Part shown: positions 1 to 64,000 of the stretch, one piece after another
Layout of the letters: every line of letters starts with the position of its first letter
Numbering within the stretch: position 1 is the stretch's first letter
Source of the DNA: an uncultured Clostridia bacterium
GTDB taxonomy: Bacteria > Bacillota > Clostridia > TANB77 > CAG-508
Assembly (NCBI GenBank): GCA_944390965.1
Contig: CALXRW010000001.1
Coordinates: forward strand, 19,273 to 83,272
Length of the DNA stretch: 64,000 nt
Direction of reading: 5' to 3'
Position numbers and translations under genes: made by a program
Notes under the pieces: generated by a model
Seen by the model: the letters and a program-made list of their open reading frames with translations, nothing else
Database searches by the model: none
Told to the model about the DNA's origin: nothing

Positions 1-1084
1 TTCTTCCTGTTCTTGAACTAAATTGATGTGATATATGAATTGCTGTATTCTTCGTTCTGTTAGTGGCAATTTCATTTGATTAGCATATTGGTATAATCCT
101 AAAATTGCCTTTTGATTTGCTTTTGGCATATAATTTTCATCTAATTTTCCTTCTTCTATTTGCTCTTTTAGTTTTAAAATATCTCCTGTTACATGAGCTG
201 GCTCTCCTGTGGAGCTATCTATAATACTAGAATCTTGATTGTCTAAATACTTCCTTCTTTGCAATAACTCATTAGAAACAAATAAACCTCCTATTATAAC
301 AGTAATTAGCAATAAGCATGAACCAGTCATTAATATTTTAGCAGGAATCTTCTTTTTTAAATAGAAAAAAGTTTCGCATAATATATAAAATATCATAACA
401 ATAATAAAACCTAATAGCCCTGTCCTTGTTCCTACAGTCATGGTTAAGAATATTCCAATTCCTACAATTGTTAAAGCTAATCCAACTAATATTCTTTTTC
501 TGGAAAATTTCCATATTAATGTCTTATCTTTTAACATAGGTAGGAGTATACATAAACTTAAAACTAAAATGGTACAAACACTATTTCCAGATTCAAACCA
601 ACCCTTTTCCCCTATTCCTTCTATATAAGTATGCGAAGATGTTCCTGTAAGAATAGCAATACCAATAGAAATTATATAAATCATACTTGCTATCCAAACA
701 TATTTTTTTAATTCATTGGCTTTTTCAGATATTTTAAATAGATACAGATATATAAATAAATTTAAAATCATAAAACTGTAATTTACAATATATTGAAGTT
801 CTCCAAGAACTGTTCCATATGAACTACCAGATATTTGCGTATTGTATAAAATAAGATGTACTATTCCATAAAGACCATAAATTACAGATACTAATATCAT
901 TTTCATTTTTAATTTATTTTTAAAAAAAATGACAATAACAGCAATAATTGGTATAATCGGCCTTACAAAAGTAGATGGTGAAATACTCGTTTGAAATACA
1001 TTTCGAAAAGTAAAACTAAAAATATCTAAAATTGGTAATATTGCTATAAAAATAAATAATAATTTTTCTAATTTAGAGTTTTTC
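1..1084 (-). CDS. Polytopic membrane protein, N-terminal portion only; the gene runs past the window start. An O-antigen ligase or polymerase role is a guess.
   Basis: Open minus-strand frame from ATG at 1082-1084 (MKNSKLEKLLFIFIAILPILDIF...) with no stop before position 1. It has more than 8 hydrophobic segments. It is absent from the ORF track because no stop lies in the window. It sits directly downstream of two GT2 genes. Confidence 0.45.
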
Positions 1085-2011
1085 ATTCTTTCTCCCATTT
1101 TTAAATTTCAATTTCGTTTTGATAATCCCTGGTATATACAATATAATAAATAATATTTTATTAATTACTTCTTTGGTTTCTTTTAGAGGTATTTTCTGTT
1201 TTGTTAAATAACTAAATAAAATCATATGTTTTATCACATATAGTCTTTTAGTAAATGGTGTGCCCTTCATGTTATGTAATTGTAATATTTCTTTAAAATA
1301 TTCATAATATCCATAAGGATTTTCTTGAAAAATCTTCAAAATATTTTTTGTATAGCCATCTTTTCTATATTCACATAACATGATTGCTTCATTAAAACAT
1401 TTTATTTTATATTTTAAATCCATTTCATGGTGTAGCCTTGCCTCTGTAGAAAATTTTTCTTTATGCTCTATTTTATAATGATACTTTTTTCTGATATTAG
1501 TAAAATAAACTAAAGCTTTTTCTCCATCCTCTCCTTCTTTAAAGTATAAGTCAAACATGGTTGTTTTGTTTTTTTGAAATTTTTCTCCTATATTTTTTAA
1601 ATCCTGATCAAATTTTAAAAAACATAAAGCGTATATGTCTTTTTCTTCTTTGCTCTCTTCAAATGCATTTTTAATAATAGAAATAGCATTGTCTGTTAAA
1701 ACATCGTCTGAATCACATTCTAATAATAAATCTCCTGTTACATATGCCATTCCAAAATTTAATGCTGCCATTTTCCCTTTGTTTTCCTGATATTGATAAA
1801 TAATGGGAAACGAAGATTCAAAAGTTTGAATCACCTCTTTAGTATGATCTGTTGAGCCATCATCTATTATAATCCATTCAATTTCATCATTTTCTATTAT
1901 ATTTTTTTTGATACTATTATATAAATTCTTTAATAATTCTGCACGATTATAAGTAGGAGTTATAATGGATAGTTTCATTTTATCACCCCTTAAATTGAAA
2001 CAAGAAAGCAT
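1073..2011 (-). CDS. Family 2 glycosyltransferase
   Basis: N-terminal IITPTYNRAELL...IIIDDGSTDHT GT-A fold signature and a DxD-like CDSDD motif. Confidence 0.8.
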   Translation of the reverse strand: MLSCFNLRGDKMKLSIITPTYNRAELLKNLYNSIKKNIIENDEIEWIIIDDGSTDHTKEVIQTFESSFPIIYQYQENKGKMAALNFGMAYVTGDLLLECDSDDVLTDNAISIIKNAFEESKEEKDIYALCFLKFDQDLKNIGEKFQKNKTTMFDLYFKEGEDGEKALVYFTNIRKKYHYKIEHKEKFSTEARLHHEMDLKYKIKCFNEAIMLCEYRKDGYTKNILKIFQENPYGYYEYFKEILQLHNMKGTPFTKRLYVIKHMILFSYLTKQKIPLKETKEVINKILFIILYIPGIIKTKLKFKNGRKNEKL

Positions 2012-2942
2012 AAATTGGAAATGTGAAATGATTTACTGTTTTCATATACTTATTTTTTGCACTTTTTTCTTTCCTTAAAATTTCATTTTTTTTCCAATTT
2101 GGAAAAGTTTTATTTAAAGACTCCCACGCAAGTTTTAACAATTCTTTTCTTGTTTTTTTATTTCTTATTTTTACCATTCTTAAAAAAGAGCTACATAGTA
2201 AATAACGAGTATATATATACTCTAATTCTACTTTATATTCTTCATATAATCCCATTTCTTTGTAATAAATTAATACATGCTCTAAGATATCTATTATTTC
2301 TTTTGTTCTCTCATTTTGAGAATTAGAAATAGAATTTTCTCTCTGAATATAATAGATAAATGGCTTTTTTACAAAAGCAACTTTTTCTATAAATGGAAGT
2401 AGTTTATAAAAGAATTCTACATCTTCATAACGATATCCTTTTGGGAATTCAATTTCTGCTTTTTCTAAAATTTCTCTTTTAATTAGCTTGTTCCATGCTA
2501 CTACTCTAGCTTGTACTAACATTTCTTTTTTATTATGGTAAATGCTTCCTATATCTTCTTTTGTTTTATTAGGATATACCCAATAAAAATCGCATTCTAC
2601 CATATCAGCATTTTCTTCTTTTGCCTTATTGTACATTGTTTCATACATCGCTAAATCTACATAATCATCAGAATCTAGAAAAGCAATATACTCTCCTGTT
2701 GCATGGGGAAGTCCAAAATTTCTGGCATCAGACAGTCCTCCATTTGTTTTTATTAAACTTTTTATTTTATTTGGATATCCTTTTTGATATTTATCAATAA
2801 TTTCCTGAGAATGATCTTTGGTTCCATCATTGACCACAATAATTTCGATTTCTTCTAATGTTTGTCCCACTAAGGAATCTAAACATTTTGCTAAATACTG
2901 TTCTACATTATACACTGGTACAATTACAGAAACCTTTGGCAT
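1983..2942 (-). CDS. Family 2 glycosyltransferase
   Basis: VSVIVPVYNVEQYL...IIVVNDGTKDHS and LDSDD motifs. The likely start is the internal ATG at 2940-2942 (MPKVSV), preceded by GGAGGG. Confidence 0.8.
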   Translation of the reverse strand: MPKVSVIVPVYNVEQYLAKCLDSLVGQTLEEIEIIVVNDGTKDHSQEIIDKYQKGYPNKIKSLIKTNGGLSDARNFGLPHATGEYIAFLDSDDYVDLAMYETMYNKAKEENADMVECDFYWVYPNKTKEDIGSIYHNKKEMLVQARVVAWNKLIKREILEKAEIEFPKGYRYEDVEFFYKLLPFIEKVAFVKKPFIYYIQRENSISNSQNERTKEIIDILEHVLIYYKEMGLYEEYKVELEYIYTRYLLCSSFLRMVKIRNKKTRKELLKLAWESLNKTFPNWKKNEILRKEKSAKNKYMKTVNHFTFPIYAFLFQFKG

Positions 2943-3163
2943 AATCTTCCCTCCCATTTTTGGTTTATTACGCATCTTCCAATTACTTTTACTGTTTTAT
3001 CTTACTATAAAACTAGATATTTTGCAACCTATCTTTTGTAGTAATTTTTTCTTTACATATACTATCAGAGGGACCAGAGATTTTGACAGTTATTGCACAA
3101 ATTTTAAAAATCAAAATCTGCTTATTTGCAATACTTCCAAAATCTTCGTTCCCTCTGATAGTG

Positions 3164-4225
3164 TTATTTTAATATTTCATTAATTTGTTCTGTTGTCATC
3201 ATTTCACTTGGTTCATCTTGTATCTGATATTTTTCTTTTAGCCTTAAAATTCTTTCCACACTTTTGTCAATTAATTTTTCATCTATCTTTCCTTGCTTTG
3301 CTTCTCGTAATAATTTTTGTATCTCTCTTTCTTTTTTTCTGTTATTTTTGCAAAGTAATAAGATATCATTCCCTGCCTGTATCGCTTCTTGCATAGGAAT
3401 TCCAAACACATGATAAAATACAAGTGATCTCATCATTAAATCATCTGTCATTACAATTCCATCATATTTTATTTTTTTTCTTACCAGATGTTGAATTGCC
3501 TTTTTAGAAATGGTAATAGGTTTATAATAATCTATATAATTAATTACCATATGTGAAGATAAAATTCCATCTACTCCTGCTTTCATAGCATCTTTAAATG
3601 GCTGTATATGTTTCATCATATTTTCTTTTTTCACATCAATTCTTGGAATTCTAAAATGACTATCTTTTTTGCTCATTCCATGTCCTGGAAAATGTTTTGC
3701 AATAGAAATAATACCTCCATCTTGCATTCCCTTTATTAATTGTACTCCCAGTTTAGATACTATCTTTTTGTTTTGGCTAATAGCCCTATCTCCTATAAAA
3801 TGATAATCATCTTCAGATGTTCTCAAATCCAAAACTGGTGCTAAATTCATATTCACACCTAAACTTTTTAAGGCTTTCCCTACTTTATATCCTTGCTCAT
3901 AAGCATAATTTTCATTGTTTTTTTCTCCTATTTTGCTTCCTAGCTGAAATCGATTAATCTCTTTTGGTAGGCGGTTTACTCTTCCTCCCTCTTGATCTAT
4001 ACTAATAAAAAGCGGGATATTTCCATTTTCACGATTTACTTGTTTTAATTTTTGTATTAATTCTTGCATTTGTTTAGTGTCATTAATATTTCTTTTAAAA
4101 AGAATAATTCCACCTACTTTATATTGCTTTATAAATTTAAGTGTATACTCATCTACATCATAACCATAAATGCCTATCATTAACATTTGTCCTATTTTCT
4201 CTTCTATGCTTAAATTTTTCTCCAT
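3164..4225 (-). CDS. Glycoside hydrolase family 3 (beta-N-acetylhexosaminidase, NagZ-like)
   Basis: KIGQMLMIGIYG and GGIILF motifs of the GH3 N-terminal domain, and KHFPGHG. The length is 353 aa. Confidence 0.75.
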   Translation of the reverse strand: MEKNLSIEEKIGQMLMIGIYGYDVDEYTLKFIKQYKVGGIILFKRNINDTKQMQELIQKLKQVNRENGNIPLFISIDQEGGRVNRLPKEINRFQLGSKIGEKNNENYAYEQGYKVGKALKSLGVNMNLAPVLDLRTSEDDYHFIGDRAISQNKKIVSKLGVQLIKGMQDGGIISIAKHFPGHGMSKKDSHFRIPRIDVKKENMMKHIQPFKDAMKAGVDGILSSHMVINYIDYYKPITISKKAIQHLVRKKIKYDGIVMTDDLMMRSLVFYHVFGIPMQEAIQAGNDILLLCKNNRKKEREIQKLLREAKQGKIDEKLIDKSVERILRLKEKYQIQDEPSEMMTTEQINEILK

Positions 4226-4402
4226 GAAAATCCCCTCTTTTCACGAAATTCTATTTTTAATTATTATACCATAAATGAATTCCTTTTTTCTATTTTATAT
4301 CATATAATATTAAGAATAAACAGTTCTATGTGTTTTTTATATATAAATTTTAGCCACATAGATTACTTTTGTTAAGAAATATGATATAATAGTAGTAAGA
4401 GG

Positions 4403-4936
4403 TTGATTAAATTGGGTAATACAAATGATTTACAAGAATTTCATAAACTCATTTCTAATTTTGAAAAAAATGAAACTATCTGTGAAATGAAACAATATAG
4501 GCATCATTATACTACAAATTGTTATGAGCATTGCACACATGTTGCCTTTTATACTTATTTGCTTTGTAAAAAATATCATTTAGATTATATTTCTGCTGTT
4601 CGTGCTGCTATGGTTCATGATTTATTCCTATATGATTGGAGAATAAAATCTGAAAAAAGTCCAAGGCTCCATGGCTTCAGGCACCCAAGGATTGCTTTAA
4701 ATAATGCAGAAAAACTTTTTGATTTAAGCCCAAAAGAAAAAGATATTATTTTGAAACATATGTGGCCAATTACTTTTTTTCTTCCTCGCTATAAAGAAAG
4801 TTATATTGTAAGTTTTGCAGATAAGATGGCTACAATGCAAGAAACAATTGATTATTACAAACATAATTTAAAAATACAAAAATTATATCGTTATGGGTAT
4901 GTATTTTTAAGTTTATTAATTTTTAGAATATTTTAA
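4403..4936 (+). CDS. HD-domain phosphohydrolase
   Basis: H...HD metal-binding pattern (HCTHVAFY ... MVHDLFLYDW). Confidence 0.55.
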   Translation: MIKLGNTNDLQEFHKLISNFEKNETICEMKQYRHHYTTNCYEHCTHVAFYTYLLCKKYHLDYISAVRAAMVHDLFLYDWRIKSEKSPRLHGFRHPRIALNNAEKLFDLSPKEKDIILKHMWPITFFLPRYKESYIVSFADKMATMQETIDYYKHNLKIQKLYRYGYVFLSLLIFRIF

Positions 4937-4967
4937 ACATCTCTTTTAAATAAGAGATGTTTTTCTA

Positions 4968-5387
4968 TTAAAAAATATTTCTCCATTTTAGAGCTTCTTT
5001 TTCTTTTATATGTCCTACTAAAAAAATCGTTTTATCTATTTCTTCTAACCCTCCATCTAAATTTTGTGTTTGAATACAGGATTTTACTTCTAATATAGAC
5101 ATTTCTATCATATCTAATTCTTCATGAAGAATTACAGTAGACCATATTTTATTAATTTCTTTCCACTCTTCTTCTATTTCATTTGCTAATTGATTAATCG
5201 TTTCCATTGATTTTTGCTCTTGTTTTGTTATCCATATATCTGTTTTTAAATTTTCCAATTTCCCACATAACATATTACTTGAATAGATTAAATAATTTTG
5301 TATTCCTATTCCAGAAGCAATGATAATGATTAATATCATTACCATAATAATTATCTCCTTCATTTCGCATTTCCTTTCTTTTGGCAA
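4968..5387 (-). CDS. DUF4363-like small membrane-anchored protein, usually paired with DUF421
   Basis: N-terminal TM segment, about 130 aa, and it overlaps the upstream DUF421 gene as in conserved pairs. Confidence 0.45.
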   Translation of the reverse strand: MPKERKCEMKEIIIMVMILIIIIASGIGIQNYLIYSSNMLCGKLENLKTDIWITKQEQKSMETINQLANEIEEEWKEINKIWSTVILHEELDMIEMSILEVKSCIQTQNLDGGLEEIDKTIFLVGHIKEKEALKWRNIF

Positions 5388-6037
5388 AAAATTTGCCCTT
5401 TTCCATCAAATGTTACCAATAATGCTTCTTCTGGTTTCATCCCAAATTTTCCCACTTGTTTTTTTAACCAAATATAATCTTTTCCAATGGTTTTTAAATT
5501 TTCTTCCATAATTTTCCCATCGACAACTAAATCATAAGGTATTCCTTCATATTCAGGAATAATATTAAAATCTGATGGTTGTGTATTTCTTTTATCTGGT
5601 TTTTGAATTACCGTTACTTGTCCACTTGTTTCTAATATTGCGTATTCTACATCTCCTATATGAAAAACATTATTAATTCTTAATCTTTCTTGTAATTCAT
5701 TAATGGTAAATTTTTCTCTTTTTAATGCCTTTTCATCAATTTTTCCACGATAGATTAATATTGATGGTCTTCCACAGATAAATTCTCTTATTCTTATACT
5801 TTTTAAATTAATAAGAGAAATCCCAAGGTGTAAAAAAAGTAGTGCTAATATCGGTACAATTCCACTGGTAATAGGAATTCCAATATCAGCCATGGGAACA
5901 GAAGCTAAATCTGCTATCATAATGGCAATGGCTAATTCAAATGGCTGTAATTGTCCAATTTCTCTTTTTCCCATTAATCTCATAGTTAGCAATACTAATA
6001 TGTATAATATTACCACTCTAATAAATGTAATAATCAT
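5360..6037 (-). CDS. DUF421 (YetF/YdfS family) membrane protein
   Basis: MIITFIRVVILYILVLLTMRLMGKREIGQLQPFELAIAIMIADLA is the typical DUF421 N-terminus. The start was chosen at the internal ATG at 6035-6037, which has GAGGAAG upstream. Confidence 0.75.
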   Translation of the reverse strand: MIITFIRVVILYILVLLTMRLMGKREIGQLQPFELAIAIMIADLASVPMADIGIPITSGIVPILALLFLHLGISLINLKSIRIREFICGRPSILIYRGKIDEKALKREKFTINELQERLRINNVFHIGDVEYAILETSGQVTVIQKPDKRNTQPSDFNIIPEYEGIPYDLVVDGKIMEENLKTIGKDYIWLKKQVGKFGMKPEEALLVTFDGKGQIFCQKKGNAK

Positions 6038-6207
6038 TTTTTTCTTCCTCTTCTTTTCATTTTCTTCGTATATTTTTTGCAAAATTTCTAAAAATATACT
6101 TGAATGTTTTTGTATATATTTTTTCAAAATGTTAATAATATTTGTATCAAAGCGAAAAAAGCTCAAAATTAAATATATATATTTAAGAGATTGGAGGTTT
6201 TAACACT

Positions 6208-6585
6208 ATGAATGATAATCAAACAAATACAAGAAGTCAGAACACAACAAGTACTGTTTGGCAAATCGTTGGAAGACTTATAGTAGCAGCTATTGTTCTT
6301 GCTATCACCGCATTCTTTACACCTGGATTTCATATTAATAATATCTGGGCATTAGGATTAGCTGCTATTGTTCTTACCGTTATGGATTATTTAATTGTAA
6401 AATTTACAGGTCTTCATGCTAGTCCATTTGGTAAAGGCTTTGTAGGTTTTGTATTAGCTGCTATTATACTTTATGTCACACAATACTTTGTAGCAGGTTA
6501 TACAATATCTTGGATTGCGGCTATCATTGGTGCCTTAGTATATGGTATTGTTGACTACATTATTCCTGGTGAACAGCAAATGTAG
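6208..6585 (+). CDS. Phage-holin-4_2 / DUF360 (YvlD-like) small membrane protein
   Basis: 4-TM, 125-aa protein with the sequence IVGRLIVAAIVLAITAFFTPGF. Confidence 0.55.
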   Translation: MNDNQTNTRSQNTTSTVWQIVGRLIVAAIVLAITAFFTPGFHINNIWALGLAAIVLTVMDYLIVKFTGLHASPFGKGFVGFVLAAIILYVTQYFVAGYTISWIAAIIGALVYGIVDYIIPGEQQM

Positions 6586-6598
6586 CAAGAAAAATAAG

Positions 6599-6634
6599 GA
6601 GTCGATTTCTATTGAGATTTCGACTTCTTTTTAG
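6599..6634 (+). terminator. Weak intrinsic terminator after the holin-like gene
   Basis: 6-7 bp GC stem (gagtcga...tcgact) followed by a T-run (cttcttttt). Confidence 0.35.
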
Positions 6635-6637
6635 AAT

Positions 6638-6750
6638 ATCCGGCTAATGACCTTATATTTTGAAATAAAAGCTCGAACAGCCTTCCGCTGCCGAATTACT
6701 CCTTGAACCTTGAGAGTTTTATTGAAAAATATAAGGTCATCAGCCGGATA
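6638..6750. repeat. Palindrome-embedded conserved 57-nt core element, copy A. It is a candidate structured RNA or miniature insertion.
   Basis: A 24-bp inverted repeat (atccggctaatgaccttatatttt / aaaatataaggtcatcagccggat) encloses the core aaagctcgaacagccttccgctgccgaattactccttgaaccttgagagtttt. The same core recurs at 22853-22909 and 54267-54323. Confidence 0.6.
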
Positions 6751-6835
6751 GTTTAAAAAGAAAAATCTTATTTTTTTCTTCTATTTACTTTATATTTTTT
6801 TCATATATTGGTATACTATCTACGAGGTGAATTTT

Positions 6836-9457
6836 ATGACACAAAATCCAATAAAAGAAGATATCGAGATTGAAAAAATTTATGGTGAAAATTGTGTTTT
6901 AGATACAGATACTTTTTTACATAAAAATCATTTTTCAGCTGAAGGACTATCTAATAAACAAGCTCAAGAAAAACTTAAAGCCTATGGACCTAATTTAATT
7001 AAAAGAGCAAAACCGCCAAAATGGTATCACTATTTTTTTAAAAGTTTGTTTAGCCCCTTTAATAGTATTTTAATGGGAATTATTGCTGTATTAATCTATA
7101 CTGATATCATTCTGCCTCCAGAACCAAGTTATGCTAATATTACTGTAATTGCTATTTTAATTATTGTAAGTTCTTTGCTTGAATTTTTTGAAGAATATCG
7201 TTCCAATAAAGCAGCAGAAAAATTAAAAGAATTGGTTGCTACTACATCTACAGTTAAAAGAGGAAAAGATTTTATTAAAGTTCCTATGGAGCAAATTACT
7301 GTGGGAGATTTGGTATCTCTATCTGCTGGTGATTTAATTCCTGCTGATTTGAGAATTATAGAATCTAAAGATTTATATGTTAGTCAGTCCTCCCTTACTG
7401 GTGAATCTGATTCTGTAAAAAAAATAGCTAATTCAGAAATTAAGAATATAGAAGATATTGATTCTATTTCAGATTTGGATACACTTTGTTTTACTGGTAG
7501 CAATGTTGTAAGTGGATATGCCAAGGGAATCGTAATTAAAGTGGGAGACGATACCTATTTAGGGAAAATTGCTCATACTTTATCACAAGGAAAACCTGAT
7601 ACAGCTTTTCAAAAAGGTATTAAAAGTGTAAGTAAATTACTAATTCGTTTTATGCTAATTATTATTCCCCTTACTTTTTTAGTAAATGCATGGAAACACA
7701 ATACTTTAACAGCTTTTACATTTGCCGTAGCTATTGCAATTGGAATTACGCCTTTGCTACTTCCTGTTATTCTTTCTTCTAGTTTGGCAAAAGGTGCTGT
7801 TCGTATGTCTAAAAAGAAAACCATTGTTAAAAAATTAGATTCAGTTCAAAGTTTTGGTAGTATGAATATTTTATGTACAGATAAAACAGGTACTTTAACA
7901 GAAGATAAAATTGTACTAGAAAAATACTTAGATATTGATGGAAATGAAGATATTCATGTCTTAGGAGATGCTTATTTAAATGCTTATTTTCAATCTGGTT
8001 TAAAAGCTAATATTGATACAGCAGTTATTCAAAGAGCTGAAAAAGAAAATATTACTTCTCTAAAAGAAGAATATGAAAAACTAGATGAAATTCCTTTTGA
8101 TTTTTCAAGAAGAAGACTTTCTGTTGTTGTAAAGCACGATAACGATACCTTTTTAATTACCAAAGGAGCTGTAGAAGAAATTTTAAATATCTGTTCTTTT
8201 GCGGAAAAAAATAATGTTGTAGATTCTATTACAAATCATATGAAAGAAAATATTTTAAAAATTACCAAAAAATTAAATGAGGAAGGCTTACGAGTTGTTG
8301 CAGTATGTAAAAAGAAAAATATTGATTTGTCTCATCCTTTAAGTGTAAAAGATGAGAGCCAAATGACATTAACAGGCTTTATAGGTTTTTTAGACCCTCC
8401 TAAAGAAAGTGCAAAAGAAGCAATTGAAAAGCTAAATCACTATGGTATTCGTGTTATGGTTTTAACAGGAGACAATGCTGAAGTCACAAAATCTGTATGT
8501 GATAAGGTAGGTATTTATTCTTCTAAAATTGTATTAGGAAACCAAATTGATAGATTGTCTGATACTGCAGTTTATCGTTTAACAAAAAAAGTAAATATTT
8601 TTGCTAAACTTTCTCCTATACAAAAAGCTAGAATCGTAAGAATTCTAAAACAGTCTGAAAACACCGTAGGCTACATGGGTGATGGTATTAATGATAGTCC
8701 ATCTTTAGTAAATTCTGATGTTGGTATTTCAGTAGATTCTGCTGTAGACATTGCCAAAGAAACTGCTGATATTATATTATTAGAAAAAGATTTAAAAGTT
8801 CTTTTAGATGGTGTTGTAGAAGGTAGAAAGACATTTGCTAATTTATTGAAATATATTAAAATGGCTGTTAGCTTTAATTTTGGTGAAGTATTATCTGTTC
8901 TGATTGCTAGTATTTTTCTACCATTTTTGCCAATTACACCAATCCAATTATTAGTACAAAGTTTATTATATGATCTTGGTCAATTGACTTTGCCATTTGA
9001 TAATGTTGACCCTGAATATTTAGCAAAACCTACTAGATGGAATATGAAAAGTATTAAACATTTCATGTTTGCTATGGGACCAGTTAGTTCTATTTTCGAT
9101 TTAATTGTATTTGCTTCTTTATGGTTTGGATTTGGTTTGAGAGAAAATGATGTCGCTTTATTCCAAACAATATGGTTCTCTTATGGTATTGTTTCTAATC
9201 TAGTGGGGCTCCATATTATTAGAACTGCCAAAATTCCATTTTTCCAAAGCAATGCATCAAAAATGGTATACGCTTCCTCAGCTTTACTTAGCATTATAGC
9301 TATTATTGTTCCTTACACTTGGCTTGGAAAAACAATTGGTTTAGTTCCTTTAAATTTAACCTATATTGGATTTATTTTACTAATTCCTATTATTTACTGT
9401 TTTGTTGCTTTACTTGCAAAGAAAGATTATATTAAAGTTTATAAAGAATGGATATAG
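6836..9457 (+). CDS. mgtA: Magnesium-translocating P-type ATPase
   Basis: CTDKTGTLT phosphorylation motif, MGDGINDSP, TGES and about 10 TM segments. The length is 874 aa. ATG at 6836 is preceded by GAGGTGA. Confidence 0.9.
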   Translation: MTQNPIKEDIEIEKIYGENCVLDTDTFLHKNHFSAEGLSNKQAQEKLKAYGPNLIKRAKPPKWYHYFFKSLFSPFNSILMGIIAVLIYTDIILPPEPSYANITVIAILIIVSSLLEFFEEYRSNKAAEKLKELVATTSTVKRGKDFIKVPMEQITVGDLVSLSAGDLIPADLRIIESKDLYVSQSSLTGESDSVKKIANSEIKNIEDIDSISDLDTLCFTGSNVVSGYAKGIVIKVGDDTYLGKIAHTLSQGKPDTAFQKGIKSVSKLLIRFMLIIIPLTFLVNAWKHNTLTAFTFAVAIAIGITPLLLPVILSSSLAKGAVRMSKKKTIVKKLDSVQSFGSMNILCTDKTGTLTEDKIVLEKYLDIDGNEDIHVLGDAYLNAYFQSGLKANIDTAVIQRAEKENITSLKEEYEKLDEIPFDFSRRRLSVVVKHDNDTFLITKGAVEEILNICSFAEKNNVVDSITNHMKENILKITKKLNEEGLRVVAVCKKKNIDLSHPLSVKDESQMTLTGFIGFLDPPKESAKEAIEKLNHYGIRVMVLTGDNAEVTKSVCDKVGIYSSKIVLGNQIDRLSDTAVYRLTKKVNIFAKLSPIQKARIVRILKQSENTVGYMGDGINDSPSLVNSDVGISVDSAVDIAKETADIILLEKDLKVLLDGVVEGRKTFANLLKYIKMAVSFNFGEVLSVLIASIFLPFLPITPIQLLVQSLLYDLGQLTLPFDNVDPEYLAKPTRWNMKSIKHFMFAMGPVSSIFDLIVFASLWFGFGLRENDVALFQTIWFSYGIVSNLVGLHIIRTAKIPFFQSNASKMVYASSALLSIIAIIVPYTWLGKTIGLVPLNLTYIGFILLIPIIYCFVALLAKKDYIKVYKEWI

Positions 9458-9503
9458 GAAACTTAACCTTGTTGCTCCAGAAAAATTTAGCAATTTTTCT
9501 TTT

Positions 9504-9530
9504 CAAAATATAAGGTCATTAGACGGATAT
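9504..9530. repeat. Solo copy of the copy-A right arm
   Basis: caaaatataaggtcattagacggata matches aaaatataaggtcatcagccggata from 6726-6750. No core is attached. Confidence 0.4.
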
Positions 9531-9582
9531 TGCGAAACTTTGAAGTTTCAAATAGTTTCCTATGTAACAACATAAAAGCTGG

Positions 9583-9620
9583 CTTGTGCTATAGCACAAG
9601 CCAGCTTTTATGTTATTCTA
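9583..9620. terminator. Bidirectional intrinsic terminator between convergent genes
   Basis: Perfect 15-bp hairpin aaaagctggcttgtgctatagcacaagccagctttt with A/T runs on both sides. Confidence 0.7.
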
Positions 9621-9621
9621 T

Positions 9622-10332
9622 TTATTTTAACTCTGTTCTAGCATTATCTTCATAAGTTAATTCTACTTTTTGGTATACTCTTTTTTCTGCTGGAATAAAT
9701 CCTCTTACAGATGTCAATGGGTATATCCAAGTATATGGTCCTATAAATGTCCCTGGTAGTGTTGCAGAATTTGCTCCAATCCTTGCATAATCTCCTATAA
9801 TCACTCCAAAGAAATCATTTCCTGTATCTATATTTTCAACTCCCTTTTTGATTTTAATATTTTTCTGGTCAAATCTTCTATTAGCTGTAATCACACCAGA
9901 ACCAATTCTTGCACTCTTTCCTAATACACTATCTCCTACAAAAGCAAGACTTGCAATTTTCGCACCATTTTGAATAATGCTATTTTTTACTTCTGAATTA
10001 AAACCAATTACACAATTGTCACCTGTAATCGTTCCTGGTCTTACATAAGCTCCTGGCATAATTTTGCAATTTTTCCCAATCCAAACAGGTCCTTCTATGG
10101 TAGCACCTGCATATATTTTAGTTCCTTCATCAATAAAATAATTTCCTATAAAGTTAACTTCTCCTAATAAAGTTCCTTTATTCTCTTTTATTCCCTTTTC
10201 TACAACATTCTTTTGTAAATAGGCATTTGCTGTATCATGTAACTCCCAAATGTTTTGAATCCCATTTGTTAATTCTTTGAAAATCTCGTTGTCCTCATAA
10301 TGGTTAAAATAATAATTTAAATCTAAATTCAT
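9622..10332 (-). CDS. Hexapeptide-repeat (left-handed beta-helix) acyltransferase-family protein
   Basis: Repeated [LIV]G..x..I hexapeptides (KIMPGAYVRPGTITGDNCVIGFNSEVKNSIIQNGAKIASLAFVGDSVLGKSARIGSGVI). Confidence 0.5.
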   Translation of the reverse strand: MNLDLNYYFNHYEDNEIFKELTNGIQNIWELHDTANAYLQKNVVEKGIKENKGTLLGEVNFIGNYFIDEGTKIYAGATIEGPVWIGKNCKIMPGAYVRPGTITGDNCVIGFNSEVKNSIIQNGAKIASLAFVGDSVLGKSARIGSGVITANRRFDQKNIKIKKGVENIDTGNDFFGVIIGDYARIGANSATLPGTFIGPYTWIYPLTSVRGFIPAEKRVYQKVELTYEDNARTELK

Positions 10333-10366
10333 TTTCTTACTCCTTTTTTATGTATTTTTCGTAATT

Positions 10367-10403
10367 TCTTCGAAGAGCGGGCGATTAAAATCGCCCCTAC
10401 ATT
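10367..10403. repeat. REP-like unit (GC hairpin followed by CCTACA)
   Basis: cttcgaagagcgggcgattaaaatcgcccctacattt. Near-identical units lie at 24847, 35455, 43762 and 51136. Confidence 0.7.
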
Positions 10404-21074: not shown

Positions 21075-21337
21075 TTTTTTCTGGGTTCGTCAAGACGAAC
21101 CCCTACATTTTAAGCAATTCCTTTGTAGCACGGGCGATTAAAATCGCCCCTACGTTTTAGCAAATTCTTCGAAGAACGGGTCGCCGTGGGTGGCGACACC
21201 CTACATATGTTTCTAATGAATAGTGAATAATAAATAATTAATAATTTTTTGTAGGGGTCGGTCTTGACCGACCCAAAATGTTGAACAATACCACAAATTA
21301 TTCATTCTTCACTATTCATTTTTCATTATTCATTAAT
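21075..21337. repeat. Composite REP-like / miniature-element-like cluster
   Basis: Hairpins gggttcgtcaagacgaaccc-ctaca, gggcgattaaaatcgccc-ctac and gtcgccgtgggtggcgac-accctaca. An inverted gtagg-ggtcggtcttgaccgaccc sits between the inverted repeat taatgaatagtgaataat ... attattcattcttcactattcatt. The first 100 bp are near-identical to 51086-51180. Confidence 0.7.
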
Positions 21338-21347
21338 TGCACAAAAA

Positions 21348-21396
21348 AACTACCCATTTCGAGCATAACAATAATACTCGAAATGGATAGTTCCGA
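21348..21396 (-). terminator. Intrinsic terminator of secG
   Basis: On the minus strand, ccatttcgag-N17-ctcgaaatgg is followed by tagttttttttg. Confidence 0.6.
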
Positions 21397-21423
21397 TTAT
21401 TTTTTTTCTTTATTAAATTATAT

Positions 21424-21447
21424 TGTGTGTGTGTGTGTGTGTGTGTG
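21424..21447. repeat. (TG)12 dinucleotide microsatellite
   Basis: tgtgtgtgtgtgtgtgtgtgtgtg lies in the secG 3' region. Confidence 0.95.
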
Positions 21448-21570
21448 TTACTCTCCCAACGTTTTCCGCTTCTGTTCATTCTCTTCTCCCTTTTATTATT
21501 TTTCTGGATCGTTTCAAATTCCTTATATTGAAATATTCTTCATTTTAATTTTTGTGTTCAAATTATCCTT

Positions 21571-21816
21571 CTATATTCCATATAAGATTCCTAGGGCAAT
21601 ACATAATAGAACAAAAATAATTCCTAGTATAATTGTCCATTTCTTTAATTTTCCCTCTTTGGTTTTTCCTTTATTTTTTTCATAAAAGTTTCCTGCACCA
21701 CCTGTAATTGTACTTGATGCTCCTGCATCATCTTTAGATTGCATCATTGTTAATACAATTAAAATTAGTGAAACAATTATAAATACCACAATTAATACGA
21801 TTCTTACAATATCCAT
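21571..21816 (-). CDS. secG: Preprotein translocase subunit SecG
   Basis: MDIVRIVLIVVFIIVSLILIVLTMMQSKDDAGASSTITGGAG. GGGAGG lies upstream of the ATG at 21814-21816. Confidence 0.8.
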   Translation of the reverse strand: MDIVRIVLIVVFIIVSLILIVLTMMQSKDDAGASSTITGGAGNFYEKNKGKTKEGKLKKWTIILGIIFVLLCIALGILYGI

Positions 21817-21932
21817 ATATGCCTCCCGAAGTTTTATAAATATAACGATATATATCATAACATAGATGAGGAAAAAATGCAAATAAATTCTAAGATATTG
21901 TCAAATCTTTTTATTTAGTCTATAATAGATTT

Positions 21933-22772
21933 ATGAAAAAATTAATTGTTGAAGAAAAGTATAATCAGAAACTTTTAAGTGAATATATGTTTAGCGCTTT
22001 TCCTAATCTTTCTAGAAATTCTTTTTTTAAAGCCTTACGAAAAAAAGATTTTGTTGTAAATGGGAAAAGGATAAAAGAAGATATAACTTTATTTGAGAAA
22101 GACGAGGTCATTTGTTACATACCTGATTCTCTTTTATTTCCTTCTTGTTTTATAAAAGTTTATGAAGACGAGAATATCTTGGTTGTAGATAAGAATAGTG
22201 GTATTGAAGTAACTGGGGAAAATAGTTTGACTACTTTATTAGAAGAAAAATATCCTATTATTTTCCCTTGTCACAGATTGGATCGAAATACAGAAGGGCT
22301 TGTTGTATTTGCTAAAAATGAAGAATCTCACAAAATATTATTAGAAAAATTTAAGAATAGAGAAATTAAAAAATATTATTTAGCAAAAGTAGTTGGCATT
22401 CCGGCTCCTTCTTCTGCTACTTTACATGCTTTTTTATTTAAAGATCAAAAAAAGAGTCTCGTTTATATTTCAGATATACCAAAAAAAGGATATCTACCTA
22501 TTACTACAAAATATAAAATCTTGGAAAAATTTAAAGATTCTTCTTTATTAGAAGTGGAATTAATTACAGGTAGAACACATCAAATTCGTGCACATTTAGC
22601 ACATATTGGTCATCCCATTATTGGTGATGGAAAATATGGAGATTATGAAATGAATAAAAGATTTGGGAAAAAAACACAAGAATTAAAAGCCTATAAAGTA
22701 AAATTTAGTTTTGAACAAGATAGTGGAATATTGTCTTATTTAAATGAATTGATAATAGAAGTCAGAAAGTGA
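21933..22772 (+). CDS. RluA-family pseudouridine synthase
   Basis: HRLDRNTEGLVVFAKN catalytic Asp motif and GRTHQIRAHLAHIGHPIIGD. Confidence 0.8.
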   Translation: MKKLIVEEKYNQKLLSEYMFSAFPNLSRNSFFKALRKKDFVVNGKRIKEDITLFEKDEVICYIPDSLLFPSCFIKVYEDENILVVDKNSGIEVTGENSLTTLLEEKYPIIFPCHRLDRNTEGLVVFAKNEESHKILLEKFKNREIKKYYLAKVVGIPAPSSATLHAFLFKDQKKSLVYISDIPKKGYLPITTKYKILEKFKDSSLLEVELITGRTHQIRAHLAHIGHPIIGDGKYGDYEMNKRFGKKTQELKAYKVKFSFEQDSGILSYLNELIIEVRK

Positions 22773-22782
22773 AAATTTAAAT

Positions 22783-22972
22783 AATTCTACAGCAATGACA
22801 TTAAGTTAATTGAATGATTTTCTCTGTTTCAATTTCAATCATATATACCTATATTTTAAAGCAAAAGCTCGAACAGCCTGCTGCTTACGGATTACTCCTT
22901 GAACCTTGAGAGTTTTGCGACTAAAATATAGGTATATATGGTTGATTTTCTGTTTTCCTAACTTAATGTCAT
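22783..22972. repeat. Conserved 57-nt core element copy B inside a nested palindrome
   Basis: Inner inverted repeat caatcatatatacctatatttta / taaaatataggtatatatggttg, and outer inverted repeat acagcaatgacattaagtt / aacttaatgtcattgctg. The direct repeats gattttctctgtttc and gattttctgttttcc lie just outside the inner arms. The core differs from copy A at about 6 positions. Confidence 0.6.
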
Positions 22973-23004
22973 TGCTGATTCCTCTGTCTGTTAGCAGTAA
23001 TATT

Positions 23005-24810
23005 CTATTCAAAAAACCTTTGGAATTCTTCTGCTGATATGATTTCTTTTTCAAGTAAGGTATTTGCCACTGCATCTAGTTTATCCATATGTTGAGAAAG
23101 GATTTGTTGTGCTTGATAATATGCTGTGTCAATTAATTTCTTTACTTCTTCTCCTATACTATCTCCTATATGGTCTCCAAATGGTTGCATTTCATATGGC
23201 TCATCTGTTTTTAAAGAAATTGGTCCTATCTTATCACTCATTCCATATACAGTTACCATATCTCTTGCAATTTGTGTAGCAACTTCAATATCATTGCTTG
23301 CTCCTGTAGAAATATCATCTAATGCTAATTTTTCTGCAGCTCTTCCTCCTAATAAAGCAATTAATTTTTCTTCCATTTCTGTTTTAGATATATAATATTT
23401 ATCTTCATTGGTTTTATACATAGTATAACCACCAGCAACGCCTCTTGGAATAATAGATACTTCTTTTACATCTTGTTGTGTAGGCAAGAATTTGCTTACA
23501 ATCGCATGTCCTGCCTCGTGATATGCTGTTAATTTTTTATCTTTTTCTGATATAACTCTACTATGTTTTTCTAATCCTACTGTAACTTTTTTTACTGCTT
23601 CTTCTATATTCTCTCTGCTAATTTTCTTCTTATGACTTCTTGCAGCAATAATAGCAGCTTCATTTAATACATTTGCAAGCTCTGCTCCTGTAAATCCTGC
23701 TGTATCTCCTGCAATTTCTTTTAAGTCAATGTCTTTTTCAAATTTTTTGTTTTGACTATGGATTTTTAGAATTTCTTCTCTTCCATGTAAATCTGGAGCA
23801 GCAATTGTAATTCTCCTATCGAATCTTCCTGGTCTTAAAAGTGCTTTATCTAGCATTTCTGGTCTATTGGTTGCTGCCAATACAATAACTGTTTCATCTG
23901 TTTCAAAACCATCCATTTCCACTAATAGTTGATTTAATGTTTGGTTATTTTCACTTTCTCCACCAGAGCCACTTGTCCTTCTAGAACCTATGGCATCAAT
24001 CTCATCTATAAATACAATGCATGGTGATATTTTTTTTGCCTTTTCAAATAATTTTCTAACACGTGATGCCCCTAATCCTGCAAACATTTCAATAAATTCA
24101 GAACCACTCATAGTAATAAATGGAACTCCTGCTTCTCCTGCAATAGCTTTAGCAATTAATGTCTTACCTGTTCCAGGTTTTCCACATAATAAAATTCCTT
24201 TTGGAATTTTTGCTCCAATTTCATGAAACTTTTCTGGTGATTTTAAGAAATCTACAATTTCAATTAATTCGTTCTTTTCCTCATCTAATCCTGCTACATC
24301 TTTAAAAGTAACTCCAGTATCATTGTCTTCTTCTCCTCCGTATATTTTGCCTTTATCTCCTAATCCTTGCATTTTAAAAATTAATATAAATAAAGCTACA
24401 ATTAAAAGTGTTGGCAATACAGAAAAGAAAGTACTTCCCACTGTAAGTAATGGATTTTGCTTGTTTTGTTTTAATTCAAATTGATTATTATTTTTTACTT
24501 CTTCTTGAATTAACTCAATAAATGCTTGCGTATTTGGTACACTAGCATTTTTTTCTTCTTCTATATCTCTTAGTTTTACTTTAATTGATGTAGAACCTAC
24601 TGTCATCTCAATTTTTTCAACTTCGCCATTACTAATTTTTTGAATTAAATCTGTATAGGCAATTTCGTCTTCATTTTCTTCTGTTTGTTTATTATTTTGC
24701 CATATATATACCCCAATAATTGCTCCCACAATAACAAGAAACACAATAGTAAAAATAATAGAATATAACTTTCCTCTTTTCTTGTCTTTGTCTTTTCTTT
24801 TTTCTTTCAT
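23005..24810 (-). CDS. ftsH: ATP-dependent zinc metalloprotease FtsH
   Basis: AAA Walker A GKPGTGKT, second-region-of-homology motif and HEAGHA zinc site. The length is 601 aa. Confidence 0.9.
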   Translation of the reverse strand: MKEKRKDKDKKRGKLYSIIFTIVFLVIVGAIIGVYIWQNNKQTEENEDEIAYTDLIQKISNGEVEKIEMTVGSTSIKVKLRDIEEEKNASVPNTQAFIELIQEEVKNNNQFELKQNKQNPLLTVGSTFFSVLPTLLIVALFILIFKMQGLGDKGKIYGGEEDNDTGVTFKDVAGLDEEKNELIEIVDFLKSPEKFHEIGAKIPKGILLCGKPGTGKTLIAKAIAGEAGVPFITMSGSEFIEMFAGLGASRVRKLFEKAKKISPCIVFIDEIDAIGSRRTSGSGGESENNQTLNQLLVEMDGFETDETVIVLAATNRPEMLDKALLRPGRFDRRITIAAPDLHGREEILKIHSQNKKFEKDIDLKEIAGDTAGFTGAELANVLNEAAIIAARSHKKKISRENIEEAVKKVTVGLEKHSRVISEKDKKLTAYHEAGHAIVSKFLPTQQDVKEVSIIPRGVAGGYTMYKTNEDKYYISKTEMEEKLIALLGGRAAEKLALDDISTGASNDIEVATQIARDMVTVYGMSDKIGPISLKTDEPYEMQPFGDHIGDSIGEEVKKLIDTAYYQAQQILSQHMDKLDAVANTLLEKEIISAEEFQRFFE

Positions 24811-24846
24811 AACATTTTCTCATCCTTTCATATTGCTTTAAGCAAT

Positions 24847-24885
24847 TTCTTTGAAGAACGGGCGATTAAAATCGCCCCTACATTT
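24847..24885. repeat. REP-like unit
   Basis: ctttgaagaacgggcgattaaaatcgcccctacatttttt. Confidence 0.7.
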
Positions 24886-24925
24886 TTTCATAACTTATTT
24901 TATACTATTTTTCACATGTTGTGTT

Positions 24926-25966
24926 TTACGCCTTTGATCCCTCTGGCGAATCTCCCTTTTCTTCTTTTTTCTCTTTTTCCTTTTGTTTCTCTTTTTCTTC
25001 CTCTTGTTTTCTCTTCTCTTCTTCCTCTCTTTGTTTCTCAAGTTCTTGTTTTACTTTTTCCTGTTCTTGCACAAGAGCACTTACTTCCATATTTCTTTTT
25101 ATAATATCTGATTTTATTAGAAGTATTGCTGTTATCATATAAATATATGAAATAGCATTATACATTACACCAAAGTATTTTATTTCTATTCCAAATAGGA
25201 CATTAACAAATATATATAAAGCATTTAATAAAATTGGTAATGTTAAAGCATAAACTGCTATATTCCATGTAGGAGCAAATCGTAGTGGAATGCGAAGAAT
25301 TCTAGATACGATAAATCCTAGTATCGCTAATAGAATAACATCTAATAATGCTAGTATCGCATACATAATAAAAAGATACACTACAGTTCCTAAGTAGAAA
25401 ACTAAAGACATATAAATAATATTTTGTGTTGTTGCATTTGCCAATAAAGTTTCTTTTGTCATGTCACCAGTTCCTAATGCTTCATAAGAATACCAACTTT
25501 CTGTTTGTCCTTGTTCTTCAAAAGGCATTTTCAACATAATTTGATCTTCTGTTAATAGTATTCCTGATGTATAAGATTTTACTTTTTCTATTTGTTCATT
25601 TTTTTCTTCTTCACTTCTTTCTCTTGTATCAATTAATATGATATTAAATGGTGAATTTTCATTTTCAATTATAATCGGTTCTTCTTGTTCTACAGATAAT
25701 TTTCCATCTTTTAATTCAAAATTGGCTAGATTATTTCTTATATAATCTGCTCCATCATTCATCCATAAATAAAATCGAATTGCCATAGCAATGCTAATGA
25801 TAAGAGAAAATACTATCATTAATTTTAGAAAATATTTTATACTAGTTCCTGTCTTTTCTATCGCATATTCTTTATATTCGTCAAAGTCTTTTATAGACCT
25901 AAACATTCTTTTAAAAAAGCCAACTTTTCGTTCTTCCATATTTGCTATCATTCCTTTCATTAGCAT
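24926..25966 (-). CDS. Membrane protein of unknown function with a Lys/Glu-rich C-terminal tail
   Basis: Several TM segments. The C-terminus is KQELEKQREEEEKRKQEEEKEKQKEKEKKEEK. Confidence 0.4.
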   Translation of the reverse strand: MLMKGMIANMEERKVGFFKRMFRSIKDFDEYKEYAIEKTGTSIKYFLKLMIVFSLIISIAMAIRFYLWMNDGADYIRNNLANFELKDGKLSVEQEEPIIIENENSPFNIILIDTRERSEEEKNEQIEKVKSYTSGILLTEDQIMLKMPFEEQGQTESWYSYEALGTGDMTKETLLANATTQNIIYMSLVFYLGTVVYLFIMYAILALLDVILLAILGFIVSRILRIPLRFAPTWNIAVYALTLPILLNALYIFVNVLFGIEIKYFGVMYNAISYIYMITAILLIKSDIIKRNMEVSALVQEQEKVKQELEKQREEEEKRKQEEEKEKQKEKEKKEEKGDSPEGSKA

Positions 25967-27078
25967 TATTGGTATTGTCTTTTAATCCTGTTATCAATAT
26001 AAACTGTTCTTACTTCTAACTCGACTTCTTGTCCCACTTTTAAATTTTCATTTCCTGTAATATCAATTACGGTATGGTACATACCAATTTGTCCTAATAC
26101 AGAATACATCTTTCCATTCATTTCTACCTTCGTATTTTGATTTTTAATAACATTTTTTATTCCTGCTTTTATTTTTGAAATCATTTTAAATTTTTGTTCT
26201 GTTCCATCAATACCAAATCCATCACTATGCCCAATTGGTAAAACTGCAATTTTCGTTTCTTTTTTTGTTTGATAAGTATTTCCATATCCTATATTATACC
26301 CTTTAGGAAGTATTTTTATTTCTGCAATGTTTGTTTTTAATGTTCCTATTTTTTTAAATCCAAAATTTCCTCCAATTGTTCTCCCTGTAAAAGCAGACCC
26401 AATTCTTACTGCATTTAAATCCATAGTTGGATATCTTAAAAAAGCAGAAGAATTTGATATATGCAACATACCATAAGAAATTTCGTTTAATTTTAATACT
26501 TCTACAACAGACAAAAATCGATTAAACTGTTCTTCTGTCCATTTTTTATTTTTACTAAAACTTTCAGAAAAATGTGAAAACATTCCATGTATTTCTAAGT
26601 GTGGACACTCTTTTAATGTTTTTAATATTTCTTCCGGTTTGTTATATAAAAATCCATACCTTCCAAAACCTGTATCAATTTTTAAGTGTACTTTTGGTTG
26701 TATTTTCTTCTTTTCTACTACTTTTTCTAACATCGTAGCAGATTCTTTTGAACCGATTGTAAGAATAATATTATTTTCTAATAACATTTCAATTTCTGTT
26801 TCTATACAAACTGGAGATAATAGTAAAATTTCTTTTTCAATTCCAGCTTTTCTTAGTTCAATTGCTTCTTCTGGGCTTGCTACTGCAAAAAAGTCAATGC
26901 CATGCTGTATTAAAGTTTGAGTAAATTCAATCAAACCTAATCCATAGGCATTTCCTTTTACTACTGCTATTATTTTTACCATATTTCCATTGTCATCTGG
27001 TCCATTTCTACGAGCCATTTGTTTTATTTTTTCGATATTATATGACAAATCTTTTTTTGAAATAAGTAATGTTTTCAT
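25966..27078 (-). CDS. alr: Alanine racemase
   Basis: AVVKGNAYGLG PLP-lysine motif. The length is 370 aa. Confidence 0.85.
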   Translation of the reverse strand: MKTLLISKKDLSYNIEKIKQMARRNGPDDNGNMVKIIAVVKGNAYGLGLIEFTQTLIQHGIDFFAVASPEEAIELRKAGIEKEILLLSPVCIETEIEMLLENNIILTIGSKESATMLEKVVEKKKIQPKVHLKIDTGFGRYGFLYNKPEEILKTLKECPHLEIHGMFSHFSESFSKNKKWTEEQFNRFLSVVEVLKLNEISYGMLHISNSSAFLRYPTMDLNAVRIGSAFTGRTIGGNFGFKKIGTLKTNIAEIKILPKGYNIGYGNTYQTKKETKIAVLPIGHSDGFGIDGTEQKFKMISKIKAGIKNVIKNQNTKVEMNGKMYSVLGQIGMYHTVIDITGNENLKVGQEVELEVRTVYIDNRIKRQYQ

Positions 27079-27092
27079 TTATATTTTCCTTT

Positions 27093-28130
27093 TTATCTAA
27101 CAATTATTTTTTTGTACAATTTTTCTGCAATTTTGTATAACCAATAAACAGCTGGTTTAAAAGGAATATAGAGTTCTCCAATAAATTCTGTAAATTCTGC
27201 TCCAAACCCTTTTTTAAAGCGATACAATCCATATTGTGGATGGCTTTCATCTACCACTCCAGACACTCCTCTAAAATCATAGATATCTTTTTTATCCTTT
27301 ATTGCTCTTTGAATTCCATTCCATTGTAATAAATAATTTGGCATAATATTTCGGTATTGATTACTACTTGCACCATATAAATACCATGTTTTATTTCCAT
27401 ACATAATAAGAATAATACCTGCAATTGGTGTATTTTCGTGATATGCCATCAATAATTGCATATGTTCTGGTGCTAAACAGTCATACATTTTTTCAAAATA
27501 GGCTAAAGGTCTAATAATAAATTTATCTCTTTCTCCCGTTTCTACCATAATCTTGTGAAAATCTTTTAAATCCTCTTTTGTTCCCTCTTTAATTATAACA
27601 CCTTTTTTTTGTGCTAAACGAAGATTATATCTCGTTTTTTGATGAAAATTCTTTAAAATGTCTTCTTCTGTTTTTCCTTTAATATCTAGCCTAAAAACAT
27701 AGCGTGGTTGAATTTCTTCATTAAAGTTTTTAGCATCATCTTTTATTTTATATCCAAGTTTCTCAACAATTTTTCTAAATGTTTTGTCATCACTTTTGAT
27801 ATCTGGCTCTATTTTGATAACAAATGCTTTATATTTCTTAGCTATTTGTTTAATACCTTGCGTTAATTCTTCTAATACTTTTTCATCATGTATATCACAT
27901 ACTGGTCCTCTTGGAGAATAGAGTAGGTTCCCAAAAATTGGGATTTTTCTAATCAAAATGCTAAGAGAAGCTATAATTTCTTCTTTTTCGTTTTCTACTA
28001 ATACAATTTCATTTTTCCAATTTTCTTTTACCTTTGCCCACAAAGTAGATTGTTGGAAATTACATCTTACATGCTTTTTTAAAAAATCTTCATATTTTGC
28101 TTGATTATTTTCATTGACAAATGTAATCAT
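27093..28130 (-). CDS. FemAB-family peptidoglycan interpeptide-bridge aminoacyltransferase
   Basis: FemAB-like length (345 aa) and motifs (FLQSTLWAKVK ... GYLYGASS), adjacent to alr and a PBP. Confidence 0.7.
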   Translation of the reverse strand: MITFVNENNQAKYEDFLKKHVRCNFQQSTLWAKVKENWKNEIVLVENEKEEIIASLSILIRKIPIFGNLLYSPRGPVCDIHDEKVLEELTQGIKQIAKKYKAFVIKIEPDIKSDDKTFRKIVEKLGYKIKDDAKNFNEEIQPRYVFRLDIKGKTEEDILKNFHQKTRYNLRLAQKKGVIIKEGTKEDLKDFHKIMVETGERDKFIIRPLAYFEKMYDCLAPEHMQLLMAYHENTPIAGIILIMYGNKTWYLYGASSNQYRNIMPNYLLQWNGIQRAIKDKKDIYDFRGVSGVVDESHPQYGLYRFKKGFGAEFTEFIGELYIPFKPAVYWLYKIAEKLYKKIIVR

Positions 28131-28164
28131 TTTTTTCCTTCCTTTGAATTCATTTTTAAGTATT

Positions 28165-28200
28165 TCTCCAAAGAGCGGGCGATGAAAATCGCCCTATCAT
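28165..28200. repeat. REP-like unit (degenerate)
   Basis: ctccaaagagcgggcgatgaaaatcgccctatcat. Confidence 0.55.
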
Positions 28201-28205
28201 TTCCA

Positions 28206-30746
28206 TTATACTGTATTGTCTATATTTGTGTTAGTATTATCAATTGGAGTATTTCCTGTTGTATTTCCAGTATTTTTGTTCTCGTCATCTTCATCATCTT
28301 CATCGCCATCGTTACCATCTCCTGAGCCATTAATAATATTGTTAATAATATCATTAATTGGATCTTTTTCTTCTGGTGGTTTTTCTTCTGGTTTTGTATG
28401 GACATCGCAAATTTCTGTTGGTAACATATACTCTGCATCTGCTGCCTCATGCCATGCTGTATCAATATCAGAATTTACTCTTGTGATAAATACTTTTTCT
28501 GTAAAATTGTTGCAAAATTCAGTTGCTACTTTATTAGTATCATTACAGATTTTTACCTTTACATGACAGTCACACATTTTAGATGGACTTGTTCCTGCAA
28601 CATATACTTCTGTATAAGTTCTATCTCCTCTAGGGTCTTCTCTACAAGTGTCTGTTGCTAATAATCCAGAATCTTTACAAATAGTTGCATAAGTAATTCC
28701 TGATGGTTTTTCAAATCTCTTTCCTTCCAAATTGCTGTGTACTTGTGTCATAACAGAATCCCATATACTTCCTGCAGGATTTGAACCACTATATCTAACT
28801 CTTTCTTTTTGATTATCATATCCAAACCAACATGTTGCAGTATAGTATGGTGTAAATCCGCAAAGCCATCTATCTGAGCTATTATCCGTTGTTCCCGTTT
28901 TAGCAGCAACATCCATTCCAGAAATACCACAATAAGAAGCTGTTCCTGCAGAACCAACAACCGGTTGCATTACTAAAGTTTTTGTTACATAGCTTGCTGC
29001 TTCTGACATAACTCTTCTAGTTTCTTGTTCTGGTTCTAATACTACATTTCCTTCTTCATCTGTTACTTTTGTATAGAATGTTGGCGTAATATATACACCA
29101 TCATTTGCAATTGTTCCATAAGCACCTGCCATTTCTAATGCAGAAATTCCATATGCTGCTCCTCCTAGTGCCAAGGCTAGACCTTCTTCGTCATCAGATA
29201 AAGTCGTTACTCCCATTTGTCGTAAAAATTCAATAGAATTTTCTAATCCAATATCTGCCATCATTTTTACAAATACCACATTTTGTGAAATTTCAATAGC
29301 TGATCTTAGTGTAGATAATCCTTTAAATCCATTATAGTAATTAGCTGGTCCCCAATTTCCCCAGTAAGTTCTTACATCATCATATACACTTCCTGCTGTA
29401 ATAACCCCTTTTTCTATTCCAGGTGCCACAACAGCAATTGGTTTTATAGAAGAACCTGGTTGTCTTGGTAATTGTGTTGCTCTATTTAACCCGAAAGCAT
29501 CTGTTTTTTCTCCTGTACCACCAACACAGCCAACTACATAACCTGTTTTATGGTCTAGAATTACCATAGCTGTTTGAGAATTCTCATATTCTCCTGTTTC
29601 TTCATCTTTAATTCTTCCTTCAATAATATATTTATCTTTCTTTACTTCTTCTTCTAGAATGTCCTGAATTCCAGTATCTTGTGTTGTATAGATTTTGTAA
29701 TTTCCACCATACAATTCTAATTTAGCCATTTCTCTACTCCACTCAGGATTTTCATCCATTAATTGTTGTAAAATTTGTTCAATAGCTGCATCTGTATGGT
29801 AAGAAAATACAACAGATGATATATTTCCTTCTGAGAAAGGTAATCCTTCATTTACTTTATTTACTGCTGTATCATATTCTTCCTGTGATCCAATTTTCCC
29901 TAATTCTTGCATTTTATCTAAAACTGTTATAGTTCTATTTTTTATTCTTTCATTATCTTCTTCGTCTGTTTCACTGGTACTTTTATGAAATGGGTCATAC
30001 CAGTTTGGAGAATGGTTAATTCCAGCTAAAAATGCACATTCCTCCAATGTCAATTCTTTTGCTGTTTTATTAAAGTAATAATTAGCAGCAACTTCTACTC
30101 CAAATGCTTGGTCTCCCATAAATATAGTATTTAAATACAATTCTAAAACTTGGTCTTTTGAAATTAGCCTTTCTACTTCTAATGCTCTAGATATTTCTTT
30201 TACTTTTCTTTGCCAAGCTTGTTCATCTTCTTTTGTTAAATTTTTTACTAATTGTTGTGTAATAGTACTTCCACCATATGTAGAGTTTCCAAATAAATAT
30301 TGAAGAGTTGCTCCAATCGTTCTTTTCCAGTCTACTCCATGATGACTATAAAATCTCTCATCTTCTATAGAAACAAAAGCCACTGGTAAATATGGTGCCA
30401 TATCATCTAGTGTAATAATTTTTCTATTTTCTAAGCCGCTTAAATTCGTAAGCAGATTTCCATTTATATCATAAACTTCTGAATTTGAAGTTGTAATTAA
30501 TAATTGTTCTTTTGAAATTTTAAATTCGTCTCCAAAGGCACCAAAAATAAAGCCTGCTAAAATTCCTCCACCAATTAAAATTACCAAAAATGCCAATATA
30601 AAAATAATTTTAATTGCAAGCCTTAATTTAGGATGTTTCTTCTTTTTCTTTTCTTTTTTCTCTTTCTTGTTGTTAGTAGTATTTGTTTTATATACCTTTG
30701 TTTTATCATTTGTTTTCGTAGTTTTCTTTTTACTTTTTCCAGCCAT
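28206..30746 (-). CDS. Class A penicillin-binding protein (transglycosylase plus transpeptidase)
   Basis: GT51 motifs (EDERFYSHHGVD, RGGSTITQQL) and transpeptidase motifs (SSIKP, KTGTT). There is an N-terminal TM segment and a low-complexity D/N/T-rich C-terminal tail. Confidence 0.85.
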   Translation of the reverse strand: MAGKSKKKTTKTNDKTKVYKTNTTNNKKEKKEKKKKKHPKLRLAIKIIFILAFLVILIGGGILAGFIFGAFGDEFKISKEQLLITTSNSEVYDINGNLLTNLSGLENRKIITLDDMAPYLPVAFVSIEDERFYSHHGVDWKRTIGATLQYLFGNSTYGGSTITQQLVKNLTKEDEQAWQRKVKEISRALEVERLISKDQVLELYLNTIFMGDQAFGVEVAANYYFNKTAKELTLEECAFLAGINHSPNWYDPFHKSTSETDEEDNERIKNRTITVLDKMQELGKIGSQEEYDTAVNKVNEGLPFSEGNISSVVFSYHTDAAIEQILQQLMDENPEWSREMAKLELYGGNYKIYTTQDTGIQDILEEEVKKDKYIIEGRIKDEETGEYENSQTAMVILDHKTGYVVGCVGGTGEKTDAFGLNRATQLPRQPGSSIKPIAVVAPGIEKGVITAGSVYDDVRTYWGNWGPANYYNGFKGLSTLRSAIEISQNVVFVKMMADIGLENSIEFLRQMGVTTLSDDEEGLALALGGAAYGISALEMAGAYGTIANDGVYITPTFYTKVTDEEGNVVLEPEQETRRVMSEAASYVTKTLVMQPVVGSAGTASYCGISGMDVAAKTGTTDNSSDRWLCGFTPYYTATCWFGYDNQKERVRYSGSNPAGSIWDSVMTQVHSNLEGKRFEKPSGITYATICKDSGLLATDTCREDPRGDRTYTEVYVAGTSPSKMCDCHVKVKICNDTNKVATEFCNNFTEKVFITRVNSDIDTAWHEAADAEYMLPTEICDVHTKPEEKPPEEKDPINDIINNIINGSGDGNDGDEDDEDDENKNTGNTTGNTPIDNTNTNIDNTV

Positions 30747-30893
30747 ATATTACCTCCTTGGCTAAAATATCTTCCACCTTTAGTATAATTAATATTTTTT
30801 ATCATTCTCATTTTTGTTTAAAAATGAGAATCCTCACAATTTTACATATTATATAATAGTTTTTTTGAAATGAAAAGCATTTTAAGAAAATTT

Positions 30894-31751
30894 TCATAAA
30901 TCCTCTAAAATATCTTCTACATTTGTTACTATTTTGGCTCCTTGCTTTATTAAAGAATTTGTTCCAAGAGAATTTGGACTATTTATGTTGCCAGGAACAG
31001 CATATACATTTTTTCCTTGTTCTAGAGCAAAGTCAACTGTTATCAAACTACCACTTTTTTCTGAAGCTTCTACCACTACCACTCCTGAAGCCAGTCCACT
31101 TATAATTCTATTCCTTGCAGGGAAATGTTCTCCCAATGGTTTTGTTCCTACAATATATTCAGAAACAAGACATCCTCCACTTTCTACTATTTTTTCTGCT
31201 AATTTTTCATTTTCAGGTGGATAAATAACATCTAAACCAGAACCTAATACTGCAATCGTTTTCCCCCTTGCCTGTAAAGTTCCTATATGGGAGAATGTAT
31301 CAATTCCTCTTGCTAGTCCACTTATGATATGTATACCTTTTTTAGCCAATTGATATGACAAATATTTTGCTATTTTCTGACCATATAAACTACAATTTCT
31401 ACTACCAACAATAGCAATTCCATTTTGAGATAATATTTTTTTATTTCCCATTATATAAATAACACTTGGTGGATCATAAATTTGTTTTAACAAATACGGA
31501 TAATCTTCATCTTTTATAGTAAGAATTTGTATATTCTTTTCTTTCATATAAAGCATATATGCTTTTACTATTCTTCGATAATTCGGATTTGTCATTTCTT
31601 GTATCATTTGTTCTTCTACTTCTAATTGTTCTAGCTCTTTTTTAGATAATTTCGAAATTTCTTCTGGAGTTTTATATATATCAAGTAATCGCCTTGTTAT
31701 AGTATAATTCTTTTTCTCAATAATAGAGAGCCAAATCCAGTATTCCATCAA
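30894..31751 (-). CDS. dprA: DNA processing protein DprA (Smf)
   Basis: VGSRNCSLYGQKIAKYLSYQLAKKGIHIISGLARGIDTFSH Rossmann-like DprA core. Confidence 0.8.
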   Translation of the reverse strand: MMEYWIWLSIIEKKNYTITRRLLDIYKTPEEISKLSKKELEQLEVEEQMIQEMTNPNYRRIVKAYMLYMKEKNIQILTIKDEDYPYLLKQIYDPPSVIYIMGNKKILSQNGIAIVGSRNCSLYGQKIAKYLSYQLAKKGIHIISGLARGIDTFSHIGTLQARGKTIAVLGSGLDVIYPPENEKLAEKIVESGGCLVSEYIVGTKPLGEHFPARNRIISGLASGVVVVEASEKSGSLITVDFALEQGKNVYAVPGNINSPNSLGTNSLIKQGAKIVTNVEDILEDL

Positions 31752-31777
31752 TACCTCCTATTTAGCCCCCATATTTT

Positions 31778-32620
31778 CTATTCCATTTTAGTTGCTTTTA
31801 CTACATTTTGCATTAACATGGCAATTGTCATTGGTCCTACTCCACCTGGCACAGGTGTAATATAACTTACTTTTTTCTCAACGCCTTCAAAGTCAATATC
31901 ACCACATAATTTCCCATTTTCTAATCGATTCATTCCCACATCTATTACAACTGCATTTTCTTTTACCATTTCCTCTGTAATAAATTTAGGTTTTCCAATA
32001 GCAACAATTAAAATATCTGCTTGTTTTGTTATTTCTTGTATATTTCTTGTTTTTGAATGGCAAATGGTAACAGTTGCATTTTTCTTTAGCATACATTGCA
32101 TTAATGGTTTCCCTACAATATTGCTTCTTCCTAGAATTACCACATTTTTTCCTTCGATAGGAATTTTATATTCTTCTAGTAATCTTACAATTCCAAGTGG
32201 TGTACAAGGTATGAAAGTGTCTTGTCCAATACATGCTTGTCCTACACTAATAGGATGAAATCCATCCACATCTTTTTTAGGATTTATTGTTTCAAATGCC
32301 TTTTGTATGTCTAAATGTGCTGGGATAGGACTTTGTAGTAAAATTCCTTTTATTTCTTTTTCTTCGTTTAATTTTGTAATTAATGATAATAGCTCTTGCA
32401 TCGTGGTTTCTTCTGGTAATAAATATTCTTCAAAATCTATTCCTATTTCATCACATGCTTTACTTTTATTTTTTACATAAATACTAGAAGCTTGATCATT
32501 TCCCACCATGATTACAGCAAGTTTAGGATATTTTTTTTGCTTTTTTAATTCTTCTACTTCTACTTTTAAATTTGTTCTTATTTTTTTCGCTAATTCTTTT
32601 CCATTCAATATTTCAGCCAT
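31778..32620 (-). CDS. folD: Bifunctional methylenetetrahydrofolate dehydrogenase/cyclohydrolase
   Basis: MAEILNGKELAKKIR... and ILGRSNIVGKPL... PGGVGPMT motifs. Confidence 0.9.
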   Translation of the reverse strand: MAEILNGKELAKKIRTNLKVEVEELKKQKKYPKLAVIMVGNDQASSIYVKNKSKACDEIGIDFEEYLLPEETTMQELLSLITKLNEEKEIKGILLQSPIPAHLDIQKAFETINPKKDVDGFHPISVGQACIGQDTFIPCTPLGIVRLLEEYKIPIEGKNVVILGRSNIVGKPLMQCMLKKNATVTICHSKTRNIQEITKQADILIVAIGKPKFITEEMVKENAVVIDVGMNRLENGKLCGDIDFEGVEKKVSYITPVPGGVGPMTIAMLMQNVVKATKME

Positions 32621-32632
32621 TGTTTTCTCCTT

Positions 32633-34144
32633 TTATATCAATAAATCATCATTATTGTATTCTTTTAGAGAATCTATGTCAATATGAAATCTGTTTTTTG
32701 ATAAATTGAAAGAGAAAATACTTTGTCTTTCCTTTTTTAATTTTGTATTTATTCTTCTAAAATATCTTTCTAATTTTCTATTTATTTCTTCATATTCTTG
32801 TGTTTTTGGCTTTTCTGTTAATAATCTTTCCATTTGCTCTTTTGCATCTGTTCCCACATGATCCTCTAAGTATGCAAAATCAATCTTTCCTGTTTCAATA
32901 TATCGATCTATATTTCTTTTGGCAATAATGGCATCTATATTTGCAAAATTAAGTATCACATACATCGTAGTTACAATTCCTAATCCTATTTTAAAGATTG
33001 GTACTTTTTTATTATAAATATAAAAACTACAAGGTATAATAAATAAAAGTTCTGTTGCTAAAATAAAGTATACCAATAACCTAGAATATGTATATCCAAA
33101 TTCCTGTTCATACAAGAACATTTTATATGCTGCTATGAAAATAAAGAAAATATTAAAAAGCAACATAATTTGACTCATAGCTTTTGTGTAAGTGCTATTT
33201 GTGCTTTTTGTATTTTTACATGAAAAATAAATAGCCGCTAGATTAATTAATGTAACTAACATTAGTTGGAAAAATCCTTGTCTTGCGATAATAGCATAGT
33301 TTCCCAATTCTCTTGGTACTCCAATTTCTGTAAAAATATTTACTAATTGTACTAAACTAAATAGAAGATAAATTCCATTTAAAATTGTTAGTAATACTTG
33401 AATTGTTGTTTCTTCTATATGAATACTGCTTGGTTTTTGATTTTCTTTTTCTATTATTTCTGCTGTTTTATTGCTTAACATGTTTAATATAAAACTTGTA
33501 AAATATAAAAATATAATAAATGCAAGAAATGCCCTAACTACTAATTCACTTATACTTTGAATATTGAATAAGTCTATTATTTTTTGCATAATTTGTTGAA
33601 AAAATTCAGCAAAAGTTTCATCTGCTGCCATCAATAAGAATATTACAATTATAGCAATTGGTAATGAAATAAATATTGCTTTTATTATTTTAGCTTTTTG
33701 TGTTTTTGGTTTTTTTTCTTCTTTTTTATGAATGATATTTCCAATATTTTTAAAGACTTCTCCTATATATTCTATTGGTTTAAAAATACTTCTTAATATT
33801 TTTACAAAAAGATGATTCGTTTCTTTGGTAATTAACAAAATAGACATGATAACAACTAAACCTATAATTGCCCAAAAATTCAAAAAACGAAATGTTGCAT
33901 TATTATAAATAAAATATGTTGCACTTAAAAGCAAAATTGGCACTGCTAGCATGTATGCACCATGATTTGCTTTTATTTTTTTCTGCTTTATACAGCAAAT
34001 CAAATAAATTAAAAATATAATAGCAAAAATTGGTGCGGAAATTCCTTCTGCTTGCCTCCAGAAAAATATAGAATGCAATATACTTACAATTATTCCCCCT
34101 ATTATTAGTGTCTTGGAAAAACTTTTTTCTTCCAAATAACCCAC
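32633..34144 (-). CDS. Polytopic membrane protein of unknown function
   Basis: More than 10 TM segments followed by a soluble C-terminal domain. The length is 503 aa. Confidence 0.4.
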   Translation of the reverse strand: MGYLEEKSFSKTLIIGGIIVSILHSIFFWRQAEGISAPIFAIIFLIYLICCIKQKKIKANHGAYMLAVPILLLSATYFIYNNATFRFLNFWAIIGLVVIMSILLITKETNHLFVKILRSIFKPIEYIGEVFKNIGNIIHKKEEKKPKTQKAKIIKAIFISLPIAIIVIFLLMAADETFAEFFQQIMQKIIDLFNIQSISELVVRAFLAFIIFLYFTSFILNMLSNKTAEIIEKENQKPSSIHIEETTIQVLLTILNGIYLLFSLVQLVNIFTEIGVPRELGNYAIIARQGFFQLMLVTLINLAAIYFSCKNTKSTNSTYTKAMSQIMLLFNIFFIFIAAYKMFLYEQEFGYTYSRLLVYFILATELLFIIPCSFYIYNKKVPIFKIGLGIVTTMYVILNFANIDAIIAKRNIDRYIETGKIDFAYLEDHVGTDAKEQMERLLTEKPKTQEYEEINRKLERYFRRINTKLKKERQSIFSFNLSKNRFHIDIDSLKEYNNDDLLI

Positions 34145-34278
34145 CTCCTATTTGCCATATTTTATATCTTTTCTTCTTTTTTGTCAATGTGTTTTTATCG
34201 TTTATCGATAAATTGTTTTTATCAATAATCTTATAAAGGCTGAGATTTTAAATCTCAGCCTATTATTTAAATATTTTA

Positions 34279-34521
34279 TTAACAGCTTTTAGTGCAACAT
34301 ATTTTCATAATAATTCTTAAAATAAGCAATAGTGTTAGAATAACGAGAAGTATAATGATGGTTCCTAATCCTAGAAAACTAACTAATCCTGTTAGAGTAC
34401 CTATTAATAAACCTATTGCAAAAGCTAGTAGAATAGATATTAGAAATATTATGATATCAATACAACACTTTTTTTCTTTTCTTTCACATCTAATACATAC
34501 TTGTGGTTCCATAGTTAACAC
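34279..34521 (-). CDS. Small cysteine-rich membrane protein (80 aa)
   Basis: CIRCERKEKKCC then two TM segments, ending ...KICCTKSC. Confidence 0.35.
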   Translation of the reverse strand: MLTMEPQVCIRCERKEKKCCIDIIIFLISILLAFAIGLLIGTLTGLVSFLGLGTIIILLVILTLLLILRIIMKICCTKSC

Positions 34522-34579
34522 CTCCTACTTTAACACTAGGTTATTATATTATATGTGCTAAAGTAGGTTTTGGTGATAA

Positions 34580-35419
34580 TTACTTAATGAAGAAGAACAC
34601 AATTACTGCTATTCCTATTATAATTCTATAAATAGTAAAAATCTTAAAATCACTTTTCTTTAAATAATTTAGTAAAAATTTTATCACAATAATTCCTACA
34701 ATAAAACTTGCTAATATTCCTAAGATAAATGGTAATAACATTCCAGAATGTATAAAAGTTTCTCTATAAACTGGGTCTAAGAAATCTTTAAATTTATATA
34801 CAGTTGCTGCTAATACAATGGGAGATGATAATAGGAAAGAATATTTGGCGGCACTTTCTCTTTTTACTCCTAGTAATCTTGCAGTTGTCATTGTTACTCC
34901 TGAACGAGACACACCTGGAATAAAAGCTAAACTTTGTGATAATCCAATAAAAAATGTTTGTTTTAAAGACATATCTTTATATTCTGTTTCATTCGGTGCT
35001 TTTTTATCTACAAAATATAAAATGACTCCCATAATAATAAGTGCAATTGCTATAATAAGTGGTTGTTTTAAATAATCTTCTGCGTATGTGTCTAAAATAA
35101 AACCTATTATCCCCCCTGGTATTGTTGCAAGAACTATGTACCAAAACATTTTGCCTTCAAAGCTTTTCTCTTTTTTTACGACTTGATTCCAACCACCTTT
35201 AATAAGTCCAATCCAATCTTTAAAAAAGAAAATAGCAATTGCCAATAATGTACCTGCATGTAAAGCAACATCAAATCCATCAAATGCTGCTTGAAATCCT
35301 TCCGAATTTAGCCATCCAAATGCCCACGGAATTAAATACAAATGAGCAGAACTAGATACTGGTAATAGTTCTGTTAATCCTTGTACAATTCCCAAAATAA
35401 TAGCTTGTATAATTGTCAT
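34580..35419 (-). CDS. uppP: Undecaprenyl-diphosphate phosphatase
   Basis: ELLPVSSSAHL signature, 8-TM. Confidence 0.85.
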   Translation of the reverse strand: MTIIQAIILGIVQGLTELLPVSSSAHLYLIPWAFGWLNSEGFQAAFDGFDVALHAGTLLAIAIFFFKDWIGLIKGGWNQVVKKEKSFEGKMFWYIVLATIPGGIIGFILDTYAEDYLKQPLIIAIALIIMGVILYFVDKKAPNETEYKDMSLKQTFFIGLSQSLAFIPGVSRSGVTMTTARLLGVKRESAAKYSFLLSSPIVLAATVYKFKDFLDPVYRETFIHSGMLLPFILGILASFIVGIIVIKFLLNYLKKSDFKIFTIYRIIIGIAVIVFFFIK

Positions 35420-35454
35420 AAGCTCCTCCCTTTAATTTCTTTGTTTGAAGTAAT

Positions 35455-35495
35455 TTCTTCGAAGAACAGGCGATTAAAATCTCCCCTACATTTTT
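35455..35495. repeat. REP-like unit (stem degraded)
   Basis: cttcgaagaacaggcgattaaaatctcccctacatttttt. Confidence 0.5.
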
Positions 35496-35573
35496 TCATA
35501 AATCACATTACACTATCGATAATTAAGTATTTTTAACAAAACAAAGACACTTTTCCTAGTATCTTTTCCTATT

Positions 35574-36806
35574 TTATTCTAGGTTTGTGTCTATTATTTC
35601 TTTTTCTATTTCTTTTTCAATTTCTTTTAATCTTTCTTCTTTTTTCTTTTGCATTTCAATATCTACCATTCCCATGCCTTCCACAATCTCAAAAGTATTT
35701 TCTAAATGCTCAATTGCCTGTTTTTCTATTTCAGTTTTATAAATTTCTTTTTCCTGTTCTCTTTCTTCTTCTCTATTTGGTAAAATAATTAATCTTCTAA
35801 TAGGAATAAAAATAGATTCTTTCTCAACTTCTTCTATTAAATTAGGTTCTAGCTCTAATGCTTTATTAATAAAAATAACAGCTTTATCCTTGTCATTTTT
35901 TAGCAAACAAATTTTAGCCAATTGAAAATATGATTTAGCATCAATTCCCTGTCCATACAGACTCTTTGTAAAATAGTCTTCTGCCTTTTCTATGTCGTGA
36001 TATAGTAAAGAAATTTGCCCTAAACTATAATATGCGTTATATAATAAATGATTAATTTCTGCCGCTTTTTCATAGCAAGATTTAGCACTTTGGAAATCGT
36101 TTAGTCTTGTATAGGCAATTCCCAAACTATAATATAACTCATAATCATTTGGTCTATATTTTAATGCTTCCATGTATACATTGGTGGCCTCTTTAAATTT
36201 TTCTTGTTCACATAGAATTTCTCCTAATAACAGGCTCGCTCGATAATATTCCGGCTTATTTTTTAGTAAATTATTTAACATTGTAGTTGCTTCGTCTTTT
36301 TTCCCTAATTGATGTAATAAATCTCCTATTTTATAATAAGAATCATAGTCATTTTTTCGAATGTCAATTGCAGCTACATATTCATCAATTGCTTTTCTCA
36401 TGCCACCTTCTTTTTCATATATTTGTGCTAATAATTTATGGCATGAATAACTGTCTTCATATTTTTCAATTACATGATTTAAAAGAATTTTAGCTTGTTT
36501 TCTATTTCGAAACAAAATACATATTTTAGCAAATATTAAGTTCCTGAATTCTAAAAAATGAATATTCCTTTTTTCAATTAATATAATAACTAATGGCAAC
36601 ATTACTGCTAAAAAATACATGATTATTTTACTAGCTAGCCCTGTAAAAATATTAAAAATGATTTCTAGAAAATTTAGTGCGATTCCAATTGTTTGAATTA
36701 ATAAGATTGATAAATAGCTGGTATCGTTTTTTCGTATCATAGTTAAAAGTATATACACAAAAAAAGAAAAGGCTAAAATATTAAATATCATTTTTTCTAT
36801 TATCAT
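35574..36806 (-). CDS. TPR-repeat protein with N-terminal TM segments
   Basis: Multiple 34-aa TPR-like repeats (AxxYYxLGxxxxxxxxxxxAxxxYxKAL). Confidence 0.6.
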   Translation of the reverse strand: MIIEKMIFNILAFSFFVYILLTMIRKNDTSYLSILLIQTIGIALNFLEIIFNIFTGLASKIIMYFLAVMLPLVIILIEKRNIHFLEFRNLIFAKICILFRNRKQAKILLNHVIEKYEDSYSCHKLLAQIYEKEGGMRKAIDEYVAAIDIRKNDYDSYYKIGDLLHQLGKKDEATTMLNNLLKNKPEYYRASLLLGEILCEQEKFKEATNVYMEALKYRPNDYELYYSLGIAYTRLNDFQSAKSCYEKAAEINHLLYNAYYSLGQISLLYHDIEKAEDYFTKSLYGQGIDAKSYFQLAKICLLKNDKDKAVIFINKALELEPNLIEEVEKESIFIPIRRLIILPNREEEREQEKEIYKTEIEKQAIEHLENTFEIVEGMGMVDIEMQKKKEERLKEIEKEIEKEIIDTNLE

Positions 36807-36833
36807 TATTTTATCCCCTTTCTTTTTTATTTT

Positions 36834-37373
36834 TTAATCTCTAAATTTATCTTTATAACTTTCTATACATTTTTCAATAATGTCTTCTGCCGCTTCTCTT
36901 CCTAAAATTTCTTCTACCATAGTTTGTTTTTCTTCCAATTGTTTATATACTTCGAAAAAGTGTTTAATCTCTGCAGATATATGACTTGGTAATTCAGAAA
37001 CATCTGTATAGCAATTTAAAAAAGGATCCTTTTTAGCTACTGCTATAATCTTTTCGTCTTGTTCATCTCCATCAATCATGCGGATTACACCAATTGGGTA
37101 ACATTCTACTAATGTTAGAGAAATGATTTTTTCTTGGCATAAAACCAATACATCTAGAGGGTCATCATCTTCTGCATAAGTTTTAGGAATAAAACCATAG
37201 TTTGCTGGATAATGTGTTGCAGTATAAAGAACTCTATCTAGTCTTAGCATCCCTGTTTCTTTATCTAACTCATACTTATTTTTTCCACCTTTAGAAATTT
37301 CTACAACGGCAATAAAATTATCTTTTTTTATTCTGTCCAAACTAATATCATGCCATACATTCATTTTTATCAA
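36834..37373 (-). CDS. ppa: Inorganic pyrophosphatase (family I)
   Basis: Conserved acidic active-site residues (DGDPLDVLVL-type). The length is 179 aa. Confidence 0.8.
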   Translation of the reverse strand: MIKMNVWHDISLDRIKKDNFIAVVEISKGGKNKYELDKETGMLRLDRVLYTATHYPANYGFIPKTYAEDDDPLDVLVLCQEKIISLTLVECYPIGVIRMIDGDEQDEKIIAVAKKDPFLNCYTDVSELPSHISAEIKHFFEVYKQLEEKQTMVEEILGREAAEDIIEKCIESYKDKFRD

Positions 37374-37458
37374 CTTCCTTCTTTTTGTGAAACTTTATAA
37401 TATAACTATTTTACGACATTTTTTCAAAAATTTCAAGACTTAAAACAAAAAAGAGGAA

Positions 37459-37521
37459 GGAGCTTTTGTCTTAGGTTTTTCTTAAGAAAACTTAAAAACA
37501 AAAGCTCCTTCTGGTAGTCTA
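37459..37521. terminator. Bidirectional terminator or long hairpin between the kinase and ppa genes
   Basis: The 14-bp inverted repeat ggaaggagcttttgt / acaaaagctccttc has an AT-rich interior. Confidence 0.5.
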
Positions 37522-37526
37522 TTTTT

Positions 37527-39023
37527 CTATTCCTTTTTCTCTAATTTTGGTTCTTCTTTGTCTAATTCAAAATAGAATTCTACACCATTTTCTTTATTAA
37601 GTGCTCCAAAGTCATTTCCATAATTATTCATAATGGCTTTTACTAGAGATAGACCAATTCCTGTTCCTCCATCTTCTCTATTTCTAGAGGAGTCAACTTT
37701 ATAAAATCGATTCCAGATTCTTACAATATCTTCTTTGTCAATATTATTTCCTGTATTAAAGATGCTAATTCTTACTTTTTCATCTTTTTCTTCTATATGA
37801 ATCACAATTTGTTTCTTTCCATCTACTTCTATAGTGTGTTTTATGGCATTTGTAAAATAGTTTGTTACAACTTGTTCTATGTAAAAGTCATCTGCATAAA
37901 CCTCAACTGATTCTTTTGGCTTAAATACAATTTCAATACCTTTTTCTTCATACATTACTTTGCTTTTCTTAATAACTTCTTGAATTAGTTCACAAATATC
38001 AAATTTCGTATTATTAAATTGCCTGTTTCCGTATTCTAGTTTCATTAATTCTAATAACTGTTTTACAAGTGTATCCATTTTATTTGCTTCATCTAATATT
38101 ACTTCTGCATACATTTTTTTAGATTCTTCATCTGAATTTACATTTTCAACTAGTCCTTCTGCATAGCCTTGAATTAACGCAATTGGTGTTTTTAATTCAT
38201 GAGATACATCTGAGATAAATTGTTTTCTCATTTCATCTATTTTTGACTTTCTTTCAATATCCTTTTCTAATTCAATATTGCTTTCTTTTAACTCCATAAT
38301 TGTTTTTTCTAATTTTTCTGAAACAGTATTCATGCTTTTCCCTAAGTCATTTATTTCATCATTAGTATCAGTAATACGATATTTTTTACTAAAGTCTAGC
38401 CTTGCCATTCTTTTAGCAATGTCATTTAATTCCACAATTGGTCTGGTAAATTTTTGGGTAATAATAGATAAAGCAATTCCTCCTATAACAATGGTAATTC
38501 CTCCAATGATATATAAGAATTGATTAAATATTCTTACATTCTCACGGATAGAGGAAACTGGCATACGAATATATACGTTATAATTATTTTCTAGTGTTGC
38601 AGAAAGTAAAATAAAATTAATTCCTGTTTGATTGTCTTTAATTGTTCTGATTTGTACACTTTTATCTATATCTGATGGGGTTCCAATCGTAAAAATTCTT
38701 TCTATTTCTGTTATTGTATTCATATTAGAAAGAAAGTCTTTATTTGACGTAAAGATACTAGTGTTGGTATCTGTTTTGATGATAATGTCAAATCCATTAT
38801 TAAATGCTATTTTCTGTAATTCTAATTCTATACTAGCATCATCCATTCCATTTATATAAAATGAATTAATTTTCTGATATGTTTCAATTAATGTATTTTG
38901 TTTTGAATATAAATAATAGGTTTCTAACATAAAGTTGTTGGCAATAATTAAAAAGGCAACGATGGTAAGTACTACTGCCACTAATGTTAAAAATAATTTA
39001 ATTCGAATAGACTTTACCTTCAC
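37527..39023 (-). CDS. Sensor histidine kinase (HAMP, HisKA and HATPase_c domains)
   Basis: Two TM segments plus a periplasmic domain, H-box SHELKTP, and N, G1 and G2 boxes (GGTGIGLS). Confidence 0.8.
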   Translation of the reverse strand: MKVKSIRIKLFLTLVAVVLTIVAFLIIANNFMLETYYLYSKQNTLIETYQKINSFYINGMDDASIELELQKIAFNNGFDIIIKTDTNTSIFTSNKDFLSNMNTITEIERIFTIGTPSDIDKSVQIRTIKDNQTGINFILLSATLENNYNVYIRMPVSSIRENVRIFNQFLYIIGGITIVIGGIALSIITQKFTRPIVELNDIAKRMARLDFSKKYRITDTNDEINDLGKSMNTVSEKLEKTIMELKESNIELEKDIERKSKIDEMRKQFISDVSHELKTPIALIQGYAEGLVENVNSDEESKKMYAEVILDEANKMDTLVKQLLELMKLEYGNRQFNNTKFDICELIQEVIKKSKVMYEEKGIEIVFKPKESVEVYADDFYIEQVVTNYFTNAIKHTIEVDGKKQIVIHIEEKDEKVRISIFNTGNNIDKEDIVRIWNRFYKVDSSRNREDGGTGIGLSLVKAIMNNYGNDFGALNKENGVEFYFELDKEEPKLEKKE

Positions 39024-39041
39024 TTTACCATCGTCCCCTTT

Positions 39042-39731
39042 TTATTTAACTTCAAACTTATATCCTACGCCTCTCATTGTTTTTATATATTTTCCTTTTT
39101 TACCTAATTTGTGTCTAATTTTTTTAATGTGGCTATCAATTGTTCTTGAATCTCCATAATAATCATAGTTCCAAACATTATTTAAAATTTTGTCTCTAGA
39201 AAGTGCAATATTTTCATTATCTACTAAATATTTCAATAATTCATATTCTCTTAAACTTAATTCTACAACTTTATCTTCTACTTTTACAGTTCTTCCTTCT
39301 GTATCAATGGTAATCCCACCATAGTCTTTTATCTCTTTTGTATTTCCATAAACTCTATTTATAATTGCTTCTACTCTTGCTACTAGTATTTTAGGACTAA
39401 ATGGTTTAGAAATATACTCGTCCACTCCTAGTTCAAAACCAAATAACTCATCTTGTTCCTCTCCTCGTGCTGTTAGCATAATTATAGGCACCTTTGACGT
39501 TTGCCTAATTTGTCTTAAAACAGACCAACCATCTAATTTAGGCATCATAACATCTAATAAAATTAAACTAATTTTATCTTTCTCAGTTTCAAAAACTTCT
39601 AGGGCTTTTTCCCCATCTGCTGCTTCTAGAATTTTATATCCTTTTACTGCTAAAAAGTCTTTAATTAATTTCCTCATCCTAGATTCATCATCAACTACTA
39701 ATATAGTAATATTATTCATATTTACTATCAT
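39042..39731 (-). CDS. OmpR-family response regulator
   Basis: Receiver domain with D at ILLDVMMP and a winged-helix C-terminus (RGVGYKF). Confidence 0.85.
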   Translation of the reverse strand: MIVNMNNITILVVDDESRMRKLIKDFLAVKGYKILEAADGEKALEVFETEKDKISLILLDVMMPKLDGWSVLRQIRQTSKVPIIMLTARGEEQDELFGFELGVDEYISKPFSPKILVARVEAIINRVYGNTKEIKDYGGITIDTEGRTVKVEDKVVELSLREYELLKYLVDNENIALSRDKILNNVWNYDYYGDSRTIDSHIKKIRHKLGKKGKYIKTMRGVGYKFEVK

Positions 39732-39922
39732 TCCTTTCGGTTTAGGTGTTCCTTTTTTCTTTGTTATTATATTTCATCAATATGTCTGTTTTGTGAAAAT
39801 TTCTTTACTATTTAAAGTAAACTACGCTTTTTCTTTTAAATAAGTCCATCTTATATCACCTAATTTTATTTTATCACAAAATTCCTGCATATTTTGTGCT
39901 TTTTTTCACAAAATTCCATAAA

Positions 39923-40621
39923 TTAATCTATTAATTCAAATCCCATATGTTTTTGTAGCTCTATGTCTATGGTTTTTCTAATATATAAATTATTTGCCCT
40001 GCAATAAGCATGCACTGCTTTTTCCGTTTCTGCTCCAAATTTTCCATTAGGATTACTAGTAAAAAATCCAAGTTCTTTTAACCTTTTCTGAATTTCTAGC
40101 ACATCGGAACCATACATACCAGATTTCAAATTGCGAAATCCTTTTCCAAATGCTCCATATACCCCATCTACAATTGTTACTTTTGTTCCAATTGGGATAT
40201 ATTTATAAATTTCGGCTACTTCATCATTATTCATTCTAATACAACCATGTGAGCTATTCCACCCTACAGAATACATTTCCGTTGTTCCATGAATACCAAA
40301 ATTTCCCCATGGTACATTAAAACCCATCCATCTTCCTCCAAATCCTTCTCCCCATGTATCTTTCGAAATAATTGTCCATGTACCAATAGGAGAGGGAGTA
40401 GAAGGTTTGCCTCCAGAGCAAGTATATTCTGCCATACAGATACCATCTTTTAATATATACATCCTTGGCTCTTCAACATCCACTAAAATATGATATTGAG
40501 GTTCTTCTTTTTTAAAGGCAGATAGAATTTCTTCTTCCCATAAAAATAAATTAGTAATAATAATCAAAAAGCTTAATAATAAAATTATAAAATTTCTTTT
40601 ACGTATCATCCTTATCTTCAT
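39923..40621 (-). CDS. L,D-transpeptidase (YkuD domain) with a peptidoglycan-binding domain
   Basis: HGT...SHGCIRM catalytic motif and a PG_binding_1-like domain (LEIQKRLKELGFF). Confidence 0.75.
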   Translation of the reverse strand: MKIRMIRKRNFIILLLSFLIIITNLFLWEEEILSAFKKEEPQYHILVDVEEPRMYILKDGICMAEYTCSGGKPSTPSPIGTWTIISKDTWGEGFGGRWMGFNVPWGNFGIHGTTEMYSVGWNSSHGCIRMNNDEVAEIYKYIPIGTKVTIVDGVYGAFGKGFRNLKSGMYGSDVLEIQKRLKELGFFTSNPNGKFGAETEKAVHAYCRANNLYIRKTIDIELQKHMGFELID

Positions 40622-40648
40622 AGTAAAGTTTATGATTTTTTGCCTTTT

Positions 40649-41305
40649 TTAGAATTCCTTTTTTTGTGCAATTAATTTTTTTATTTTTATTCCTTTTTCT
40701 CGAAACATTTTTTCATGTTCTGTTTGAATATTTTCTTGTTGCAGTGGCAAATCCCAATTTTCTTCTACAATTTGAAAACCACAGTTTTTAAAATATTGAA
40801 TGCTCTCTTTAAATAATTCATCATCATCTGTTTTAAAATGTATCTGAGCGTTAGGGACTAGAAAATTTTTATACTGTTCTAATTGCCTTATATGTGTTAA
40901 TCTTCTTTTTTTATGCCTTGGTCTTGGCCATGGATTACAAAAATTAATATAAATACGTTCTATTTTATCTTGTTCATTGAAAATATTTAATATTTGTTCT
41001 ATGTTTTGTGGCATAATGTATAAATTATTAACCTGCAACTCTTTTTCTTGATAGGCCTTTTCTATTTTTTTCATGGCATACCATAATATTTCGCTTTTAA
41101 TATCAATGGCAAGTAAATTAATATTAGGATGGTTCGCACCAAATTCTGCTGCAAACCACCCTTTCCCACATCCTAATTCCAAATAGATTGGATTTTGATT
41201 TTGAAATAAATTTTGCCAATTCCCTTTATACTGCTCTGGTTTTGCAATATAAAAACTGCATGCTTCCAATTCTGGTCTTGCTTCTTTTTTTCTTCTAATT
41301 CTCAT
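40649..41305 (-). CDS. trmB: tRNA (guanine-N7)-methyltransferase
   Basis: [13 protein letters not shown]-binding motif and TrmB length. Confidence 0.85.

Positions 41306-64000: not shown

Follow-up and report, generated by a model that had tools for sequence, protein, structure and literature searches.

A 64-kb stretch of DNA from an uncultured Clostridia bacterium (about 29% GC, with sporulation genes), hereafter the window, contains three copies, A, B and C, of a repeat that is present in many copies, restricted to a narrow lineage, built from modules and non-coding. Its arms keep their complementarity, its copies lie at the 3' ends of genes, and it has undergone inversion, deletion and nesting. 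The explanation that we favour, at a probability of roughly 55%, is that of a lineage-specific family of interspersed, nested palindromes, akin to REPIN, ERIC and MITE elements, which multiplied as DNA in an ancestor of the lineage. The family is a previously undescribed one; the kind of repeat to which it belongs (REP/REPIN, ERIC, MITE) is already known.

Each copy is centred on a core of about 53 nt found three times on the plus strand (Table 1). Two conserved blocks of this core, AAAGCTYGAACAGCC and CCTTGARCCTTGAGAGTTTT, both occur three times in the window, always on the plus strand, versus 0.23 and 0.00 occurrences expected from shuffles. Counted from the sequences, the cores are about 91% identical, in line with an earlier note on this DNA that had recognised three copies sharing one core at about 90% identity. 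A 6-bp helix closes each core (ATAAAA/TTTTAT in A and C, GCAAAA/TTTTGC in B). The arms had been described as perfect inverted repeats, which holds for copy C (27 bp) but not for the arm pair of copy A (24 bp, one A·C mismatch) or the inner arm pair of copy B (23 bp, one T·G mismatch). The second, outer palindrome that the earlier note had reported in copy B was found as well (22790-22810 with 22958-22977), and the cctctgtctg tail beside it is a remnant of the outermost part of a 33-bp terminal repeat of the type 2 subfamily described below. The folding energy of the copies lies 7 to 10 SD below that of shuffles (z-scores of -7 to -10) on either strand, as expected of any long palindrome.

Table 1. 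Parts of copies A, B and C and of the decayed copy downstream of mgtA, in coordinates of the 64-kb window
Feature	Position	Strand	Remarks
Copy A, left arm of main hairpin (atccggctaatgaccttatatttt)	6638..6661	+	pairs with 6726-6749, one A·C mismatch
Copy A, asymmetric core	6668..6720	+	loop closed by helix P2 (ATAAAA/TTTTAT) at 6664-6669 and 6717-6722
Copy A, right arm	6726..6749	+	partner of 6638..6661
Copy A, type 1 flank module LF in inverted position	6750..6767	-	GATTTTTCTTTTTAAACT, 2 mismatches to LF
Decayed type 1 copy	9492..9563	+	LF 9492-9509, one arm 9505-9528, RF2 9530-9563; left arm and core deleted
Copy B (type 2), outer left inverted repeat	22790..22810	+	kept in about 12 type 2 copies
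Copy B, left T-rich direct repeat (gattttctctgttt)	22816..22829	+	conserved internal part of type 2
Copy B, inner left arm	22835..22857	+	one T·G mismatch with right arm
Copy B, core	22864..22916	+	both conserved blocks
Copy B, inner right arm	22923..22945	+	partner of 22835..22857
Copy B, right T-rich direct repeat (gattttctgtttt)	22944..22956	+	conserved internal part of type 2
Copy B, outer right inverted repeat and cctctgtctg tail	22958..22990	+	outer palindrome partner of 22790-22810 is 22958-22977
Copy C (type 1), left flank module LF	54210..54231	+	
Copy C, left arm	54238..54264	+	27 bp, perfect
Copy C, core	54271..54323	+	
Copy C, right arm	54329..54355	+	
Copy C, right flank module RF1 (tattttattttcactt)	54364..54379	+	

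Database searches, which the earlier note had proposed across Clostridia genomes, revealed about 40 further copies, which come exclusively from close relatives (one ENA assembly and two Clostridia MAGs), bringing the collection to about 45 copies of non-coding elements of 110-215 bp. When one genome per species (185,579 species) was scanned for an exact pattern, a single MAG, "uncultured Clostridia bacterium BRZ_GA__bin106", accounted for 26 matches and another Clostridia MAG for 1; the remaining 5 loci match the 20-mer alone and look like chance. With a stricter pattern, 12 loci were retrieved from a metagenome collection, every one of them in a single ENA assembly that contains both a strain with 99% identity to the window and a population with about 95% identity to BRZ_GA__bin106. 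The latter is syntenic with the window at 88-93% identity, and the two thus represent sister species. No member of the family was detected in phage records, plasmids or viral contigs, where 17-mer matches in viral contigs are due to chance, and 27 kb of sequence from two relatives with about 70% identity in mgtA contain none either. This distribution defines the family as one of a narrow lineage. To judge from their sample names, the metagenomes with these repeats appear to come from the human gut.

Metagenome contigs often end inside an element (L068, L070, L071, L049 and L052), and two low-coverage contigs join the left and right arms of different copies (L046, 1353-1462; L051, 1392-1498). 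For L046, synteny to the MAG locus extends on one side only, and the mismatched arms of L051 suggest the same situation. The repeats may thus act as assembly breakpoints or chimera points, or be real sites of recombination. The mismatched-arm copies of L046 and L051, in contigs of 2x coverage, are probably chimeric joins formed at repeats and were left out of consideration.

Based on an alignment that included their flanks, the elements can be divided into subfamilies defined by their outer stems, each common to many loci. Type 1, represented by copies A and C, consists of the hairpin and of the conserved flank modules LF (gatttttcttttgaaaataaaa), RF1 (cattttattttcactt) and RF2 (ttgcgaaactttgaagtttcatat..tttcctata). 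Type 2, represented by copy B, reaches about 215 nt and is bounded by an outer inverted repeat of about 33 bp (CAGACAGAGGGACGGCAATGTCATTAAGTTAAG and its complement), with a T-rich tract past the hairpin on one strand only. Further arm types occur at loci L025, L016 and L030. The inner arms measure 21-27 bp in all copies, the flank modules always occur together with a core, and it is the centre, not the ends, that is most conserved across subfamilies. The view that the outer stems are specific to each copy has therefore to be abandoned: the arms of A and C are homologous, with compensated differences, and all arm types recur elsewhere in relatives. The direct repeats just outside the inner arms of copy B, which had been likened to a target-site duplication, do exist; the duplication itself is ruled out because gattttctctgttt and gattttctgtttt are conserved in about 12 type 2 copies at unrelated loci and are thus part of the element. 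Modules also come and go. The MAG orthologue of locus C (L003, about 6740-6770) carries a 27-nt module, aataggaaatgcaattccctataaagg, that is related to the outer end of full type 1 copies and is missing from the window at 54386-54400, a difference that is one of indel turnover at the level of modules.

Copies are intergenic and lie beside housekeeping genes, including rplT, metK, rpsI, purA, ftsH, phoH and genes for aminoacyl-tRNA synthetases. Convergent gaps hold 13 of 27 copies, versus a baseline of 12% (p about 5e-6), and divergent gaps only two of the 27. In tandem gaps, 10 of 27 copies are antisense to the genes and 2 of 27 are in the sense direction, the latter being copy A and L009, both with a flipped core. 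In 23 of 27 cases the gene on the 3' side of the core is directed at the element, and GC skew on the core strand is negative in 31 of 37 loci; the window falls entirely on one replichore, and its three cores are all located on the C-rich strand. A rule based on the replication strand was rejected, since gene strand is a confounder of the 31 to 6 bias, which moreover has exceptions. The orientation bias could reflect a strand-specific function and would then speak against the explanation that we favour. Copy B fills the whole 232-nt gap between a pseudouridine synthase gene and ftsH, which are convergent, and any termination of both transcripts must consequently fall within it.

Changes in the palindrome follow its pairing. 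Across the 32 distinct copies of the covariation analysis (alignment A2), 95.8% of the cells of the proposed structure are paired, versus 85% in shuffles and 37-48% in slid controls, and double-sided changes affect 14 of the 23 arm pairs and 2 of the 6 pairs of the closing helix (P2). Compensated changes also distinguish orthologous copies: an A-T pair of copy C is replaced by C-G in L003, and copy B differs from L014 by two compensated pairs in the outer repeat. By hand count, the alignment of B with L014 contains 5 changes in 88 paired nt, of which 4 are compensated, and 24 changes in 124 unpaired nt. The arms remain complementary while their sequence drifts.

Such covariation, strong in both the long stem and the closing helix, is what a structured RNA would display, and this was one of two explanations put forward in the earlier note. 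The covariation of the long stem has been borne out, but nothing marks RNA over a DNA palindrome: arm mismatches, partly counted by hand from the sequences, comprise 6 G·T and 6 A·C, and this symmetry singles out no RNA strand and places the constraint on the palindrome, not demonstrably on RNA. An RNA reading would make the repeats a multi-copy family of small RNAs or cis-acting 3'-UTR elements, in which the functional part is the loop GGAUUACYCCUUGARCCUUGAGAG, or its complement with two CAAGG motifs, and the stem either presents this loop or acts as a terminator or RNase III structure. We consider this unlikely, even though it would account for the strong orientation bias relative to the adjacent gene, the folding z-scores and the one-sided changes of a putative helix, P3, which are G·U-compatible on the plus strand. 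None of the three small helices that can be drawn within the core has a compensatory change in the 32 copies. In its 3' half the core hardly varies between at least four arm types, as might be expected of a functional loop, but this invariance, including that of the 20-nt block, was partly forced by the search patterns, and strain variants of locus C read CCTTGAAACTTGAGAG in place of the block. Copies that share a locus with another match all keep the exact block, and GGATTAC, which lay outside the first search pattern, is constant in every copy except A.

Database evidence also argues against a known RNA. As the earlier note had advised, the window was compared with Rfam, with 0 matches at the gathering score over its whole length; with relaxed settings, copies B and C matched nothing beyond generic microRNA hairpins, at noise level and far below threshold. 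The elements contain no convincing promoter, promoter-like matches being no commoner than in shuffles, and perfect helices of at least 25 bp are atypical for bacterial small RNAs. Between species, the elements diverge as fast as other intergenic DNA (86.3% and 94.9% identity, versus 86.8% and 96.3%). Two ORFs on the minus strand do read through copies B and C, as had been remarked, and the core is nonetheless non-coding, as had also been supposed: stops and frameshifts break the minus-strand frame in at least 14 of the 32 copies, which rules out a coding role.

Several rearrangements could be traced. Hairpin and core are inverted relative to the LF/RF flanks in copy A, as revealed by the inverted LF beside it, and at loci L009 and L019. 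Between the orthologous loci L006 and L053 (89% identity), an entire type 2 element of about 235 nt is inverted, with breakpoints inside its terminal repeats. At this locus the type 2 element sits within the core of another, diverged copy, whose GGATTAC motif it splits between GGATT and AC; this one nested copy is the sole trace of insertion.

Paralogues with both core orientations, an ortholog pair differing by inversion, and a T-rich tract that follows the type 2 hairpin on one strand only are features that might be expected of invertible switches, in which a site-specific recombinase would turn the core around between the arms and thereby change the orientation of a promoter or terminator (phase variation). 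Strain contigs read for copies A, B and C numbered 22, 13 and 4, respectively, and all of those inspected (3, 5 and 4) have the orientation of the window; with no flip within species, the inversions are rare events and not phase variation. Moreover, no recombinase gene was found nearby (37 window ORFs scanned, locus neighbours read), the core has no convincing promoter, and an invertible segment of about 65 bp is very short for recombinase synapsis. We therefore regard such switches as highly improbable.

The association of one core with at least four unrelated-looking arm sets, and its occurrence in either orientation relative to the type 1 flanks, can also be read as the work of a smaller mobile element. 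The inner unit of about 80 nt (TTATATTTT..core..AAAATATAA), whose inner ends form an imperfect inverted repeat of about 22 bp (read from copies A-C), would then have entered the loops of pre-existing repeat hairpins in either orientation. This is a modified form of the second explanation of the earlier note, a miniature element inserting into pre-existing terminator hairpins, and in our judgement a very doubtful one. No hairpin or arm pair devoid of a core was found in 384 kb of DNA from the lineage, apart from a solo arm attributable to deletion, and the constant company of core and flank modules, as well as the conservation of B's direct repeats across loci, also speaks against it. Inversion between the arms explains the flips more simply, and one pair of orthologues differs by the inversion of a whole element. 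Terminator hairpins as targets are not supported, given arms that are common to many loci and the lack of empty hairpins in the 384 kb: the outer hairpins are parts of the subfamilies, and separate terminators lie outside the elements. Outside copy C, the terminator scan detected an intrinsic terminator of the upstream gene; outside copy A, a similar hairpin followed by a T-run was read by eye and was not picked up by the scan.

The solo arm in question lies after mgtA, at 9505-9528, where the earlier note had located it. It is more than a lone arm: to judge from the LF and RF2 modules on either side, it is a deletion derivative of a type 1 copy that lacks the left arm and the core, both plausibly lost by deletion between two GAAAATA repeats. 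This decayed copy is present in all strains seen. The mgtA gene (6827-9457) is thus bracketed by copy A and the decayed copy, whose LF modules face the gene in inverted orientation. Outside the lineage, its nearest homologues reach no more than 72% identity and lie in different neighbourhoods. The bracketing is possibly a matter of chance, and possibly the trace of a rearrangement or acquisition.

The comparison of orthologous intergenic regions, also recommended in the earlier note, found the element in both species at all 8 sites. With no presence/absence difference in these 8 cross-species comparisons or in the inspected strain contigs, mobility is something that we infer rather than observe. 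No target-site duplication was seen at the ends of 10 type 2 copies, and a hairpin or single-strand route, REPIN-like, or a recombinational one therefore fits better than DDE cut-and-paste. Pfam scans of the 37 window ORFs identified no transposase or recombinase among what are only housekeeping and sporulation genes, and clustering the ORFs of all 8-kb loci revealed no recurrent gene beside the elements. Likewise, neither the 64-kb window nor about 300 kb of loci revealed an autonomous insertion sequence that shares the termini of the elements. There is no RAYT (Y1 HUH) gene among the scanned window ORFs, and the neighbouring ORFs of the other loci, by eye, read like housekeeping genes.

The window contains a second, unrelated repeat family, in which GTAG is followed by a short GC-rich hairpin, e.g., tGTAGGGGCGATTTTAATCGCCC, often adjoining aatttcttcgaagaac. 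Its members are found on the minus strand (24860-24885, 35468-35492, 43735-43757, 43775-43797 and 43826-43852) and on the plus strand (43948-43975), and GTAGGGG occurs at 13 sites in the window versus 1.6 expected, with 10 of the 13 on the minus strand. A GTAG-hairpin is characteristic of REP elements that RAYT transposases mobilise and is unusual in a low-GC Clostridia bacterium. Members of this family also lie beside some copies in MAG loci (left flank of L030). Kinship between the core and this REP-like family was dismissed, their similarity being limited to a 15-nt AT-rich stretch. Two paralogous ORFs of 433 and 468 aa with no Pfam match (19792-21093 and 49693-51099) share an upstream repeat with GTAGGGG sites (20999-21134 and 51005-51140), and related fragments were encountered at L003, L013, L030 and L051. 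Elsewhere in the window, two tandem paralogous genes encode a Zeta-toxin domain (12078-12962 and 13256-14158), and spoIVA, a spore-germination permease gene and mfd/TRCF are each split into two overlapping ORFs (10502-11981, 17090-18206 and 44788-48220), as a result of either assembly frameshift errors or real pseudogene formation.

Under the favoured explanation, that of a nested-palindrome family amplified as DNA, the unit comprises the asymmetric core of about 53 nt, the 6-bp closing helix and near-perfect arms of 21-27 bp, wrapped by outer modules specific to each subfamily. It would have multiplied in an ancestor of a narrow Clostridia lineage, moved by a putative enzyme acting in trans, and the copies would now be inherited vertically at fixed intergenic sites, where their nested inverted repeats permit occasional inversion of the core or the whole element, deletions and nesting. 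The arms would be maintained by selection for the hairpin or by correction within the palindrome. Any present-day effect would presumably be that of a large 3' stem-loop that ends or stabilises transcripts, a role suggested by the location of copies at gene 3' ends and by copy B filling a convergent gap.

A more specific proposal, which we put forward as speculative and rather improbable, is that the core is a recognition module, made of a small hairpin followed by GGATTAC and tandem CCTTGAR, which interchangeable arms present as a loop, in single-stranded DNA or in RNA, to a dedicated strand-specific enzyme or binding protein. The element would then be a loop-centred, REPIN-like replicator or regulator in Firmicutes, with an orientation that inversion between the arms can reset. 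The orientation bias (31 of 37 for GC skew, 23 of 27 for the neighbouring 3' end), the nested insertion exactly between GGATT and AC, and the presence of one core in several arm families point to this proposal without proving it. Were the core such a recognition site, REPIN-type biology would extend to Firmicutes; as it stands, the family is ordinary selfish or structural repeat DNA. In either case, an undescribed repeat family and a co-resident REP-like family are documented in an uncultured low-GC Clostridia bacterium. Since the repeats break metagenome contigs and make chimeric joins, knowing them aids assembly and binning. They also offer a clean natural example of palindrome arms that stay complementary across species divergence despite drift, and display the inversion of a nested palindrome between orthologous loci.

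Among known systems, integron attC sites have conserved R''/R' boxes at the base of the stem and a variable centre. The opposite is found here, with a conserved centre and a variable stem base, which rules out identity with attC sites. Chloroplast small hairpin-loop inversions and bacterial invertons both feature a segment bounded by inverted repeats that occurs in both orientations. The repeats share this feature among related sequences, except that their flips are rare on an evolutionary timescale and that no recombinase or population heterogeneity was detected; of the two features that define invertons, coexisting orientations were not seen in the contigs inspected at loci A, B and C, and a dedicated recombinase was not found among the 37 window ORFs scanned.

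Bacterial MITEs include RUP, Correia/NEMIS and BOX. Like MITEs, the elements are short (110-215 bp, for a usual limit of less than about 500 bp), multi-copy and without coding capacity, have terminal inverted repeats (about 33 bp for the outer repeat of type 2, 21-27 bp for the arms), lie near gene ends and can be nested. They differ from MITEs by the lack of visible target-site duplications (10 type 2 copies) and of observed insertion polymorphism (8 orthologous sites and inspected strain contigs), and by subfamilies that share their interior instead of their termini; no related insertion sequence was seen in the 64-kb window or about 300 kb of loci. The ERIC/IRU elements of enterobacteria, reportedly described by Hulton et al. 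in 1991, are extragenic imperfect palindromes some 125 nt long whose central region is highly conserved. The repeats resemble them as extragenic imperfect palindromes of similar length with a conserved centre, transcribable within neighbouring mRNAs. In contrast to ERIC, they have nested outer repeats and occur in another taxon, and the two are not known to share any sequence similarity.

Parallels also exist with REP-derived elements. REP/BIME mosaics are known from enterobacteria and pseudomonads. Like REP, BIME and REPIN elements, the repeats are short, non-coding and present in many intergenic copies, and they share with REPINs and BIMEs vertical inheritance, the lack of target duplications and a mosaic, modular build. 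They differ from REP elements in lacking the GTAG signature with its GC-rich palindrome, their arms being AT-rich, and from REPIN-RAYT systems in their low-GC Clostridia host; no RAYT gene was seen among the scanned window ORFs. A further contrast with both REPINs and MITEs is that the repeats show no mobility today. REPINs are REP doublets that form hairpins, with compensatory changes across the hairpin, and their conserved parts are the two ends (REP and an invariant 16-mer), the spacer being variable (PMC3116915). The present elements likewise form a long hairpin of two inverted halves with compensatory changes, in 14 of 23 arm pairs and between orthologues; unlike in REPINs, it is the centre that is common to all subfamilies, and the arms that differ.

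Follow-up and report, generated by a model that had tools for sequence, protein, structure and literature searches.

We found that the repeat loci of this DNA are a real, structured and multi-copy mosaic of the REP/BIME kind with heptamer arms, carried by a Firmicute, and that this mosaic serves as or occupies the leader of an apparently phase-variable surface-protein family. The account that we regard as probable is that the loci represent a BIME-like mosaic of small palindromic repeats, composed of REP hairpins and heptamer arms, which forms the leader of pilin-like genes. The window, by which we mean the whole stretch of 64,000 nucleotides that was analysed, belongs to a spore-forming, low-G+C Clostridia genome of human gut metagenomes. 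Its base composition ranges from 26 to 36% G+C (29% for the genome), its gene products include GerAC, FtsH, and SecG, and genes identical to those of the window were seen only on human-gut metagenome contigs. The GC skew of the plus strand is negative along the whole window and most genes lie on the minus strand, which is presumably the leading strand. A scan of the window for tRNAs found none.

A sequence-only reading of this DNA had proposed composite loci in which REP units are combined with an inverted-repeat pair around an inverted REP, and both the motif counts and the anatomy bear this out. On the minus strand, the modules follow each other as a (TGAATAR)n run, a spacer starting with TTGTG, an inverted REP (ending in CCCCTAC), an inverted heptamer run, and REP3, REP2, and REP1 arranged head to tail, with two or three head-to-tail REP units per mosaic. 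At locus A, REP1 (GTAGGGGTTCGTCTTGACGAACCC; 21083..21106, minus strand) precedes the start codon of pilin-like paralogue 1 (21057) by 25 nt. Adjacent to it are the 47-nt REP2 unit, GTAGGGGCGATTTTAATCGCCC with the tail GTGCTACAAAGGAATTGCTTAAAAT (21107..21153, minus strand; repeat family D1, seven copies), and the REP3 unit, GTAGGGTGTCGCCACCCACGGCGACCC with the palindromic tail GTTCTTCGAAGAATTTGCTAAAAC (21154..21204, minus strand; repeat family D16). The heptamer arm next to the array, TAATGAA in 4.6 copies (21214..21245, plus strand), is the distal, stop-free arm in the gene-sense minus strand. It is followed by the central REP, GTAGGGGTCGGTCTTGACCGACCC (21251..21274, plus strand), which is oriented opposite to the array and caps the arm stem in the folds of both strands, and by the second heptamer arm of 5.6 copies (21297..21334, minus strand), which contains stop codons in all three frames of the minus-strand reading. 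An intrinsic terminator with a 20-bp stem and a T run (21347..21393, minus strand), conserved in the related loci L170, L172, L173, and L177, separates the mosaic from a leader ORF of 48 aa, MNRSGKRWESNT(HT)n (21333..21479, minus strand), whose frame reads through the terminator and which contains (CA)12 at 21424-21447.

The other copies are variations on this plan. In locus B, REP1 (43728-43751), REP2 (43777-43798), and a degenerate REP3 (43827-43850) stand head to tail on the minus strand (43728..43850), and the core (43862..44012) consists of an arm (43862-43879), ~65 nt of extra spacer, an opposite REP on the plus strand (43949-43974), and another arm (43989-44012). No pilin-like gene is located downstream, and a convergent DUF4364 ORF reads into REP1 and REP2. 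In locus C, REP1 (51089-51112) and REP2 (51138-51159), together spanning 51089..51159 on the minus strand, immediately precede the ribosome-binding site and the ATG (51063) of paralogue 2. The core of locus C (51166..51395) is rearranged, with a short arm at 51166-51182, an extra 68-nt hairpin module at 51183-51250, arms at 51251-51278 and 51301-51332, a truncated opposite-orientation REP at 51338-51356 (plus strand), and a degenerate arm remnant at ~51388-51395. The claim that the arms enclose an inverted GTAGG hairpin stands for loci A and B, where the plus-strand GTAGGGG is enclosed, but not for locus C, where the plus-strand hairpin comes after the plus arm and the far side has the degenerate remnant only. 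The true extents, 43728-44012 for locus B and 51089-51395 for locus C, are slightly wider than had been outlined, and REP1 of locus B had been missed. Locus D (53038..53091) is a partial copy formed by a REP3 (53038-53064, head on the minus strand; family D16, 85% identity to that of locus A) and the single arm (53074-53091) that had been noticed as a half arm near 53075; it abuts a different palindromic element of 106 nt. In addition, solo REP2 units at 10379..10400 (minus strand), 24860-24881, 28177-28198 (degenerate), and 35468-35489 occupy four co-directional gene junctions, each ~47 nt before the next start codon, and a REP1-like unit with a GTAC head is found at 53616-53639.

In each REP unit, GTAG is followed by a G+C-rich hairpin and then by a conserved 25-nt tail, (G)TTCTTCGAAGAAATTGCTTAAAAT, with a TTCGAA palindrome; the units are regularly spaced with a period of 47-49 nt, and the linkers are conserved. 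The heads of the REP1, REP2, REP3, and central units are GTAG(G), except for one GTAC and one GATA, and the stem that GTAG directly precedes measures 8-9 bp, with 2-4 nt in the loop. By class, the REP1 and central units have 8 bp and a 4-nt loop, REP2 has 7-8 bp, and in REP3 the stem is shorter and the loop longer. The 64 kb contain 17 REP units, all intergenic except for the one called ORF that reads into two of them at locus B. The head lies on the minus strand in 14 of the 17, the other three being the central units of the composites.

The REP hairpins are maintained by compensatory changes. Among nine distinct variants of the REP1/central class, taken from the window and related contigs, 98.6% of the cells are paired and both sides have changed in three of the eight pairs (12 cells), while none of 500 shuffles reached the observed score and sliding the partner strand abolished the pairing. 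The outer GGG/CCC and inner GTC/GAC pairs are fixed, and the middle three pairs vary jointly as TTC/GAA, ATG/CAT, ACG/CGT, CTC/GAG, and TCG/CGA. Variants of REP3 exchange GTCGCC/GGCGAC for GTCGGC/GCCGAC, which is again compensatory. The units thus show what the search rules for GTAG-REPs describe, namely GTAG or GTGG located 0-2 nt 5' of a hairpin, and a basal stem that is paired throughout its 7-20 nt, closes on a loop of 2-5 nt, and shows compensatory changes. The alternating orientation of BIMEs is absent, the units standing head to tail with a single inverted one, and because of this orientation we call the mosaic BIME-like rather than a BIME.

Folding of 21055-21345 gave z of about -6.5 versus shuffles for both strands, the arms forming a ~35 bp stem capped by the central REP; since both strands fold equally well, the folds are compatible with an RNA role and a DNA role alike. 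REP1 and REP2 are terminator-like on the plus (antisense) strand only, and the gene-sense hairpins are without T runs. In the proposed mechanism, the REP units would spread as single-stranded-DNA hairpin elements via a RAYT-type tyrosine transposase and/or by recombination between the tail repeats. A tblastn search with an approximate E. coli RAYT query found no RAYT gene, neither in the window nor at any of the related low-G+C loci. The sole match to this query was at the Ruminococcus locus L066, where NCBIfam supports a RAYT-like gene (model NF047646: E=4e-21; 75.4 bits, the cut-off being 80), and this locus carries the RAYT-like gene, GTAG hairpins, and the arm together. At the RNA level, the transcribed arm stem of ~35 bp and the REP hairpins could act as processing or stabilising structures at the 5' end of the mRNA, the REP hairpins or the arm stem may terminate antisense transcripts, and the heptamer runs may halt translation in every frame. 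We regard the RAYT link and these RNA-level roles, i.e., arm-stem processing, 5' stabilisers by the ribosome-binding site, antisense termination, and all-frame stops, as candidates.

The genes behind the mosaic, paralogues 1 and 2, share 53% protein identity and a pilin-like N-terminal segment. More than 4000 homologues of this large, fast-evolving family were detected, and it is without a Pfam domain, with no Pfam match even at E ≤ 10. The AlphaFold model of paralogue 1 has a pLDDT of 45 and is unusable. The sulfatase-modifying-factor label given to the paralogues is weakly hinted at, with the family profile matching 1y4j (SUMF2) in the PDB weakly (E=0.02, 53 positions). At loci A and C, and before homologues of at least 60% identity, the block sits between the promoter and the ribosome-binding site. 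The homologues of 60-70% identity occur on other metagenome contigs at unrelated sites, such as between HD-domain and SMC genes, before gatC, or after other genes, and their ribosome-binding site is immediately preceded by REP units. At 42% identity or below, the homologues have no part of the mosaic at all.

Single modules are gained and lost between the mosaic copies. The whole block occurs in the same order in L172 and L173, and the REP2 unit is exactly missing from their leaders; L177-L183 have the REP array only, with one arm present or absent. The arm-REP core is missing from the leaders of L177 and L180, and the REP2 of L179 is without its GTAG head. In L124, from another species, the arms flank an inverted REP3 between convergent genes. 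These distributions fit a mosaic whose repeat units were each gained and lost on their own and which is now the standard leader of the pilin-like family in one lineage.

The leader of locus A contains a further element. The (CA)12 at this position is the sole dinucleotide array in the window, and its length varies across samples with 12, 13, or 14 units; another paralogue has 10 or 11. A GGGAG/AGGAG motif before the ATG is the leader ORF's own ribosome-binding site. At all five loci compared, a gap of 16-25 nt separates the stop codons of two of the frames from the terminator stem, and the third frame enters the stem or crosses it. In the window, it is the TAA of the first heptamer (21335-21333) that closes the long frame, and the n+1 frame of L173 ends likewise. 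These features suggest that the locus A leader may be a phase-variable attenuator of the pil1 type. In pil1 of Streptococcus gallolyticus, phase variation by leader-peptide attenuation has been established experimentally (PMC3894217). As in pil1 (PMC3894217), a repeat tract in the leader ORF would set the frame, and only the long frame crosses the terminator before a pilus-like gene. Compared with pil1, whose repeat is GCAGA, locus A has (CA)n, and the host lineage and gene family differ. Furthermore, the long frame of locus A ends in the mosaic's heptamer arm, and the switch here is read from sequence alone.

Such a coupling to a phase-variable attenuator, in which the first heptamer provides the stop of the long frame, would also be expected if the block were a dedicated cis-regulatory 5' leader RNA of the pilin-like family whose hairpins evolved in place, locus B and the solo units being decayed remnants or secondary recruitments. 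We consider this alternative unlikely, even though the module order is fixed, the junction between REP1 and the ribosome-binding site is conserved in many family members at unrelated sites, and the stems covary. A dedicated leader fits poorly with REP2 standing alone at four unrelated operon junctions, with REP1-like and REP3 units elsewhere too, and with the complete block at locus B, which lies between convergent genes without a family gene. The modules are also individually dispensable, and by eye no conserved unpaired positions are seen beyond GTAG and the repeated tail. Moreover, Rfam searches of the whole window at the gathering threshold, of locus A at E ≤ 5, and of 18 related loci gave no family match, the hits being tRNAs or at chance level.

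The repeats had also been suggested to provide the promoter, which was not supported. Sigma-70-like sites within the mosaic do not exceed the shuffle expectation and the best ones lie upstream, such as TTGACA-17-TAAATT at locus C (51454-51426, minus strand), outside the mosaic. TTGACA sites are likewise found upstream of the leader in L172, L173, L179, and L180, and at locus A, the mosaic is downstream of the leader ORF and the terminator.

The near-identity of the 5' blocks of the two paralogues is confirmed, with 93% identity over 114 nt between 21040-21153 and 51046-51159 and 87.5% over 184 nt in a longer alignment. The proposal that the repeats mediated the duplication of the genes was not supported, the paralogues having 53% protein identity and only ~100 nt that are near-identical. 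Between loci A and C, identity amounts to 96% in the 75 nt that precede the ATG, 77% in the first 90 nt of the coding region, and 59% in the rest of it. Across eight family members, the mean is 74% for the 75-nt upstream segment and 70% for the coding body. Since the near-identity is limited to REP2, REP1, and the ribosome-binding site within the genome, it speaks for old paralogues in which gene conversion or unit replacement took place, and not for a recent duplication mediated by the repeats. From these identities, the duplication appears to be old, and homogenisation within the genome would later have made the REP2-REP1-ribosome-binding-site blocks of the two paralogues near-identical.

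The arms are short runs of the heptanucleotide simple repeat TGAATAR (TGAATAA/TGAATAG), with a period of 7 and a proneness to slippage. Tandem Repeats Finder gave copy numbers of 3.6-5.6, with period-7 arrays at 21214-21245, 21297-21335, 43989-44018, 51251-51275, and 51301-51332, and L170, a 97%-identical orthologue, has one extra TATTCAC unit compared with the window. In the TGAATAR direction, stop codons occur in all three frames, and the complementary strand is stop-free, as read directly. Similarity of AGTGAATAA to a DnaA box was considered and dropped, there being one mismatch only and an implausible, overlapping spacing of 7 bp. Resemblances to Fur-box-type repeats and to the -35 elements of forespore sigma factors were considered and dropped as well. 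A literature search for the arm sequence in several spellings found no relevant paper containing the TGAATAA/TGAATAG unit.

At least 119 stretches of GTDB species-representative genomes contain the 17-mer of the arm, the carriers among the matches listed being mostly gut or rumen Oscillospiraceae, Ruminococcus, Acutalibacteraceae, and Bacteroidota; none of the listed stretches corresponded to the window. The 17-mer is also found in IMG/VR viral contigs of 47-61% G+C, where longer heptamer runs are located next to G+C-rich hairpins; one of these contigs, L014, has the arm-hairpin-arm layout of the window. We surveyed 126 occurrences among the matches listed, in 119 GTDB stretches, using random positions in the same loci as the control. 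Runs of at least three units contain 86% of the 126 occurrences. An inverted run lies within 300 nt downstream in 22% (control 1%), a G+C-rich hairpin within 120 nt downstream in 23% (control 5%), and GTAGGG within 300 nt in 22% (control 9%). In 57 of 125 cases, a long ORF on the same strand has its end in the run or no more than 100 nt upstream of it, compared with 10 of 125 for the opposite orientation; this bias is partly forced because the run itself stops the ORF in 19 of the 57. It is conceivable, albeit doubtful, that (TGAATAR)n is a cross-phylum functional module, namely an all-frame stop pad that lies in the sense orientation after gene ends and directly before a hairpin, forms inverted pairs where transcription converges, and has been built with GTAG-REPs into phase-variable surface-protein leaders, where it would end the ON-frame leader peptide right after the attenuator terminator. 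The motif, standing beside hairpins in many gut and rumen Clostridia, Bacteroidota, and viral contigs, may be an overlooked general feature of gene ends.

The inverted arms also invite comparison with a classical MITE, in which the arm-REP-arm core would be a deletion derivative of an insertion sequence moved in trans, with the arms as its terminal inverted repeats. Imperfect inverted arms of 17-38 nt do flank a core of ~50-110 nt in several copies, as terminal inverted repeats would; a paralogous leader without the core exists in L177 and L180, reading AATTAATGA up to the junction and TTCACTATTCATT beyond it; and a lone core lies between convergent genes of the other species in L124. We nevertheless judge a MITE improbable. 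Direct reading of the arm boundaries of loci A, B, and C and of the core-less L177 revealed no target-site duplication, and the arms, being tandem heptamers, vary in length and can also be found singly, in direct orientation, and in unrelated phyla. The enclosed unit switches class, from REP1-like in the window genome to REP3 in L124, and the arm boundaries of L170 and the window differ by a whole heptamer. In addition, no transposase was noticed beside the arms in an unsystematic look at ~140 arm-carrying loci. The earlier description of the loci as miniature-element-like is thus kept for the composite repeats with an inverted pair, but not for the arms, which are not terminal repeats of the transposon type and have no target-site duplication.

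The empty sites that might have been expected in related strains were not seen. At locus B, 10 conspecific contigs are identical base for base, and the core is the same in 10 metagenome samples; the contigs for loci A and C either have the same block or break within it. Because the conspecific copies of locus B are identical and no orthologous empty site was seen, the mobility of the preferred mosaic of REP hairpins and heptamer arms is deduced from differences between paralogues and species only. Contigs L006 and L007 diverge downstream of secG and soon end. Metagenome assemblies break at exactly these repeat loci, which affects the recovery of the pilin-like gene family.

The arm motif AATGAATAGTGAATAAT, with three mismatches or fewer, has 17 matches in the window against 2.4 expected (none of 100 shuffles reached 17), confined to four loci at 21215-21334, 43863-44012, 51166-51332, and 53075-53091, the last being the half arm of locus D; the REP head GTAGGGG has 13 matches against 1.6 expected. 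An AT-rich, low-complexity coincidence of the arms, which the sequence-only reading had named as the outcome that would undo its proposal, fails because more copies exist at other loci and in other genomes. A chance likeness of A+T-rich, low-complexity arms next to ordinary terminator hairpins, as the 29% G+C of the genome, the simple period-7 make-up of the arms, and the terminator-like appearance of REP1 and REP2 on the plus strand might suggest, is very improbable in view of these counts, the longer blocks shared between loci (65 nt at 89% in D12 and 55 nt at 85% in D16), a module order that is shared by all the loci and by other genomes, and gene-sense hairpins that are not trailed by T runs.

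Among known repeat systems, long heptanucleotide simple sequence repeats in prokaryotes are attributed to Mrazek 2007 as cited in PMC4679880, and TAACTGA repeats are described from Beggiatoaceae, Cyanobacteria, and Bacteroidetes (PMC4679880). Heptanucleotide repeats are a known class, so far unexplained. Like these repeats (PMC4679880), the arms are intergenic period-7 runs of 2-6 copies with stop triplets, patchy across phyla and near gene ends or starts, and they are tandem and change in copy number between strains. Unlike the known ones, the unit in the window is TGAATAA/TGAATAG and often forms inverted pairs around a G+C-rich hairpin.

The inverted repeats of MITEs of the Correia/NEMIS, ERIC, and RUP types form long hairpins in mRNAs (PMC3733652). 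The mosaic resembles these elements in its core of ~120 nt with inverted arms, which would place a long stem inside the 5' untranslated region. Correia elements are processed by RNase III. By analogy, the mosaic stem might be cleaved by an RNase specific for double strands, or it might make the message more stable. In contrast to these elements, the arms in the window are variable tandem heptamers, no target-site duplication is visible, and the centre is an interchangeable REP.

The closest resemblance is to the REPs of the GTAG super-family, whose clusters include head-tail arrays (PMC3733652) and for which search rules are available (PMC6006769). The window shares with the GTAG-REPs and BIMEs of Proteobacteria (PMC3733652, PMC2817692, PMC6006769) the short, G+C-rich imperfect palindromes with an unpaired 5' GTAG head, the extragenic clusters including head-tail arrays, the compensatory stems, and the presence of several classes in one genome. 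Compared with GTAG-REPs, the host is a low-G+C Firmicute, the units have a conserved 25-nt TTCGAA tail, the cluster includes heptamer arms, and a RAYT partner is a supposition; compared with the BIMEs of E. coli, which alternate, the array is mostly head to tail. A 2013 survey reported GTAG repeats in Proteobacteria, Cyanobacteria, Chloroflexi, and the PVC group only (PMC3733652). GTAG-REPs have been described almost entirely from Proteobacteria and a few phyla, and the present family, supported by covariation and built into a distinctive mosaic, belongs to an uncultured gut Firmicute. The mosaic offers a concrete place to test the use of REP hairpins in mRNA processing, stability, and insulation in Gram-positive gut bacteria.

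The leader ORF on the minus strand at 21333-21479, which carries a (CA)n tract at 21424-21447, also occurs with its tract in nine related loci from other contigs (L001, L002, L005, L170, L172, L173, L175, L177, and L180). The tract differs in length among samples (n = 12, 13, and 14), and a strong terminator lies 3' of the tract and is crossed by only one of the three reading frames. Taken together, the leader ORF, the (CA)n tract, and the terminator look like a pil1-type phase-variable attenuator of the pilin-like gene. When positions 1-180 of L006 and 1-155 of L007, from two other samples, were compared with 21400-21570 of the window, a related ORF (MNKGEKHWKSDAHS...) was found to start the region 3' of secG. 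The site downstream of secG therefore differs between strains, since this ORF lacks the CA tract and the sequence beyond it, up to the nearby ends of the two contigs, departs from that of the window.

Two additional hairpin modules were found in the leaders of the pilin-like gene family. The first, a 68-nt module of nested hairpins (GCGACAGCTCCCTTACATAAGGGAGATGGTGAGAAGCACCAGAGGG; 51183-51250), sits as an insertion between the heptamer runs of the mosaic at locus C; it has a single copy in the window, is shared with the leaders of two homologues (L173, about 2480-2610, and L178), and has no match in Rfam. The second, a class of small hairpins that lack a GTAG head (GTCCCAAATGGGAC and variants), is present in several family leaders, where it separates REP1 from the ribosome-binding site (just 5' of the latter in L177, L179, and L183), and also at locus B (43700-43727). 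The central REP of locus C (51338-51375) is truncated in the window, whereas in the closely related contig L191 (about 2260-2290) it is complete and its loop is inverted (GGGTCGATCTTGACCGACCCCTAC), so that both loop inversion and deletion alter the hairpins between close relatives.

At locus B, the repeats also enter a coding sequence. The DUF4364 ORF, which runs into them on the plus strand at 43671-43805, encodes 242 amino acids in 10 of 10 samples and continues for ~44 codons beyond the end of the Pfam domain. This extension crosses two GTCCC...GGGAC hairpins and REP1, with the stop codon within the REP2 loop; the natural C-terminus appears to have been lengthened or replaced by the repeat block. 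A RAYT-like gene of a Ruminococcus MAG (L066, 3642-4124, minus strand), which matches NF047646 at E = 4e-21 with a score slightly below the cut-off, has a GTAG hairpin within its own coding sequence (GTAGGGACGACCATTGGTCGTCC, encoding VGTTIGRP). Another GTAG hairpin follows directly 3' of its stop codon.

The IMG/VR contigs L015 (6270-6570) and L022 (13250-13560) contain a threefold alternation of long (AATGAATAGTGAAT)n runs and a G+C-rich unit of 47 nt (GCCTGGCTCGGCGTAGCAAGCGAGCGTTAGCGAGACGCGGAGACGGC). Because these contigs have 60% G+C, the same A+T-rich heptamers as in the mosaic also occur in a very G+C-rich genome.

Two further elements are repeated within the window. The near-perfect 106-nt palindrome (ACTGACAGAGGTGAT.GAGATTTTGACAGC...) at 53092-53197 and 3061-3164, with a DNA fold of z = -13.5, is also situated 5' of a homologous gene in another genome (L172, about 2400-2500). 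An element of ~125 nt, bounded by 25-nt inverted repeats (TATCCGGCTNATGACCTTATATTTT ... AAAATATAAGGTCATNAGCCGGATA), is present in three copies (6630-6750, 22826-22946, and 54233-54353), accompanied by a lone end at 9496-9529. This element looks closer to a classical MITE than the REP/heptamer mosaic does.
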